DNA of 64,000 nucleotides from Acidobacteriota bacterium (GCA_011523845.1 WTFV01000076.1:999-64998); one strand, 5' to 3'. Shown: positions 1 to 64,000, counted from the stretch's first letter. A program made the numbers and translations. The notes: a model not told the origin generated them from the sequence alone.

Positions 1-2446
1 TGATCGAGGCGAAGCCGCGCCCCGGCTCCACCTGCGCCACCTGGCTGAACGGGACCTCCCCGCCGTTCGGGGTACGGATGCGCATGTTCTCCAAATCGCC
101 GAGCGACCTGCGCTCGTCCTTCGGGTAGCGGACCATGACCCGAACGTCGTCCCGCCCGCGCTGAATGCGCTGGGCCTCCTCGCCGTAGAACGCCTGTCGC
201 ACCTGGCGGCCGAGGTCCTCGACGGTCAGCCCTAGCAGCTGAGCGGCCGGCTTGATACCGAGCTGCATCTCTTCCTTCCCGGCGCGGAACGAATCCGAGA
301 TCCCGTGGACGCCGGCGTACTCCGCCAGGCGCGCCTTGACCTCCTCGGCGGCGGCGCGCAGCCGGTTGAGGTCAGGCCCCGCGAGCTGCACGTCGACGTC
401 GTTACCGACGTCCACCGCCGACAGGTCGAATGCGACCTCGACGGCCTCGGGGATCGCTCCCACCGCCTCCCGCCACATGTTACCGAGCTGCTCGCTGGTG
501 TACCCGCGCACCTCGGCCGGCAGCAGCTCGACCGTCACTTCTCCTACGTTCGGTGCCGCAAGGGAATCCATGGGCGCCAACGGCCCGCCGCGCCGCGAGC
601 GCACCGGCTGGTCGCCGATCGCGGTCGACACGTGCCGGAAGTAGTCGACTCCCGTTTCCCGCCGCAGCCGGGCACGCAGCCCGGTGGCGCCCGCTTCGAG
701 CCTGGCGACGGCGCGCGACATCGCCTCGACGGAGGTGCCCTGCGGCATCGTCACCGACGCCGACATGAAGTCGGTGTCGATGGACGGAAGGAAACGGAAC
801 GTGGTCGAGCCGCCGAGCACCATACCACCGGTCAGGATCAGGGTCGCGAGCCCGATCGCCGCCGTCGCGTAGCGCCACTGCAAAGCGGTCTCCACGACCG
901 GCGTGTAGACGCGCGCGACGAACACCTTCAGGCCGTCGGAGAAGAGTCCCTGGAAGCGGCGCCACGGACCGGGCCTGCCGCGCCGGGGGATGTGCGACAG
1001 GTGCGCGGGCAGGATGCCGAGCGACTCGATCAGGGAGAAGAGCAGGCACGGGATGACGACGAGCGGAATGACCTGGAAGATCTTTCCGGTCATCCCCGGC
1101 ACGAACATCAGCGGCATGAACGCAGCCACCGTGGTCAGGACCGCGAAGGTGACCGGTTTGCCGATCTCTCTCGACCCTTCTATGGCCCCGCGCAGCCCCT
1201 CGCCGTGCTCTTCCTGGTGCCTGTGGATGTTCTCACCGACGATGATCGCGTCGTCGACCACGATCCCGAGCACCAGGATGAACCCGAACAACGAGATGGT
1301 GTTGACGGAGACGCCGAGTCCCGGCATCAGCGCGATTGCGCCCAGAAAGGAGATCGGGATCCCGACGCTGACCCAGAAGGCGAGCCGCAGATCGAGGAAC
1401 AGAGCCAGCACGATGAAGACGAGCACGAACCCGGTGGCGCCGTTGCGCAGCATGAGGGTCAGGCGGTCGGTCAGCCCCTCCGCCTGGTTCAGCCAGACGG
1501 CCATCGAGACGCCCTCCGGCAGCCGCGCCTGCGTGCGTTCGACGTAGCTCCTGACCGCCGCGTCGATGTCGAGCGCGCTCTGATCGCCGGTGCGGAAGAC
1601 CGACACGAGCACGGCCGGCCGACGATCGAAACGGGCCTGCTGATCGCTCTCGGCAAAGCCGTCGACCACCGTCGCCACGTCGCCCAGACGCAGCCGACTG
1701 CCGTCGGCGCGCGTCCAGAGCACGAGGTCCTCGTACTCGGCGCCGCGGTACGCCTGCGCGATCGTGCGCAGCAGGATCTCGCCGCCGTCCGTGCGGACCG
1801 AGCCGCCGGGCAGGTCCAGCGACGACCGCCGTATTGCGTCCGCGACCTGATCGAACGTCATCCTGTGCCGCCGCAACGCGACCTCGGAGACCTCGATGGA
1901 GATCTCGTAAGGCGGTGCGCTCACGATGTCGACCTGCGTGATCTCCGGCATCGCGGTCAGTTCGTCACGAACGCGCTCCGCCAGCGCCTTCAGGGCGAGG
2001 ATGTCGGTCTCCCCGGAGATGGAGATGTCGGTCACCTGGTTGCGGGCGGTCATCTCCCGGATGATGGGTTTCTCCGTCCCGAGCGGAAACGTCGTGATCG
2101 CGTCGACGTTGTTCTTGACTTCGTCCACCACCCGGCGGGCATCCGCGCCGAGCTCGAGCTCGACCATGACCGACCCGTTGCCCTCCGATGCGGTGGACCG
2201 GATCTCCTTGATGCCGTCGACGCCCTGGATCGCCTCCTCGATGCGAATGACGACGCCTTCCTCGACCTCTTCCGGCGCCGCGCCCAGGTAGGGCGTCTGA
2301 ATGCTTATTCGGTCGAGCTCGACCTCCGGGAAGATCTCCTCCTTGACCGTGGTGATGGCGATCAGGCCGCTCACCATGATGAAGACCATCATGAGGTTCG
2401 CGGCCACCGGATTCCGCGCGAGCCAGGCGATTCCCGCACCGTTCAT
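1..2446 (-). CDS. RND-family (AcrB/HAE1-like) inner-membrane efflux transporter, N-terminal ~815 codons; the C-terminus lies beyond the window start
   Basis: Not in the ORF track because it runs off the edge. The minus strand from ATG 2446-2444 reads MNGAGIAWLARNPVAANLMMVFIMVSGLIAITT... It continues through ...ISLFGFILVLGIVVDDAIIVGENIHRH... and ...AAFMPLMFVPGMTGKIF... This gives TM1, a large periplasmic loop, then a TM cluster, as in AcrB-type pumps. The + ORF 305..2497 is its antisense shadow. Confidence 0.9.
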   Translation of the reverse strand, partial: MNGAGIAWLARNPVAANLMMVFIMVSGLIAITTVKEEIFPEVELDRISIQTPYLGAAPEEVEEGVVIRIEEAIQGVDGIKEIRSTASEGNGSVMVELELGADARRVVDEVKNNVDAITTFPLGTEKPIIREMTARNQVTDISISGETDILALKALAERVRDELTAMPEITQVDIVSAPPYEISIEVSEVALRRHRMTFDQVADAIRRSSLDLPGGSVRTDGGEILLRTIAQAYRGAEYEDLVLWTRADGSRLRLGDVATVVDGFAESDQQARFDRRPAVLVSVFRTGDQSALDIDAAVRSYVERTQARLPEGVSMAVWLNQAEGLTDRLTLMLRNGATGFVLVFIVLALFLDLRLAFWVSVGIPISFLGAIALMPGLGVSVNTISLFGFILVLGIVVDDAIIVGENIHRHQEEHGEGLRGAIEGSREIGKPVTFAVLTTVAAFMPLMFVPGMTGKIFQVIPLVVIPCLLFSLIESLGILPAHLSHIPRRGRPGPWRRFQGLFSDGLKVFVARVYTPVVETALQWRYATAAIGLATLILTGGMVLGGSTTFRFLPSIDTDFMSASVTMPQGTSVEAMSRAVARLEAGATGLRARLRRETGVDYFRHVSTAIGDQPVRSRRGGPLAPMDSLAAPNVGEVTVELLPAEVRGYTSEQLGNMWREAVGAIPEAVEVAFDLSAVDVGNDVDVQLAGPDLNRLRAAAEEVKARLAEYAGVHGISDSFRAGKEEMQLGIKPAAQLLGLTVEDLGRQVRQAFYGEEAQRIQRGRDDVRVMVRYPKDERRSLGDLENMRIRTPNGGEVPFSQVAQVEPGRGFASI

Positions 2447-2462
2447 GATCGTGTACGTCCTG

Positions 2463-3176
2463 TCAGCCGACGAGTCGTCGCGAGTCGAGTTCGGTGACCT
2501 CGTTCCGATAGCGGCACCGGTCGTTGCCCAGACAGGCAACGGCGGCACGGTACCCGTTCTGAAGCCGGGGTTCGTGCAGATGGAAGCATGCAGACTCGGG
2601 TATCGGGCACGGCAGCCGGCGCACGGTCACCGCCGGTTCCAGCTCCAGCGTGACGGCCCGCGGGTCGATCTCCAGTCCGTATCCGGCGGCTTTCAGCACT
2701 GCTTCCTTGGCGACCCACGCGCGTGCGGCCAGACCGCGCCGGCTGCGTGACGGGGCCATGCTTATCTCGCGACGTTCGTCCGGCGCCAGGAAGTGCGCGG
2801 CCAGGCGCCCCCAGTCGGTCAGCTCCGACTCGCCGATGACGTCGACGCCGATCGCGCCCGCCCGGGTGACACCGACGCCGACCCAGGCCCCGGCGTGGGT
2901 GATGCTGAAGTCGAGACCCGCGACGCCGGCGTTCTCAAGAAACGGTCGGCCGCGCTTCGACAACGCGATCCTGGGATCCGATACTCCGTAGCGGACCTTC
3001 AGGACATGGCGCGCCAGGGCGCGCCCCAACAGCAGCCGCCACCGGTCACTCGCGTGCCTTAAACGCTCGAAGCGTTCGCGCTCGGCTCGCGCCAGCCACC
3101 GTGCCGCCAAGGCCGGACCGGGACCTTCCGGACCCGGCAGGCGCACGACGTACAGCGCGGAGTCGGGGCCGGACAA
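2463..3176 (-). CDS. 4'-phosphopantetheinyl transferase, Sfp/EntD type
   Basis: This is the C-terminal part of track ORF 2463..6605: ...ALYVVRLPGPEG..., FSITHAGAWVGVGVTRAGAIGVDV and WVAKEAVLKAAGYGL (W-x-x-KEA-x-x-K). I placed the start at TTG 3176-3174, just after the stop of the upstream gene (3179-3181). The start is uncertain. Confidence 0.75.
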   Translation of the reverse strand: MSGPDSALYVVRLPGPEGPGPALAARWLARAERERFERLRHASDRWRLLLGRALARHVLKVRYGVSDPRIALSKRGRPFLENAGVAGLDFSITHAGAWVGVGVTRAGAIGVDVIGESELTDWGRLAAHFLAPDERREISMAPSRSRRGLAARAWVAKEAVLKAAGYGLEIDPRAVTLELEPAVTVRRLPCPIPESACFHLHEPRLQNGYRAAVACLGNDRCRYRNEVTELDSRRLVG

Positions 3177-3178
3177 GT

Positions 3179-4231
3179 TCAGGCGGGTGCGTCCGGCGGG
3201 ACGCCGGCGCGGGCGTCGCATTCGGCCATGGCTCGCCGAAGACTCGCCGGACGCAAGTCCAGCCAGTGCTCGTCGACGTACTGCAGGCACTCCTCCCTGG
3301 GTCCCATCGGCCCCTCCCGCCTCCAGCCTTCGGGAACCGGTTGCGCCGAGGGCCAGAGGGAGTGCTGCCCCTCGCCGTTGACGAGCACCAGCAGGTGGTC
3401 GGGCGACAGGTTGCGCAGGGTCACGGGCCGGACGAACGCCGCGCCGTCGGCCACCGGCTGCCGGGTCACGTTGAACGACGGCGCGAGCGCGCGCATCAGG
3501 TCGGCCATGTCGGTGCGCGGCTGGGAGGCCAGCTCCCCGGCGGTCAGCACGTCGACCGGGACGGGGGAGTCGAGCACGGTGCGCTGTTTCACCCGGCGGC
3601 GGGAGCCCACGACGACGATTTCCTCCCTGAGCGCGTAGTCGAGCGCGAGCGGCACGCGCAGGTCCGCCTGTTCGGAGAAGGCGACGTCGACCGCGATCTC
3701 GGCGCCGGCGAAACCGGGCATCGTCACGGCGAGCCGCCAGCGGCCGGGGCACAGCGGGCCGAAGGCGAAGCGGCCGGCCGCGTCGGTGGTGGCTGTCACC
3801 GGCGGTGCGTCCGCCGCTGCGGCCTCGACGAGCGCGCCGGGCAGGGCGAGGCCCTGCTGGTCGACCACGGCTCCCGCGATCCGCGTGGGGATCAGCGGTT
3901 GCAGGGAGACGGCCAGGCGCGTCGTGGCGCCGGCTGCGACCTCGACCGCGACGCTCTGTTCGGCGTAGCCGTCGTGCGAGAACGTCAGGCGGTAGGCACC
4001 GGCGACCAGCGGGGGCAGCTCGTAGCGGCCGGCGCCGCCGGTGCGGACCGCCGAGACGTAGCCGGAGGGCGAGATCGCCTCGACTGCGGCGCCGGGCAGC
4101 GGGTCGCCGAACCCGTCGGTGACGCGTCCGAGGACGACGTCCGCGGGCTGTGCGGCGCTGGCGTGCGCGGTTGCGAGCGCGAGGAACACGGCCGTGGCGG
4201 CGGCTCTTGAGGCTGCAAAGCGTGGGAGCAT
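3179..4231 (-). pseudogene. Truncated TonB-dependent receptor paralog: signal peptide, two carboxypeptidase-regulatory-like domains and the start of the plug, with no beta-barrel
   Basis: The 350-aa ORF aligns by eye with the first ~330 aa of the full receptor at 7347..10466 (VVVGSRR..., LAPSFNV..QP..D.A..VRP..LRNL.PDH.L.LVNG). After ...LLVLVNGE it diverges into ~65 unrelated residues and stops. Confidence 0.65.
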
Positions 4232-4355
4232 CGGGGTTTGCCTCCGGATAGGGCGGAACGCGGACGCGGGAGTCTAGGGAGGCGCGGGCCGCGTGTAGGG
4301 GCCGTTTCCCGACGCCCGGTGCGTACGCTGTGCCGGGTTGTTGGTGGAGGGACCG

Positions 4356-5897
4356 ATGGACCGGATCGACGAGGCCTTGGCGGCGGCTGAGATGGCGGCA
4401 GCTGAGACGGCGTGCAGTGCCGCCGAGTACTACGGGGATCCGTCGGAGTACCCCGACTGTCCGATGCCGGGCTGGTTGAAGCGCCGGCTCGCCCTGCCGT
4501 CCGACGATCGCTTGATCCCGGAGGCTGTCTCGGCGATGCAGGCGGCTGCAGCGGGGTACCGGATCGTTCCCACGATGGAAGTCGTCGCTCGCGGGCTTGC
4601 CGACGGCGGTGATGCCGGGGACGTGTTGATGGCGCTTTCGTACCTGCTTGCTCCGCGTTCGCCGTACCAGGCGATGGCGGGCTGGGCCGCTGGCGCGTAC
4701 ACGCCTCGGCAGGCGGTCGCCAGGGCCGTGGAGCATGGGTTCAAGGTTCGTGGTCTCCGGGACCAGTTGCGCTGCGTCAGGGCGCGCGGGTGCGCTTTCG
4801 CGGAGGCGTCGGCGCTGTGGGATATTGATCCCGGGGACCTGATTGTGAAGCTGCCGGAGCCGGCCCGGACGTTGTACTTGCGCGAACGCGATTTGATCGA
4901 CGCCTGGACTGCCGCTGCCGGTCTTGCGGCTGGGCAAGTCGCCGTGGGTGGCGGCAGCGTGCTGGCGGCACGCTGGGGCCATCGGCGTTCTCTTGATGTG
5001 GATGTTGTAGTTCAGGGGACGACTGCTTACCGGCAGATGCTGCGGGCGCAGCAGGCGTTGGACGACCTTGCTCGACGCCGTGGGGCAGAGGTGTTGTGGG
5101 TGCCGCGCCTTCATGCGGTTCGCATAACGTGGCCTACTGCAGACTCGGCCATGTCCGACAAGCTCGAGTTCTTCGCCGAGGCGGAGACTCCGCCCGGCTA
5201 CTCCGAGCGAATACAGAAGCTTGAGGGTCGTCCGACGAGGACGCTCGGCACCCGGCAGATTCTCTGGGGCAAGCTCGATCGTTGCCTGCGCGTTCTTGCG
5301 CCCAAGGACATTTTCGATATTCGGGATGCAGGTCGTCGCGATGCGGATGAGCTTGTGGCAGCCGTCAACGCTTTCTCCGATTTCGCCATGCGCCAGCTTG
5401 CGCAGGCGTTTCGCTCGGACGCGGCGGCGATTGGGAGGAAGATCGACGAAGTCCTCCCGACCGTTGCGGTACTTGCTCCCGGTGATGGGCGCATCGTTGC
5501 GCAGGAGGCTGGCGACGCCATTGATCGTTGTCTCTACCGGGAGGTGACCGTCGGTGTCGACAACGGCCTGGTTCGGGTCGACCGCGTCACCGGTGTTGGG
5601 CCGCTCCCGCCTCTGCGGTGGCTGCCCGCCGAGACGGCGGTCGAGGCGGAGCGGACCGGCGTCGCTCGGTACCTTGACCGGAATGCCATATCGGTGGTGC
5701 TTGAGGACGCCGCTTCTGTTGCCGGCCGCTCCGCCGGTGCCGCGAAGGTCTGGACCGGGCGCGTCGGCGGGACGGTCGAGTGGAAGCGTCCGCCCGAAGC
5801 GTTGATGATGATGGCGGCCGAGTATGCCGGGCCTGCCGCCTCGCGCCGCGGCGCCGAGGCGGACGCGATCGCGCCGGATCGGGATCCTGGCGCCTGA
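4356..5897 (+). CDS. AbiEii/DUF1814-like nucleotidyltransferase fused to a ~190-aa N-terminal domain
   Basis: VGGGSVLAARWGHRRSLDVDVVV matches the G-G-x-A-L...R-x-S-x-D-[IV]-D nucleotidyltransferase motif. The protein is collinear with the 53367..54422 protein (LGGATALAADWRHRHSFDIDILI; ...DIFDIRDAGRRD vs ...DLFDICHAARIR). Start chosen at ATG 4356, preceded by GGAGG; the track ORF begins at TTG 4338. Confidence 0.65.
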   Translation: MDRIDEALAAAEMAAAETACSAAEYYGDPSEYPDCPMPGWLKRRLALPSDDRLIPEAVSAMQAAAAGYRIVPTMEVVARGLADGGDAGDVLMALSYLLAPRSPYQAMAGWAAGAYTPRQAVARAVEHGFKVRGLRDQLRCVRARGCAFAEASALWDIDPGDLIVKLPEPARTLYLRERDLIDAWTAAAGLAAGQVAVGGGSVLAARWGHRRSLDVDVVVQGTTAYRQMLRAQQALDDLARRRGAEVLWVPRLHAVRITWPTADSAMSDKLEFFAEAETPPGYSERIQKLEGRPTRTLGTRQILWGKLDRCLRVLAPKDIFDIRDAGRRDADELVAAVNAFSDFAMRQLAQAFRSDAAAIGRKIDEVLPTVAVLAPGDGRIVAQEAGDAIDRCLYREVTVGVDNGLVRVDRVTGVGPLPPLRWLPAETAVEAERTGVARYLDRNAISVVLEDAASVAGRSAGAAKVWTGRVGGTVEWKRPPEALMMMAAEYAGPAASRRGAEADAIAPDRDPGA

Positions 5898-5986
5898 CGC
5901 CGCCTTGCGGTCCGGCGCGGCGCGGCGCCGTTTCCGGCGCGCGGTCGTGCGGCGCCGGCGGGACCGCGCAGCCTTGGGCTGTTCGG

Positions 5987-6841
5987 TCAGCGGTGTGCGA
6001 TCACGACGCAGCCTGCGATCTTGTCGTGGAGCCCCTGCTTGCGTTCCGTGATTCCGATCATCAGCAACCCGATGCCCGCGGCGAGCACCGACAGCAGCTT
6101 GCTGAAGTGCCGCACGGAGGCCCGGCCGAAGCCGATGGTCTTTCCGTCGCTGCGTGCGACTCTGAGTTGCAGCGCCATCTTGCCGAACGTCGCGCCGCCG
6201 GATGCTTCCATCCCCGCGAAGTACAGCCAGACCAGGACCGCCTGTAGTCCCAGGACGGTCCCGTTCGACCATCCGGCTCCGATTCCGCTTACGTTCCTCG
6301 CGGTGTCCAGAAGCACGGTGCTGGTCAGTACGATCACCATGTCGATCACGGCCGCCGCCGTGCGCGGCCAGATGCCGGCGAGGGCGGTGGATGGAGCTGC
6401 GTCGCGCGGCTGCGCGGTCTCGGTTGCGGCGCCGGCCGCTGCGTGTTGTGGCGTTCCTTCCGAGCGCGGCGGCGCCTCGGGTTCGTTGTCCGCCTCCGCC
6501 GGCCGCACCTCGGCGAGCCCCTCCTCGAGGGTCTCGCGGATGTTCATCAGCCTGGTGAACCCGCAGGTCTCGAAGATGTCGAGGACGTGCGGGTTCATGT
6601 TGCACAGCACGAGCTTGCCGCCGACCTCGTTGAGCTTGCGCACGGTGATCAGCAGGACGCGCAGCGCCGAGCTGGCGGCGAAGGTCAGGTTGGTGCAGTC
6701 GATCAGCAGCCGGTGGTGCCCTCTGCGTATCCGTTCCTGGATGGCCTTGTCGAACTCGGCTATCTTTCCGGAGTCGAGGCGGCCTTCGGGCGCCAGGATG
6801 ATGACTCCGGATTGTCGTTGCTCTCGCATCTGCAGTTGCAT
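5987..6841 (-). CDS. STAS-domain anti-sigma-factor antagonist fused to a C-terminal RDD-type membrane domain
   Basis: MQLQMREQRQSGVIILAPEGRLDSGKIAEFDKAI...LLIDCTNLTFAASSALRVLL...GGKLVLCNMNPHVLDIFETCGF is SpoIIAA/RsbV-like. A Pro/Ala linker follows, then hydrophobic segments and ...LHDKIAGCVVI. The ATG overlaps the upstream stop by 1 nt (TAATG). Confidence 0.8.
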   Translation of the reverse strand: MQLQMREQRQSGVIILAPEGRLDSGKIAEFDKAIQERIRRGHHRLLIDCTNLTFAASSALRVLLITVRKLNEVGGKLVLCNMNPHVLDIFETCGFTRLMNIRETLEEGLAEVRPAEADNEPEAPPRSEGTPQHAAAGAATETAQPRDAAPSTALAGIWPRTAAAVIDMVIVLTSTVLLDTARNVSGIGAGWSNGTVLGLQAVLVWLYFAGMEASGGATFGKMALQLRVARSDGKTIGFGRASVRHFSKLLSVLAAGIGLLMIGITERKQGLHDKIAGCVVIAHR

Positions 6842-7317
6842 TACTCGCCTTCCGGGTTGCCGAAATTGTGTTCCAGCGTCAGGATGTTCCGCTCGTCGAT
6901 GCACCGGTAGTCGATCCGGTCCGCGTACTTGCGGACCAGGTGCAGCCCCATGCCGCCGAGCTTGCGCTCGTTGATGCCGGAGGTCAGGTCCGCCTCGGGC
7001 GCCTCGATCGGGTTGAAGGGCGGGCCGCTATCCTCGACGACGAGCACGAGCCTGTTCGCGAAGGTCCGCAGGACCACGTTCATGCGCGGCCGCGCCACCT
7101 TGCGGAAGGCGTAGGCCACGTAGTTGGCCATCAGCTCGTCGATCTCGAGGTTGACGCAGTAGATCTGCGCGTCGGGGATGTTGTGTTCCTTCCCGAACGC
7201 CTCGATCGTCTCCACGAGGCCGCAGATCGCCGACAGGCGCGGACACAGCTCCATGCGCATCTCGTCGATGCAGTAGTCCGCGCCGGGCGGGCGGGCGTGT
7301 GCGGTGTCGGTTTGCAT
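6841..7317 (-). CDS. RsbW/SpoIIAB-like anti-sigma factor serine kinase (HATPase_c)
   Basis: The last 158 codons of track ORF 6841..8940 read ...EIDELMANYVAYAF..., VLVVEDSGPPFNP and GGMGLHLVRKYADRIDY. These are the N, G1 and G2 boxes of a partner-switching kinase. It lies directly upstream of the STAS gene. Confidence 0.8.
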   Translation of the reverse strand: MQTDTAHARPPGADYCIDEMRMELCPRLSAICGLVETIEAFGKEHNIPDAQIYCVNLEIDELMANYVAYAFRKVARPRMNVVLRTFANRLVLVVEDSGPPFNPIEAPEADLTSGINERKLGGMGLHLVRKYADRIDYRCIDERNILTLEHNFGNPEGE

Positions 7318-7346
7318 GGCGGAGAGTGTTACCGATGCGGGTCCTT

Positions 7347-10300
7347 TCAGAGGCCCCAGCGGTACGTCAGGCGGCCGTAGAAGTACGAACCGTTGAACCC
7401 GAACGGCGAGAACTGGCCGTACTGGTTGCCGACCGTGTCGGCCGCGAACGGGTTGACGTCGGGATACTGGTTCAGGATGTTCTGGACCCCGATTGCCAGC
7501 GTCGCTCCGGAGGGGAGCGGCACCGTGAGCTCGACGTCGGCCAGGGCCTTGCCCGAGTATGCGGGATAGCTCCAGGGCGTCTGGTAGTGCCCGAGCGCAT
7601 GGGCGTTGCGTCCGTCTTCGCTGTCCCAGTACGACCCGTACCAGTGGACTCGCCCCAGCAGGGCCCAGGCGCCGGGACTGTACTGCGCCGAGATGTTCCA
7701 GCGCGTGTCGGGCAGTCCCTTTTCGAGTGTTTGCACGCGGAACTGGTCGATGACCGACGTGCGCAGGTCGCCGACCCTGGTGACGGTGTGGTTCCAGGCC
7801 GCGGTGAACGTGGCCGGCCCGGCCGTCCAGGACCAGAGAAGATCCAGGCCCTCGGTGCGGGTGGAGAAGTCGTTCAGGAAGAACCGGAACACGGGGAAGT
7901 TTCTCGCCTCGAGGATCCCTTCGGACAGGAGGACGTCGATCTCGCCGGGTCGTAGCCGGATCTCGGGGGAGAGGGCGAGCCGGTCGTCGACGTCGATCCG
8001 GAAGGCGTCCATCGTTGCCGACATCGATCCCGATTCCCAGACGAGGCCGCCCGAGTAGTTGATCGACCGCTCCGGCTGCAGAGGCTGGCCGCCCCGAGCC
8101 AGCGCCACTGCCGAGGTCGATGGAACGACGCCGTTGTTGACGAGTTCGCCGTCGATGAATGCGGTCGTCACGTTGAAGGCGTTCTGCTGGCCCGGGGTCG
8201 GCGCGCGGAAGCCGGTGCTGACCGCCGCGCGCGCCGACAGCCCTGCGCCCAGACTGCGGCGGGCCGAGAGCTTTCCGTTCAGTGTGTCGCCGAAGTCCTC
8301 GAAGCGTTCGTATCGCAGCGCGGCGCCCGCCGACCAGGCGTTGCTTGCCCCCGATCCCATCTCGCCGTCGGCGTAGACCGCGACGGACGACCGCGCCCAG
8401 CGGCCCGCCGTCGTGTCGGCGCGGTATCCGTTGAAGCCGTTCGAGCCGGAGCTGAAGCCCTGCTCGGCGTAGGGCCCGATTTCCCATGAGGGCCGGTCCC
8501 CGGGGCTGATCGTGAACGTCTCGGTCCGGCGCTCGGCGCCGGCGGCGAAGTGGAAGCGCTCGCCGATCGGAATCGCGACGTCGAAGTTGAAGTTGATCTC
8601 GTCCTGCTGGTACTCGCCGGGACTGAAGGACGTCGGCGTGTCGTAGCCGAGCGAGGCGTTGACCGTGTCGTGGATGAACTGCGAGATGCGCGAACGCCCG
8701 ATCGATACGGACCCGTCCCAGGTGGAGCCGCTTGGCGAGATGGACTGCAGTCCTGTCACCAGCCCGTGCTCGTGCAGGTCGCCGCCGAACTGCGGCGTGA
8801 ACCCGCCGGGGAACCGGCTGTACAGGGTGAAGCACTCCGGGTCGGCTTCTACGGCCGCCAGGGCCCCCGTGTCGGGAACGCTGTTGATGATCGGGACCGT
8901 GGGGCAGTTGCCGGCATGCGGGATGCCCGTGTTGGCCCACATCCGGTCACCGACGAGCAGGGTTGGGGTGCCGTCGTCCAGCCTTGGCCCCCGGAAGACG
9001 CCGCCGCGCGTGTGCGGGTGCCGGTAGTAGAACCCCCCGGTCGCGCGTCGGCGGGCGTAGTTCGCGTGGCCGTAGGGCCGTAGGCCCGACGGGAGCGTCG
9101 TTCCGAAGTTTGCGAACGTCTTCAGGTCGTCCTCGACGTTTGGAGAGCCCCACACCTGTGCCGTGTCCCGCGGCATGGGTCCGCCGGCGGCCGTGAGCCG
9201 GCTGGCGTCATGCCGTTGCACCGCCCGGTTCGTCGGTCCGGCGCCGCCGTACTCGAGGCTGAGGTTCGCGAATCCGGCGGCGCCGATCGGCAGGCCGACG
9301 TTGCCGGCCACCGAGTGCGCCGCCGCCCGGTTGCCGATGGCTGCGCAGGAGGCCATCGGACCGCAGGTCGCGCGGTCGCCGGCGTTGACGTCCCGGTAGG
9401 TTCCCGTCCGGATCTCCAGGCTTCCGCCCTCGCGCGCGTCCTTGAGTTGCACGTTGACGACGCCGGCGATGGCGTCGGAGCCGTACTGCGCCGCCGCGCC
9501 GTCGCGCAGCAGCTCGATCTGGCGCACGGCGATGGTCGGGATGACCGAGATGTTCGGGCCCTGGGAGCCGTCGGCGATGCCGTTGCCCAGCCACGTGATG
9601 ACCGCGCTGCGGTGGCGCCGCTTGCCGTTGACGAGCAGCAGGAAGTGGTCGGGGGCCAGGTTCCGGAGGTTCGTCGGCCTGACCACGGTCGCGGCGTCGG
9701 ATATCGGCTGCGTGTTGACGTTGAACGACGGCGCCAGGGTGCGCAGCACCTCGACGATGTCGGCGCTCGGCTGCTCGCTCAGCACCTCGGCGGACAGCAC
9801 GTCGATGGGCACTGCCGACTCGGTGACCGAACGCTGTCGGTCGGTCCGGCGGGACCCGACGACGACGACGGTCTCGGCGATGCCGTAGTCGAGTGCCAGC
9901 GCGATGGTGGCGTCGGCCGTCTGACCGAAGACGACTTCGGTCTCTCGCGTGCCGGGAACGAACCCGTCGATGCGGGCGGCCACCGTCCATGCGCCGGGAC
10001 GCGCGGGCGCGAACCGGAAGCGGCCCGCCCCGTCGGTGACCGTTTCCGCGCCCTCGCCGGCCGGCCCGGTGGCCTCGACGACTGCGCCGGGCAGGGCGAG
10101 ACCCTGCGGGTCTCGCACCGACCCGGTGAGCGCCGACTCGCGCTCGGGGGCGAGGCGGACCGTTATCCGTACCGTGGTGTCCGGAGAAGTCCGGACGCTG
10201 ACCGTTCGAGGCAGGTAGCCTCCGGCGTGTACCTGCAGCTCGTAGAGCCCGTCGGCGAGAGGGCCGATCAGAAAGCGGCCGGTCGGGTCCGTGGCGCCGG

Positions 10301-10466
10301 AGACCCGGTAGCCCGACGGTGACACCAGTGTAACGGAGGCTTCGGAGACGGGGGCATCGAAGTAGCCTTCGACGATGCCGGAAACGAACGTCTGCGGCTG
10401 GGCCGCCGGCAAGGCGGGGATTGCGAGGAGCACGAGGGCGAACGCGAGTGTGGCGGTTGTTCTCAT
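7347..10466 (-). CDS. TonB-dependent outer-membrane receptor with two N-terminal carboxypeptidase-regulatory-like domains
   Basis: Signal peptide MRTTATLAFALVLLAIPALPAAQP. Plug motifs (IELLRDGAAAQYGSDAIAGVVNV). A long beta-barrel ends ...YFYGRLTYRWGL, with an aromatic-rich C-terminus. The track ORF is extended upstream to 10805 by the absence of stops. Confidence 0.9.
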   Translation of the reverse strand: MRTTATLAFALVLLAIPALPAAQPQTFVSGIVEGYFDAPVSEASVTLVSPSGYRVSGATDPTGRFLIGPLADGLYELQVHAGGYLPRTVSVRTSPDTTVRITVRLAPERESALTGSVRDPQGLALPGAVVEATGPAGEGAETVTDGAGRFRFAPARPGAWTVAARIDGFVPGTRETEVVFGQTADATIALALDYGIAETVVVVGSRRTDRQRSVTESAVPIDVLSAEVLSEQPSADIVEVLRTLAPSFNVNTQPISDAATVVRPTNLRNLAPDHFLLLVNGKRRHRSAVITWLGNGIADGSQGPNISVIPTIAVRQIELLRDGAAAQYGSDAIAGVVNVQLKDAREGGSLEIRTGTYRDVNAGDRATCGPMASCAAIGNRAAAHSVAGNVGLPIGAAGFANLSLEYGGAGPTNRAVQRHDASRLTAAGGPMPRDTAQVWGSPNVEDDLKTFANFGTTLPSGLRPYGHANYARRRATGGFYYRHPHTRGGVFRGPRLDDGTPTLLVGDRMWANTGIPHAGNCPTVPIINSVPDTGALAAVEADPECFTLYSRFPGGFTPQFGGDLHEHGLVTGLQSISPSGSTWDGSVSIGRSRISQFIHDTVNASLGYDTPTSFSPGEYQQDEINFNFDVAIPIGERFHFAAGAERRTETFTISPGDRPSWEIGPYAEQGFSSGSNGFNGYRADTTAGRWARSSVAVYADGEMGSGASNAWSAGAALRYERFEDFGDTLNGKLSARRSLGAGLSARAAVSTGFRAPTPGQQNAFNVTTAFIDGELVNNGVVPSTSAVALARGGQPLQPERSINYSGGLVWESGSMSATMDAFRIDVDDRLALSPEIRLRPGEIDVLLSEGILEARNFPVFRFFLNDFSTRTEGLDLLWSWTAGPATFTAAWNHTVTRVGDLRTSVIDQFRVQTLEKGLPDTRWNISAQYSPGAWALLGRVHWYGSYWDSEDGRNAHALGHYQTPWSYPAYSGKALADVELTVPLPSGATLAIGVQNILNQYPDVNPFAADTVGNQYGQFSPFGFNGSYFYGRLTYRWGL

Positions 10467-10830
10467 GACGGAGAAGTGTTGAGGACCCGGGCCGTCGGGC
10501 GATGCGATGCACCGGCGGCGTCGAGCGGAGGTTGGGTGGGAATTCGGGTTGGCCGGTCGGGGCGTTCCCCTCGTTGCCCACCGCCTTGCGGTTCGGATTC
10601 CGGCGGACCCGGTGCATTCCTCGTGGACGAATCTGCATGGGCGCTGCGGTCGGTCTCCGGTCGGGTTGCCATCTGTCCGCTTCGCGGCGAGAATAGGGAC
10701 TCTCCCTGTGTGTCGGATTTGGGACGTGGGCTTGGATGGTGATTTCGTTGCGGCGTCTTCCGAACCGAGGCGGGAGTGCGCTTTTTGGGGCATGGAGCTT
10801 GACAATGCGCGCCGGGCGTGTTTCTCTTCC

Positions 10831-10906
10831 GCCGAGCGCCGAGCGCCGAGCGCCGAGCGCCGAGCGCCGAGCGCCGAGCGCCGAGCGCCGAGCGCCGAGC
10901 GCCGAC
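10831..10906. repeat. Perfect heptanucleotide tandem repeat (GCCGAGC) x10 plus a partial 11th unit
   Basis: Counted directly in the sequence. It lies in the gap between the TonB receptor start (10466, minus) and the + strand ORFs beginning near 11013. Confidence 0.97.
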
Positions 10907-11012
10907 TCTGCCCGGTTAACTGCTCTTTCTGACCCTTCCGTTTGTTCTATCCCGCCTCGCGGCCGGTCCCGCCTCCGCGTAGACGGTTCCGCCGTACTCC
11001 CGCTTCTGTCCG

Positions 11013-11399
11013 TTGGCGTTGTGTCTGCCGACGTTGGCGCACGCCCAGAGTTCGGCCGTGGAGATGGCCCAGAGATTCGGCACTTACGCGCTTGCGGAGC
11101 AGGAGGTGTAGAACTGGAGCGAGCCGCAGGACGTGTACGTGTTCATGGCCCGCGGCTCGAACGACGGCATCGACATCCCGTTGCGGTTGTACTACGTCGG
11201 GCACAGCGCCGCATCGGCCGACAGCCAGTACAACCGCATCCGGATCACCGAAACGACGATCTTCTTCCACGACGACGAACCGGCGACGACGGTTCCGTCC
11301 ACGCCCGCCGGCGTGATGCCGCCGTCACCACCGACAGCGAGGACGCTTACCCCTACCCTGGACCCCGAGCAGTACAATCTCGGAGACGTCACGCACTGA
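11013..11399 (+). pseudogene. Small secreted hypothetical protein interrupted by an in-frame TAG (11109-11111); the track reports only the downstream part, 11133..11399
   Basis: In the same frame, TTG 11013 gives a signal-peptide-like LALCLPTLAHAQSSAVEMAQRFGTYALAEQEV. TAG follows, then NWSEPQDVYVFMARGSNDGIDIPLRLYYVGH... with high GC3. The upstream start is speculative. Confidence 0.35.
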
Positions 11400-11432
11400 C
11401 ACCACCCACACAGGCTCGAGGAGGTTGCGACG

Positions 11433-12575
11433 ATGAAGAGGATCTCGGCCGTTCTTTTGTTGCTCGTCGCGGCGTGCGGCGAGGATTCCGACAACGTGAA
11501 CCCCCTGGCGCCGTCCGCCGTGGCCGATCCGGGCGTTGCGGCGGGACTGCATGACGGCGGCGCGGGCCCGGTTCCGCCCGGTGCCGGCGCGGATCTGGGG
11601 GCGGCGCCGCCCGGTGTGTGCACGCTCCGGTGGTCGCACAAGCCTGCACCGTCGGGCTGGACGGTGGAGAACCAGGGCGTGATTACACAGAACCAGGGCG
11701 TGATCAGCGCCGGCGGCACCGAGATGGAGCTCGTCGAAGGCGAGCACGTCGACGCGCTGCTGACCGCATCGGATGCGTGCGCCGAGTCGGTTAGCGTGCG
11801 CAATGTGGACCTGCTCGGGTCGCTGGAGCTGAAGGGTGGAACGCGGCGCAGCCGGCGCACGTATGCGGACAGTCCGGCCAACCTCTGGGGTTCGCCGGTC
11901 GACAACAGCATCACGACCGAGGAGCCGCGGCGCATCCGGTTCCGGGCCGGCCGCGTGTCGGCGGATCTGATCGTCAGCGACGACGATGCGCAACTGACCC
12001 AACCCGATCCGCTCCGGGTGACGCTGGAGGCGCCCCCGTCCGCATCCCCCTGGACCCCCAACCAGTCCTACGGTTTGGGGCACGTGCTGAACTGGAACAA
12101 CGCTCAGGGCGATTCCACGTTCCCGAACCTCGTCAACCACGTCGGATGGTGGATTCGGACTCGGCAGGCGACGTACGGCACCGACGGCGGACGGCCGGGG
12201 AGCGCACAGTATCCGTTGTTCCCGAACGAACCGAACGACTGGGACCCCGCCAGCACGGTACGCACCGTGGAGATCCAGTTGGACCGGCCGTGGGCTGCAG
12301 GCGATTACCGCATCCGCCTGCGAGCGGTCGGCAGCGCCCGGTTGACCCCATGGGAGACGTCGCCGAGGGCCGCGGTGGAGAACGACTTCCGCTCGGCGAT
12401 TCTCACGGTGCCGAGCGGGCGGGGCTTCCAGCACGAGTCGGTGACCGTCGCATGCCCATCTCGGGTGACCAGCAACGGCAGCACTCGCCCTCCCCGAAGG
12501 GGTACTGTACGGTTAGCGGTGCTCGCTCCTTATCAGGCCGTGGAGGTTCGCCCGAATCGGCTACGGGTCTGCTGA
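11433..12575 (+). CDS. Lipoprotein, function unknown
   Basis: GAGGAGG sits 8 nt upstream of the ATG. MKRISAVLLLLVAACGEDS carries a lipobox (LVAAC). High GC3 throughout. Confidence 0.75.
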   Translation: MKRISAVLLLLVAACGEDSDNVNPLAPSAVADPGVAAGLHDGGAGPVPPGAGADLGAAPPGVCTLRWSHKPAPSGWTVENQGVITQNQGVISAGGTEMELVEGEHVDALLTASDACAESVSVRNVDLLGSLELKGGTRRSRRTYADSPANLWGSPVDNSITTEEPRRIRFRAGRVSADLIVSDDDAQLTQPDPLRVTLEAPPSASPWTPNQSYGLGHVLNWNNAQGDSTFPNLVNHVGWWIRTRQATYGTDGGRPGSAQYPLFPNEPNDWDPASTVRTVEIQLDRPWAAGDYRIRLRAVGSARLTPWETSPRAAVENDFRSAILTVPSGRGFQHESVTVACPSRVTSNGSTRPPRRGTVRLAVLAPYQAVEVRPNRLRVC

Positions 12576-12949
12576 AGGGCTCGGGAATCTCCCCTGACGA
12601 AGTCAGACGGAGACGACACCACCCATCGTTGCGTCGCCGCGTGCTCACGCGGCGGCGCGGGGGCCACAGACCGGCATCGTCGGTCAGCGCAGCATCCGCA
12701 CGTGCTCACCGGTGTCAAGGCTTGCCGCTGTCGCGGCGACCCGCGCCGGCGGCGGGCTGTGGGTCGTGACACTGGCTCCGTGCGTGCTCCAGACCGGCAA
12801 TTTGTCCGACGATGCCGGACCCTGCCAACCCCAACCGCTCCACTGGATCACTTCTTCTTCGAACACGAAGCAGGCGGCGAGCCAGAACGTGGACATCCGC
12901 AGCGATAGCGAGGCGACAAGCGGACATCGAACACGGACGGCGGTGAATG

Positions 12950-13350
12950 CTTGACATCCTCCCCGTCCTAAAAGCTGTCGCGGAGCGTCGTCCGTGCCCG
13001 TTGTCGGCCCGGCGCCGATCGCGTCGACGCCGACCGCGGTCCCGCGACGGACGGGGATTCCCTCTGCAGGAAGCTGATGCCCCAGCTCGAGAATGTTTCG
13101 TGCGGCGTTGACGTCCCGGTCGTGCCGGGCTCCACATTCGCTGCAGTTCCACTCCCTTATTCGGAGTCCTGTCCTACCTCTCGGACTGCTGGCGGGGATC
13201 GCCCCGCAGCACGAACAGGCCCGGGTGGTGTTCCGCTCGCGGACCTTCGCGTATCGAATGCCGGCGTGCTCGCACTTGTACTTGAGCATCGACCGCAGCA
13301 TGGTCCACCCGCTGTCGTAGACGGACTTGGCGAGACGCGTCTTCCCGACA
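12950..13350 (-). mobile_element. tnpB: 3' remnant of an IS200/IS605-family tnpB element: RuvC-III/zinc-ribbon end plus right end
   Basis: It encodes VGKTRLAKSVYDSGWTMLRSMLKYKCEHAGIRYAKVRERNTTRACSCCG...REWNCSECGARHDRDVNAARNIL. This is collinear with residues ~250-350 of the intact copy at 14168..15256. It ends with the same terminal string GGGGAGGATGTCAAG (reverse complement at 12950-12964). Homology stops abruptly near 13350. Confidence 0.85.
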
Positions 13351-13422
13351 AGTGCATCTGAAACTCATATGCACTTGGTTTGCAACGGTGACAGGATCGA
13401 CGCCAGCGCAACCCCCCGGCGG

Positions 13423-13899
13423 TCAGCGTGTCAGTTCCCCGTCCAGCGTGAAGGTGCCACAGGAGTCTGACGCAAGGGTGACCTGCAATCTTGCCGTGGA
13501 GCCCGAGAACATCAACGAGAAGCTGGTCACTGTGCTCCTCCCGCACTCGGGATCGACGTCGGTGCCGGCGAACTCGCCAGATGCGGCCGTGAAGGAGCCG
13601 GTCTCGTCGATCGTACCGGTGATGGCGGGCTGTTCAGTGGTTTCGCCGAAGAACGTGATCGATCCGGTGATCGCGAGCTGCGCGCCGTCCTGGACCACGA
13701 CCAGCTGCATCTGTCCCGTCAAGGTCTCCTCCGGGGCGAGCGACGAGGCTAGCGCGATCTGTCCGTTGTAGGTTCCGGCGACCTGCGGGAACGCCGATGG
13801 CGCAGTCGGTCCGCCGTCGCCGCACCCGGCAACCAGGAGCGCAAGGAGAGCGGTGGTCAGCGGGAAGCGATGCATCCGGTTCGGAGGCCTCATGGTCAT
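13423..13899 (-). CDS. Lipoprotein, function unknown
   Basis: MTMRPPNRMHRFPLTTALLALLVAGCGDGG has a lipobox. GGAG sits 6 nt upstream of ATG 13899. The track ORF extends to 13962. Confidence 0.75.
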   Translation of the reverse strand: MTMRPPNRMHRFPLTTALLALLVAGCGDGGPTAPSAFPQVAGTYNGQIALASSLAPEETLTGQMQLVVVQDGAQLAITGSITFFGETTEQPAITGTIDETGSFTAASGEFAGTDVDPECGRSTVTSFSLMFSGSTARLQVTLASDSCGTFTLDGELTR

Positions 13900-14059
13900 G
13901 GTGTTCTCCGTTCGTGGGTCATTGGAGACGGCGACGGCAATTGGGTCTGTGTAGTTCGCCACCCGGCGGCGCCGGACCCCGTAGTCATGAAACCTCGGTT
14001 TTGCGGCGTGGTGACCCGGTGCCGGGGCCCGGCCGATTCGCAGGGGCAGAGGCTGTCGG

Positions 14060-15274
14060 CGATCATCAGCTTCTCCGTAATTCGGAAACCCCGTCGTTTA
14101 CGGCGGGGAGGAGCATTACTCCCGCCTTCAGGCGGGTCTTCGCTTTCCCTTTGCTTATAATTAGCGGGTGGCGTTGCGTTCTCGCCCACCGAAGGTTCCC
14201 GTCAAGACGCTGAAGGTCCGTGTCAGGGACCGTCACGTTCCCGTCCTTCGCCGCATGGCTCGCGAGGTCAATGCCGTCTGGAACGTCTGCAACCAGCACC
14301 AGCTCGAGGTCTTCCGGCGTGAGGGTCGCTTGCTGTCTGGCTTCGACTTCGCGCCGTTCGTCCGCGGTGCCAGCGCCGAGTTCGAACTGATCGGCTCGTC
14401 GACCATCGACGAGATCCGCGATCAGTACGCGGTCAAGCGCCGTGCCGCCGGCAAGGTGCGCTTGCGCTGGCGTCGCAGCGGGGGCCGCCGGCGGTCGCTC
14501 GGCTGGGTGCCTTTCAAGCGCCGGGCGACCAGATGGACGGGCGACGCCGTGCGCTTCGCCGGCATCGACTTCGGCGTCTGGGATTCCTACAGCCTTGGCG
14601 GGTACGACTTCCGTGCGGGGGCCTTCGTGGAGGACGCCCGCGGCCGCTGGTACTTCTGCCTCCAGGTGGAGGTGGAGGTGTGTTCCGGCCATGCCGGCGC
14701 TGCTGTTGGCGTTGACCTCGGCCTCAAGGCCGTTGCGGTCACCTCGGACGCCGACCGTCTCGAGCATGGCCGTTGGTACCGTCAGGCCCAGGAGGCGGTG
14801 GGCCGTGCCGCGCGCGCCCGAAAGCGTGGCCGCGTCCGGGCGTTGCACGCGAAGGTTCGCAATCAGCGTCGCGACGCCTTGCACAAGTGGACGAGGAGCA
14901 CCGTCGACCGGTGCTCCGAGATCGTGGTTGGCGATGTTTGCCCGTCTGCCGTGGGCAAGACGCGGCTCGCCAAGTCGGTGTACGACACCGGGTGGACCCT
15001 GTTGCGCACGATGCTTCGATACAAGAGCGAGCACGCCGGCATCCGTTGCGTGGTGGTCCCCGAACGCGATTCGACCCGGACCTGTTCGTGTTGCGGGAGT
15101 GTTCCCGCCAGCAGTCCGAGAGGTAGGGCAGGACTCCGAATAAGAGAGTGGACGTGCAGCGAGTGCGGCGCCCGGCATGACCGGGATGTCAATGCGGCAC
15201 GGAACATTCTCGTGGCGGGGCATCGCCATCCTGCAGAGGGAATCCCCGCCCTTTAGGGCGGGGAGGATGTCAAG
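14060..15274 (+). mobile_element. TnpB-only IS200/IS605-family element with no tnpA; the left boundary is approximate
   Basis: A left-end hairpin CCCCGTCG-TTTA-CGGCGGGG (14089..14108) and CCCGCC-TTCA-GGCGGG (14121..14136). A right-end hairpin TCCCCGCCC-TTTA-GGGCGGGGA (15243..15264). The right end is set where the two copies stop matching, after ...GATGTCAAG (15274). Confidence 0.7.
14168..15256 (+). CDS. tnpB: TnpB (OrfB) RNA-guided nuclease-like transposon protein
   Basis: 362 aa with a GTG start. It contains ...GVDLGLKAVAVTSD... (RuvC-I), ...RRDALHKWT... and TCSCCGSVP...EWTCSECGARHDRDVNAARNI (zinc ribbon plus RuvC-III). Confidence 0.9.
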   Translation: MALRSRPPKVPVKTLKVRVRDRHVPVLRRMAREVNAVWNVCNQHQLEVFRREGRLLSGFDFAPFVRGASAEFELIGSSTIDEIRDQYAVKRRAAGKVRLRWRRSGGRRRSLGWVPFKRRATRWTGDAVRFAGIDFGVWDSYSLGGYDFRAGAFVEDARGRWYFCLQVEVEVCSGHAGAAVGVDLGLKAVAVTSDADRLEHGRWYRQAQEAVGRAARARKRGRVRALHAKVRNQRRDALHKWTRSTVDRCSEIVVGDVCPSAVGKTRLAKSVYDTGWTLLRTMLRYKSEHAGIRCVVVPERDSTRTCSCCGSVPASSPRGRAGLRIREWTCSECGARHDRDVNAARNILVAGHRHPAEGIPAL

Positions 15275-15294
15275 AGTTTCTTCTTCGTAGCAGC
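15120..15294 (+). ncRNA. Predicted omega/reRNA scaffold overlapping the tnpB 3' end, plus flank-derived guide; bounds approximate
   Basis: Inferred from established TnpB biology. The only direct sequence support is the conserved right-end hairpin and the terminal GGGGAGGATGTCAAG shared by both copies. Confidence 0.35.
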
Positions 15295-15456
15295 GTTATC
15301 GGTTGGAACCGGCGCGATGGAGAGGATTGATCGTGTCACTCCGGTGCCCAGTGTGAGGCGCGGCCGCCACTCCCTGTCGTTCCAGCACCCGCCGCAGCAC
15401 CTTCTCGTCGGCCGCGCCGTTGGCGGAATCGGTCGATCCGTTCGGGTGCCCCGGTT

Positions 15457-17487
15457 CTACGGTATCTGGTCGTCCGGCGTGTCGGGGTCCCAGGGGTCGT
15501 CGAGGCCGATCTCGTTGAGGAAGCGTGACTCGGGGCTCACGTTTCCGCCGTGGCGTCTTCGGAATCCGGCGGTCGTGATCACGAGCCGGTCCATCGCGCG
15601 GGTCATGCCGACGTAGAACAGGCGCCGCTCCTCCTCGATGCCCTCGCGTGTCTCCAGGCTGCGGCTGTGCGGCAGCAGTCCCTCCTCGACGCCGGCGATC
15701 ACCACGGTGGGGAACTCCAGCCCCTTGGCCGCGTGCAGGGTCATCATCCAGACGCGCGCGTCGCCGGGTCCGTCGCCTTCGTCGGCCTCCGACAGCAGCG
15801 ATTGCCGGTTCACGAAGTCGGCCAGCGTCGGCTGTTCGGCGCCGTGCTCGTAGTCGTCGGCGGCGGCGACCAACTCCATCAGGTTGTCGACCCGGTCCTC
15901 CGCCTCGGCGACGTTGCCGTCGCGGGGAACTTTCAGGTACCCGGTGCGGCCTATCGCGTCCTCGACGGTTTTGCCGATGGCGGCGCCGGCCGCGTTGCCG
16001 CGCATCTTGTCGATCAGCTCGATGAATGCGTACATCCTCGCTGCCGCGCGGCCCGTCAGCCTGCGCTCGGCGCAGCCGGCGTTCAGTCGGGACCAGAGCG
16101 ACGCCCGCTCGCCCGCTTCGTCTTGCGGGGGTGCGAACAGCGTTCCCGCCGGTTCTTCGCGCACCGGCGGTCCGGCCGCCTTGTCGATGCTGCGCGGCCC
16201 GATGCCGCGGGGCGGGGAGTTGATGATCCGCCGGAGGCTGACGTCGTCGTGCGGGTTGACGATCACCTTCAGGTAGGCGAGCGCGTCCTTGATCTCCTTG
16301 CGCTCGTAGAACCGGATGTTGCCGACGATGTGGTAGGGGATCCTGGCGCGGCGCAGCGCGTCCTCGACGAGGCGCGACTGCGCGTTGGTCCGGTAGAGCA
16401 CGGCCGTCTGCCGCGGGGCGTTCGGCCGGGCGGCCACGATGCGGACGATGGCGTCGGCCTCGTCGTGGTCGGACTCGGTGCGCAGGTGCTCGACCTCGGC
16501 GCCCGGTGCGCGCCCGGTCCACAGCGTCTTGTCGGCGCGGTCCTTGTTGCGGGCGATGAGCGCCGCCGCGGCGGAGACGATGTTGCCGCTCGAGCGGTAG
16601 TTGCGCTCGAGGTTGACGATGGTGTGCTCGGGGAAGTCCGCCTCGAAGGTCCGGATGTTTCCGATGTCGGCTCCCCGCCAGCCGTAGATGGCCTGGTCGG
16701 GGTCGCCGACGGCGCAGACGTTGCGGTGGTCGCGGGCGAGCAGGTACGTCAGCCGGTACTGGGCGTGGTTGGTGTCCTGGTACTCGTCGACGAGGACGTG
16801 GCGGTAGCGGGCGGCGTACTTCTCGCGGACGGCGTCGTGGTGGCCCAGCAGGGATACGGCGCGCAGCAGCAGGTCGTCGAAGTCCAGTGCGCCGGCCCGG
16901 CGCAGGATCTTCTCGTACTGCTCGAAGCAGTCGACGAGCTGCGCGTTGCGGTAGCCCTCCTCGGTGGCTCGCAGCTGTTCCGGGGTGAGCATCCTGTTCT
17001 TCCACTGGCCGATCTGCCAGACGACGCTGCGCGGCGGTAGCGAGTCCTTGTCGTAGTCGAGCTCGTCGATCGCCAGGCGTGCGGACTTGAGCTGGTCGGC
17101 GGTGTCGTAGATGGTGAAGCTCGGCGCGACCTGCACGTGCCGGCCGTCGGCCCGCAGGATGCGGGCGCAGAACGAGTGGTAGGTGGACAGCAGGGCGGTC
17201 GGGCCGCGGTTTCCCAGCAGTTGGACGAGCCGGGCGCGCATCTCGTTGGCGGCCTTGTTGGTGAAGGTGATGCCGAGGATGTGCCGGGCCGGCACGGTCC
17301 CGGAGCGGACGAGCCAGGCGATGCGGTGGCAGATGACGCGGGTCTTTCCAGAGCCGGGTCCGGCGAGGATGAGCAGGGGTCCGCCCGGGTGGCATACGGC
17401 GGCGCGCTGTTGGTCGTTGAGGCCGTCGAGCAGCGTCTCGGGCGGGTTGTGGGTCGTTGTCGGCGGGGGCGGTGCGATCTGTGTCAT
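15457..17487 (-). CDS. UvrD/PcrA/Rep-family ATP-dependent DNA helicase
   Basis: AGPGSGKT (Walker A), ITFTNKAANEM, VLVDEYQDTN (DExx box), YRS, and LHAAKGLEFPTVVIAG...VGMTRA in the correct order. 676 aa. Confidence 0.95.
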   Translation of the reverse strand: MTQIAPPPPTTTHNPPETLLDGLNDQQRAAVCHPGGPLLILAGPGSGKTRVICHRIAWLVRSGTVPARHILGITFTNKAANEMRARLVQLLGNRGPTALLSTYHSFCARILRADGRHVQVAPSFTIYDTADQLKSARLAIDELDYDKDSLPPRSVVWQIGQWKNRMLTPEQLRATEEGYRNAQLVDCFEQYEKILRRAGALDFDDLLLRAVSLLGHHDAVREKYAARYRHVLVDEYQDTNHAQYRLTYLLARDHRNVCAVGDPDQAIYGWRGADIGNIRTFEADFPEHTIVNLERNYRSSGNIVSAAAALIARNKDRADKTLWTGRAPGAEVEHLRTESDHDEADAIVRIVAARPNAPRQTAVLYRTNAQSRLVEDALRRARIPYHIVGNIRFYERKEIKDALAYLKVIVNPHDDVSLRRIINSPPRGIGPRSIDKAAGPPVREEPAGTLFAPPQDEAGERASLWSRLNAGCAERRLTGRAAARMYAFIELIDKMRGNAAGAAIGKTVEDAIGRTGYLKVPRDGNVAEAEDRVDNLMELVAAADDYEHGAEQPTLADFVNRQSLLSEADEGDGPGDARVWMMTLHAAKGLEFPTVVIAGVEEGLLPHSRSLETREGIEEERRLFYVGMTRAMDRLVITTAGFRRRHGGNVSPESRFLNEIGLDDPWDPDTPDDQIP

Positions 17488-17599
17488 CTGGGCTGCTGGA
17501 AGCGTAGGGGCGGTCGTGTGTCAAGAATCGCCGGCGTGTCCGGCGCTTGTCGGCGAGTGCAGGAGATCCGCGGGTCAGCGGGTACAGGGCGTGTGCTCT

Positions 17600-18412
17600 G
17601 CATGGGGCGTGCGGAGATCGGGGCGAGCGCCTGGACGGTCACGACGGGAGATCCGTGCACGGCTCCGGGTGCGGAGCGCGGAGGGCGAAGTTCCCCTGGC
17701 GAGCTTCCAATGGGCGGCGGCCACCGACCCGCTGGACGAGCACACGCTGGCCGCGGTCGCCGCCGGGGTGTCGACACGCCGGTATGCGAGCACGTTGGAC
17801 CCGGTACCGTCTGAGGTGACCGAGCGGGCGACGTCGAGCAGCGCCGTGTCGCGGCGGTTCGTAGCGCTGTCGACAAAGCGCCTCCAGGCGTTTCTCGACC
17901 GGCCGTTGGGGGAACTGGACCTGCGGGTGGTCTGCATCGACGGCAAGGTCTTCCGGGACCACTGCATGGTGATCGCGCTGGGGATCGACACCCAGGGCCG
18001 GAAACACGTGCTGGGCTTGCGCGAAGGCGCCACCGAGACGGCGGCCGTCACCACCGGCCTGCTGGGCGACCTGGTGACGCGCGGGCTGCCGACGGACCGG
18101 ACGGTGCTGTTCGTCATCGTGCAACGCCTCGGTCTGACGGGGGCGCTGCAGCGTACGTTGCGGACGACGAACATCATCGAGAACCTCAACGGCAGCGTCG
18201 AGCGCTACTCGCGCAACGTGAAGCGCTGGCGCGGTGGTCAGATGATTCAACGCTGGGTGGCGAGCGCGCTGGTCGAGGCGGAGAAGCGCTTCCGGCGCGT
18301 CCGGGGCTACCGTGACCTGCAGCACTTGGTCCGCACTTGGTCCGCGCCCTCGACGCGATGCGTCCCCCTGACGGCATGGTTGCTGACGTGGCGTAATATG
18401 ATGACCTCGTAG
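17600..18412 (+). pseudogene. IS256-family (mutator-type) transposase remnant, 5'-truncated and with an internal deletion
   Basis: ...AEGEVPLASFQWAAATDPLDEHTLAAVAAGVSTRRYASTL...SSSAVSRRFV...RVVCIDGKVF...ALGIDTQGRKHVLGL.EG.TE... jumps at ...TVLFVI|VQRLGLTGALQRTLRTTNIIENLNGSVERYSRNVKRWRGGQM..RW. The central DDE segment expected between these blocks is absent. Confidence 0.8.
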
Positions 18413-18658
18413 GGGAGACCGGGAGTCCGTCACCCGAAGTTCAACAACGAACGGGACATTCCCGGCGTGAGGGTTCCCCCGGCAGATCCCCGCTGCATGT
18501 CGGAGTCCGTCCCGCCTCACTTGGCGGTTCGTTCTCTGACGGCGAGGCTGACGCGATCAGTTGCGCGCCGTTACTTTCCTTCGCTCACCCGCGGCGAGCG
18601 TCCATTGGGAGCACACTTTCGAGCACGTTCTCGTTGGTCCACCGTCCGAGGTGGCCTA

Positions 18659-19123
18659 CTATCCCGGGCCGCCGCGTTTCCGCTCCAGGTAGTCGGCGGC
18701 CGCGCGCATCTCGTCGGCGTCCCACGCCGTCCAGTCGTTGCCTTGCGGCAACCCGGGCGCCCCGGTGCTTCTTCCGGTGGCGACGATGCGGACGGCGAGC
18801 CGCTCGGCGCCGTACTCCCGACACAGGGCCAGGAACCGGGTCGTCAGCGCGACCGACGGCAGGTCGTGAACACCCGACGGCTGCCGCTCGCCGTCTCGGA
18901 TTGCGTGGTCCGGAGGTTCCGCCCGCAGTGTCGTCGTGGCTTTGTCCTCGCTTGTCTCGTAGCGCACGACCTGTCCGGTCCGGTACGACGTCATGCGCAC
19001 CAGCCCGCAGGCTTTGCACACGTCCGCCCGGCAGTCGTTCGTCGAGCGTTTGCGTGCGAGCCGCCACACATGCCCGCTGGCCCGTCGCGGGCAGGGAGGA
19101 ACCTGCAGGTTCTGGTGGGCCAT
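18659..19123 (-). CDS. Hypothetical protein
   Basis: 154-aa ORF with consistently high GC3 and a normal amino-acid mix. No motif recognised apart from a C-x5-C-x2-C cluster (CRADVCKAC) near the N-terminus. Confidence 0.5.
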   Translation of the reverse strand: MAHQNLQVPPCPRRASGHVWRLARKRSTNDCRADVCKACGLVRMTSYRTGQVVRYETSEDKATTTLRAEPPDHAIRDGERQPSGVHDLPSVALTTRFLALCREYGAERLAVRIVATGRSTGAPGLPQGNDWTAWDADEMRAAADYLERKRGGPG

Positions 19124-19202
19124 CTGCTGCTGGACGCGCGGACTCTTCAGCCGGATCGGCCACGCGGGCGCGACGCGGGCGTCATCAGCTCCTGCGCCGC
19201 AT

Positions 19203-22200
19203 TTACCAACCGAGCGTTCCCCGGCCCGTGAATCCGCTGCTGGCCCCGCCGTGCATCGGGCTCTCCCGCCGTTGCGCGTCGACGCCCAGCTCGAAGTTCA
19301 CGTTGCTGCGGTCGAGCACTCCGAGGCCGTAGCCGACGCGGTAGTCCCGGCCGTACCGCGAGGTCGTCAGGCCGACGCGCGGCGTCCCCACGAAGCGGGC
19401 GCCCACCGGCAACCCGTAGCCCACCTCCGCGTCGACCCGGTCGCCGGCCCCGTACATCCGGTGCGAGCTCATGCCGTAGGCCATCTGGTTGCTCCAGAGC
19501 GCCTCGGCTCCGCCCTGCGCCTGCCCGCCCCACGACGGGGCCACCCGCGCGGTCAGCCCCAGCGGGCTCGACGGCGTCGGGTCCCACCCGAACGACAGCG
19601 ACATCCCGCGCTCGGAGAACCCGTCGGCCTGGTGCACCACCAGCGTCCGCACCCGCAGGTCCAGCGACAGCCCCGTGACCGTGTCGGTGAAGGCGAGCCC
19701 GCCGCCGACGTCCATGCCCGCCCCCGTCTCGGCGTCCCCGCCGTCGCGCCGCAGGCCCACCTCGACGCTCGGCGTCAGCGACAGCCGGCCGCCACCCAGC
19801 GTGAAGCCCCGTGAGCCCTCCAGCGCCGTGCGCACCCGCGTCACCCCCACCTCGGAGGCGCTCAGCCGGCCGGCCGGACCGTCGAGCAGATCGCTCGCCG
19901 CGCCCACCCACAGCGCGTCGGCCTTGAACGCCAGCGCGAACCCGCCGGTGGCCCGCGCACCGATCAGCTCGCCCCGCGTGCCCACGGCCGACATGGCCAT
20001 CGACACGCCTGTCTCGAGCGCCGATCGGCCGTCCGGCGTCAGGCTCAGCGCGCCGGCGCCGTAGCCGGTCACCCCCCACACCGAGACGCGGTCGCTGACC
20101 TGGTAGCCCGCCCACGGATAGAACCCGGTCATCGACGTGCCCATCTGTCCGCCGCCCGTGCCACGGTAGCCGCCCGTCCCGAGCGTGCGGCCCACCGACA
20201 GGCCCACCGTCAGCGCGCCGCGTGAGTAGTCGGCCCCGAACATCGTCGTCCGCACGTCGCCGTCGAGCGACAACGCGTTGTCGAGACCGCTGAAGTGCGA
20301 CCGCGAACTGCTGCTCCAGACCGACAGCATGCCGCCGCGGCTCTCGCGGCTGAGCTCGAACTCGGAGTTGGAGAAGAGGTTGCCCCCCATCCCCATCGAG
20401 TCGAACAGGCCGCCGCCGTGCGCGGCGCGCGCCGGGCCGTAGCCGCCCATCGGCGCCTGCCGCCGGGCTGTGCCCATCGCACCCGGCATGCCGCCCATGC
20501 CCATCGCGCCTCCCACGGCGCCCAGGCCGTGCATGCCGGACGTGCTCATACCGAAGGCGGCGCCGCCGGCCGCGTGCGAGCTCATCCCCATCGGGGCCGC
20601 GCCCGCCGGACCCATGCCCGTCGGCTGCGCGAACTGCGACACCAGGCCGAGCGCGAAGTCCCCCTCCTGCCCCGGCCGCAGCTCCCGGCCCGCGAAGCGC
20701 GCCCGGAAGCCCCGCCGCCGCGGCGCCGCCATCCGCTCCTCGATGTGCGTCACCACCTGTTCGGCCGTCGCACGCCCGAAGCGCGCCAGCAGCGCCGCCG
20801 GGATCGGGTCCGTGTTCCGGATCGTCCCCGTTGCCTTGCGGTGCCGGTTCCTCAAGTACGCGCCGCTCTCGTTCGACAGGCGCAGCTGGAATTTCTCGCT
20901 GCCTTCGTCGACGTCGTCGTCGAGCACCGGCACGTGCACCGTCTTCTCCGTCTCGCCCGCGGCGAAGCTCAAGGTGCCGGACACGGCCGTGTAGTCCTCG
21001 CCCGCCTTCGCCGAACCGTCGGCGGTTGCGTAGTCCACCGACACTGCGCTGGCGGACGTGCGGTTCAGGGTCACCGCGAAGTCCACCCCGGCGTCCTTGC
21101 CCTCGCGCGCCCTGCCGCCCTCGAGGCGGATCCGCACCGGGCCGCCGACCGACGCCTGGGAGCTGTTCGTCAGGGCCCGCCCGTCCGGCGTGCACACCGC
21201 GCCCTTCGCGGCGCAGTCCCGGCCGCCGGCGAGCCTCACCGTCACCTCGCGCCACGAGGACGGCTTCACCCGCACCCGCCACAGCCCGGCCTCGACCTGC
21301 TTGACGCTCCGCACGCGGCCCTGCGTCACCTGGAACGACGACGCGCGCGGCGACTTGCTGAAGTTGCCCACCGTCTCGCTCAGCCGCACCTGGAGACTGA
21401 ACGCCGCCTTGCCGTCGTGGTCCGACGGCACCTGCTCGAACGACGCCGTCAGCGGGTCGGTCGGGTCCGGATCGCGGGTGCCGCCGCCGAGGACCTGCTG
21501 GGCGTCCGTCGTCGACTGGACCCAGTCGGACCACGGGCCGGTCCGGGCCCAGAGGTTGCGCGCACGCGCCCGGACCTGATACGTCGTCCCGCCGGCGAGG
21601 CCCGGCACCGTCACCGTGTCGGTGCTGCATGGCGACGGAACCTTGTGGGTGTGGTTCACGACGGAACCGTCCGACGTCTTCTGCGCCTCCACCTGGTAGT
21701 TGGTCACCGGCGAGCTGCCCGGCGTCACGCACCCGACGCTGAAGCTGAGCGTCGTCGCCGTCTGATTCGTCGCCGTCAGCGTCGGCTTGCCGGGGGACGG
21801 ATCATGCGTATGGGGCTCGACCAGGGACACGAGAACCTTCTGATTGGCGGACCAAGTCACGCCAGGATTGTTCCATTGAGCGAACGTCTGATTGGACCCG
21901 GCGTCATCGTTGGCAACAGGAAACCTGTCCGGGGGGTTGTCCACCAGCAGCGTTAGCTTTCCTAGTTCTTCCCTTTGGTCAGGTTGAGCGCTCTGAAAAG
22001 CCAGAGTGAGACCAGGGGTGAAACCCGACTCGTTGTAGATGTAGAGACCCGTGATCACATAGTTTCTTCCGTCCTTGAGGGTGAAGTCAGTGTCCGACAG
22101 GGCTGCGGTGCATGTGTCGAGGTTCGTTATGCTGGGCGCACAGCCCGCGTAGTGACCTTCCACGTCCACGGTCAGCGTGGCGTACCAGACGGTCCGGCCG

Positions 22201-22304
22201 GATTGGGCCCCGGCCGGAGCGGCGGCGAGCAGTAACAGCGCGCCTGCCAGCAGGGTGGCGGGGATCACAGAGGCAGGCGCTCGGCGCGCCAGGGGATTCA
22301 GCAT
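19203..22304 (-). CDS. Autotransporter-type outer-membrane protein with FN3 and Calx-beta passenger domains
   Basis: Signal peptide MLNPLARRAPASVIPATLLAGALLLLAAAPAGAQS. An FN3-like block (...TYQVRARARNLWARTGPWSDW). Calx-beta (VDYATADGSAKAGEDYTAVSGTLSFAAGETEKTVHVPVLDDDVDEGSEKF). Gly/Met-rich linker. A C-terminal beta-barrel ends ...GFTGRGTLGW. An alternative start is at 22319. Confidence 0.85.
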   Translation of the reverse strand: MLNPLARRAPASVIPATLLAGALLLLAAAPAGAQSGRTVWYATLTVDVEGHYAGCAPSITNLDTCTAALSDTDFTLKDGRNYVITGLYIYNESGFTPGLTLAFQSAQPDQREELGKLTLLVDNPPDRFPVANDDAGSNQTFAQWNNPGVTWSANQKVLVSLVEPHTHDPSPGKPTLTATNQTATTLSFSVGCVTPGSSPVTNYQVEAQKTSDGSVVNHTHKVPSPCSTDTVTVPGLAGGTTYQVRARARNLWARTGPWSDWVQSTTDAQQVLGGGTRDPDPTDPLTASFEQVPSDHDGKAAFSLQVRLSETVGNFSKSPRASSFQVTQGRVRSVKQVEAGLWRVRVKPSSWREVTVRLAGGRDCAAKGAVCTPDGRALTNSSQASVGGPVRIRLEGGRAREGKDAGVDFAVTLNRTSASAVSVDYATADGSAKAGEDYTAVSGTLSFAAGETEKTVHVPVLDDDVDEGSEKFQLRLSNESGAYLRNRHRKATGTIRNTDPIPAALLARFGRATAEQVVTHIEERMAAPRRRGFRARFAGRELRPGQEGDFALGLVSQFAQPTGMGPAGAAPMGMSSHAAGGAAFGMSTSGMHGLGAVGGAMGMGGMPGAMGTARRQAPMGGYGPARAAHGGGLFDSMGMGGNLFSNSEFELSRESRGGMLSVWSSSSRSHFSGLDNALSLDGDVRTTMFGADYSRGALTVGLSVGRTLGTGGYRGTGGGQMGTSMTGFYPWAGYQVSDRVSVWGVTGYGAGALSLTPDGRSALETGVSMAMSAVGTRGELIGARATGGFALAFKADALWVGAASDLLDGPAGRLSASEVGVTRVRTALEGSRGFTLGGGRLSLTPSVEVGLRRDGGDAETGAGMDVGGGLAFTDTVTGLSLDLRVRTLVVHQADGFSERGMSLSFGWDPTPSSPLGLTARVAPSWGGQAQGGAEALWSNQMAYGMSSHRMYGAGDRVDAEVGYGLPVGARFVGTPRVGLTTSRYGRDYRVGYGLGVLDRSNVNFELGVDAQRRESPMHGGASSGFTGRGTLGW

Positions 22305-22485
22305 GGGGTCAAGCTCCATTGCGCGGCAGTGCGGACGAACGGCGCTGGCCGCGCATTCGGCAGCACACAGAATGGCTGTCCGGACCGACGGACCGCAGCC
22401 GTTGATCCACTCCTCCGGGACTTGCGGCAGCCCTTGCGGGGGCGGCCGGTCGAGCGGGTCGAGCGGTCGATTTCGCTCCCGCCCA

Positions 22486-23160
22486 TCAGAACGACACTCC
22501 GTCCCGCACCTGCACCGAGTGCGCCGCATCGCCGCTGCGGCCGAGGCCCGCTGCGCTGTTGCCGCCGTCAAACGTCCCGCTGACGGCGGCCTGCCGCACG
22601 CCCTCAACCCCCACGTTGAACCGTTGGTCCACCGTCCACCGCCACCCGAAGCGTAGCGCCCGGTAGCCCACGGCCGACTGCGTCAGGCCCGCGTACGGCG
22701 TCCCCGTCCCGCGGCCGCCCGGTCCCGCCATTCCGTAGCCGACGTCCGCCGCGAACTGGCCGCCCATGTCCAACGGGCGCGCGCCGTGCGGGACCAGGCC
22801 GCCCATGTCCTGCATCGCCCACAGCCGGTGAGCGCCCTGGGATGCCATGCCGAACGACGGCGTCATCGTCAGCGACAGGCCCCGGCCCGACAGGCCGGGG
22901 TCGAAGCGCACCGAGCCGGTGAAGCCCCACTCCTCGTAGCGGCTGTCCTGGTGCGCCATCAGCAGGCTGCGCGCCGCGGCGAGCAGGAAAAGCGCGCCTG
23001 CCAGCAGCGCAAGGAGCGCGGGGGTGAGTAAAGGCGAGGCGGGTGCGGGGAGAGCGGGGCGCGGGTCAGGATTGCGCAGAGACCCGGCCGAAGGGGCCGG
23101 AGGGTGCGCGCCGGCGAAGCGCCGGACGCGAGTCACACCGCCCTCGGCTCGGCCTACCAC
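22486..23160 (-). CDS. Short protein resembling only the last strands of an autotransporter beta-barrel; start uncertain
   Basis: ...LSLTMTPSFGMASQGAHRLW...DVGYGMAGPG...GLTQSAVGYRALRFGWRWTVDQRFNVGVEGVRQ...VRDGVSF parallels the C-terminal ~150 aa of 19203..22304. A hydrophobic leader LLALLAGALFLLAAA precedes it. It may be a remnant. Confidence 0.45.
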   Translation of the reverse strand: MVGRAEGGVTRVRRFAGAHPPAPSAGSLRNPDPRPALPAPASPLLTPALLALLAGALFLLAAARSLLMAHQDSRYEEWGFTGSVRFDPGLSGRGLSLTMTPSFGMASQGAHRLWAMQDMGGLVPHGARPLDMGGQFAADVGYGMAGPGGRGTGTPYAGLTQSAVGYRALRFGWRWTVDQRFNVGVEGVRQAAVSGTFDGGNSAAGLGRSGDAAHSVQVRDGVSF

Positions 23161-23371
23161 GGTGTCACCATCATGTCAACGATCCGTTGCTCCGGACGGC
23201 CGTAAAGGCACACTCCTGCTAGCTTCATCAGCAGGGGTGCAGTGTCTCAAATTTCGTGTGATGTGTGGGTCATGAAAAGGCCGAATACGGTCATGATTTC
23301 GTGAAGATGCAATAATCTGCGGCGTTGAGCTGCGTCATGGGCCGCCGCCTGCTCGCGGGGCGCCTCGCGCC

Positions 23372-25756
23372 GTGTCCGGCAAGGAGGGAATGGTGCAGGA
23401 GAGCGCCGACGAGTTGCGGCAACGAAACCGGATGCTCGAGGACCGCATCTCGAGCCTGAGCGCGGCCGTCCTGCGCGTCAGCGCCACCCTCGACCTCGAG
23501 ACCGTCCTGCGGGAGATCGTCGACAGCGCCCGCGCGCTGACCGGCGCCCGCTACGGCCTGATCACGACCATCGACGACGCCGGGCAGCCTCAGGACTTCG
23601 TCACCGCCGGCCTGGAACCCGGACAGCACGCGGTGATGGCCGCGTGGTCCGACGGACCGCGGCTCTTCGCGCACTTCCGGGACCAGCAGGAGCCCTTGCG
23701 CGTGGCGGACCTGCCGGCCTATGTCGAGGGGCTCGGCTTCTCGACGGAGGTGATCGTCTCGAAGACGATGCAGTGCACGCCGATGCGGCACCGCGACGTT
23801 CACGTCGGCACCTTCTTCCTCGGCGAGAAGGAGGGCGGACCGGAGTTCACGAGCGCCGACGAGGAGGTCCTGGTCCTGTTCGCGTCGCAGGCGGCGACGG
23901 CCATCGCCAACGCCCGCACGCACCGGGACGAGCGGCGGGCCAGGGCCGATCTCGAGGCGCTGGTCGAGACCTGCCCGGTAGGCGTCGTCGTCTTCGACGG
24001 CCGAAGCGGCAGGCTCGTGTCGTTCAACCGGGAGGCGCGGCGGATCGTCGAGCCCCTGCGCACGCCGGGGGGCGCGCTCGAGGAGCTGCTAGACATGGTC
24101 ACCTGCCGCCGCGGCGACGGGCGCGAGGTCCTCCTGGCCGAGTTCCCGATGGCGCAGCAGATGAGCAGCGCCGAGACGGTGCGCGCCGAAGAGATCACGC
24201 TGTCGGTCCCCGACGGCCGGCGCGTCACGACGCTGGTCAACGCCACGCCGATCCGTTCGGCCGACGGCGCGGTCGAGTCGATGGTGGTCACCCTGCAGGA
24301 CCTGGCGCCGCTGGAGGAGCTGGAGCGCCAGCGGGCCGAGTTCCTGTCCATGGTGAGCCATGAGCTGCGCACGCCGCTGAGCTCCATCAAGGGCTCGGCG
24401 GTCGCCGTGCTGGGCGCCTCGCGGGCCCCGGATCAGGCCGAGACGCGGCAGTTCTTCCGGGTCATTGACGAGCAGGCCGACCAGATGCTCGGCCTGCTCG
24501 GCGACCTGGTGGACCAGGGGCGCATCGAGACCGGCACGCTGTCGGTCTCGCTCGAACCGGTCGAGGTGGCCGGGTTGGTGGATCAGGCCAGAAGCACCTT
24601 CCTCGGCGGCGGCGGCGGGCACGCCCTCAGCATCGACCTGCCGGAGGACCTGCCGCGGGTGATGGCCGACCCCGGGCGGATCGTGCAGGTCCTCAACAAC
24701 CTGTTCTCGAACGCCTCCCGGCACTCGCCCGAGTCGTCCCCCATCCGCGTCGCCGCCGCCCGGGACGGCCTGCACGTGGCGATATCGGTATCCGACCGGG
24801 GCCGGGGTGTCCCGCCGGACCGGCTGCCGCACCTGTTCCGCAAGCACGGCGGCGCGCCCGCCGGCGAGAGGGAGCGCCGGCTCGGGGGCTCCGGCCTGGG
24901 GCTGTCGATATGCAAGGGGCTGGTGGAGGCGCACGGCGGCCGCATCCGGGCGGAGAGCGGCGGGGCGGGGCGCGGCACCCGCTTCACGTTCACGCTGCCG
25001 GTGGCCGAGGACGCCGCCGGCGCGGCCGGCGCGGCGCCGCGCCGCTCCCGCCGGCCCCGCAAGGGGGAGGAGCGGACGCGCATCCTCGTGGTCGACGACG
25101 ACCCGCGCACGCTGCGCCACGTTCGGGACGTCCTCGCCGAGGCGGACTACGCCCCGGTCGTGACCGGGGACCCGGAGCAGCTGCCCGAGCTCCTCAGCAC
25201 GCACAAGCCTCGGCTCGTCCTGCTGGACCTGGTGCTGCCGGACACCGACGGCATCAAGTTGATGGAAAGCCTGCGCGAGCTCGAGGACCTGCCGGTCATC
25301 TTCATCTCGGCCTACGACAGGAACGAGACGGTCGTCAGGGCGCTCGATGCGGGAGCCGCGGACTACATCGCCAAGCCCTTTTCGCCGTCGGAGTTGACGG
25401 CGCGGGTGCGGGCGGTCCTGCGGCGCCGCGCCGAGCCGGAACCCTTCCTGCTGGGGGACCTGGCGATTCACTACGAGGACCGCCGCGTCACCGTCGCCGG
25501 CCGCCCCCTGACGCTGACGATGACCGAGTTCGAGGTGCTCCGCGTGCTCTCGACCAGCGCGGGGCGGGCCGTGACGTACGACTCGCTGCTGCGCCAGGCG
25601 TGGGGCAGGCGGCGCCGCGGCTCCGCCGCCCCGAAGCTGGTACGCGCGATCGTCAGGGGTCTGCGCCGCAAGCTGGGCGACGACGGGGCCAACCCGGCCT
25701 ACGTGTGCAATGTGCGCGGCGTCGGCTACCGCATGCCCAGGGCCGGGGAGCGGTAG
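23372..25756 (+). CDS. Single-polypeptide two-component system: GAF-PAS-HisKA-HATPase_c-REC-OmpR/PhoB winged helix
   Basis: H-box SHELRTPLSSIKG. N/G boxes (NLFSNASRHSP, VSDRGRGVP, GGSGLGLSICKGLV). Receiver RILVVDDDP...LVLLDLVLPDTDG...KPF. C-terminal LTMTEFEVLRVL...VRGVGYRM. An alternative ATG is at 23390. Confidence 0.9.
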   Translation: MSGKEGMVQESADELRQRNRMLEDRISSLSAAVLRVSATLDLETVLREIVDSARALTGARYGLITTIDDAGQPQDFVTAGLEPGQHAVMAAWSDGPRLFAHFRDQQEPLRVADLPAYVEGLGFSTEVIVSKTMQCTPMRHRDVHVGTFFLGEKEGGPEFTSADEEVLVLFASQAATAIANARTHRDERRARADLEALVETCPVGVVVFDGRSGRLVSFNREARRIVEPLRTPGGALEELLDMVTCRRGDGREVLLAEFPMAQQMSSAETVRAEEITLSVPDGRRVTTLVNATPIRSADGAVESMVVTLQDLAPLEELERQRAEFLSMVSHELRTPLSSIKGSAVAVLGASRAPDQAETRQFFRVIDEQADQMLGLLGDLVDQGRIETGTLSVSLEPVEVAGLVDQARSTFLGGGGGHALSIDLPEDLPRVMADPGRIVQVLNNLFSNASRHSPESSPIRVAAARDGLHVAISVSDRGRGVPPDRLPHLFRKHGGAPAGERERRLGGSGLGLSICKGLVEAHGGRIRAESGGAGRGTRFTFTLPVAEDAAGAAGAAPRRSRRPRKGEERTRILVVDDDPRTLRHVRDVLAEADYAPVVTGDPEQLPELLSTHKPRLVLLDLVLPDTDGIKLMESLRELEDLPVIFISAYDRNETVVRALDAGAADYIAKPFSPSELTARVRAVLRRRAEPEPFLLGDLAIHYEDRRVTVAGRPLTLTMTEFEVLRVLSTSAGRAVTYDSLLRQAWGRRRRGSAAPKLVRAIVRGLRRKLGDDGANPAYVCNVRGVGYRMPRAGER

Positions 25757-26079
25757 TCCCGCCCCCGCCGCAGCAGAATCTCAACGGTAGGAAACGGCCA
25801 CAGCGAGGACAGACCCGCATTGCGATCCGTCGAGTGCGCGACGAGAAGGGCCGCGCGGAACGGGTTGTCAGAAACGCAATAGAGACCCAACTGGAAAGGG
25901 CCGCGAGTACCGAAGACAGGTAGAGTCGGTCGAGAATGAATCCGACCGGCGGTCGGACAGAGGCGGCCAGTCGGGCCGGAAGGTGGAGACAACGCCGACC
26001 GCCAACAACACGAGACCGATAGCAGGGCAACGAGAACGCGTTGGACCCGCAGGTCCGCGCGCGTCAGAGGACCGTGACG

Positions 26080-26490
26080 ATGGCAGAGATTCGAGCCAGC
26101 GTGATGCTGGAGAACAGCGGCGGCCGCGAGTACGCATACCGCGGAGACCGGGCCGAGGCGGACATCCGGCGAGCGACGGTCGAAGGGGTCGTCGACACCG
26201 GGGCGGTGAGTCTCGTCATCCCCGAGGAGATCGCCACAGAGCTCGGGCTCCGGCACGAAGGCACGCGAACGGTCGTCTACGCGGACGAGCGCCGCGAACG
26301 ACGGCCCGTGACGAACGTCAGGATCGAGATCGGAAACCTCGCCACGTGGACCGAGGTCATCGTGGGACCGGCCGGGAGCGAGGTCCTGATCGGTCAGCTG
26401 GTGCTCGAAGCACTCGACCTGATCGCCGACTGCAGAAGCCGAACGCTGGCGCCGCAGCATCCGGAAGGGCCAGTCCTCGCCATCCGCTGA
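26080..26490 (+). CDS. Retropepsin-like (clan AA) aspartyl protease, stand-alone
   Basis: MAEIRASVMLEN...GVVDTGAVSLVIPEEIATELGL carries the D-T-G-A catalytic motif, and later ...VLIGQLVLEALDL. The track ORF starts at 26041. Confidence 0.65.
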   Translation: MAEIRASVMLENSGGREYAYRGDRAEADIRRATVEGVVDTGAVSLVIPEEIATELGLRHEGTRTVVYADERRERRPVTNVRIEIGNLATWTEVIVGPAGSEVLIGQLVLEALDLIADCRSRTLAPQHPEGPVLAIR

Positions 26491-26921
26491 GACTCCCCCG
26501 AATACGAACACGAGGGCGCGCCCGCATCGCTGAAACGCGTCGAGACAGCACGCGGCAGCCGGATCTGCGGCCGAGAGGTCCGGCGGGACTGGAATGACGA
26601 TCGGCGACGACCGTCTGCCCGGGTTGCCTACGGTGCCGCGTTTTTGTACCAGCGGGGCGAACGCAACGGTCCCGGAGACGGATCCCGCCGAAAGCGAGTG
26701 CGTTCGCCACGGACGAGTCGGCCGCGGTGATGTCGCCGCGCGAACTCGCTCCTACCGCGGCCCCGTAGGCACAGCCGCCGACGGCGCCCAAGATGGCTAC
26801 GCTGACCACTGGGTGTCTAGCGAAGAACCCGGCTGCGGCTTGCTCGTGGTCGGCCGCTGGCCCTGGCTCGACGAATGGATCCCGTATTCATTGGGAGAAC
26901 CGCGCTCGCGATCTGTAAACG

Positions 26922-27125
26922 GTGGGCGGCGAGGCGGTTGAGCTGACCGCCACCGATTACGAGTTGCTGCGCGTGCTCTCGCTCGATGCGGGACGGGTCG
27001 TACCTTTCGACACGCTGCGCCGGGTGTGGCCCAGACGCGAGAAGGCCGATGCGAACCTGGTGCGTACCTTCGTCAGGGGCCTTCGCTGCAAGCTCGGCGA
27101 CAGCGCGAGCCCGGCCGAGCGCTGA
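26922..27125 (+). pseudogene. Orphan fragment of an OmpR-type winged-helix (Trans_reg_C) domain
   Basis: VELTATDYELLRVLSLDAGRVVPFDTLRRVW...LVRTFVRGLRCKLGD is collinear with the output domain of 23372..25756. It lacks a receiver domain and the final beta-hairpin. Confidence 0.6.
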
Positions 27126-27278
27126 GTACGCGGTGCTGCAGGCGTCTGCCTCGATGGGCCATTTACCTTGCGCATGATCATTGCGGCCTGCACTCGTGCG
27201 AGCCGCCAGGTGAGTGTGGCGGCGGCCTGGACGATCTCGCCGCCGACGGCCCCGAAATCGCTGCGCGCTCGGTTGCAG

Positions 27279-27776
27279 TCAGCGACGCGAACAATTCAGC
27301 GCCTCCAGCGCCTGGGCTGCGCCCGTCAGTCCGAAGTGCTCCGTGACGGGCGCGCCGGTGCGCGGCGTGACCTGGACCCAGAAGTGGGTGTGACGGCGCA
27401 GGTTGTCGAAGAAGGCGAGGCCCGCCGGGTCGTACCGGGCGCGGCCGCCGCGTTCCTCGGTCCACGTGGCGACGTAGAGCACCTCGTGGTCGTCGTCCGG
27501 CTCCCAGTAGTGCTGCTCGGCTCCCGGACCGTCGTTCCACACCAGGCGTACGGCGCCGTTCGCGAAGACGGCGTCCCCGGTGAAACCGATGGCGAGGATG
27601 TGGAACCCTCGCTGGCAGTCGACCAGCACGGAAAGGCGCCCGTAGCTGCCCTCGGCCCGAGCGAGCACCATCGGCTGGCCCGTGGCGTCGTCGACGGTGC
27701 GAATGGTCCGCCACTGGGCGTCGGCGGTCCCGGCGGTCAACAGCAACAGCGACGCTGCGGCGATGCTTCGGATCAT
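27279..27776 (-). CDS. Secreted hypothetical protein
   Basis: AGGAGG sits 5 nt upstream of ATG 27776. MIRSIAAASLLLLTAGTADAQ is a signal peptide. Good GC3. Confidence 0.7.
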   Translation of the reverse strand: MIRSIAAASLLLLTAGTADAQWRTIRTVDDATGQPMVLARAEGSYGRLSVLVDCQRGFHILAIGFTGDAVFANGAVRLVWNDGPGAEQHYWEPDDDHEVLYVATWTEERGGRARYDPAGLAFFDNLRRHTHFWVQVTPRTGAPVTEHFGLTGAAQALEALNCSRR

Positions 27777-27938
27777 CTCGTCCTCCTGGTGTCGTAGCCG
27801 GAGTGCAGGAACCGGCGACCGACGCACGAGGCCGTGCGGTTCTGACATGCGCTCCTCGGCTGGGGGATGTTCCGCATCGAGTGAGGGCGGCATGGCCTTG
27901 CGCGCACGGGCTTCCGCGCACGGGGTGCGCTGCCGCAG

Positions 27939-28502
27939 TCAGCGGCCATGCACTCCGAACAGCTGGATCCGGCCCGCCTCGTACAGCCGGCGGCAGTCGG
28001 TGGCGTCCCGGCCGCGTTCGTCGTCGATGAGTATCCAGGCCACTCCGTTGCCGGTGAAGCGGATGTCGTCGCACTCGCCGTCGCGGGCGTACTCGCTGCT
28101 GTCGTCTCCGAAGTGGATTTGCCCGGAGATGAGGTCGACCCCGAACAGCCGGATGTGGCCTGCCTCGTACAGCCGGCGGCAGTCGGTGGCGTCGTGCCCC
28201 CGGTCGCCCTCCAGCAGCGTGCCGGTCATGTCGCGGCCCTCGAAGCGCGGGTCGTCGCATTCGCCGTCCCGGGCCCATCTGCTCGCGTCGTCACCGAAGT
28301 CGACCATCCACTGCGCGTTTCCGCGGCGGGAAAGCTGCTCTGCCTCGGTTACACGCCTCGCGCCGCTGCTGATGGCGAGCAGCTGCTCCGACCGGGACTC
28401 CGGTGCCGTTTCCGCGGTGCTGGCTGGTGCGCACGTTGCCGTCGTCAGCGCCAGAACCTCCACGAATCCGAGGCCGCGGCTCCTGCTCTTCATCTCGTTC
28501 AT
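27939..28502 (-). CDS. Secreted or lipoprotein-like protein with two tandem Cys-containing repeats
   Basis: GGAGG precedes ATG 28502. The leader is MNEMKSRSRGLGFVEVLALTTATCAP. The unit FGDD.S..ARDGECDD.RF.G.......D.RG.DATDCRRLYEAG.I.LFGV occurs twice. Confidence 0.7.
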   Translation of the reverse strand: MNEMKSRSRGLGFVEVLALTTATCAPASTAETAPESRSEQLLAISSGARRVTEAEQLSRRGNAQWMVDFGDDASRWARDGECDDPRFEGRDMTGTLLEGDRGHDATDCRRLYEAGHIRLFGVDLISGQIHFGDDSSEYARDGECDDIRFTGNGVAWILIDDERGRDATDCRRLYEAGRIQLFGVHGR

Positions 28503-28837
28503 CGGCTCCTCCAGGTGTGCGCGCTCGCCGCGGGTTTCGCGTGGGAAGGCTACCGGGTCGAGGTCGCCGGGGACGCTGTCGCGCGCGCCTGTCTTCCCGG
28601 CTGGCGCACCTGGCAGGGTTGTCCGGCAGTGCCGGGCAAGTGCGGCTTCGGCCGCTGCCGTTGTTCGGTGCGCCCTTCCGGCTTCGTCCTCTCCGGGTGT
28701 TGGCCGTGATCTGGTGGAGGACGCCTGCCGCGCGTGATCTGGCCCTGGACCTCTACACTCCCTGTCGGATGCAGACCCCGTGGTCGTCTTCACTTCAACG
28801 CTTCTCGTGACTGGAGCTTCCGGGGAGGCTGAGCGTC

Positions 28838-29254
28838 ATGCAGCGGTTTGCGGTCTTTCGCCACGACGGCGGCGAGGTCGACGTGGTGAAGCAGGGGTGG
28901 AGCTGGCCCGGCTTCCTCTTCAACGTGCTGTGGGCGCTGTGGCACAGGATGTGGCTGTTGGCATTTGGCGTGTGGGTTGGCGGCATGCTGGCCCCGCCCT
29001 TGCTCTCTCACGTCTTCGGGGCGCTGCGCAACGCGGGCGTCGATCCGTTTCCGCTGGTGTTCGTCGTCGGCCCGGCGCTGGGTCTCGGTGTCCCTGTCGC
29101 GTTCGGCCGTTGCGGGAACGCCTGGAGGCAGGCGCACCTGATGGCGCGTGGCTACGCTCGATGCGGGACGGTCGCGGCTCCGTCGGCCGAGAGGGCGAAG
29201 GCCGTCTTCATGGACTCCGAGGACGCCTTGGGCGGCGCGACCGGCGACGGGTGA
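28838..29254 (+). CDS. DUF2628-like small membrane protein
   Basis: ...VKQGWSWPGFLFNVLWALWHRMWLLAFGVWV... is the signature I associate with DUF2628, followed by a second hydrophobic span. Confidence 0.7.
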   Translation: MQRFAVFRHDGGEVDVVKQGWSWPGFLFNVLWALWHRMWLLAFGVWVGGMLAPPLLSHVFGALRNAGVDPFPLVFVVGPALGLGVPVAFGRCGNAWRQAHLMARGYARCGTVAAPSAERAKAVFMDSEDALGGATGDG

Positions 29255-29391
29255 TTTCCTTGGTCGTGCTACTCCCGCGCTACGGTTTCTCGATCCCGTC
29301 CCCCGGGTGGCGGTGTCTCTTGCCGTTGTTGCCTCCCTCGCCGTGTCTGTCCGTCTGTTGTGCCGGTTCAGGAGTACGAACATGACCCAAG

Positions 29392-29966
29392 GAGCGGTTC
29401 GGACGTTCCGCCCGAAGAGCAAGGTGCTTCAGGTCGGAGCGGTCACCGGGTGCGTTGTCGCGCTCCTTTCCGGCGGCGTGCCGCTCGCCTTGCTCTGCGG
29501 TCTGGTCGCGGTCCTCTACCTGACGGGTGGCAAGTCCGTGGACGTCGACTGCGACGCGGGCCGCGTCCGGACCCGGTGGAGCCTTGCCGGTCTTCAGTTG
29601 TCCGCGTCCGATACGCCCATGCGGATTCGCCGTGTCGAGTTGCGGCCGGAGTGGATGGCCCGTGCCTCGGGCGACGGGCACGTCGACCGCAAGGGGTCGA
29701 TGGTCTACGACCTGGTGCTCGTCGGCGCCCCGCCGGGCGACGGCGACAAGGAAGAGGAGGTGGTCGTCGCTCTGAAGGAGGACCAGTTCTTTTTCGGTCG
29801 TTCCGAGCGGTACGCCCGCGACGTCGCCGGCGCCCTCGGCTTGCCGCTGGTGGTCCGCTGGGACCGGCTGTTCGCTGACATTCCGCCGACCGAGCGCCGG
29901 CGTGGCGAGTGGCTGGACCCGATTGTCTATCCCCCCGAGCTCGGAGACTGGCGGCGGTGGGTTTGA
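29392..29966 (+). CDS. Membrane-anchored hypothetical protein
   Basis: ATG 29392 follows CAGGAG. The TM span is VGAVTGCVVALLSGGVPLALLCGLVAVLYL. The track ORF begins upstream at 29148 within the previous gene. Confidence 0.6.
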
Positions 29967-30646
29967 CGGCGTCCTCCTGGACCCGCTTGTGCGCGTGGAT
30001 GCTCGGCCTCGGTGTCGCGTCGCTCGGGCAGGTACCGTCCGTGTCCCTCGGCCCCGCCGTCGAGGTGCTCTCGCCGTTCGCGTTCCTCGAAGGTCTGCCG
30101 GGAGTCACCTTCTCGAACGACCGGTGGGCCGTGTCGCTTCACTGGCCCGCCGCCGAGCATGCGGTGGAGCTTCCCGGCCTTCCCCTGCACCGCTCCGGGC
30201 CTGTGCCGGCGGGCACCGAGCTGCGGGTCGGCTGCCGTGCGGACAACGGCCGGCCGGGTTACGGCGTTGCTGCCGCGACCGCGGTTCTGGAGGTGCGCCG
30301 GCATCCGGCCGCCCGCGCGACGTACGGTCTTCTGCACCCCATGTTCTGGATCCTCGGTCTGACGGGGAACAGCGTCGGGCGGACTCCCGTGCGGGTCTCG
30401 CTCACCGGTCTGTCCGCGCCGTTCGATGCCGTCCTGGAGAACCCTCGCGTGTACGACCTCGGGGGTCGGCTGCCGATGCGCGTTGCCGGGCTCCCGGCCG
30501 GGCACGTGCTTTCCATGATCGCCCGTCCGTCTGCGCTCGGCCTGCGTGCGGAGGGTTCCGGGACACTGATCTCGGCGCGCTTCGCGCGGGCTGGCGGTCT
30601 CGCACCTGCCGCCGAGGCGATGCTGGCGCATTGCCCGCCCGGGTGA
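29957..30646 (+). CDS. Hypothetical exported protein
   Basis: GTG 29957 overlaps the previous stop (GTGGGTTTGA). The leader is WTRLCAWMLGLGVASLG. GC3 is high. The track start is 29909. Confidence 0.55.
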   Translation: MGLTASSWTRLCAWMLGLGVASLGQVPSVSLGPAVEVLSPFAFLEGLPGVTFSNDRWAVSLHWPAAEHAVELPGLPLHRSGPVPAGTELRVGCRADNGRPGYGVAAATAVLEVRRHPAARATYGLLHPMFWILGLTGNSVGRTPVRVSLTGLSAPFDAVLENPRVYDLGGRLPMRVAGLPAGHVLSMIARPSALGLRAEGSGTLISARFARAGGLAPAAEAMLAHCPPG

Positions 30647-30712
30647 ACGCCGCCGCGGCCGCCTTCTGCCGTTCCCGTCGAGGTGCTTGTGCTCGCTGTC
30701 CGCGGCCGACCC

Positions 30713-31960
30713 TCATGTGTCGAAGGTCCGTTCCACCACCGCGGAGCCGACCGAGTCGCCGAATGCGTTGACGGCGGTGCGAAAGCGGTCCAGCAGCCAG
30801 TCGACCGAGAGGATCAGCCCGATGTACTCGATCGGCAGCCCGACCGCCCCGAGCACGATCACGAGCGTTACCAGCCCGGCCTCCGGTATCCCGGCCGCTC
30901 CGATCGCCGCCAGCGTCGCCGTGACCGCCACGACCACCTGCTGCGTCATGCCCAGCTCGAAGCCGATGGCCTGGGCGATGAAGATGGCTGCGACCGCTTC
31001 GTAGAGCGCCGTCCCGTCCATGTTGATGGTCGCTCCCAGCGGCAGCACGAACTCGCTCGAGCGCTTCGAGATCCCCGCCTTCGTCACCGCGCACTCCATC
31101 GTGACCGGCAGGGTCGCCGTCGAGCTCGCGGTGGAGAACGCCGTCAGCAGCGCCTGCGACATCTGGTACGTGAAGCGGAACGGGTTCCGGCGCGTGAATA
31201 CCCAGAGGATGAGCGGCAGCGTGAGCAGGGCGTGCACCGCCAGTCCGGCGAGCACGGTGAGGAAGTAGGCCCCGGTCTGCTGCAGCACCAGCATCAGGTT
31301 GCCCTCTGCCTGGGCTTCCCCGAACCGGGCCGTGACGAGGCAGAAGATGCCGGCCGGCGCGAGCCGCATCAGCAGCAGGATGAACGACAGCAGCGCGTCG
31401 TTGACCTGGACGATCATCTGGCAGAGGGCCGACACGCGCTGGCCCATCGTGGTCAGCATGCCCGCGAAGATGATCGCGAAGACGATCAGCGCCAGCAGGT
31501 TCGTCTCGGCCGCGGCGGCGATCAGGTTGTCCGTGAACAGCATCAGCAGCAGGTTGCGGAAGATGCCGCCGAGCGTCGTGTCTCCTTGTTGCGTCGCTAT
31601 GCCTTCGCCTTCGGCCGCCATCGCCTCCAGGGTCGCCGGGTCGACCGTGCCGACGCCCGGCCGGATCAGGTTCACCATGATCAGGCCGACGACGACGGCC
31701 AGGGCCGTGGTGGTCAGGTAGTAGGCGACGGCGGCGCCGCCGGGGCGTCCCAGCTTGCGGACGTCGCCCAGGCCGATGATGCCGCTCATGACGCTGGCCA
31801 TCACCAGCGGCACGACCATCATGGTGAGCAGGCGCAGGAAGATGTCGCCGCCGACCTCGAGCCGCATTGCGGTCTCGGGGCTGAGGAACGCGAGCCCGAC
31901 CGCGCCGACGATGGCGCCGAGGATGTACAGCGTGAGGTGGCTGGTGTGGTTGTTTGTCAT
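30713..31960 (-). CDS. Dicarboxylate/amino acid:cation symporter (DAACS/GltP family)
   Basis: 415 aa from MTNNHTSHLTLYILGAIVG... It contains ...TAFSTASSTATLPVTMEC..., LPLGATINMDGTALYEAVAAIFIAQ and AAIGAAGIPEAGLVTL, the hairpin and transport motifs of the family. Confidence 0.93.
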   Translation of the reverse strand: MTNNHTSHLTLYILGAIVGAVGLAFLSPETAMRLEVGGDIFLRLLTMMVVPLVMASVMSGIIGLGDVRKLGRPGGAAVAYYLTTTALAVVVGLIMVNLIRPGVGTVDPATLEAMAAEGEGIATQQGDTTLGGIFRNLLLMLFTDNLIAAAAETNLLALIVFAIIFAGMLTTMGQRVSALCQMIVQVNDALLSFILLLMRLAPAGIFCLVTARFGEAQAEGNLMLVLQQTGAYFLTVLAGLAVHALLTLPLILWVFTRRNPFRFTYQMSQALLTAFSTASSTATLPVTMECAVTKAGISKRSSEFVLPLGATINMDGTALYEAVAAIFIAQAIGFELGMTQQVVVAVTATLAAIGAAGIPEAGLVTLVIVLGAVGLPIEYIGLILSVDWLLDRFRTAVNAFGDSVGSAVVERTFDT

Positions 31961-33175
31961 GGTGAGGCCGGAATATACGGGATTGGACCGTGGTTTCGCC
32001 GCGCGTTCCGACTCGCTCCGTGATGCTGCGGCGCGGTTCGGTCCTGGCCCGTGCCGTGCCTTTCCGCCCGCCTTCTCGACGATGGTTTCGCGCGGTGTTC
32101 TTGCCGCTGCGGGCGTTGCCGCCGGGCGCGGGGCCGTGTCGGTCGATCCCGCCGTCAATCGGGGTCTCGTGCTTCTCGGTGGCGGCTGTCGCCGCCTGCG
32201 TTGTCTGCGTCGGAGTTTCTGTCGTCCGTCGGCAGGAACGTCGCCGTCTCGCGGGTTTCGATTCTGCGAGGTTGCCAGCGGTGGATCCGCGTTGCCCCGC
32301 TGGTTTGCCCGCCCGGGACGCACGCCCATACGGTCGTGGGTTCTGCGTTGCGGTAGCGCTTCGCGTGCCGCTTGCAGATGATCTCCCCGGCGAGCGCGAG
32401 CGCCAGGATCTGCAGGTTCGCCAGCCTGCCGTCCTGCAGGCCGGTGCGGAGCACAGGGCCGCTGCGTCCCCGTGGAAGTCGTTCGGGACGATCAGTTGCC
32501 TGGCGGCCTTGCATGTCTGCGTCAGCAGTTCGTTCGCGTCGGTGTTGCTGGTGGTGGTCATCCCCAGCGTTGCGCAACGTCTTCCGTCGAGGAAGCCGTT
32601 CTGTTGCAGCTTCAGGCGGACCGGCCGTCTTGCGGCGGGGTTCTCCGGTGCTCGGGGCTTCACGTCCAGGATGCAATGATATCGGCTGTCATCATTCCGA
32701 GCGCGATGTCCAGCACGATTGTCGATATCACGCAGTCACGCTTGGTGAACTTCTCGACCCAGCGGGTGGTGGCGGCCAGCGGCAGCAGCGCCAGCGGCGA
32801 CGGGTCGTTGGGATGCGCCGCATCGAGCGCCAGACTGAGGATGGCGATGGTGCAGACGGTGCATAGCTGGCAGGCGAATTGGAACATGGGGTCAGCGTCG
32901 GGCGGGTTCGTTTCAGGCATGGGTTCGTGTCGGTCCCAGGTGTTTCCCGGTGATGCGCCTGGTGCTGTCCCGGTGTTTGGAGGCCCGGTCTCTACCTGCC
33001 GTGGTCGTGCGAGCCTCTTCCTCCACTCGACCGGCTCGGCATCGACGCGGTGTCGAGCGGGGAGCGGCTATCGGCTCCTGACCGGCCTGCTTCAAGCTGA
33101 ACCATCCCCGGCGCAAGGGCGGCTCGCTCCTCACTCTCGTCGGCGGCGCGCCTGGCGCAGCCTGGGTGCTTGCTC

Positions 33176-33421
33176 CTACCACTCGGGCGGGTCGTGCTCC
33201 TCGTGGCAGCCGTCGCACAGCGGCGTGACGATCCTCGCGTTCGGGTTCCTGCGCTGCTCCTTGAGCTTCGGCGTCCACCGCGCTCTCGGCACGAAGCGCC
33301 CGCAGTCGGCGCAGCGCATGTGGTCCGTGCGCTCGGCGACTTCGAGCCTGGCCAGGACCTCGTCCCTGTCGGGTTTGCCGCGGGTCCCTTCCGGGACCGC
33401 CGGCGCAGCGTGGCTGCTCAT
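33176..33421 (-). CDS. Small zinc-ribbon-like protein translationally coupled to nrdJ
   Basis: ATGA overlap with the nrdJ stop. The 81-aa product has CADCGRF...CDGCHEEH (two CxxC pairs). Confidence 0.6.
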   Translation of the reverse strand: MSSHAAPAVPEGTRGKPDRDEVLARLEVAERTDHMRCADCGRFVPRARWTPKLKEQRRNPNARIVTPLCDGCHEEHDPPEW

Positions 33422-36144
33422 CCGCAGCCGCTCGTCGCCCCGCAGTTGGGGCAGCTGTAGCAGGCGCCGTTGCGGATCATGATCGTTCCGCAGATGACGC
33501 ACGGCGGCGCGTCGGCGTCGCTGTACGTCGGCCGGGGCGTTGACGGCGCCGCGTCCGGTGTCTCGTTCGCCGGGGCGTGGGCGGCGCCGTTGCCCGCGGC
33601 CGTGCCGGCGGCTGCGGGTTCGGTGGGCCGGTTGACGCCGGCCTGGATCTGCGCCTCGGGCGAGAGGAAGCGGGTCGCCATCCAGCGGAAGACGTAGTCG
33701 ACGATCGACTTGGCGATGCGCACCTTGGGGTTCTTCGTCAGGCCGGCCGGCTCGAACCGCGTGTGGCTGAACTTGTCGACCAGCGTCTGCAGCGGCACGC
33801 CGTACTGCAGGTTGTAGGAGACCGCCTGGGCGAAGGAGTCGGCGAAGCCGGAGATCGTCGAGCCCTCCTTGGACATGACCAGGAACATCTCGCCGGGGCT
33901 GCCGTCCTCGTACAGCCCGATGGTGATGTAGCCCTTGTAGCCGGCGATGTCGAACTTGTGGATGACCGCCTCGCGCTCGTCGGGCAGCTTGCGGCGCACC
34001 GGCCGCGGCTGCGCTCCGGGGCCGCCGAGCCCCGTGTTGAGCGGCTGGGTCCGCTTGCTGCCGTTGCGGTAGACGGAGACGGACTTGGCGCCGCGCCGCC
34101 AGGCGTCCAGGTAGGCTTCCTCGATGTCGTCGACGGTCGCCTCGTTGGGGAGGTTGACGGTCTTCGAGATCGCTCCGGAGATGAACGGCTGGACGGCGCT
34201 GACCATCTTCACGTGGCCCGCGTAGTGGATCGCGCGCGTGCCGTCGGGCGGCTTGTCGGCGCAGTCGAACACCGGCAGGTGGCCGGGGTCGAGCCCGGGT
34301 GCGCCCTCGATGGTCCCGTGCTCGTCGACGTGGCGGACGATGTTCTCGATCTGCTGGGCGTCGTAGCCGAGGCGTTCGAGCGCGGTGGATACCGTCCGGT
34401 TGACGATGCGGATCGTGCCGCCGCCGACCAGGTGCTTGTACTTGACGAGCGCGATGTCGGGCTCGACCCCGGTGGTGTCGCAGTCCATCATGAAGGCGAT
34501 GGTCCCGGTGGGCGCGAGCACGGTCGCCTGCGCGTTGCGGAAGCCGTGGGCCTCTCCGATCGCTATCGCCTCGTCCCATATCCCGCGTATCCGGCGGTGC
34601 TGCTCCTCGGTCAGGTCCGCGCCCCCGAGCGCGTCGCGGTGCTTGCGCATGACGCGCAGGAAGGGCTCGGCGTTGCGCTCGTAGCCGGAGAACGGGCCGC
34701 CGCAGTCGCGGGCGATGCGGGCAGACTGCAGGTAGGCCTCGCCGGTCATCACGGCCGTGATGGCGGCCGCGCAGCGGCGGGCGGCGTCCGAGTCGTAGGG
34801 GATGGCGTGCGACATCAGCAGCGCGCCCAGGTTGGCGTAGCCGAGCCCGAGCGGCCGGTAGGCGTGCGAGTTCTTCTCGATCGCTTCGGTCGGGTAGCTC
34901 GCGTTGTCGACCAGGATCTCCTGGGCGGTGATCATCGTGCGCACGCCGGCGCGGAAAGCGTCGACGTCGAACTCCTCCGGGTTGTCGGGCTTGACGAAGG
35001 CGAGCAGGTTCAGGGACGCCAGGTTGCAGGCCGAGTCGTCGAGGAACATGTACTCCGAACAGGGATTGGACGCGTTGATCCGGGCCGTGTTCGGGCAGGT
35101 GTGCCAGTCGTTGATGGTGGTGTCGAACTGCATTCCCGGGTCGCCGCACTCGTGCGCCCGCTCGGCGATTGCGCGCATCAGGTCGCGGGCGCGGTAGGTG
35201 TCGATGACGCGGCGCTCGCCGGTGACGGCGCGGGTGACCCATTCTGCGTCGTCGACCACCGCGCGCATGAACTGGTCGGGGACGCGGACGCTGTTGTTCG
35301 CGTTCTGGAAGAAGACCGAGGCGTAGGCGGGGCCGGTCAGCGACCCGTCGTAGCCGGCGTCGATCAGCGCCCAGGCCTTGCGCTCCTCCTCGGCCTTGCA
35401 GTTGATGAACTCGAGGACGTCGGGGTGGTCGACGTTGAGGATGCTCATCTTCGCTGCGCGACGCCTCCCTCCTCCCGACTTGATGACGCCGGCGAAGGCG
35501 TCGTAGCCCTTCATGAAGGAGACCGGCCCCGACGGGATGCCGCCGCCGGTGATCGTCTCGTGGCGCGAGCGGATGGGGGAGAGGTTGGTGCCGGTGCCCG
35601 AGCCGTACTTGAACAGCATGCCCTCGGTCTTTGCGAGGGACATGATGGACTCCATCGAGTCCTCGACGCTGAGTATGAAGCACGCACTGCATTGGGGGTC
35701 CTCGTCCCATCCGCAGTTGAACCAGACCGGGCTGTTGAACGCGGCCTTCTGGTGCAGGAGCAGGTAGGTGAGCTCGTCGCCGAACGCCTCGCGGTCCTCG
35801 GGGGTGGCGAAGTAGCCGCCGTTCTCGCCCCATCGGGTGATCGTGTCGGCGACGCGGGAGATGAGCTGGCGGACGCTGTGCTCGCGCTCGTCGGTGCCCG
35901 GGTTGCCGCGGAAGTACTTGTCGGTGATGATGTTGGTGGCCTGCTGGGACCAGGCCTTCGGGACCTCGATGCCCTCCTGTCGGAACACGGACTTGCCGCT
36001 TGTGTTCTCGATCGCGGCGGTGCGGGTTTCCCACTCGACCTTGTCGTAGACGGAGGCTGGCGGCGTGTCCTTCGTGAACGTCCGGGGGAACGTGAGTCCC
36101 GGAGGCTTCGCCGGGCCGTTGGTGCCTGTTCTGGTCTTTGCCAT
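33418..36144 (-). CDS. nrdJ: Class II (adenosylcobalamin-dependent) ribonucleotide reductase
   Basis: 908 aa. It contains ...AFNSPVWFNCG..., CSACFI, SGTGTNLS, NPCSEY and a C-terminal zinc finger CVICGTIMIRNGACYSCPNCG. The order and length are typical of monomeric NrdJ. Confidence 0.93.
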   Translation of the reverse strand: MAKTRTGTNGPAKPPGLTFPRTFTKDTPPASVYDKVEWETRTAAIENTSGKSVFRQEGIEVPKAWSQQATNIITDKYFRGNPGTDEREHSVRQLISRVADTITRWGENGGYFATPEDREAFGDELTYLLLHQKAAFNSPVWFNCGWDEDPQCSACFILSVEDSMESIMSLAKTEGMLFKYGSGTGTNLSPIRSRHETITGGGIPSGPVSFMKGYDAFAGVIKSGGGRRRAAKMSILNVDHPDVLEFINCKAEEERKAWALIDAGYDGSLTGPAYASVFFQNANNSVRVPDQFMRAVVDDAEWVTRAVTGERRVIDTYRARDLMRAIAERAHECGDPGMQFDTTINDWHTCPNTARINASNPCSEYMFLDDSACNLASLNLLAFVKPDNPEEFDVDAFRAGVRTMITAQEILVDNASYPTEAIEKNSHAYRPLGLGYANLGALLMSHAIPYDSDAARRCAAAITAVMTGEAYLQSARIARDCGGPFSGYERNAEPFLRVMRKHRDALGGADLTEEQHRRIRGIWDEAIAIGEAHGFRNAQATVLAPTGTIAFMMDCDTTGVEPDIALVKYKHLVGGGTIRIVNRTVSTALERLGYDAQQIENIVRHVDEHGTIEGAPGLDPGHLPVFDCADKPPDGTRAIHYAGHVKMVSAVQPFISGAISKTVNLPNEATVDDIEEAYLDAWRRGAKSVSVYRNGSKRTQPLNTGLGGPGAQPRPVRRKLPDEREAVIHKFDIAGYKGYITIGLYEDGSPGEMFLVMSKEGSTISGFADSFAQAVSYNLQYGVPLQTLVDKFSHTRFEPAGLTKNPKVRIAKSIVDYVFRWMATRFLSPEAQIQAGVNRPTEPAAAGTAAGNGAAHAPANETPDAAPSTPRPTYSDADAPPCVICGTIMIRNGACYSCPNCGATSGCG

Positions 36145-36490
36145 CGGTGTTGCTTCGTCGGTTGAGTCGTGGCGTTCGTGTCCTGCTGGTCCGCTGCGGC
36201 GCTGCTCGTGTGTGTTCGGCGTCGGGTCCCAGCGTACGGATCGCGTTCCGGCGTCGAGGGTGTCCGGCCTGGAGCGGCGGTATGCGCCGCAAGCGGGTTA
36301 TCCGCGTGCGTGTGGCGCAGGGGTTGCTCCGCGGCCGCTGCTCTGCACGCGTGTCGGGGCAGAGACGGGCGGTCCCGTGCGGCTGTTGTGGCGCGGGCTG
36401 CGGGAGGCTACGAACGTCCTCGTCTCGAAGTACGGTGGATCCCGTTCGTCCGGTGCCGGGTAACCGCTCTGGAATCGTCCGGTACGCGGT

Positions 36491-36519
36491 GGGTGATCCG
36501 GGCGCGTGTGCGACTGGAG
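36491..36519. repeat. Degenerate orphan copy of the 28-29 bp repeat family found at 37270..37476
   Basis: GGGTGATCCGGGCGCGTGTGCGACTGGAG compared with GGGTGATCCACGCGCGTGTGGAGGGGAC. It lies between the stop at 36526 and the nrdJ leader. Confidence 0.7.
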
Positions 36520-36525
36520 TTGTGC

Positions 36526-36897
36526 TTACGGGTTTGGTTTCCGGTCCCGGTCGCCGCCGGGCCGCCGGCTGTGGTGCGTGAGGAACTCGAGCTGCGTGTC
36601 GAAGACACTCTTGCGCGCTGCTTCGGGCGCTGCGAGCAGCTGTTTCTGGTGACGGCGCGTCCATCCGGTGTAGCAGGTTTCTCCGCTGTTGTTCAGGACG
36701 ATCGCGGCTCCGGCGCAGGACTGCAGCGTGTCGTCCTCGATCCGCTGGTCGTCGTGCGAGATCGTCGGATGGCAGGGGAACGGCCGCTCGCGGATCGCCT
36801 CGAGCAACTCGGTGGGCGTCCACGGTCCGGTCCAGCCGGGGCAGCTTGCCCGGCGGAACGGGCACTGGGAGCAGGGTTCGGTCAGGTCGAATCGCAT
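36526..36897 (-). CDS. Cys-rich hypothetical protein
   Basis: MRFDLTEPCSQCPFRRASCPGWTGPWT...FPCHPT...LQSCAGAAIVLNN. This is the tail of track ORF 36526..37371. GC3 is high. Confidence 0.7.
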   Translation of the reverse strand: MRFDLTEPCSQCPFRRASCPGWTGPWTPTELLEAIRERPFPCHPTISHDDQRIEDDTLQSCAGAAIVLNNSGETCYTGWTRRHQKQLLAAPEAARKSVFDTQLEFLTHHSRRPGGDRDRKPNP

Positions 36898-36944
36898 TGC
36901 GGTGGGGATGTCTTGTTGCGTGACCGTAGCGGTCCGTGGGCCGT

Positions 36945-37190
36945 TCAGCCCTTCTCGGAGATGATCAGGTTGGTGTCGTCGGTGACCGCGCCGCGGCGCA
37001 CGTTGTCGGCGGCGCTCTCGAGGTTGTGCAGCAGGTCGTGCACGACGGGCTCGTCGTCGTTCTGGACGGAGTCCTTCGCGTGGTCGATGAACTCGTGCAG
37101 CTGTGATGCCGCCACGGGGCCCAGCTCGAGTTCGGCGAAGATCTCGCCGTGCTCGTTGGTGATGGTCACCTGCATCCTGTTCCATTCCAT
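36945..37190 (-). CDS. Small acidic hypothetical protein
   Basis: MEWNRMQVTITNEHGEIFAELELGPVAASQLHEFIDHAKDSVQNDDEP... GGAAGGAG lies 9 nt upstream of ATG 37190. An alternative ATG is at 37199. Confidence 0.65.
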   Translation of the reverse strand: MEWNRMQVTITNEHGEIFAELELGPVAASQLHEFIDHAKDSVQNDDEPVVHDLLHNLESAADNVRRGAVTDDTNLIISEKG

Positions 37191-37269
37191 GTTTTGCATC
37201 TCCTTCCAGTCTGTGGATCGTTTGCGGTTCTGCCGGGATTCGGCGCGGGTGTGCCGGTTTTCTCGTTGT

Positions 37270-37476
37270 GGGTGATCCACGCGCGTGTGGAGGGGACCTC
37301 CGCATCGGCTCGGCGTCGCGTGCCGGTTCAGGGTGATCCACGCAGCGTGTGGAGGGGGCCGTCGAGTGCACCAGATCCGGTGCGCTGGGTGATCCATGCG
37401 CGCGTGGAGGGGATCGGGGCGCCCTTTCCGGTGGAACGGGCTCGATGGGGGTGATCTACCTGTGCGTGGAGGGGAT
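37270..37476. repeat. Four 28-29 bp direct repeats at 61/56/62 bp spacing: a CRISPR-like mini-array or an iteron/operator cluster
   Basis: R1 37270..37297 GGGTGATCCACGCGCGTGTGGAGGGGAC. R2 37331..37359 GGGTGATCCACGCAGCGTGTGGAGGGGGC. R3 37387..37414 GGGTGATCCATGCGCGCGTGGAGGGGAT. R4 37449..37476 GGGTGATCTACCTGTGCGTGGAGGGGAT. No cas gene is in the window. Confidence 0.85.
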
Positions 37477-37502
37477 TGAGGACGCCGCGGACGATGAAGT
37501 GG

Positions 37503-39197
37503 TCAGCCCGTGCCGTCTTTGCCTTCGTCCGGCTCGATCGTGACCTCGATGGGCTTGTCGCCGCGGATGTGGATGATTGCGTCGCGGCCTTGCGGCAGGT
37601 ACGGCGCGACCCAGCGTGCGACTGCGGTGCGCAGGTTCGAGAGCATCGCCTCCTCGGCCGAGGCCAGCACCTCCAGCGCCTTGGCGAACGCCGCCTGTCG
37701 GTAGTCGTCGACCTGTGTCTCATAGCTGTCGGCTTCGGGATGGTCCGATGGGGTGAAGAACGCGTCGTACATCAGGTCCGCCAGTTCTCCGGGCGTGATC
37801 GTGCTGCCGGCGGTGACGAGCACGCTCAGGTCCTCGGCCCAGCCGATGTCGTCGTCGGGGAACGCGACGTCGCCGCGGATCCGCACGCTACGGGTTGCGC
37901 CGTCGCGTCCGACGGTCTCCAGCGTGAATGTGATCCCGTCCGGACGGCCGGTGTTCGGCGGGTTCCTGCGGATGCGCTGCTCCTCGATACGGATCTCCTC
38001 CCCGTCGAGGGCGGCCGTGGTGGCCAGCTTCGTCGCCTTCGGGAGGCCGTCGTACCAGGGATAGCCGTTGTAGCGGGGCTCCTCCGCGCACAGGCGGTGC
38101 GAGCTATTCGCGCGCAGCGCGGCGCGCCAGAGCGCCTGCTGGTCGCAGGGAGGCATGTCGGCCTCGATGACGATGGGTTCGTCGGGCAAAGCCCTGCGGT
38201 CCGGCCGCTCTCCCTTGGTGGAGTACTCGTTGCTGTACTTCGGTCTCCAGGGCGAGAGCTCCGCGCGCGCGATCGGCAGTCGCACATCCTGCGCCAGCGC
38301 ATCCGCGTGCACTTCGGCGGGGACGTCGATTGCCGGGTCCGCCTTCAGCATCCCCCGGTAGATCGCCGTCCGGCAGGCGGTGCGGAGCTGCTCGACGAAG
38401 GGCGTCTCGACGATCTCCCTGCGTGCTGGCAGCACGAGCTCGAGCTCGGCGCAGTCGATCACGTCGGCCCTGACGTGCCAGGTGGACGCCATCGAGCTAA
38501 TGACCGGCAGGCCCGCGTCCTCGACGAGGATGCCGTGGAAGTTGATCTCGGGACGCCTTCCCGGCGTGTACCGCGTCGCGTGAACGCCCAGGCGGATCCC
38601 GCGCCACTCCTCGGTGTGGACCGCGCCGTGCAGGAACTCGATGCGGTCGACGTCCTTTCCGTTGCAGGTGACCGGCAGAGGGAAGTACCGGGCGGCGCAG
38701 TTGACGTTGCCGGTGCTGGCGTTGTCGTCCTCGAAGACGACCTCGGTGCCGAAGGCGAAACTGTCGCGGTCGATCACCTCGACGGCGGCGGTCTGCCGGC
38801 CCAGGAAGTGCTCCGGCGTCAGGTGGACCTGCCACGCGGGCAGTGCCGTTCCGCCGACGGGCTGAGGCCGGGAGCGGATGGTGACCTTCGGGCGGCGGGC
38901 CAGCGAGTAGATTCCCATCCCCGCAGGGTCCTCGCGCCGGGTGGTCTCGAAGTCCCACCCGGTGCGGCCGAAGGCGAGCAGCGCCGCCGGCTCCGTGATC
39001 CCTTCGCCGTTGTCTCGGACGAGGACCTCGCCGCCGGCGATGGTGACGTCGACCCTCGTTGCGCCGGCGCGGCGGGCGTTCTGGAACAGCTCGTTGAGCG
39101 TCTCGACGGTCGTGGCGTTGAAGAAGCGGGTGACGCGGCTGATGGCGTCCTCGTGGACGCGGGTGCGGATCGTTGCGGGAAGCAGCTTCTCGGGCAT
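37503..39197 (-). CDS. GHKL-superfamily (HATPase_c_3 / Hsp90-MORC-like) ATPase with a ~430-aa uncharacterised C-terminal region
   Basis: AGGAGA sits upstream of ATG 39197. TLNELFQNARRAGATRVDVTI is the N box. VLVRDNGEGI is the G1 box. EDPAGMGIYSLA is G2-like. The rest has no motif I recognise. Confidence 0.78.
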   Translation of the reverse strand: MPEKLLPATIRTRVHEDAISRVTRFFNATTVETLNELFQNARRAGATRVDVTIAGGEVLVRDNGEGITEPAALLAFGRTGWDFETTRREDPAGMGIYSLARRPKVTIRSRPQPVGGTALPAWQVHLTPEHFLGRQTAAVEVIDRDSFAFGTEVVFEDDNASTGNVNCAARYFPLPVTCNGKDVDRIEFLHGAVHTEEWRGIRLGVHATRYTPGRRPEINFHGILVEDAGLPVISSMASTWHVRADVIDCAELELVLPARREIVETPFVEQLRTACRTAIYRGMLKADPAIDVPAEVHADALAQDVRLPIARAELSPWRPKYSNEYSTKGERPDRRALPDEPIVIEADMPPCDQQALWRAALRANSSHRLCAEEPRYNGYPWYDGLPKATKLATTAALDGEEIRIEEQRIRRNPPNTGRPDGITFTLETVGRDGATRSVRIRGDVAFPDDDIGWAEDLSVLVTAGSTITPGELADLMYDAFFTPSDHPEADSYETQVDDYRQAAFAKALEVLASAEEAMLSNLRTAVARWVAPYLPQGRDAIIHIRGDKPIEVTIEPDEGKDGTG

Positions 39198-39337
39198 CGT
39201 CTCTCCTGGCGTATCGGGTGTTTTCGGGCCGGTCGGGGGGTGCGGCTCCGGGCGCCACCGGTTACCGGCGGCTCGGTGTTGCGGCGGGGCGTGGTGGCGT
39301 TCGGGCCTGCGGACGGGTCGGTGTGTTCCGGTCTGGT

Positions 39338-39880
39338 TCACTCGGCGTGCTTGTGGATCCGGTGCGGGGCCAGGTCGAAGAACTGGCGGCACAGGCGCTG
39401 CAGCCGTGTGACGTTGGTGCGTTGCCTGCGGTCGTGGCCCAGCGCGGTTACCAGCTCGTCGTGACACGTCGGGTCCAGCACCCGGTAGACCGGCGGCTCG
39501 GTCGCCTCGATCTCGAGGCGGCGGGTCTGCAGATCGCGCAGCGACTCGACGTTGGGGCTCGGTCCGATCGACAGCAGGTCGCGTTCGAGGGTCGCGAAGT
39601 CCGATGCGAGCGCTTCGTGTCTCCGTGTTCCCCCGGCAGGACCGACCACGGCTTCCTGCGCGGCGGCCAGTGTGGCGATGGCTGCCGCGGCCGGCAGCAG
39701 CCATGTCCACTCTGCGTCGGGCGCGGCCGTGGCCGCGGCGATGGTCGCCAGTCCGCCGCAGGTCGTCAGCAGCGTTCCGGTGTCGTGGCATCGGTCGAGG
39801 AAGCGTTGCCGGTGCCGGTGGTACCGCACCGAGCGGCGGGCGGCGAACAGCAGTTCGCCGTAGGCGGTCTCCGTGTCCAT
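39338..39880 (-). CDS. Two-TM protein, tentatively SLATT-like
   Basis: An N-terminal basic helix (ELLFAARRSVRYHRHRQRFLDR). Two adjacent hydrophobic spans (TGTLLTTCGGLATIAAATAA; WTWLLPAAAAIATLAAA). Then a ~90-aa helical tail. This layout matches my recollection of SLATT families, with no HMM confirmation. An alternative start at 39907 overlaps the upstream gene. Confidence 0.5.
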   Translation of the reverse strand: MDTETAYGELLFAARRSVRYHRHRQRFLDRCHDTGTLLTTCGGLATIAAATAAPDAEWTWLLPAAAAIATLAAAQEAVVGPAGGTRRHEALASDFATLERDLLSIGPSPNVESLRDLQTRRLEIEATEPPVYRVLDPTCHDELVTALGHDRRQRTNVTRLQRLCRQFFDLAPHRIHKHAE

Positions 39881-39884
39881 GGCT

Positions 39885-40844
39885 TCAGTCTTCTTCGGCG
39901 TTGCCATCGCCGGCTGTTTCGCGCTCTTGCGTCCTGCGGCTTCGGGGATCCTGTGCCTCGGGCGGTAGGGGCGGGGCCGGCGGTCCGGCGTGGCGGCCCG
40001 GGTGGCGGCGTTCGGCCTCCACGGTGGGGCTCGGGAGGCGTGTGCGGGTCTCCTCGACCAGGCCGATCGGGTCCGGGTGGGTGTCCAGGCAGTTGAGCAG
40101 CCGCTGTCCGGCCGCCGGCAGCGTCCCGCTCAGCGCCATCGCGCCGATGTGGCGGCGCGTGTTGCGCAGGATGTCGGTCGCGGGCGCGCCGTCGTCTCCC
40201 GGCCAGCAGGCGAGCAGGCCCGCCTGGGCCCAGCGCTGGATGTCGTGGGGCTTGTACGTCCAGTTGAGCATCGCTACGTCGGCGTCGTACAGCACCAGGC
40301 CGGTCGTGTGCTCTCCGCGGTGTCCGGCTTCCACCGCCCAGCGGTTGACCTCGATGTGGTCGATGACCGTCATTTCGGTGCGCAGGCAGAGCCACGCTTC
40401 CAGCGCGATGGTCTCGCAGACCATCCTGGCGTCGGCGCTGCGTCGGACCTCGTCCGGGCGGCAGCCGGGGAATCCCCGCGGGTCGATCTCGTCGAGCAGC
40501 TGGACGGCCTGGTCGCTGTAGATCCGCGGCGGCCGGATGAGGACGTACGGGCTGGAGCCGTCGTTCCACATCTTCCACCACCAGGATTCCTCGGCGAGCT
40601 GGCTGGCCGCGTGCATCGCTCCGCGCGCGCGGTGGTGCTCGAGCAGGTTCGCGGCCAGGTTTGCTTCCGAGGCGATCGCGCCCGCGCTGGTCGGCGCCAG
40701 CTGCTCGGCTATGGTGGGGAGTATTCCCACCTTCAGGTCCTTCAGCTCCAGCCATGCGGCCAGCAGGCCCCGCGCCGTCGGGTGCCTGAGTTCGTGCGTG
40801 TGGAACAGCGTCATGGTCGTGGTCGGGGTGTGGCGCTCCGTCAC
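39885..40844 (-). CDS. Hypothetical protein (319 aa), first gene of the SLATT-like/GHKL cassette
   Basis: Clean ORF with high GC3. ...SADARMVCETIALEAWLCLRTEMTVIDHIEV... faintly recalls the PIN-domain core, but the N-terminal acidic residue is not evident. Confidence 0.7.
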   Translation of the reverse strand: MTERHTPTTTMTLFHTHELRHPTARGLLAAWLELKDLKVGILPTIAEQLAPTSAGAIASEANLAANLLEHHRARGAMHAASQLAEESWWWKMWNDGSSPYVLIRPPRIYSDQAVQLLDEIDPRGFPGCRPDEVRRSADARMVCETIALEAWLCLRTEMTVIDHIEVNRWAVEAGHRGEHTTGLVLYDADVAMLNWTYKPHDIQRWAQAGLLACWPGDDGAPATDILRNTRRHIGAMALSGTLPAAGQRLLNCLDTHPDPIGLVEETRTRLPSPTVEAERRHPGRHAGPPAPPLPPEAQDPRSRRTQERETAGDGNAEED

Positions 40845-40899
40845 CTTCCAGGTCTGGAGTCGGCGGGCGCTCCGGTGGTCGGCGGCGGCGTGGTTGTCG

Positions 40900-41178
40900 T
40901 TACGACGGGTTCTCTTCCAGCGGCTCGGTCGCCGGTTCGAGCCATGCGTGGAGGATCTGTTCGTGGGTGTGCTTGCCGGAGATCATTCCTGTCTCGCGGG
41001 GGGCGATCTGCCGGCGCTGCTCGTCGGTAAGCCTGATCTGGACGGTGCGCCGGCCGTAGGGCCGCCACTCGTTCTCGTGGACGATCGCGATGTAGGTCGG
41101 CGTGTTGTCGATCAGGACGACGGTCAGCGTGTCGGGGACCAGGGGCGGTTTCGCGGTCGGGCCGGTCTTCTTGTCCAT
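40900..41178 (-). CDS. Hypothetical protein (92 aa)
   Basis: MDKKTGPTAKPPLVPDTLTVVLIDNTPTYIAIVHENEWRPYG... Very high GC3. The ATG overlaps the upstream stop (TGATG). Confidence 0.75.
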   Translation of the reverse strand: MDKKTGPTAKPPLVPDTLTVVLIDNTPTYIAIVHENEWRPYGRRTVQIRLTDEQRRQIAPRETGMISGKHTHEQILHAWLEPATEPLEENPS

Positions 41179-41482
41179 CAGTCTGCGAGCTCCAGGAGGG
41201 CGGCCCGTTTCCGGGCTGCCGATTCGCGTGCGCGTTCCTTGATCAGCTCGGCGACGGCGCGCCGGATCGCGTCGGCGTCCGGCAACCTCTCGAGCGCTGT
41301 CGTCGCGGGACCGCTGTCGGCCGAGTCGGGGTCGCGGCGAGCTCCTCGAGTCTTTGGGCGGCTTCCTTCATCTGGTCGGCGGTTATGGCCACGTGCGCGG
41401 CGTTCCGCCGTGCGCTTCGCTTGCTCTCGTGAACCTCGAGGAGTGCCGTCGCCAGGATCTGCCGTTCTTCATCAAGTGTCAT
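41178..41482 (-). pseudogene. Small helical protein whose reading frame shifts near 41335
   Basis: GAGG RBS plus ATG 41482 gives MTLDEERQILATALLEVHESKRSARRNAAHVAITADQMKEAAQRLEELAA. After that only another frame looks coding (DPDSADSGPATTALERLPDADAIRRAVAELIKERARESAARKRAALLELAD). That frame ends in a TGATG overlap with the next gene. The track frame ends at 41243 in low-complexity sequence. Confidence 0.5.
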
Positions 41483-41832
41483 GTTTCACCTCGGACGGTG
41501 TTCGGGCCGCGGCGGGGGGATGTGTGTGGCCGTCGCCGTCCTTGTCGGGGATTCGCCCCGCGGGCCGGCGGGTGTGCAGTTCGCTGTTCTGGCTGCGTCG
41601 GGTTCCGTCCCGGTAGCCGGGTCGGTGGGCTGCCTGACGGAGGTCTGCCGCTCATCGCGTCCCTGATCCCTGCGCGGCGCTGCTGCCGGGTCCCGTGCCC
41701 CGCGCCATTGGTTCGGCGTCTCCTTGGCGTGCTCTTCCGCTGCTGGTTTGCGGCCATGCGTGGAAGGTTGCGTCATTGCGGTCCTTCCTGCGTCCGGGGG
41801 CGGTTCTTGCTCTGTGCTCCTCGCAGGCTGTT

Positions 41833-42024
41833 CTACCGGTCCGTGACCGCCTGGTCGATCTCTGTACGGAGCACGGGAAGCGAGTCAGCTTCGATTGTGG
41901 CGCCTGCGGGGCTGACGAACCGCCAGCGGGGGCCGGTGCCCAGGTTGCGGTAGACCTCGCCGACCTTGGCGCCGTCGACGTAGGCGTCGTAGCTCGATCC
42001 GATGCGTCTCAGCTTCACCGGCAT
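41833..42024 (-). CDS. Hypothetical protein (63 aa)
   Basis: MPVKLRRIGSSYDAYVDGAKVGEVYRNLGTGPRWRFVSPAG... Good GC3. It overlaps the upstream gene by 10 nt. Confidence 0.65.
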   Translation of the reverse strand: MPVKLRRIGSSYDAYVDGAKVGEVYRNLGTGPRWRFVSPAGATIEADSLPVLRTEIDQAVTDR

Positions 42025-42458
42025 GGGGCGTGCGCCTTGTCGGGTGGCTTCATTGCCGGCGCCGGCCGCGGATCGGGTGCCTGCCTCGGCGGAGCCGGGA
42101 TCGTGCCGTGCTCGCGGCGCTCGCCGGGGCAGTCCTTGCAGTCGACGGTGCGCATCAGGTACCAGGGCGGCTGGGTCCGCCGCCGCCAGCCGTGCGGCTT
42201 GACCCGCACCTTGCCGGCGCCGTGGCAGCGGGCGCAGTGCTCGAAGCGCTCTACGTTCTCGATCCGGTAGCCCTGGCTTTCGAGATCGCCGCAGGCCCGG
42301 GTCAGCGAGCGGTCGCGCTCGGTCGCGGTGTCCTCGTTGGCGATGCCGAGCGAGGGCAGGCGGTCGACGGGCCGGGTGTCGGGCTCGTCGCCGACCAGAT
42401 CGGGGGCGACGGGGCGGTAGGTGATGGTTGCGCCGTAGTGCATCGGTTGCTTCGCCAT
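42015..42458 (-). CDS. Hypothetical protein with a CxxCxGxG-type zinc motif
   Basis: ...FEHCARCHGAGKVRVKPHGW...VDCKDCPGE... 147 aa. Confidence 0.65.
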   Translation of the reverse strand: MAKQPMHYGATITYRPVAPDLVGDEPDTRPVDRLPSLGIANEDTATERDRSLTRACGDLESQGYRIENVERFEHCARCHGAGKVRVKPHGWRRRTQPPWYLMRTVDCKDCPGERREHGTIPAPPRQAPDPRPAPAMKPPDKAHAPCR

Positions 42459-42540
42459 GTCGGGCGCTCGTCTCCTTCGGTTGCCGTGGAGCCGGCCCGC
42501 GGCGTCTCGTGCGGCGCCGGGACCGGCTGTTTGCCGGCGG

Positions 42541-43827
42541 TCACTCCTCGAACTGGTCGGCCGGCTTCCAGCGGGGCGGGTTCTCGCCCAGCAACGGGAG
42601 CACCCGCTGCTCGACGTTCGTGCCGCTCGAGCAGAGGCGGACGGCGTGCTCGCGCATTTTCCGCATCATCACGCCGGCCGGGTCGCCGCTGCCCCGGTTC
42701 TTCTCGTCGAGCCACACGAACCCCCAGGGGCGGAGCTGCGCTTCTCTCGCGGTGGCCGCGATCCAGGCGGCCGCCTGCGCCTTGCGCGTGGCGTGGGTGT
42801 CGCGCACGGCGCTCATCCGGGCGGCTATGCCGCGGCCGCTGGCGGCCAGCCGCTCCAGGACCGTCCGGCCGTACTCGTGCACGCGCGCGGCGCGTTCCTC
42901 GTCGAGGATCGCGGTCAGGTCGCCGATTCCGCCGCTCAGTACCGCCTTGAGCACGTGGGTCTCGCGCGCGTAGGCGTCGCGGCCGCGGTGCAGCGTGACG
43001 TACTGCTCGCCCTTGAGCTTGATGCGGTGGCCGGAGGGGAACGAGACCACGTAGCCTTCGTGGTCGGCGTCGAGCCGCCGGGCGGCGGCGACGAAGCGCT
43101 CGCGCTCGTCCCTCGTGCGGGTGCTCGCGACGAAGGTCTCGACCAGGCGCAGGCGCCCGGAGCGCGCGCCCGTGTCCGCGCAGGCGGCCAGGAAGGTCTC
43201 CGCGAGCTGGTCGTGGGACCAGTAGTGGCCGTCGTCGATGCGGCGGACGGCGAGCAGTGTGAGACTCGCATGCTCGTGCCGGACGACGATGCGGTTGTCG
43301 GGCGAGCAGAACTCGAAGAGCGGCGTGCACGGTGCGCCGTCCTGGTCGCAGATCGTCTGCTGCAGGATGGCGGTCATCTGCTTCCGTTCGCCGTCGTCGA
43401 GGTCGCGTTCGAGGAAGTCGACCGCGAGCTGCGCGATGTCGGTCGGCCCGCTCCGTGTGCACCAGGCGATCTCGCCGCTGGCGCGCCGCGCCGGGTAGAC
43501 GAGCGAGCCGTCGATCTTGGCGGTGATCTCGCAGCCGCCGTCCCAGGGGCAGGCGGAGACCGCGGCGCCGGGCTCCTGCCAGTTGAAGAACTTGTGGAAC
43601 GGGCGGGCGGCGACCTCGCCTCCCTCGTTGACGATGAGGCCGCGCATCTCGGAGAAGGGGAACCGGAACTGCTCCGGGTCGCCGGTCACGTAGGCGTAGT
43701 TGAGCGCGCGCAGCCCGCCTCTATGGCGGCAGGAGAAGGTGTCGGCCTCTGCGGCCAGGCGGCAGAGCGTCTCGCCGTCGGGCAGCGGCCGGGGGGCGTA
43801 AGGGATGGCGTCGGCATTCGGGTCCAC
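42541..43827 (-). CDS. ATP-dependent RNA ligase, T4 Rnl1 (RnlA)-like
   Basis: MRGLIVNEGGEVAARPFHKFFNWQE parallels T4 CRGIMFE...ASRPMEKFFNLNE. AKIDGSLV is the motif I lysine. FEFCSPDNRIVV is motif III-like. HEGYVVSF is motif IV. HRIKLKGEQYVTLH is motif V. Confidence 0.8.
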   Translation of the reverse strand: MDPNADAIPYAPRPLPDGETLCRLAAEADTFSCRHRGGLRALNYAYVTGDPEQFRFPFSEMRGLIVNEGGEVAARPFHKFFNWQEPGAAVSACPWDGGCEITAKIDGSLVYPARRASGEIAWCTRSGPTDIAQLAVDFLERDLDDGERKQMTAILQQTICDQDGAPCTPLFEFCSPDNRIVVRHEHASLTLLAVRRIDDGHYWSHDQLAETFLAACADTGARSGRLRLVETFVASTRTRDERERFVAAARRLDADHEGYVVSFPSGHRIKLKGEQYVTLHRGRDAYARETHVLKAVLSGGIGDLTAILDEERAARVHEYGRTVLERLAASGRGIAARMSAVRDTHATRKAQAAAWIAATAREAQLRPWGFVWLDEKNRGSGDPAGVMMRKMREHAVRLCSSGTNVEQRVLPLLGENPPRWKPADQFEE

Positions 43828-44291
43828 GTGGCGGGCTCCGGAGTGGTGGCGCAGGGAAGGCGCGCGGCCTTCGGGTCCGCGTCGCGGACGCGCCGGGGTG
43901 GGGCGGAGGGTTGTGCCGCGCTGATCGCGCGGGTTGCGGTGCGGGCCGGGTGCCGTACGGGCGTTTATCGGGCCTGCCCCGGATACGGATGTGCGTGGCG
44001 CGGACCCTGTACGCTGTCTCTGCTCCCGCTGGTCGGGCGGCCCGCTATCCCTCCGGGTCGTGCGGGAGTCGCGGCCGGGGCGCTTTCCTGTTCCCGTTCC
44101 GGCCGCTCTTTCCTTCGTCGCCGGTCTCGGCGGTGTGGTCCCGGACGTGCTCGAGGGCGGCGGTTTCGCACGGGCCGGACCGAAGGCCGAGGATCGCGGC
44201 CTGCAGGGTGCGGGGCCGAGGTTGACGGCAGGGCGGCGTGCGCCGTTCGGGATACCGGGTGTGTCAGCGCGTTGTCAGCGGGCGCCGTTCG

Positions 44292-44581
44292 TCACCGCGG
44301 TTGTTGCGTGCGGACGAGCTTCGGCTTCAGGCCGACGATGGCGGCGATGCGGATGAGGTCGCGCAGCGGTATCTGCGCGCCGCCTTCGAGCTCGCGCTGC
44401 AGTGCGCCGGGGTTGACGCCGGCGCGGGCCGCGATCTCCTCGCGGGTCATGCCGGCCTCGTTCATGCCCTCGACCAGCGCCTCGGTGATGTCGAGGATGA
44501 CGCTCTCCTCGCTGACCAGCTGCTGGTATCCGGGGCCGCGGTCGCGGCGCTCGGCGGGTTGGCCGTGCGGCGGTCTCACGG
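44292..44581 (-). CDS. XRE-like helix-turn-helix protein (antitoxin-like)
   Basis: GTG 44581-44579 overlaps the upstream stop (GTGA). ...MTREEIAARAGVNPGALQRELEGGAQIPLRDLIRIAAIVGLKP is an HTH. Confidence 0.65.
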
Positions 44582-44968
44582 CAGGTCTCCTGCGCCGATC
44601 AGGCAGCGGACGAGCGGGCTGACCTTCAGCTTGCTGACCGCCGGCTCGGGGCTGAAGACGTTGTCGCGCAGGTGGTGCTCGACCAGGGGCAGCAGCTCTT
44701 GCTCGACCAGCACGATGCCGTCGCCGGTCTCCTCGCGGTCGTCGTTGACGTGGCGGAGCAGCTCGGCGTTGAGGCGCTCGCGCTCGCTCGCGTTGCACTG
44801 CCGGCGCCTGCGGACGCGGATCGGGCGCTGCCCGGGACCGAGCCGCACCGCGGTCTCCTGCTCGTTGTACAGGTCCGCGAGGTCCAGCCGGTGCTTGGAC
44901 GCCTCGACGAGCGTGCGCTGGCCGGTGGGGTGTTCGATGATGACGGAGCTCGTGGTCAGGTTGCGCAT
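44576..44968 (-). CDS. Hypothetical protein (130 aa), possible toxin partner of the downstream HTH gene
   Basis: Clean ORF coupled to the HTH gene by a 4-nt overlap. I recognise no family. Confidence 0.6.
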   Translation of the reverse strand: MRNLTTSSVIIEHPTGQRTLVEASKHRLDLADLYNEQETAVRLGPGQRPIRVRRRRQCNASERERLNAELLRHVNDDREETGDGIVLVEQELLPLVEHHLRDNVFSPEPAVSKLKVSPLVRCLIGAGDLP

Positions 44969-45009
44969 TGCGGTACATGTCTAGGGCGGCGTGGCCGCCC
45001 GGGGCGTTG

Positions 45010-45531
45010 TCAGCGGGCCGGGGCGCGTTTCGCTGCGTGCAGCTGGAGTGGCGTTCGCAGGCCGCTCTGCGGCAGGTAGAGCGGGTGGGGCGGGTGCCCC
45101 TCCCTGGTCGCGGCTCCGAGCCGGTAGACGTCGCCGGCGGCGGTCAGCAGCTCCAGCACGCGCCTCGCGCGGGCCTCGCCTGCCTTGCGGGACGGCTTTC
45201 CCCATGCGGCGATGATCAGGTCGGCGCCGCGCGCGGCTTCGGCTATGACGTGGTCGTTGGCGGCGCCGACCGGGTCGTCGAAGTCCTTCAGCCCCTTCGG
45301 GTCGGTGGTCCTGGCCGCGTAGAGGTTGACCATAGTCAGGCGGGTGGCGTCTTCCCTGCGGGCGAAGCCGATCACTCGGCGGCTGGTGGGGTCGTCGCGC
45401 TCGGCGTCGGCCGTCGACGGGTTGAGCCCGCAGACGAGGACGTGCTTTTTCTTCGGGGCGAGCAGGTCGCCCAGGTCGCGCTTCAGCGTCCAGCGGTAGG
45501 TTGCTCTGGTCGAGCCATCCTGGCCTGGCAT
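45010..45531 (-). CDS. DUF1643-like protein
   Basis: ...TYRWTLKRDL...VLVCGLNPSTADAERDDPTSRRVIGFAR...MVNLYAARTTDP...DPVGAANDHVI...ADLIIAAWG...HPPHPLYL follows the DUF1643 pattern as I recall it. An alternative start is at 45582. Confidence 0.75.
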   Translation of the reverse strand: MPGQDGSTRATYRWTLKRDLGDLLAPKKKHVLVCGLNPSTADAERDDPTSRRVIGFARREDATRLTMVNLYAARTTDPKGLKDFDDPVGAANDHVIAEAARGADLIIAAWGKPSRKAGEARARRVLELLTAAGDVYRLGAATREGHPPHPLYLPQSGLRTPLQLHAAKRAPAR

Positions 45532-45617
45532 CTTCGTCGTGTGGCGTCGTTGTGGGCGGCGGACCGTCGCGTTCTTCAGCATCGTCCGGCTCCTTCGCTG
45601 CTGTTGCGTCGCAGCGG

Positions 45618-46040
45618 CTAGGACGGCCGCGTCCGCCCGCTCTCCCAGGCGGCCAGGGTCTTCGGCCCGGCCGCGTAGGGGAAGCTCTGTCCGCGGTAGT
45701 GCTCCATGTCGCCGTACCCGAGGCAGGCGGCCTCGCCAGCGGTGCCGGCGGGCATGAACACTGCCGCGCGCGGGTACTCCAGGTCGCGCCCGATGGCCGC
45801 CGTCGCAACCCCGGCTGCCCACGGCATGCGCGCTGCCTCGGCGATCTCGAGCACGACGGCGTTGCTCTTCGTGATCGCGACGTCGCTGCCTGCCTCGTTC
45901 AGCTTGTCGCACACGGTTTCCACCGCGGCGCGCAGTTCGTCGGGTGCCGGCGGCGGTTCGTCGTCCCGCAGTTCGATCTGCAGAACGTGGCAGCTGGCGT
46001 GATCGGTACCGAGTGTTCCTTCGCGCATCGTCGCTTGCAT
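45618..46040 (-). CDS. Hypothetical protein (140 aa)
   Basis: MQATMREGTLGTDHASCHVLQIELRDDEPPP... This is the tail of track ORF 45618..46199. Good GC3. Confidence 0.6.
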   Translation of the reverse strand: MQATMREGTLGTDHASCHVLQIELRDDEPPPAPDELRAAVETVCDKLNEAGSDVAITKSNAVVLEIAEAARMPWAAGVATAAIGRDLEYPRAAVFMPAGTAGEAACLGYGDMEHYRGQSFPYAAGPKTLAAWESGRTRPS

Positions 46041-46382
46041 GCGGTTCGCTCCCTTCGTTGTCCGCGTTTGCGTTGTTCTCTCGCGGCTGTGGCGGGGCGC
46101 GCGGCCCCGCCCGTTGTGTTCCGACGCTCTCCGCTTTGCTCCCGCCGTTGCGGCGTTCGGCGGCGTTCCGCCGCCGTTCCCTGCGCGTGCAGGGAACACG
46201 AGGCGCGGGTCGGGGGGCCGGCGTGGCCCATCGGTTCATCTCCGTGGTTGGGGAACCTCGCGAACGCGGCCGCCGTCGTGATCGCGCGTCGTCAGTCTCC
46301 TTCCCGTTCGCTGGGGGCGGTGTTGCCGGGCCGTGTTCCTCGACCGCGCGTTTTCCGCGATCGGGCCGTCCGGGTCCTCTGT

Positions 46383-46828
46383 GCTGCGCGTGGCGCATGT
46401 CCGTCAGCGTCCTGACGAGTTCCAGTGTTGTGTTCCGCTCGTCAGGTGTTCACTACGTGCGTTTGCAGTGCGGGCACTGCTCCTCGGCGTTGCTGCGGCC
46501 CGGCCGGAGGTCGATCTCGAGCATTCCTCCGCAGCCGTGCCTGGGGCACTCGAGCTTGATCCCTCGAATCTCGTCGGTCGCGCTTCAGCGTCCAGCGGTA
46601 GGTTGCTCTGGTCGAGCCATCCTGGCCTGGCATCTTCGTCGTTGTGGCGTCGTGCGTGGAATGCTCTCGGGCTGCGTTCCGGTCTTGCTGCTCGGCTTCT
46701 GCGATCCTGGCGAGTCCCTTCGACAGGATCACGAGCGGCAGCCGCACGTACGGGCAGTCGGCGCGCGCCCGCTTGCGGTCGATTTCCTCCTGAAGCGTCT
46801 TGACGGCGGCGCGTTCGTCTCCTGTCAT
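46383..46828 (-). pseudogene. Mosaic decayed duplicate: a copy of the 53-aa gene, a 78-nt copy of the DUF1643 5' end, and a copy of the zinc-ribbon gene with in-frame stops
   Basis: 46383..46575 aligns with 48121..48313, with TGG TGG changed to TAG TGA. 46576..46653 aligns with 45474..45550. 46655..46828 encodes MTGDERAAVKTLQEEIDRKRARADCPYVRLPLVILSKGLARIAEA, matching MTPNERRAVEALEADIDRERARADCPCVRALLVILSKGLANIAEA. Confidence 0.65.
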
Positions 46829-46913
46829 TCTGCGGTTCCTCGTCGCATTCGCTGTTCGGTGTCTTCCAGCGCTTCCACGGTTGCGCGTGAGGCTACCGAG
46901 AGAACCAGCAGCC

Positions 46914-47930
46914 TCATTGCTGCGTCTCGCCTGTGAGCGGTAGCGCCCGCTCGTGCGTGCGGTGCAGCCGCAGCCTTGCGGGCTGGTAGCGTGCCGCTTC
47001 CCATATCTCCCACGGTACCGTGCGGTCGTAGCCGCCGATGACCCAGCGTGCGAAGCCGATCAGTTCCGGGGTGCGCCGGAAGGGCATCGGGTAGGGAAGG
47101 GCTCCGAGCGATCGGATCTGGCGTCTGCGCCAGTCGCGCTCCTGGTGCGTCTCCTGCTTCCAGTACCCGATCAGCATGTAAACGAACAGGTGGTGTGGCC
47201 GCACGCCGGCTTCGATCAGTGCGCCGACGCCGCGGAAGAACCGCTCGGCGTCCTTCGCGTTGTCGAATGCGGTGTAGAGCCGCCGGTGCCGCATCCCGTC
47301 GTCGCGGTAGTCGACGCCGGCTATCGCGGCGGCCGATTCGCGGTCGACCAGCCGCGCGTTGATTCCCTGGTTGAAGGAGACACGGTAGCGCCCTGTGCGC
47401 AGCTCTTCGATTCGTTCGCGCCAGCGAGGCTGACCGAGGAAGTCGTTGTCGAGCAGGAGCACGTGCCGCGGCCATTTTCCGCCGCGCCAGATGTCGGCGA
47501 TGGTCGCCGTCTCGGAGACCGCGCCCTCGGCCTTGGGCACGATGCAGAACGGGCACCGCAGCCGGCATCCCCGCTGGCTGTAGCCGATTGACGACGACCA
47601 GCGCGGGTAGTCGCTGTAGTCGATTGGTCCGTTGGGCTCGATTCCCGCGTCGGCGAGCGTTGTGGTCGTCGACCATCCGGTTCCGCCCAGTACTGCCTGC
47701 GGGTAGGCCTTCCGGACGAGCTCGGCCAGCGGCCGCGTGCGCGTGAAGATTGCGCTTGCATAGACACGCTCGGGCGCCTCCTCGCCGAGCTGGCGTTGGA
47801 TGGCTTGCGCGTTGCCCGCGCGGCGCAGTGTGACCCGGTCGCCCGCCGTCCGGCGCGCGGCGGCTATGCGCATCAGTGCGAGGTTGGGAATCTTCCCGTC
47901 GAGCTGGAGCAACAGCGTCGTTCCGGGCAT
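46914..47930 (-). CDS. Radical SAM enzyme with an N-terminal Rossmann-like (B12-binding-like) segment
   Basis: 338 aa from MPGTTLLLQLDGKIPNLALMRIAAA... It contains GCRLRCPFCIVP, a CxxxCxxC cluster motif. Confidence 0.8.
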   Translation of the reverse strand: MPGTTLLLQLDGKIPNLALMRIAAARRTAGDRVTLRRAGNAQAIQRQLGEEAPERVYASAIFTRTRPLAELVRKAYPQAVLGGTGWSTTTTLADAGIEPNGPIDYSDYPRWSSSIGYSQRGCRLRCPFCIVPKAEGAVSETATIADIWRGGKWPRHVLLLDNDFLGQPRWRERIEELRTGRYRVSFNQGINARLVDRESAAAIAGVDYRDDGMRHRRLYTAFDNAKDAERFFRGVGALIEAGVRPHHLFVYMLIGYWKQETHQERDWRRRQIRSLGALPYPMPFRRTPELIGFARWVIGGYDRTVPWEIWEAARYQPARLRLHRTHERALPLTGETQQ

Positions 47931-48055
47931 CGGTGTCTTGCTCTTCTGCTTCTCCGTGTTAGCTGTACGGTGTGTTCTGCCGGTGGCCGGCCGCCGGCGG
48001 CGGTTTCTTCGAGAGGATGACCAGACTGCGCCCGCATGCAGGGGGTGTGGCAGCG

Positions 48056-48352
48056 CTATTCCACGCTCCCTTCCGGCTCGGGGGGGATCAGTCTGACGAT
48101 CGGGGCGTCCGGGTCGGTGTGCTGCGCGTGCCGCATGTCCGTCAGCGTCCTGACGAGTTCCAGCGTCGTGGTCCACTCGTCAGGTGTCCACCACGTGCGT
48201 TTGCAGCGCGGGTACTGCTCCTCGGCGTTGCTTCGGCCCGGCCGGGGGTCGATCTCGAGCATTCCTCCGCAGCCGTGCCTGGGGCACTCGAGCTCGATGC
48301 CTCGAATCTCGTCGACGGTTGCGATCTGGCGCGTCTCGATGATCATCGTCAT
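48056..48352 (-). CDS. Small Cys-containing hypothetical protein (98 aa)
   Basis: MTMIIETRQIATVDEIRGIELECPRHGCGGMLEIDPRPG...YPRCKRTWWTPDEW... This is the intact paralog of the decayed copy at 46383..46575. Confidence 0.65.
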   Translation of the reverse strand: MTMIIETRQIATVDEIRGIELECPRHGCGGMLEIDPRPGRSNAEEQYPRCKRTWWTPDEWTTTLELVRTLTDMRHAQHTDPDAPIVRLIPPEPEGSVE

Positions 48353-48360
48353 GTCCGGTT

Positions 48361-48522
48361 TTAGGCGGCCCGCCGGGCTTGTCCGCCCGCCTCTGCGATG
48401 TTCGCGAGTCCCTTCGAGAGGATGACGAGCAGCGCCCGCACGCACGGGCAGTCGGCGCGGGCGCGCTCGCGGTCGATGTCGGCCTCCAGCGCCTCGACGG
48501 CCCGTCGTTCGTTCGGAGTCAT
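48361..48522 (-). CDS. Small hypothetical protein (53 aa)
   Basis: MTPNERRAVEALEADIDRERARADCPCVRALLVILSKGLANIAEAGGQARRAA. It is below the track length cut-off. Support comes from its conserved paralog at 46655..46828. Confidence 0.55.
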   Translation of the reverse strand: MTPNERRAVEALEADIDRERARADCPCVRALLVILSKGLANIAEAGGQARRAA

Positions 48523-48543
48523 GTCTGGTGTCGCTTTCCTGCG

Positions 48544-50163
48544 CTACGCCGCCGGCGTCGGTGCGTGCTGTGCGGCGGCTCGTTCCTGCCGGTTCTCGGC
48601 GTCGATGCGGCCGAGACCGGCGTCCTCGTGGTTGGCGAAGCGGATCGCCTCGGCGATGGCCTCGTGGCCGGCCTGGTCGCGGATGAGCCGGTGCATCCGC
48701 TGGCAGATGCGGCGGTACGAGGGGTGTCCGGCGGGCTGGGTGCGCAGCTCGATGACGTGCATCGCCTCGCGCGCGTTCATGCGCATGGTGAAGCGGATGC
48801 GGCAGGCCATCGGGACTGCGTACTGCGCGGTGTCGGCGCCGTAGCGCTGCCGGAGGTGCTCGTACAGGCGGCGGGACTCGTCGATGACGCGGTTCCATGC
48901 GGGGCGCAGCCCGGGGATGTCGTCGAGCGCGTCGGGCTCCTCGGTTCCGTGCCGGGTCGTCAGCCGCTGCCAGTCGATGGTCAGCATGCGGTGTCGCTGC
49001 AGGTCCCGGAAGGCGCCGTAGTCGGCGGTGACGTCGAAGGTGTAGTCGGCGTGCTCGAAGGCGCGGCCGGGCCGGTGGCGCCGGTTGCCGCGCTCGCCGA
49101 CGATGTTGCGGATCGTGTGCAACCGTTCGTCCTGCGGCATCTGCCGCACGAGCAGGCGCACGCCGCTCAGCGTGTGCTCGGTCTGTAGATACAGCGCTGC
49201 GGCGAGCACGGCGGTCTCGCCGTCGCCTGTCCAGTCGATAAGGCGGACGTCGTTGCCGGCGTTGCCGGAACGGTTCCAGTCTTCGTCGGGGAGCGTGCAG
49301 GCCGCGTCGGCGGCGGCCGCGTGCTGGCCGCGCAGGTAGTCGCGCCACGCGCCGCCGCGGTCGGCGCGGTGCACCCGCTGGATGAACGCCGGGATCACCT
49401 GCTCGAGCTCGGCGAACATGGCTGCGGCCATTGCCCGCGCCTCGGCCAGCGGGTGCGCGCCGAGGCGGAGCAGCAGCGCCTCGAAGGCCTGTCCGGAGCC
49501 GTGGATGCCGAGGTTGCTGCGCGTGGCGGCGGGCAGCAGGCCGCGCAGCGTGTCGAGCCCGCGGGAGCGGACCGCCCGCTTCCAGGCGCTCTCGTCGTCG
49601 CCGGCGCGACGCGGGTGCGCGCGGCGGAAGTGCGCGTCGGCGCCGCCGAGGAAGCGGGCGTAGGTCTCGAAGGCGTTGTCGAGCGTTTCGCGGTAGCGGC
49701 GGCGGTCCGCGAGGTCGGCGATCTCGGCCGGGGTGACGTACTTCCAGCGGCCCCCGGGGCGCTCGGTGCAGGGCACGTAGCGGGTGGACTGCTCCAGGTA
49801 GGACATGAGCCGCCCGCGCTCGAGGACCTTGGTGAGCACGTTCGACACGCCCTCGCAGGCGACGTGCGCGCTGCCGAGCTGGGCGACCGAGTCGTCTCCG
49901 TACTGCCCGAGCACGCGGTCGTAGAGCGCGGCGGCGCGGCCGGTGGCCTCGTTTGCGCCGTCCGTGCCGGAGGTCGGCGGCACGTCGGCGTCGAACTCGT
50001 CGAGGTACAGCCGGCGCAGCGGCTTCGCGGAGCGGGAGTAGCGGGCGAACAGGGCGCCCTTGACCGTTTCGGGGAGGTTGCGCAGCGCGAAGCAGGGCCG
50101 GTCCGGGTTGGTGAAGCGCGGTTCCAGCCGGGCGCGTTCGGCGTCGGTGAACTCCGGTGTCAT
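48544..50163 (-). CDS. thyX: FAD-dependent thymidylate synthase, long two-domain ThyX form
   Basis: 539 aa. The N-terminal half has ...GALFARYSRS... The C-terminal half has ...YGAFRDLQRHRMLT... (RHR motif) and ...MNAREAMHVIELRT... Confidence 0.85.
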   Translation of the reverse strand: MTPEFTDAERARLEPRFTNPDRPCFALRNLPETVKGALFARYSRSAKPLRRLYLDEFDADVPPTSGTDGANEATGRAAALYDRVLGQYGDDSVAQLGSAHVACEGVSNVLTKVLERGRLMSYLEQSTRYVPCTERPGGRWKYVTPAEIADLADRRRYRETLDNAFETYARFLGGADAHFRRAHPRRAGDDESAWKRAVRSRGLDTLRGLLPAATRSNLGIHGSGQAFEALLLRLGAHPLAEARAMAAAMFAELEQVIPAFIQRVHRADRGGAWRDYLRGQHAAAADAACTLPDEDWNRSGNAGNDVRLIDWTGDGETAVLAAALYLQTEHTLSGVRLLVRQMPQDERLHTIRNIVGERGNRRHRPGRAFEHADYTFDVTADYGAFRDLQRHRMLTIDWQRLTTRHGTEEPDALDDIPGLRPAWNRVIDESRRLYEHLRQRYGADTAQYAVPMACRIRFTMRMNAREAMHVIELRTQPAGHPSYRRICQRMHRLIRDQAGHEAIAEAIRFANHEDAGLGRIDAENRQERAAAQHAPTPAA

Positions 50164-50423
50164 GACGGGCGTTGTCCTTCCGTTCGGCGGGATCCTGCGG
50201 TGGGGCCCCGCCCCTTCCCGCGCGGCGGCGCGGTTTCGGCATGGGCGGGATGCTCGCAGGCGTCGATCTCCGTCCGCCGCCAGCGGTCCCAGGGGGCCGC
50301 ATGCACGCCGGCGCCGCGGTCTTCGATGTGGACCATGTGCGGGTCCCGGCGCTCGCAGGCGGCGCAGACCCGGACCTGGCGTCTCGTTCTGCCGCTCAGC
50401 GGCACTATCCAGCCTGTCAACAT
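50160..50423 (-). CDS. Small hypothetical protein coupled to thyX
   Basis: AAGGAG sits just upstream of ATG 50423. Its stop overlaps the thyX start (ATGA). It contains CAAC...C...H residues. Confidence 0.5.
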   Translation of the reverse strand: MLTGWIVPLSGRTRRQVRVCAACERRDPHMVHIEDRGAGVHAAPWDRWRRTEIDACEHPAHAETAPPRGKGRGPTAGSRRTEGQRPS

Positions 50424-50461
50424 GTCTCCTTCCGTTCAGCGGGAGGGCGCGGTCTAGCCGT

Positions 50462-51502
50462 CTAGCCGCGCGCCTGTTCCCGGCGGGTCGCCGTTCCCGA
50501 GGCGGAGCGCGGGGAGACCGGCGGGTCGGCGTGCGGCCGCGCCCGCTCGTGCGTCTGCTCGCGCTGCCGGTCGCGGCGAGCGGGGGCGAGCAGTCGTTCT
50601 TCGGTGGCCGCGGCCAGCTCGACCGCGTGGTGGAACGCCCCGGGATCGTTGCGTATCTTCGCGGCGGCCGCGGCCAGCGCTTCGTCGCAGCGCAGCGTGT
50701 GCAGGCCGGCGGCGGCGGCCTGGGTGGTGTGCGCGGCCGTCCAACCGGCCGCGAGGATCGCCAGGTCGCGGTCGCCGGGCGTCTTTCCGGAGTCGTTCGC
50801 GATCCGGCGCGTCAGGCCGATCGTCGCGCCGTGCAGCCTGTGCATCGCCTGGTCCAGAGGCAGGCGTCCCGGGTCGGGGATGACGACGCTCTGCCTGTCG
50901 CCGGAGCAGCGCAGGGTCCGCCGGTCGTGGATTGCGACGTCGACGCCGGCGTGCGCGGTGAGCGTGTTCAGGGCTTCGATTCGGGCTTCCAGGTCCGGGA
51001 TCCGGGGGTCGGCGTTGGAGGCGAGGACGTCAATGCACCGTGCCAGGAATACGTCGTTGCCGTAGTCGTCGATGCCGCGCGGATCGGGGCAGCTCTCGTC
51101 GTCATGGACGCGGCGCACGAGGATCAGCGTGTCGTGGGCGGGGCTGCCCGGCACTGCGACGGTCGTGTCCGTCCCGGGCCCGAGGGCCGCGGGGACGTAC
51201 TCGCCGCCGGGGGTGGAGGTTCTCGTCTGTGTCGCCTCGATGGCGACGCGCTGGTGCATGGCGAGCGGGCTGCCGTCGGCGGCGCGCGGCGCCAGGTCCT
51301 TCGAGAACGTCACCATGTGCAGGTCGGAGCGTTCCTGTTCGATGAGCTCCGCCCACAGGACCTCGGTCGGGATGCCTTGCCGGGGCGCGGCGGCGCCGTC
51401 GAGCGTCACGGGTTCGAGGGCCAGCCGCTCGAAGGGGCTTGCGGTCCGTCCCGCGGAGGCGGGCCACGACCACAGCGGCTGCGGGCTTGCGTTGTCGGGC
51501 AT
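50462..51502 (-). CDS. Hypothetical protein (346 aa)
   Basis: Clean ORF with high GC3. No motif recognised. Confidence 0.65.
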   Translation of the reverse strand: MPDNASPQPLWSWPASAGRTASPFERLALEPVTLDGAAAPRQGIPTEVLWAELIEQERSDLHMVTFSKDLAPRAADGSPLAMHQRVAIEATQTRTSTPGGEYVPAALGPGTDTTVAVPGSPAHDTLILVRRVHDDESCPDPRGIDDYGNDVFLARCIDVLASNADPRIPDLEARIEALNTLTAHAGVDVAIHDRRTLRCSGDRQSVVIPDPGRLPLDQAMHRLHGATIGLTRRIANDSGKTPGDRDLAILAAGWTAAHTTQAAAAGLHTLRCDEALAAAAAKIRNDPGAFHHAVELAAATEERLLAPARRDRQREQTHERARPHADPPVSPRSASGTATRREQARG

Positions 51503-51551
51503 GGCTGAGTCTTGCGGATCGGACCCGGTGTTTCGGGACCCGGTGTGTGCA

Positions 51552-52328
51552 TCACGTTCGGTTCGGCGCCGCCGTTCGGCAGGTGTCGAGCGGCCTCGGG
51601 GCCTCGCCGGCGAGGCGGCGGGCGGCTTCGGTGATGACCACCGATGCTCGTACCGGGTGGTAGCCGGTGTGCTCGACGGCGACGTTGATGCGGCGGTCGT
51701 CCGTGCGGTCGCGCCGGCGGTGCATGTGGCCGTGGACGTTGACGGCCCCTGGCGGCACGTTGCGCATCGGGCAGTGGGTGACCACGAGCGGCGGCGTCGA
51801 TGTGATTACCAGCGCTCCGAAGCTCGCGTCCCAGCCGTCGGTCAGCGGGGCGTGCGGCGCGGCGACGTCGTGGTTGCCGAGGATGTTGACCTTGCGGCCG
51901 GGGAGTCCCTGGAGCAGTCGTTGCCGGGGTCGCTCGCCGACGGACTCGGGGGCGAAGTCTCCGGCATGGATCATCAGGTCGGTCGGGGCGACGGCGCGGC
52001 GCCACCGGCGCCTGAGCGCGCGGTCGTGCGTCGCCCGGCACCAGAAGGGCCGCCGGTGGCAGCGCACCGAGGCCGCGTCGCGCAGGTGCAGGTCGGACCA
52101 CAGCCAGGTCCGTTCGGCGTCGAGCCGGGCGGCGTCGAGGACCGGGACGCCCCAGATGCCGATCAGTCCCAGGACGGTGTCGGCCGCGTCGGGATGCATC
52201 CAGGAGCCGTCGTCGCCGTCGGCCCGCAGCAGGTCGCGGCAGGCGGTGCGGGTGGCGTCGACGATCTTCCCGATCCCGGGGCCTGTGCGGGAGTCTTCGA
52301 GCAGTGGCAGGTCCGCTCCGTTCTCCAT
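51552..52328 (-). CDS. Calcineurin-like metallophosphoesterase
   Basis: WLWSDLHL, MIHAGDF, ILGNHD and VNVHGHMH in the canonical order. An ~85-aa N-terminal extension makes the start uncertain. Confidence 0.82.
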   Translation of the reverse strand: MENGADLPLLEDSRTGPGIGKIVDATRTACRDLLRADGDDGSWMHPDAADTVLGLIGIWGVPVLDAARLDAERTWLWSDLHLRDAASVRCHRRPFWCRATHDRALRRRWRRAVAPTDLMIHAGDFAPESVGERPRQRLLQGLPGRKVNILGNHDVAAPHAPLTDGWDASFGALVITSTPPLVVTHCPMRNVPPGAVNVHGHMHRRRDRTDDRRINVAVEHTGYHPVRASVVITEAARRLAGEAPRPLDTCRTAAPNRT

Positions 52329-52350
52329 GCCGGGATGCGCCTGACGTGCG

Positions 52351-52809
52351 TTACGGCGTCCGGGAGCGGTACCAGTAGGTGGCAGGTCCGAGCCGGACGG
52401 GGCGGTAGCTTGCCCGCAGGTCCTCGGCGGCCTCTTCGAGGTTGATGTGGCGGTAGGGCCACTGCCTGCAGCGGTCTTCGCCGACGATGCCGCGCGCGAC
52501 GGCGGCGCAGTGCCCCTGGAACCTGGACTCGTGAACCAGCTCGGTGGCCGGGTCGAGCAGTCCGAGCCCGGCGCGCTGGCGCGTGTCGGCGGCGAGGTAG
52601 TCGCTGTCCGCCTTGACCTGGGCGATGGTCATGGTCTTTCTGTCGGGCGGCGCCTTCCGCCAGGCGGCGATCGCGGCGGCGACGTCGCTGACGGTGGCGA
52701 GGAAGCCGCGGACGGCGAACATCCAGAGGGCGAGCAGCGCGATCCCGGCCGCGGCCCAGAGCACCGGGTGGTCGGAGGCGTCGAGCAGCGGGCGGACCAG
52801 GATCGGCAT
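52351..52809 (-). CDS. Membrane-anchored hypothetical protein
   Basis: N-terminal TM span VLWAAAGIALLALWMFAVRGFL, then a soluble domain. Confidence 0.6.
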   Translation of the reverse strand: MPILVRPLLDASDHPVLWAAAGIALLALWMFAVRGFLATVSDVAAAIAAWRKAPPDRKTMTIAQVKADSDYLAADTRQRAGLGLLDPATELVHESRFQGHCAAVARGIVGEDRCRQWPYRHINLEEAAEDLRASYRPVRLGPATYWYRSRTP

Positions 52810-52915
52810 GTGCCTGCACGTTCCGGCGCCGCGGGTCGTGCCGGGCCGGAACGTTGTGCGGGAGTGTAGGGGCCGCGGGCCGCCGCCGTGTCGTCCGCCG
52901 GGGAGCCCGGCGCGC

Positions 52916-53164
52916 TTACCTGAACAGGTCGTTCGCCCACCTGCGGACCCGTTCGGGACCGAAACAGGCGATTGCCGTCGGCACCATCATGGCGACGACG
53001 ACTGCTCCGACCAGATCGGGCCCCCACGGTTCGGCGCCGGTGACCCAGGAGCTCACGGTGCCGATGACGATGAACATGAGGGTGAAGTGGATCGCGTGCC
53101 GCGCGAGGCAGCGCAGACTCGGCTCGAACATCGGCTGCTCGCTGCTTCGGGTGCTGTCGGTCAT
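52916..53164 (-). CDS. Small two-TM membrane protein
   Basis: ...HFTLMFIVIGTVSSWV...LVGAVVVAMMVPTAIACF... Confidence 0.6.
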   Translation of the reverse strand: MTDSTRSSEQPMFEPSLRCLARHAIHFTLMFIVIGTVSSWVTGAEPWGPDLVGAVVVAMMVPTAIACFGPERVRRWANDLFR

Positions 53165-53366
53165 GGTTCAATCCTCGTTGCCGATGGTCTCGTACTGGTG
53201 CGCAGTGACGACGGTTTCGAACAGGATAGTGCAGTCATCCTCGTCGGCGGGAGCGCTGGAGGAGGGGGGCGTGCGGCAGGCTGTGACGGGTTCCCGCAGG
53301 GGGGCGTGCGGTCGCGAGTGACGTTGTCTTGCTTGGGGAATGCTGGCTTGACTGCACCGTGGTTTT

Positions 53367-54422
53367 TCACCGTCCTCGAGAGGGATTCTTGTTGCGGTCT
53401 TGCCCGTTTGCGGCGCTTGCTGCAGGTGGCGGTGGTGTTGGCGGGTCGGGTGGTTCGAAGAGTCCACGTGTCGGGTCGTCGGGTCGGGCTATATGCGCAA
53501 TGGTTTGTTGGTTGCTCTGTGTCATTGCTTGGCGCGCATCCCGGATCACGTCGCGTGCGCTGATGTTGTGGCATCCGAGGTAGCGGGCGATTCCGAGGCC
53601 GTGGAGGTCTCGTTCGATCTCATTACTTGTCGAGTGATACTCGTTGGTCCGCAACCCGTTGGTTCTTGTTCGTATCGTGATTCGGTCGTGGGATGCCTGG
53701 ATGAGCACTTCTGCGTAGCGGTGCGTCTCCGTCGTGCGTGCGGCCCGTTCGACCAGCTGTTTCGGGTCGATCCAGTTCTCTGCCGATATTCCGGACAGTT
53801 TCGTCTGGGCCTCCTCCTCCTCGATTTTCGCACGGCTATTGTGCCAGAACTCTCTGATCCGGTTGAGTTCAGGTTCCGTGAGCGCATTCAGTGCTTGGTG
53901 CATGCCGGCGTCGCTTCTGATGCGTGCTGCGTGGCAGATGTCGAAGAGGTCCCGTGCTGCAACGTGGTGGTCGATGGCTCGTCGAAACTTTCCGCTGAAG
54001 ATCTGTGCGTTGCTCAGCCTGAGAGTGGTTTGTCGCGCCACTTCAATCGGCTCTTCGTGCCCGGGGAGTTGGCGTCCGCTGCTGAAGATGTCGACCTTGC
54101 CGTTCTTGCCATAGGCGATGCTGAGTTTCTGGTCGGGGGCGTCTACTTGCTGTCGCTTCGTTGCTTGTATGAGCTTGCTCAGGCGCTGGTGTCCTTTGCC
54201 GTGTAGTGCCGCCATGCTGAGGCCCGGTGCGATGAGGATGTCGATGTCGAAGCTGTGCCGGTGACGCCAGTCGGCGGCCAGCGCCGTTGCTCCGCCCAGA
54301 TACCATCTGTCGTGTTCCAGTGTCTTGCACTCTTCGAGCAGGGCGTTGACCAACGTAGTGGCGTGCTGCCAGATCCTGCTGGCGGGTTCGAGAAGCTCTA
54401 CGTGTCTGGTCTTCTTCGTCAT
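53367..54422 (-). CDS. AbiEii/DUF1814-like nucleotidyltransferase (toxin-like)
   Basis: MTKKTRHVELLEP...WYLGGATALAADWRHRHSFDIDILI... ATGA overlap with the upstream gene. GC is visibly lower than in the surroundings. Confidence 0.72.
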   Translation of the reverse strand: MTKKTRHVELLEPASRIWQHATTLVNALLEECKTLEHDRWYLGGATALAADWRHRHSFDIDILIAPGLSMAALHGKGHQRLSKLIQATKRQQVDAPDQKLSIAYGKNGKVDIFSSGRQLPGHEEPIEVARQTTLRLSNAQIFSGKFRRAIDHHVAARDLFDICHAARIRSDAGMHQALNALTEPELNRIREFWHNSRAKIEEEEAQTKLSGISAENWIDPKQLVERAARTTETHRYAEVLIQASHDRITIRTRTNGLRTNEYHSTSNEIERDLHGLGIARYLGCHNISARDVIRDARQAMTQSNQQTIAHIARPDDPTRGLFEPPDPPTPPPPAASAANGQDRNKNPSRGR

Positions 54423-54931
54423 TGAGCGCCTGGCGGCTGCGCGAAGTTGTTGAGGTACTGGCTTCGGGGGCCGGTCTCCCAGCCGTGTGCGTACATCGCG
54501 GCGACGAGCTCGCGCATCGTGTATACGCCGTCGGCCCATGCTTCCAGCAGCTCGTGCGGTGGAGATTCGCAGAGCCATGTCGTGAATACGGCTCGCTGGC
54601 GGGGGGTGGGGTCTATCGCTCGCACGGCTTCGTAGAGCTCTTCTGCCGTCGGTGGCCGGAGCCACCCGCAGCAGACCTGGGCGAACCTGCCTGCGACGAT
54701 CGGTGAGTTCCGAGGCCCAGCTTCTCTGGCCTTCTCGTACCAGGGTCCGCGGAGGCGTTTCTTCCTCTCTTCGGGCATCGGTTCGTCAGTAAAGCGTTCC
54801 GGTGGCAGGACGGTGATGTCTGCGCGTTTTATTCCGCTGCGCTCGAACTCGTAGTCGTACCCAGGGTCCCACGGGTCGGTGCACGGAACGGGTCCCTCGT
54901 CGAAGCGCGACGTCGGGGTTGGGTTCGTCAT
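54419..54931 (-). CDS. Hypothetical protein (170 aa), upstream partner of the AbiEii-like gene
   Basis: It is translationally coupled. Its C-terminal half (CCGWLRPPTAEELYEAV...AWADGVYTMRELVAAMYAHGWE) resembles the N-terminal extension of the fused protein at 4356..5897 (MPGWLKRRLALPSDD...GWAAGAYTPRQAVARAVEHGFK). Confidence 0.68.
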   Translation of the reverse strand: MTNPTPTSRFDEGPVPCTDPWDPGYDYEFERSGIKRADITVLPPERFTDEPMPEERKKRLRGPWYEKAREAGPRNSPIVAGRFAQVCCGWLRPPTAEELYEAVRAIDPTPRQRAVFTTWLCESPPHELLEAWADGVYTMRELVAAMYAHGWETGPRSQYLNNFAQPPGAQ

Positions 54932-55183
54932 GGTTCGGGGTAGGGAATCGGCTTCGATTCGATTCTACTATGATCCTCTTCGTTCATCGGGGCGCTGGGG
55001 AAGCGGGTCTTTCGATTGCGTTGGCGGTTCCGCTTCGTTCATGTGACGAGCGACGGCGCGCGCGTTCCCAGCGGCCAGGCGGCGGGTCGTGGGGGGCCGG
55101 CTTCATGCCGGCCGTGATCCGTGCCTTCCAACCCGCGCGCGCCGTCTCCCGTGGCGCCAGCGTGCGCCAACATTGCGCCGTGT

Positions 55184-56731
55184 TCACCGCCGGCCGGTCG
55201 CGGCCTGCTCTTCGTTCTTCGTTCTTGTGGCGCCGGGGTCCCGGCCCGTCTCGGCCAGCAGGCGGTTGCGCAGCACTATGCGCAGCACCGCGAGCACGTC
55301 CCTCTGCTCGGTTCCGCGCTCGTAGGCGTTCTCGGCCACGCGGTCGCGCATGTGGATCTCGAGGCACTGCTCGATGTAGCTGCCGCACAGGGCGTCGACC
55401 TTGTACGGCGGCAGGATTGCTGCCCGGTCTTTCAGGCTGGGCGCGACGTCGGCAGCCCACTCGTCGGCCCGGACGTCGGCTGCGAGCTTGCGTCCGTGGT
55501 CGTTGAGCTGGAGGGGGCTGCGGGCCACCGTCAGTACCGGCCGGGGCTGCGGCCACCGGGTGGCGCGCGCGGTGTTTCCCGCGGGCAGGTCCGCGCTCGT
55601 CCAGTGGTGGACGCGCAGGTCGTCCAGCCATCCGGCTTCGTCGTCGCGCTCGGCGACGAGGAAGCGGCCGAGGTCGCCCGGGTCCTTCGCCTGGTGGTAG
55701 CGCAGGTAGATCCGTTCGCGGTCGACGGCCAGGATCTCGATCTTCCCGGTCGCGTGCGACATGACGAAGCGCGTCCGCCGCGCGAGCCCCGACCCGCGCG
55801 AGAGCGCCTGCTGGAAGATTTTCCAGCCCTCCACGATGGGGATTTCGTAGGGCGCGTTCCCTTCTGTGGGCCGTCCCTGGAACAGGTAGTAGGGCGGGCA
55901 GCCGGCGTACGACAGCCGGCTCCAGAGCTCGGCCAGGACCTCGGGCCGGTCGTTGACGCCGCGTATCAGCGGGCACTGGTTGACGGTCGTTACTCCTGCG
56001 GCGTGGTACGCCTCGAGTTCGGCCAGCGCCTCGGCGGTCAGCTCGCGCGGGTGGTCGAAGTGCGCCATCAGGTAGATGCGCTGGCGGTCTTGCGGGTGGT
56101 CCCGGAGCACTTCCTGCAGTTCGGGGTCGCGGCGCAGCCGCCACGGGTCGAAGGCGGGCATCTTCGAGCCGATGCGCACGATGCGCACGTGCTCGATGCC
56201 GGCGAGCCCTTCGAGGGTCTCCGCGATCCGCCGCGTGCTCATCAGGAGCGGGTCGCCCCCGGTCAGCAGGACGTTGCTGATCTCGGGGTGCTTGCGGATG
56301 TAGTCCAGCCCGGCTGAGACGTCGTTGTTCGCCTCGTCGTTGTCGTTCATGAACAGGCGCTTGCGGAAGCAGTAGCGGCAGTAGGCGCCGCAGACCTCGT
56401 TGCACAGCAGCAGGGCCGTGTCGGCGTACTTGTGCTGGACGCCCCGCGCGACCGTGTTCGCAGCCTCGTCGCTGGCGTCGAGTTCACCGTAGTCTTCGAG
56501 CTCCTCGCCGCGCGGGATGACCAGCTGGCGGATCGGGTCGTCGGGGTCCGACCAGTCGATCAGATCGAGGTAGTAGTCGTTGAGGCGGAAGGCGTACCTG
56601 TCGGCGACCGGCGCCAGCGCCCGCCGCTCGGCAGGGCTGAGGCCGTCGATCTTGTCGATGTTCGTGATGTAGCGCAGGCGGCGCGGCGCGTCCTCGGTTC
56701 CGCCGGCCGCCGTGTCGGTGGTCGTCGTCAT
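55184..56731 (-). CDS. KamA-family (lysine 2,3-aminomutase-like) radical SAM enzyme with a ~120-aa C-terminal extension
   Basis: ...LLLCNEVCGAYCRYCFRKR... (CxxxCxxC), LLTGGDPL, RIGSKMP, and ...GCPPYYLFQGRPTEG... 515 aa from ATG 56731. Confidence 0.88.
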   Translation of the reverse strand: MTTTTDTAAGGTEDAPRRLRYITNIDKIDGLSPAERRALAPVADRYAFRLNDYYLDLIDWSDPDDPIRQLVIPRGEELEDYGELDASDEAANTVARGVQHKYADTALLLCNEVCGAYCRYCFRKRLFMNDNDEANNDVSAGLDYIRKHPEISNVLLTGGDPLLMSTRRIAETLEGLAGIEHVRIVRIGSKMPAFDPWRLRRDPELQEVLRDHPQDRQRIYLMAHFDHPRELTAEALAELEAYHAAGVTTVNQCPLIRGVNDRPEVLAELWSRLSYAGCPPYYLFQGRPTEGNAPYEIPIVEGWKIFQQALSRGSGLARRTRFVMSHATGKIEILAVDRERIYLRYHQAKDPGDLGRFLVAERDDEAGWLDDLRVHHWTSADLPAGNTARATRWPQPRPVLTVARSPLQLNDHGRKLAADVRADEWAADVAPSLKDRAAILPPYKVDALCGSYIEQCLEIHMRDRVAENAYERGTEQRDVLAVLRIVLRNRLLAETGRDPGATRTKNEEQAATGRR

Positions 56732-56766
56732 GGGCGTTCCCTTCAGGTGGTTCGTCGGCGCGGAGT

Positions 56767-57246
56767 CTACAAGCCGAGCTCGCGCAGCTCGTTCGCGCAC
56801 GACGCCAGCGAGACGAGGTGGGTGGCGAGCTGGTTCCAGTCGTGGAACTCGACCTCGGCCGGCACGGGGAGCGCTTCGAGCCTCTCGTGGAGCAGGCGGT
56901 CCGGGCAGGTCCCGTGCAGCGCCTGGAAAGCGTCGAGCCAGTGTCCCTCGCGGGCGAAGTCGAGCGCCCAGAGCGCGCGGCGCCACCGCTCGTCGGTGAT
57001 CGTGGTCGACTGCGGGTCCGTGCTGTCGCTGGTCGCGATGTCGATGCTGGTCCCGGCCGGACAGCCCAGCGTGCCGGCGATGACGGCGCCGGCGATGCAG
57101 ACCATGCACTTGCCGTCGAGCGGACGGGGCCGGTGCCACGTCATCCACATCGGCGTGTAGAGGGCGTGGTCGAGCCTGCGGGCGTCGGCGATGGCGAGCT
57201 CCAGCAGGTCGGAGAGCTTGGCGGGCGGCGGTGTCGTCAGGTTCAT
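56767..57246 (-). CDS. Hypothetical protein (159 aa)
   Basis: MNLTTPPPAKLSDLLELAIADARRLDHALYTPMWMTWH... Clean ORF. Confidence 0.65.
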   Translation of the reverse strand: MNLTTPPPAKLSDLLELAIADARRLDHALYTPMWMTWHRPRPLDGKCMVCIAGAVIAGTLGCPAGTSIDIATSDSTDPQSTTITDERWRRALWALDFAREGHWLDAFQALHGTCPDRLLHERLEALPVPAEVEFHDWNQLATHLVSLASCANELRELGL

Positions 57247-57274
57247 GGCGTTCTTCGGGAGGATGGCCCTGGTC

Positions 57275-57562
57275 TCAATGGAGCGTCTGCCCCGCGGTGT
57301 CGACGTAGACGTCGATGGTCCACTGCCTCGTGGTGATCCGGGGCCGTAGCTGGTAGTGGCGGAAGACGTGCACGTGGATCGTCGCGCCGATCGGCGGCAG
57401 GGTGTTCAGGTGTTCGACCCAGGCGCAGGCGGCCAGCCGGGCGGCGGTGTCCTCGTCGGAGGTCTCGACGACGAGCGTGGGGGGCTGTGCGATGGCGGTT
57501 CTCGATCCGTCCGGGTTGGTGATGGTCTCGATGAGTGTCGTGTAGCGGGTCGTCGGGGTCAT
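57275..57562 (-). CDS. Hypothetical protein (95 aa)
   Basis: MTPTTRYTTLIETITNPDGSRTAIAQPPTLVVETSDEDTAARLAACAWVEHL... ATGA overlap with the upstream gene. Confidence 0.65.
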   Translation of the reverse strand: MTPTTRYTTLIETITNPDGSRTAIAQPPTLVVETSDEDTAARLAACAWVEHLNTLPPIGATIHVHVFRHYQLRPRITTRQWTIDVYVDTAGQTLH

Positions 57563-58203
57563 TGGTCCTTTCGGGCCGTCTGTCTCGGGTTCCGGTACTC
57601 GTCCGGCAGCCGCACGGTGGGTGGTCCCGGCGGCCAGCGGGCGGTGAACACCAGGTGCGCGACTCCGAGAGCCCGGCCGAGCAGCGGCGGCTGTAGCAAG
57701 GGCTCTGTGCCGGAGTGCGGGACGACGGCCAGCAGCGTGGACCACTGGTCGGCGCGCCGTATCTCGATCTGCTCGCCGGTGTCGGCGAGGGTGCCGACCT
57801 GCCGGTTCGAGCTGCTCAGCAGCACGTTCCAGCCGCCGTCTTCGCGCGGTATGAACAGGTGCGGGCGCTTTATGTACGCGCGGTCGTCGTGCGTCGTTCC
57901 CGGCTCGACGGGCTGCGCGGCGGCGTGCGGACCGGGCAGCTTCAGGCGCAGCGCGCAGGGGTTGTCCGCCGTCGGCGCGCCGGGCGGTGTCAGCCCGCGC
58001 AGCTGGATGCGTCCGGCGATCAGGTCGTGCTCCTCGCGCCAGTCGGCGGGCGGGCGGGTCCATTCCGGCAGCGGGTCGTCGCGGGCGTCGGGCTCGTGGG
58101 TCTCGGGGCGCAGGAACGCGGGCGTTGCGTGCGCGGGATTGCCGTAGTCCGCCTCCGGCGGATCCTCGTCTTCGTGGCGCGGGCGCGCCGTTCTGATGGC
58201 CAT
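57559..58203 (-). CDS. Hypothetical protein (214 aa)
   Basis: MAIRTARPRHEDEDPPEADYGNPAH... This is the tail of track ORF 57559..58662. Confidence 0.65.
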   Translation of the reverse strand: MAIRTARPRHEDEDPPEADYGNPAHATPAFLRPETHEPDARDDPLPEWTRPPADWREEHDLIAGRIQLRGLTPPGAPTADNPCALRLKLPGPHAAAQPVEPGTTHDDRAYIKRPHLFIPREDGGWNVLLSSSNRQVGTLADTGEQIEIRRADQWSTLLAVVPHSGTEPLLQPPLLGRALGVAHLVFTARWPPGPPTVRLPDEYRNPRQTARKDQ

Positions 58204-58295
58204 GGGGCCCTCCGGGGGAGAGCGTGGGGCAGGCGGACCGGCGCCGGCGCGCCAGGGCTGCGCTCCGGGGTTGGTGTCTGTGCCCGCCGTACGGC

Positions 58296-58748
58296 TCAGC
58301 GGCCCGCGAGCGTCTGCAGGACGCTGACGACGTTGCGGCGCGCCGCGTCGAGCGCGAGCAGGTGGCGGACCGGGTGGTCTCTCGACGCCTCCGGCTCGCA
58401 GCGGGCGAGCACGTGGTCGAGCGCGGTGCTCATCGTCTCGGTCAGGATGCGGATGGCCTCGATCGGGGTGAGGGCCTGCACCCGCCACTGCGGCCTGCCG
58501 TTGTCGGCCTCGTCGCAGCCGTTGGTCCAGTAGACCGCGGCGGCGGCGTCTTCGGGCAGGTGGAACTCGTCGATCCGCTCGACGGGCAGCCACAGCAGGT
58601 GGCCGGTGATGGGGTCGCCGAGCTCGGCCAGCAGGTGGCCCTCGTCGCTCAGCAGCTCGCACAGCTGCTCGTACTCCGGGGTGTCCGGGTCGACGGTGCG
58701 TCCGGCGCCGGTGTGGGGATGGTCGTTCAGGTCCAGCTGGTGGATCAT
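58296..58748 (-). CDS. Hypothetical protein (150 aa)
   Basis: MIHQLDLNDHPHTGAGRTVDPDTPEYEQLCELLSDEGHLLAELGDP... ATGA overlap with the giant upstream gene. Confidence 0.65.
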   Translation of the reverse strand: MIHQLDLNDHPHTGAGRTVDPDTPEYEQLCELLSDEGHLLAELGDPITGHLLWLPVERIDEFHLPEDAAAAVYWTNGCDEADNGRPQWRVQALTPIEAIRILTETMSTALDHVLARCEPEASRDHPVRHLLALDAARRNVVSVLQTLAGR

Positions 58749-61700
58749 CGTGTCGCCGCCGCGTCGTACGTATTGTCGAGGAGCCGGTTCAGGTCGGCGC
58801 TCTGCTTCCACGCGCCCGCGGCCGGGGACGGCGGGCGCGGCGGGTTGTCGGGGACGGCGCCGACGTCGGAGTCTGCACTGCGCCGGCCGATGGCCCGCAG
58901 GTCCGGGCGCTCGTCCTCGGGGGTGACCGTCCGCCCGTGGCGGTCGACCTGCTCGCACGGGACCCGGCGCTCCCTGGCCATCTCGAGCACGTCGTCGCCG
59001 CCGCGGTCCCCGGCCTTCGCGAAGGAGATCACCAGGTGCGGCTTGCGCTCGTCGAGCATGTCGGCGTCGCGGCACCGGATCGCCTCGCGGCGGTAGGCCT
59101 GCGGCCCCTTCTCGTGCCACTCCTTCGCGGTCTCGAGCTCGTCGAGCGCCTCGCGGCGGGCGGGGTCCCCGGCGTCTTCGGCCGCGTGCTCCGGACCGTG
59201 GTCCGGCGCCGCGGCCGGCGGCGGGTACCGCCGGTCGATCGCGGCGCGCTCGGCGTCGTAGTTCTTCGCCTTCGCCGCGTCCGCCTCGTATTGCGCCTTC
59301 GCGCCGTCCCAGTCGGTCCTGCAGACGTCGCAGGGCACGCCGGCCTCGCGCGCCCAGTTGGCCGCTGTCGCCTGCGCCCCCCGGCTGTCGCCGGTGACGA
59401 TGCGCATCGGGGCGCCGGCGATGCGCCGGCGCAGCTCGTCGAGCTTGCCGTAGACATCGGCGGGCCGGTCGTGCTTCCAGGAGCCGGTGACCAGAACGCG
59501 CACCTCGCGTGTCGGCTCGGCTGCCGGCGGTGGCGGCGGCGCGGGCAGCGGTGGCTGGACCGGTGCGCGGAAGGTCCCGTCGGGCTCGGTGATCTCGTGC
59601 CGGACGCTGCGGTTGTGCTCGTCGAGCTTCTGCCGCATGTCGGCGGGCATCGGCCGGTCCGGGGCGTTGCGCCGCTCGGCGCGGGCGTGCTCGGCGCTGG
59701 CGCGCAGCGCGGCGATGTTCTCGTCCATTCCTGCGAGCTGCTCGTCGCTGGCGCCGGCCTCGGCGATCTTCCCGCGGTAGGCCTCGAGCCGGTCGGCGGC
59801 GACGTCGTCGGGATGCTGCGGCTGGTCGGGACCGGGCCGCTCGACGGGCTCGCGCTCTTCCGGCGCCGGTGCGTGGTCCCAGTCGTCGTCGCCGGGGTCG
59901 AAGACGTGCGTGTCGACGGGGGCGCCGGTCTCGCGGCCGGGTGTTTGCCCCTGTTGCTGCGCCTGCGACTGGGCCCGGGTCTCGGCGCGCTCGCGCTCGC
60001 GTTCGATGCCGGCGGCCCAGCTCGCGGCCTGCGAGAGCACGTCGCCGTGGCAGGCTTGCGGGGCGCAGTGGCAGGCCAGCTGCTTGCCGTCGAGCTTGGC
60101 GAGCCTGTCGAGGTCGATCTTGCCGGAGTCGATGGCGTCGGCCAGGTAGCTGCGGTACTGTTCGAGGACCTCGTGCCGCTCGGCCGGGTCGTTGCGGTCG
60201 CGGAGCGGGAACGGGTTGCCCCAGTCGGTCTTGCGGTCGATGCGCACCGCGGCGCCGGAGCGCACCGCGTGGAAGGCGCTCCGCTCGCGCAGGTTCAGGG
60301 TCGGGGGCGCCTCGGCGGGCGCATGTCCCGCCTGCGCCCACGCGGCGTCGGCGGCCTTCCGGCCGAGGCGCCGGCTCGCCGCCGCGGCCGTCCGGCCCTC
60401 GACGGGCACCACCCACGCCGGGTTCGGGTCGGCCTGCTCGCGGCTCCGGCGGGCGTGTTGCAGGTCGGCCAGCTCTCCGGTGGGGGTGTGGTTGACGCCC
60501 CGCGCGTCGACCGACTCGACGGGGACGCCGGCCCGTCTCGCGGTGGCGGCCAGCCGCTCGACGGACTGCTCGCCGCGCGGGAAGGTGACGGCTGCGTGCG
60601 GCTTCTGCTCGGCGATCATCCGCAGGCGGGTCAGGTGCGCCTCGTCGGGGTCGGCGGTGCGGTACTGGTCGCAGTGCACGCCGCGGCGCCTCGCCCACGA
60701 GGCGGCGACCGTGGACAGGTCCTCGCCGCCGGGCTGCATCGCGACGGCGATGCGCAGCGCCGCCGGGTGGGCCCTGGCGAGCACCTCGTCGAGCTTGGCG
60801 TGGACCAGGCGCTGCTCGGCGCCGGCCTTGACGCCGCCGATGACGATGCGCGCCTCGCCGTGGGTGTGCGGGTCGTTGTTGGGCAGCTTGGCGATGCGGC
60901 CGATGCCCGGCGCCTCGACGGGGCCGGCGGGCCGTCCGCGTGCGGCCGACCGGCGGGCGATGGCGGCGACGTCGTGGAGCTGGCCGGTATCGGTGAGCGT
61001 GGTGCGCGAGACCGGGTCGATCTCCTCGACGGCGACCTTCGCCTTCGCGGCGATGTCCATCATCATGCGGGTGCCGCGCGACTCGCCCTGCGGGAAGGCG
61101 ACGACCAGCTGCGGCTGTCCCTCGGTCAGCATCCGCTCGTTGCGGCGGTAGCCGGCGGAGCGGCCGTAGCGGTCCCACTCGGCGGGGTACTCGTCGCAGG
61201 GGACGCCGTGGCGCTTCGCCCAGTCGGCGGCGAGCCTGTCGGCGCCGCGCGCCGCTCCGGAGACCACCCGCATCGGGATGCCGCCGAGGCGCTGGCGGAC
61301 CTCGTCCAGCTTGGCGTCGACGAGCCCGCGGTCGGTGAAGTCCCGGCTTCCGCATACCAGCACGCGCGCCTCGACGTCCGGCGTCGGCGCGGCGGGGTTC
61401 TGTTCGGGCATCGGGGTCTCTCTCGATGAGGCGTCCGGTCTCGGCGTCGTGCCGGCCGGCTCCGGCCGCGCGTGCGGCGGCAGGCCGAGCGTGGCGGCCC
61501 ACTTGTCGACGTCGTGGACCGTCCCGAGCTGTCCGGCGCGGTCGAGTCCCACGAGCATCGCGGCGGCGCGGGCCTGGCAGGCGACCGATTGTTCCGGGCG
61601 GTGGAACTGGTCGCTGAAGGCGGTGTAGCCGTGTAGACTGCCCGTGGGGTGGGCGGCTGCGGCGGCCTTGATCCAAAGGCGGTCGTAGAAGGCGCTGCCC

Positions 61701-62053
61701 GAGGCGGCGGGCCAGAACGTGCCGCCGTGCTGGAACCCGGTCAGCGGCCCCGCGGCGCGGCGCCCGCGGTCGCGGCGCTTGGCGTCGAACCCGTTGGGCA
61801 GCGGCGAGCCGTCGGGCCCGCGGTCCCCGTAGCACTTGGCGGCCTGGTAGACGCTTTCGACCGGCAGGTTGCGGTCGTCGTCGGTGTCCGCGGCGCGCAG
61901 GCGCATGGCGCTCAGGCCGCGGCCGAGCGGTTCGTCGCTGCGGCTGCTGATCTCAAGGACCTGCAGGCCAGCGGGAGCGCCGGCCGCATCGTGATGCTCG
62001 GCCACGAACGGCGGGCGGTCGAGCGGGGTGAACCAGGTCGTGGGTCTCGCCAT
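58745..62053 (-). CDS. 1102-aa multidomain protein: unassigned N-terminal domain, DUF2493/SLOG, degenerate DUF2493-like, DUF4326, linker, then a third DUF2493/SLOG-like domain
   Basis: Domain 1 is RVLVCGSRDFTDRGLV...MRVVSGAARGADRLAADWAKRHGVPCDEYPAEWDRYGRSAGYRRNERML...LVVAFPQGESRGTRMM. The DUF4326 region is IDRKTDWGNPFPL...EQYRSYL...LDGKQLACHCAPQACHGDVL. The last domain is VRVLVTGSWKHD...MRIVTGDSRGAQATAANWAREAGVPCD... Confidence 0.82.
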   Translation of the reverse strand: MARPTTWFTPLDRPPFVAEHHDAAGAPAGLQVLEISSRSDEPLGRGLSAMRLRAADTDDDRNLPVESVYQAAKCYGDRGPDGSPLPNGFDAKRRDRGRRAAGPLTGFQHGGTFWPAASGSAFYDRLWIKAAAAAHPTGSLHGYTAFSDQFHRPEQSVACQARAAAMLVGLDRAGQLGTVHDVDKWAATLGLPPHARPEPAGTTPRPDASSRETPMPEQNPAAPTPDVEARVLVCGSRDFTDRGLVDAKLDEVRQRLGGIPMRVVSGAARGADRLAADWAKRHGVPCDEYPAEWDRYGRSAGYRRNERMLTEGQPQLVVAFPQGESRGTRMMMDIAAKAKVAVEEIDPVSRTTLTDTGQLHDVAAIARRSAARGRPAGPVEAPGIGRIAKLPNNDPHTHGEARIVIGGVKAGAEQRLVHAKLDEVLARAHPAALRIAVAMQPGGEDLSTVAASWARRRGVHCDQYRTADPDEAHLTRLRMIAEQKPHAAVTFPRGEQSVERLAATARRAGVPVESVDARGVNHTPTGELADLQHARRSREQADPNPAWVVPVEGRTAAAASRRLGRKAADAAWAQAGHAPAEAPPTLNLRERSAFHAVRSGAAVRIDRKTDWGNPFPLRDRNDPAERHEVLEQYRSYLADAIDSGKIDLDRLAKLDGKQLACHCAPQACHGDVLSQAASWAAGIERERERAETRAQSQAQQQGQTPGRETGAPVDTHVFDPGDDDWDHAPAPEEREPVERPGPDQPQHPDDVAADRLEAYRGKIAEAGASDEQLAGMDENIAALRASAEHARAERRNAPDRPMPADMRQKLDEHNRSVRHEITEPDGTFRAPVQPPLPAPPPPPAAEPTREVRVLVTGSWKHDRPADVYGKLDELRRRIAGAPMRIVTGDSRGAQATAANWAREAGVPCDVCRTDWDGAKAQYEADAAKAKNYDAERAAIDRRYPPPAAAPDHGPEHAAEDAGDPARREALDELETAKEWHEKGPQAYRREAIRCRDADMLDERKPHLVISFAKAGDRGGDDVLEMARERRVPCEQVDRHGRTVTPEDERPDLRAIGRRSADSDVGAVPDNPPRPPSPAAGAWKQSADLNRLLDNTYDAAATR

Positions 62054-62217
62054 CGTCGTGCTCCGAGTGTAAGGGCCGGGTCGGCCCGGCCGGAGTTGGA
62101 GCGCGTGGTTGCCGGGTTGTCCGTGCGCGCGCGGAGGGATGAGGAACAGTCGGGATGCGGGTCGACCGCGTGCGCGGAGAGGTGGTTCCGAGCGGGACGT
62201 CGATCGTCAGGCTGTAG

Positions 62218-62241
62218 GGGTGATCTCCGTGCACGGAGTGG
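62218..62241. promoter_or_regulatory. GGGTGATC box followed by a perfect 14-bp palindrome (CTCCGTGCACGGAG, 62225..62238) in the divergent promoter gap
   Basis: The palindrome was verified by hand. It shares the GGGTGATC head and the ...GGAG tail with the 37270..37476 repeats. It lies ~165 nt upstream of the 62053 start and ~90 nt upstream of 62329. The operator role is inferred. Confidence 0.35.
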
Positions 62242-62328
62242 CGCGGCGTGGGGCGTCCGTTCGACCCCGGAGAGGGGGCGGTCTGCGCCCGCGTGCGGTG
62301 GTGCCGCTTGCAAGCCGTGGGGGCTGTC

Positions 62329-62652
62329 ATGATCGTTGTGAGCGATGAGGAAATGGACCGCAGGGTCCGCGAGCTCGTGAACGAGTTGCGTCGAGCGTTG
62401 CAGGAAGCGGCGCTCGTCGCCCGGGACGTCCGGACTTTCCGGCGCGTCCTTGCGGGCATTGGCGCTCAGGCGCAGGAGCTGGCGCTTGCTGGCGAGAGCG
62501 GCCTGAGCAATGGGGAGTCTGTCGTCGAGCCCTGGCCGACGCATGACGAGTTCTGCGGGGTCCTGCGGCTCGATCGGCAGCTCCGTGAGCGGATCGACCA
62601 CCTTCGGGGTGACCTGCGACGGTTGGGGATCGGTCCGGATCTGTTCGAGTAG
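62329..62652 (+). CDS. Small helical hypothetical protein, divergent from the island operon
   Basis: MIVVSDEEMDRRVRELVNELRRALQEAALVARDVRTF... An overlapping minus-strand frame (62466..62783) also has high GC3, so the call is tentative. Confidence 0.45.
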   Translation: MIVVSDEEMDRRVRELVNELRRALQEAALVARDVRTFRRVLAGIGAQAQELALAGESGLSNGESVVEPWPTHDEFCGVLRLDRQLRERIDHLRGDLRRLGIGPDLFE

Positions 62653-63014
62653 CTGCGGTCGTTTCCGAGGACGAGGTCGCATTCCCCGGAGGCGTTCAGG
62701 ACCGTCCGGACTTCCAGGTCTTCGGGGATTCCGTATCCGCTGATCCGGATCCGGGGCGGACTCGCCGTGCGCGTGAACCTCACGCACGCCTCGTGCGGCC
62801 TGCACCGCGTGACGGCGAACCCGGTGTCGCCGGTCGTGTTCGAGCTTGAACTTCGCCGTCGTCTCCAGCCGGTTGCGGGCGTCGGTGTCTTGCTCTGCCG
62901 CTTCGCGGAGCTCGAGGAACGGGGCGGCGACGCCGCACCTCAACCGGGCCTCGACCCAGTCGAAGCCGTCTGCTTGCCGCGGCGCTGCTGGTGCAAGCTC
63001 TTCCTGTGCTCATC

Positions 63015-63494
63015 ATGCGTGTTTCCGTTCTGCCGGCGCTGTGCGCCTCTCTCGGTGTCCTTCATCCGCCGCCGGCCCTGGCCCAGCCTCCGGCTGCGGA
63101 GCTGCCGTACGGCGAACTGGTCGCGGAAGCGGCCGCCCGGTACCGGGTGGATCCGCTGCTCGTGCATGCGATGATCGCGGTCGAGTCGGAGCATCGGCCC
63201 GATGCGGTTTCGGCGGACGGGGCGCAGGGCCTGATGCAGCTGATGCCGCGCACCGCGCGGATGCTGGGGGTCTCGGACCCGTTCGACCCGCGGGCCAACG
63301 TCGAGGGCGGGGTTGCATACCTGCGGCGGCTGGCGGACGAGTTCGGGACGGTGCTGGCGCTGGCCGCCTACAATGCCGGGCCGGGCGTGGTGCGCGAGCA
63401 CGGCGGGGTGCCCCCGTTCCCGGAGACGCACGGGTACGTGCGCTCGGTGCTGCTGGGGCTCATTCGGCTCCGGGCCGGGTTTCCGGCGCGGTGA
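63015..63494 (+). CDS. SLT-domain lytic transglycosylase with a signal peptide
   Basis: MRVSVLPALCASLGVLHPPPALAQ. Then ...LVHAMIAVESEHRPDAVSADGAQGLMQLMPRTA... and ...ALAAYNAGPG... Confidence 0.85.
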   Translation: MRVSVLPALCASLGVLHPPPALAQPPAAELPYGELVAEAAARYRVDPLLVHAMIAVESEHRPDAVSADGAQGLMQLMPRTARMLGVSDPFDPRANVEGGVAYLRRLADEFGTVLALAAYNAGPGVVREHGGVPPFPETHGYVRSVLLGLIRLRAGFPAR

Positions 63495-63575
63495 TCGCGG
63501 CCAGCCGTTCCAGTTGGCTCCGGCGCCCGGGGCGGGCCGCTCTTGCGGGCGTTTCCCCGCCCAGCGTCTCCGCTG

Positions 63576-64000
63576 TCAGGAGCCGTCCTGGCCGCCGTGC
63601 TCCGCGTTGTAGAGCGCCTTGACGTGCTCGAGCAGTCCGCGGCGGTCTCCCTGGAACTGCTTGCGCAGCGCGGTCTGTTCTCCGGCGCTGAGCTTCAACG
63701 CGCGCATGCCGTCGTTGATGAGCTTCTCCACCTTGTTGTCGGCGGGCGGCCGGGCCTGCTGGCTGCCGGTTGCCTCGCTGGAAGGCGCCTCGTCGGCGGG
63801 CGGATCCTGAGCCGGTCCGGACGCGCCGCCGCTGGCTGCTCCATCGCCGCGGGACTTCGCGGCGTTGCGGCGGTTCAGCTCCTCGGTGGTGCGCCGCAGC
63901 AGCTCGTTCGCGTCCGTGCACTGCTTGCGCAGCTTGTCGGCGACGTCCTTGGGGAGCTTCGCCAGCAGCGCGTCAGTGCGGTTGGCCAGCTGTTCGGCCC
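63576..64000 (-). CDS. Coiled-coil hypothetical protein, C-terminal 140 codons; the start lies beyond the window end
   Basis: Not in the track because it runs off the edge. The minus-strand frame reads AEQLANRTDALLAKLPKDVADKLRKQCTDANELLRRTTEELNRRNAAK...VEKLINDGMRALKLSAGEQTALRKQFQGDRRGLLEHVKALYNAEHGGQDGS, with a stop at 63576-63578. GC3 is very high. Confidence 0.7.
   Translation of the reverse strand, partial: AEQLANRTDALLAKLPKDVADKLRKQCTDANELLRRTTEELNRRNAAKSRGDGAASGGASGPAQDPPADEAPSSEATGSQQARPPADNKVEKLINDGMRALKLSAGEQTALRKQFQGDRRGLLEHVKALYNAEHGGQDGS

Follow-up and report, generated by a model that had tools for sequence, protein, structure and literature searches.

The ADP-ribosylation of DNA by DarT has recently been recognised as a mechanism of both anti-phage defence and toxicity. 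As counter-measures, the literature names a variant of a phage DNA polymerase as well as the T7 protein kinase. AdfA is another DarT counter-measure. To our knowledge, none of these three removes the ADP-ribose modification itself.

Here we describe a protein of 1102 amino acids (aa) encoded by a soil acidobacterium of the order Vicinamibacterales, and four groups of described systems resemble it. The first comprises the NADAR antitoxins associated with DarT1 (PDB 8BAT and E. coli C7; Schuller et al. 2023, PMC11543638), with which it shares the fold, the family and the Glu/Lys/Asp residues; in contrast to them, it has no linked DarT1 and is fused to about 900 further residues. The second comprises viral fusions of SLOG, NADAR, Macro and DUF4326 domains, and fusions of SLOG, NADAR and DUF4326 have been predicted to process ADP-ribose (ADPr) derivatives as viral counter-defence (PMC9503650, PMC7824862). 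Minimal YAcAr-DUF4326 fusions are found in Vibrio phages and marseilleviruses. Our protein is a larger version of these phage fusions, which were predicted before (Iyer et al. 2021, PMC7824862; Iyer et al. 2022, PMC9503650): an invasive element again encodes the same domain set as a single polypeptide, and the proposed role against the NAD/ADPr-based immunity of the host is the same. It differs in having five modules, including three SLOG copies, two of them degenerate, and a NADAR of antitoxin lineage, and in its location on an integrated acidobacterial element; the family was not found in the IMG/VR viral contigs.

The third group, the polyvalent proteins (Iyer et al. 2017, PMC5512222), which are effectors that phages and conjugative elements deliver together with their DNA, likewise consists of large multidomain proteins of mobile elements with disordered linkers, and genes for a ParB domain and a methylase-Sbno helicase lie close by in elements related to ours. 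However, the 1102-aa protein has no peptidase, ART or lysozyme domain, and PMC5512222 makes no mention of NADAR. The fourth is ORF83, a small SLOG/DprA-like phage protein that is reported to inhibit type III Avs and to have homologues fused to DUF4326 (preprint 10.1101/2025.06.06.658234). AMP binding has been proposed for its Arg-Asn and Thr residues, which are similar to the RRNE and SRGT motifs in our first SLOG module. In contrast, ORF83 is a single domain acting against Avs; its homology to that module is inferred from its description.

The gene and its mobile-element setting

The features discussed below lie in one window, i.e., the whole stretch of 64,000 nucleotides that was analysed:

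58296..58748, minus strand: coupled downstream gene of 150 aa (ATGA overlap), family not recognised
58745..62053, minus strand: the 1102-aa open reading frame (ORF)
58745..58882, minus strand: tail of low confidence, aa 1058-1102 plus the stop codon
58883..59509, minus strand: YAcAr SLOG module 3, aa 849-1057
59045..59311, minus strand: charged helical insert in SLOG module 3, lineage-specific, aa 915-1003
59594..59812, minus strand: three-helix region of no known family, aa 748-820, flanked by disordered linkers
59954..60301, minus strand: DUF4326 module, aa 585-700
60359..60868, minus strand: YAcAr-like SLOG module 2, aa 396-565
60869..61372, minus strand: YAcAr/DUF2493 SLOG module 1, aa 228-395
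61373..61453, minus strand: disordered linker rich in Pro/Glu/Ala, aa 201-227
61454..62053, minus strand: NADAR domain of the DarT1-associated (antitoxin) type, aa 1-200
62054..62247: intergenic region of 194 nt, presumed to hold the operon promoter
62991..63494: SLT lytic transglycosylase gene (PF01464, E 2e-25)

The ORF is a genuine gene and not an assembly artefact or chimera. It begins with ATG, has no internal stops and keeps a GC3 of 0.94 throughout, and the identical protein is present in two independent assemblies. Other genomes of the same Vicinamibacterales genus, several of them assembled into one to four contigs, carry full-length, stop-free orthologues with 71-74% identity, and the module order is unchanged in homologues with 36-49% identity. 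When the homologues were clustered at 90% identity, nearly all of the 44 clusters had the same Pfam set. The dN/dS ratio is below 1 for each module, i.e., all the folded modules are under purifying selection. The preliminary description of a single 1102-aa ORF therefore stands, and these comparative data contradict the caveat it had raised, that several genes might have been joined by error.

That description had also presented the concatenation itself as unusual, which is true of the exact order of the five modules and not of such fusions in general. In a database search of 1.84 billion representatives, proteins with the full domain order fell into only four clusters when grouped at 50% identity, whereas pairwise and larger fusions of SLOG/NADAR/DUF4326-type modules are widespread. 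At least one module is matched by more than 22,000 representative proteins, the majority of which are small YAcAr proteins that stand alone, and there are giant YAcAr-containing proteins of 2853-4072 aa, one of which also has DUF4326.

The gene opens the long operon of a mobile DNA element, a 29-kb array of genes in one direction. Its translational coupling to the next gene, as noted earlier, is seen in the ATGA stop/start overlap. This 150-aa gene has a GC3 of 0.97, and copies with 63-82% identity directly follow the orthologue in eight related loci; it has no match in Pfam, PHROG, PADLOC or the PDB. No sigma-70 consensus was found in the 194-nt intergenic region, beyond which lie a divergent 134-aa gene and then the SLT gene. 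An SLT gene is also close upstream of the orthologue in seven related loci, including that of a relative with 40% identity. The neighbouring genes encode ParB, the methylase-Sbno helicase, TopA, AbiEii, an RNA ligase, ThyX and RNR. In keeping with a mobile setting, some genomes carry two diverged copies of the gene. VirB4 and VirD4 are absent, the surroundings yielded neither T4SS nor virion genes, and no relaxase is consistently near the gene; the annotated regions of a related element in one genome (G007) showed no structural genes of phages.

The NADAR domain and its links to DarT

The N-terminal domain, previously left unassigned, is clearly a NADAR domain. Residues 23-184 match Pfam PF22397 (NADAR-DarT1) with 103.7 bits against a cut-off of 27 bits (E 1.3e-29), and the general NADAR Pfam family was not reported at E <= 1 on the whole protein. 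In a phmmer search of the PDB the best match was 8BAT, the NADAR of G. lovleyi (E 1e-14), and the same entry was the top PDB match when a model of the domain (pLDDT ~87) was searched with Foldseek (E 2.7e-8, TM(target) 0.68), as had been suggested earlier.

Three residues, E66, K73 and D148, are invariant both in the family alignments and in plasmid NADARs linked to DarT1. They align with E89, K96 and D172 of the NADAR linked to DarT1 on a Klebsiella plasmid and, by an inferred offset of one residue in the numbering, correspond to E88, K95 and D171 of the E. coli C7 NADAR, which are required for guanine-ADPr hydrolysis and for rescue from DarT1 (PMC11543638). We thus predict N2-guanine ADP-ribosyl hydrolase activity for the domain, with Glu66, Lys73 and Asp148 as the catalytic residues. 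A NADAR of the DarT1-antitoxin type with an intact catalytic triad points to a target beyond soluble signals; in other words, guanine ADP-ribosylation on DNA would be reversed. In contrast to the canonical DarT1-linked NADARs, the domain is without the N-terminal segment of ~22 residues; the inferred equivalent of Lys115 is Arg93, and Glu173, a residue reported to be dispensable (PMC11543638), is replaced by Phe.

Three plasmid homologues of the NADAR domain have an annotated DarT/DUF4433 gene just upstream, which is directly adjacent in Klebsiella and Bacillus and separated by an IS3 in Deinococcus. The 1102-aa protein has no adjacent DarT1 toxin gene: neither the window nor the contig contains a DarT by Pfam and tblastn, including tblastn of two plasmid DarT1 proteins against the window, and the sole PF14487 match in the genome is a broken DarT beside a macro DarG on another contig (C94). 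Among 15 genomes of the genus, 10 have DarT-family matches, which include one DarT1-NADAR pair, and the intact DarT systems sampled in the same order are mostly of the DarT2-macro type. DarT-family systems of three kinds, macro-linked, NADAR-linked and ARH-linked, are common in the genus.

The SLOG, DUF4326 and helical modules

In the whole protein, YAcAr/DUF2493 (PF10686) is matched in three stretches (E 3e-38), as the preliminary description had it. Each module was also scored alone against the curated cut-off of 28.2 bits, and its motifs were compared with those of stand-alone plasmid and phage YAcAr proteins: GxRD, RGAD, G(Y)xRN and (R/K)GT. The three modules had earlier been treated alike; only module 1 keeps all the family motifs.

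Module 1, called well conserved before, scores 79 bits (phrog_289, E 3e-51), has a dN/dS of 0.29, matches BFVD folds with an rmsd of 1.5-2.5 A and holds all four motifs as GSRD, GAARGAD, GYRRNE and SRGT. It is likely to be the only catalytically competent SLOG module, judging from these motifs. The linker in front of it is of variable length in the family alignment, with pLDDT <50 at aa 203-223 and a dN/dS of 0.87. Module 2 is correctly called degenerate, because its 26.3 bits (E 6e-6) fall just short of the cut-off; all four motifs are replaced. Nevertheless, it is folded and conserved: the model has a pLDDT of 82-93 and a Rossmannoid pattern of strands and helices, and the dN/dS of 0.34 is near that of module 1. 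Module 3, described before as DUF2493-like and interrupted by a charged insert, scores 48 bits. Its motifs are partly degenerate (GSWK, SRGAQ, RCRD and DRGG), whereas more distant orthologues retain GSR, GAD and GYxRNE, and it is split by the helical insert (helices 915-942 and 964-1003 in the model; dN/dS 0.67). The insert is restricted to the 10 closest of 25 aligned sequences and is missing from the other 15. Both modules 2 and 3 are thus degenerate but still under purifying selection.

The DUF4326 assignment holds as well. PF14216 is matched at aa 598-674 in the whole protein (E 4e-19), and the module alone scores 74.7 bits against a cut-off of 25 (phrog_464, E 8e-28). Across 25 sequences, the motifs DRK(T)-WGNP and CHC-x-P-x2-CH are unchanged; a long C-terminal helix comes after them. 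DUF4326 has been placed in a rhodanese-phosphatase clade (PMC9503650), whereas a separate AF2 model of the module (pLDDT 79) had no PDB neighbour at E <2 to support such a similarity. There is a match in BFVD to an entry titled “dual specificity phosphatase / DNA processing protein”, a link to phosphatases by name only.

Pfam recognised no family in aa 690-848 alone. The model places three helices here (748-765, 770-795 and 804-820), H747 and G767 are invariant, and in P0052, a shorter relative, a matching region likewise separates DUF4326 from YAcAr. The tail is of low confidence (pLDDT <50), and the C-terminal R1102 is kept in at least 90% of 25 family members while the residues before it vary.

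Proposed function and competing explanations

The most likely reading is that an orphan antitoxin-type guanine-ADPr hydrolase has been fused to modules that process ADPr or nucleotides and is used for counter-defence. At a probability of roughly 55%, we regard the protein as a multi-enzyme “ADP-ribose eraser” that serves the counter-defence of an integrated Vicinamibacterales mobile element. Judging from the shown activity of homologues and the conserved residues, the NADAR domain would hydrolyse ADPr off N2 of guanine in DNA and so undo damage by host-cell ADP-ribosyltransferases of the DarT1 type (or of the pierisin/ScARP type). Following published predictions, SLOG module 1 and DUF4326 may bind or degrade the released ADPr or related NAD-derived nucleotides; SLOG modules 2 and 3, in which the family motifs are lost, would probably serve as a scaffold, as partners in a pseudo-oligomer or as sensors of ligands. 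The first place in the array would mean early expression after entry.

This eraser reading is supported by the PF22397 lineage and the 8BAT match, the alignment of Glu66, Lys73 and Asp148 with the residues required in E. coli C7 NADAR, the DarT genes beside the plasmid homologues, the mobile-element neighbours, the published predictions and the reported activity of ORF83, the purifying selection on all the folded modules, the architecture conserved down to 36% identity, the lack of a linked DarT and the frequency of DarT-family systems in the genus. The earlier idea of an anti-defence or nucleotide-signal-degrading polyprotein fits all of this evidence, agrees with the published predictions for SLOG/NADAR/DUF4326 fusions and is partly supported. 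On the other hand, neither of two NADARs with in vitro activity, phage gp30.3 and YbiA, protects cells against DarT1 (PMC11125620), so protection in the cell cannot be assumed. The missing N-terminal segment and Arg93 also count against the eraser reading, as does the predominance in the order of DarT2-macro systems, whose thymidine-ADPr is no NADAR substrate. The same is true of the lack of VirB4/VirD4, of an IMG/VR match and of a phosphatase-supporting neighbour for DUF4326.

A bolder version, which we put forward tentatively, is that the protein is the first enzymatic anti-DarT factor: a captured DarT1 antitoxin, detached from its toxin and joined to a line for ADPr disposal made up of an active SLOG N-glycosidase and DUF4326. 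A single polypeptide would then strip ADPr from the incoming DNA and destroy the product. A mobile-element protein with such an orphan antitoxin domain would be a direct enzymatic counter-measure to DarT. The fusion also puts YAcAr/DUF2493 and DUF4326, large families without an assigned function, into one pathway, and this version, if true, would give the first biochemical handle on both; the natural fusion and the split versions in related genomes form a clear set of constructs for assigning their functions.

Alternatively, the protein could be an enzyme complex for the element's own DNA synthesis or base modification, in which modified or damaged nucleotides are the substrates of two N-glycosidases, NADAR (like YbiA) and SLOG (like LOG), and DUF4326 acts as a phosphatase, in partnership with the radical-SAM enzymes, ThyX and RNR of the operon and the dCTP deaminase and methylases of relatives. 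The operon and its relatives are indeed rich in genes for nucleotide metabolism and DNA modification, E. coli YbiA acts on riboflavin intermediates by splitting their N-glycosidic bonds (PMC11543638), LOG-type SLOGs have phosphoribohydrolase activity and DUF4326 is fused to replication and restriction-modification components (PMC7824862). We nevertheless consider this explanation unlikely: the NADAR belongs to the DarT1-antitoxin lineage and has, at the D171 position, Asp and not the Glu of the YbiA type, the polyprotein is constant among relatives whose downstream cargo varies, and the split NADAR-SLOG gene of other genomes adjoins ParB and the methylase-helicase and no metabolic genes.

Somewhat less plausible still is that the protein is the antitoxin or immunity half of a toxin-antitoxin (TA) or defence module of the element, neutralising in cis, as NADAR does with DarT1, an unrecognised and perhaps divergent ART or a nucleotide-modifying toxin encoded among the coupled downstream orphans of 150, 214, 95 and 159 aa. 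The members of PF22397 are antitoxins, the 150-aa orphan directly follows each close orthologue examined, and AbiEii is an example of the further TA-like cassettes on the element. However, neither DarT nor any other ART was found in the operon, window or contig by Pfam, PADLOC, PDB sequence search and tblastn; the DarT1-NADAR pairs examined have the toxin gene in front of the antitoxin gene, whereas here the gene for the 1102-aa protein comes first; and the relative with 40% identity keeps the polyprotein but has no match to the 150-aa gene. Finally, the notion that small genes were fused into one long frame through assembly or frameshift error, which the high-GC DNA (a setting in which spurious long reading frames often arise) and the disordered linkers between the modules might invite, is negligible in the face of the even GC3, the duplicate assembly, the stop-free orthologues, the persistent architecture and the dN/dS values given above.

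The gene, its modules and its relatives

The polyprotein is encoded by an ATG-initiated open reading frame of 1102 aa (58745..62053, minus strand; GC3 0.94) in a window of 70% G+C. Its stop codon overlaps the ATG of the following 150-aa gene as ATGA, in line with the translational coupling stated in the preliminary description, and on its 5' side a gap of 194 nt is followed by a divergent 134-aa gene and then an SLT lytic transglycosylase gene. That description had recognized four modules, three of the DUF2493/SLOG type (here YAcAr) and one DUF4326, behind an N-terminus that it left unassigned. The four modules are confirmed both by Pfam, applied to the whole protein and to each module, and by the folded units of a structural model; the N-terminus is instead a clear NADAR domain.

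Pfam domain calls in the polyprotein (58745..62053, minus strand)
aa 23-184, whole protein: NADAR-DarT1 (PF22397), E 1.3e-29
three stretches, whole protein: YAcAr (PF10686), E 3e-38
aa 598-674, whole protein: DUF4326 (PF14216), E 4e-19
YAcAr-1 scanned alone: 79 bits
YAcAr-2 scanned alone: 26.3 bits, just under the 28.2-bit cut-off
YAcAr-3 scanned alone: 48 bits
DUF4326 scanned alone: 74.7 bits

The AlphaFold2 model, built with 25 family members as input (mean pLDDT 78.5), has folded units at aa 1-200, 228-395, 400-565, 585-700, 748-820 (three helices), and 850-1057, joined by disordered linkers, and the last SLOG module is split by a helical insert at aa 915-1003. When scanned separately, aa 690-848 matched no Pfam family. 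Foldseek matches of the whole model to GT-B glycosyltransferases and epimerases (TM ~0.2, rmsd ~19 A) were interpreted as fortuitous overlays produced by the tandem Rossmann-like modules. The C-terminal segment (aa 1058-1102, window 58745-58882) is a variable, disordered tail, yet it ends in Arg in at least 90% of the 25 family members, over a range reaching down to 39% identity; this Arg is possibly a translocation or processing signal.

An assembly or frameshift artefact is rejected on comparative grounds. The identical polyprotein occurs on two independent assemblies, and orthologues with 67-74% identity are present in 8 of the 14 other genomes of the genus; six of these orthologues span the whole protein with no stops (71-74% identity). 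Genomes of the genus in which the element is missing include G009, G013, and G014. Several of the orthologue-carrying genomes consist of one to four contigs, and two genomes hold two diverged copies; the related loci come from Vicinamibacterales MAGs (Acidobacteriota). Searching 5.8 billion proteins by word index yielded 44 clusters, down to 36% identity, and almost all of them share one Pfam set with the polyprotein. Across seven orthologues, dN/dS calculated per module is 0.29-0.43 in the folded modules, the degenerate second YAcAr included; for the linkers, the three-helix region, the insert, and the C-terminal tail it is 0.5-0.87.

Fusion or linkage of SLOG, Macro, NADAR, and DUF4326 domains has been reported for phages and giant viruses, and a division of labour among these domains in degrading host signals derived from ADP-ribose has been proposed (Iyer et al., PMC7824862, PMC9503650). 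According to a preprint (10.1101/2025.06.06.658234), ORF83, an anti-Avs protein of a phage, is also SLOG-like and has homologues fused to DUF4326. When 1.84 billion representatives were searched exhaustively with HMMER, 22,923 proteins matched at least one module, and the full domain order was recovered in only four clusters at 50% identity. Other combinations are frequent, including NADAR-YAcAr-YAcAr-DUF4326 (723 aa), DUF4326-helical-YAcAr (530 aa), a tandem YAcAr-DUF4326 repeat (1411 aa), and giant proteins that are 2853-4072 aa long. Proteins of this kind are already known computationally, and the exact form is rare. The genome of the polyprotein also carries, on the 2.3-kb contig C78 (locus L004, 427-1362), a second, partial NADAR-DarT1 copy, a 311-aa ORF that shares 55% identity with aa 4-142 of the 1102-aa protein; this copy is probably a fragment of a second copy of the element or an assembly remnant.

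An orphan NADAR joined to SLOG and DUF4326 modules

The NADAR module finds its best PDB match by sequence in 8BAT, the DarT1-linked NADAR of Geobacter lovleyi (E 1e-14), and the Foldseek search places the same structure at the top by fold (E 2.7e-8, TM(target) 0.68). In the NADAR of E. coli C7, residues E88, K95, and D171 are required for guanine de-ADP-ribosylation and rescue from DarT1 (Schuller et al., PMC11543638). In an alignment with three plasmid NADARs and one NADAR of the same genus, Glu66, Lys73, and Asp148 are invariant at these positions; Arg93, beside an invariant Lys92, would occupy the rescue-relevant K115 position if a one-residue numbering offset is assumed. Unlike canonical NADARs, the module lacks about 22 N-terminal residues. 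An annotated DarT/DUF4433 gene lies just upstream of all three plasmid homologues, adjoining NADAR directly in Klebsiella and Bacillus and separated from it by an IS3 in Deinococcus, which is the canonical toxin-antitoxin arrangement. Neither the window nor the whole contig contains a DarT gene; the N-terminus of the polyprotein is an orphan antitoxin-type module.

As references for the three YAcAr modules we took a plasmid YAcAr that stands alone and a YAcAr-DUF4326 fusion of 213 aa from a Vibrio phage. Module 1 has the four family motifs, GxRD, RGAD, GYxRN, and (R/K)GT, all intact; module 2 has lost every one, and module 3 has lost them in part. Among the more distant orthologues, it is module 3 that retains three motifs and module 1 that is more degenerate, which suggests that one competent SLOG copy is enough. 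Fold matches in BFVD include numerous stand-alone YAcAr proteins from phages and giant viruses, and some YAcAr-DUF4326 fusions. In the DUF4326 module, the motifs DRK-WGNP and CHC-x-P-x2-CH are invariant. Its published assignment to the rhodanese-phosphatase superfamily is a suggestion (PMC9503650) that is not corroborated here, since the module modelled separately has no PDB neighbour; a phosphatase fold is therefore structurally unsupported.

Our preferred reading, with a probability of roughly 0.55, is that the polyprotein serves counter-defence as an "ADP-ribose eraser". The orphan DarT1-type NADAR would strip ADP-ribose from guanine in DNA, and one competent and two degenerate SLOG modules, together with DUF4326, would handle the released nucleotide. 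A role in nucleotide metabolism is an unlikely alternative. We regard as still more doubtful that the polyprotein is the antitoxin to an unrecognised toxin of its own operon, and sequence-level searches returned no match for a toxin hidden among the coupled orphan genes. The main value of the polyprotein is as a natural construct with which functions could be assigned to YAcAr and DUF4326, and anti-DarT activity of the enzymatic kind could be tested.

Genomic setting

The left 30 kb of the window carries typical chromosomal genes of the Gram-negative type (AcrB, TonB-dependent receptors, a hybrid histidine kinase, UvrD). The polyprotein was described as the first gene of a long operon, and it does head a one-directional gene array of 29 kb: four orphan genes (150, 214, 95, and 159 aa), a radical-SAM enzyme, and an AbiEii-like cassette come next, with a metallophosphoesterase, ThyX, a T4-type RNA ligase, a GHKL ATPase, and a class II RNR further along. 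The order SLT, polyprotein, the four orphan genes, radical-SAM, and ThyX is kept in the close relatives examined.

In one related genome (G007), the element has additional upstream genes for a ParB-domain protein, an N6/N4 methylase, a 1501-aa Sbno-type helicase, Cse1/Cas7/Cas5/Cas6e, and a topoisomerase. The genes for Cse1, Cas7 (Cas_CT1975), Cas5, and Cas6e lie between the Sbno-type helicase and the topoisomerase (locus L028, 6301-11572), and no Cas3- or Cas1-type domain was found among the genes neighbouring them. This element ends at the RNR, adjoining UvrD and a TonB-dependent receptor, and the chromosomal gene kinds beyond its end are those beyond the island in the window. UvrD-family helicase genes flank the G007 element on both sides (L031, 14568-16634; L029, 11807-14188), and the UvrD gene of the window (15457-17487) lies beyond the RNR end of the island; these genes might mark an insertion region or a duplicated target.

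The modules are split in a different genus and, within this genus, at a second site of one genome. At these loci (L041, 8766-13959; L042, 6711-11676), a 685-708-aa protein combines NADAR with two weak YAcAr modules, and DUF4326 is a separate gene of 147-168 aa; both adjoin ParB-domain proteins and the methylase-Sbno helicase. In other words, the modules follow a fusion-versus-neighbourhood pattern.

A classical conjugative element is disfavoured: VirB4 and VirD4 were not found in five related genomes, and relaxase and tyrosine-integrase matches are not consistently close to the polyprotein gene. A prophage is likewise disfavoured: the annotated G007 regions (about 55 kb on the upstream side of the orthologue and 34 kb on its downstream side) contain no capsid, portal, or terminase gene, the neighbours of the polyprotein have almost no PHROG matches, and the family has no match in IMG/VR. 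Nor is a known defence system recognized, as PADLOC yields only a weak ShosA-like SLOG similarity.

DarT systems among the likely hosts

Of 121 genomes sampled from the order, 9 have DarT-family matches; within the genus the figure is 10 of 15. DNA ADP-ribosylation is therefore a common theme among the likely hosts. Most of the intact DarT genes sampled are followed by the macro-domain DarG and are of the thymidine (DarT2) type, whose modification NADARs do not reverse; good protection of cells from DarT1 is given only by DarT1-linked NADARs (Cihlova et al., PMC11125620). A DarT1-like gene directly followed by NADAR is present in a single genome of the genus, and DarT1-like genes occur in two genomes, G007 and G011 (L052). 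The host systems thus match the expected NADAR specificity only partially, which weakens the locally common DarT systems as the target.

Two other loci were noted. In G007 (L051, 1629-6305; G007:C4:1877128-1881804), an operon encodes a 463-aa fragment of a UvrD-like helicase and a DarT1-like ADP-ribosyltransferase of 231 aa, together with a protein of 866 aa whose N-terminal domain is an ARH/DraG-like ADP-ribosylglycohydrolase; this could be a DarT system with an ARH antitoxin instead of a macro or NADAR domain. In the genome of the polyprotein itself, contig C94 (L007, 312-1812) carries a truncated DarT of 104 aa, with model positions 38-145 missing, and immediately downstream of it a macro-domain DarG of 427 aa that is intact; this is a decayed DarTG2 system whose antitoxin survives.
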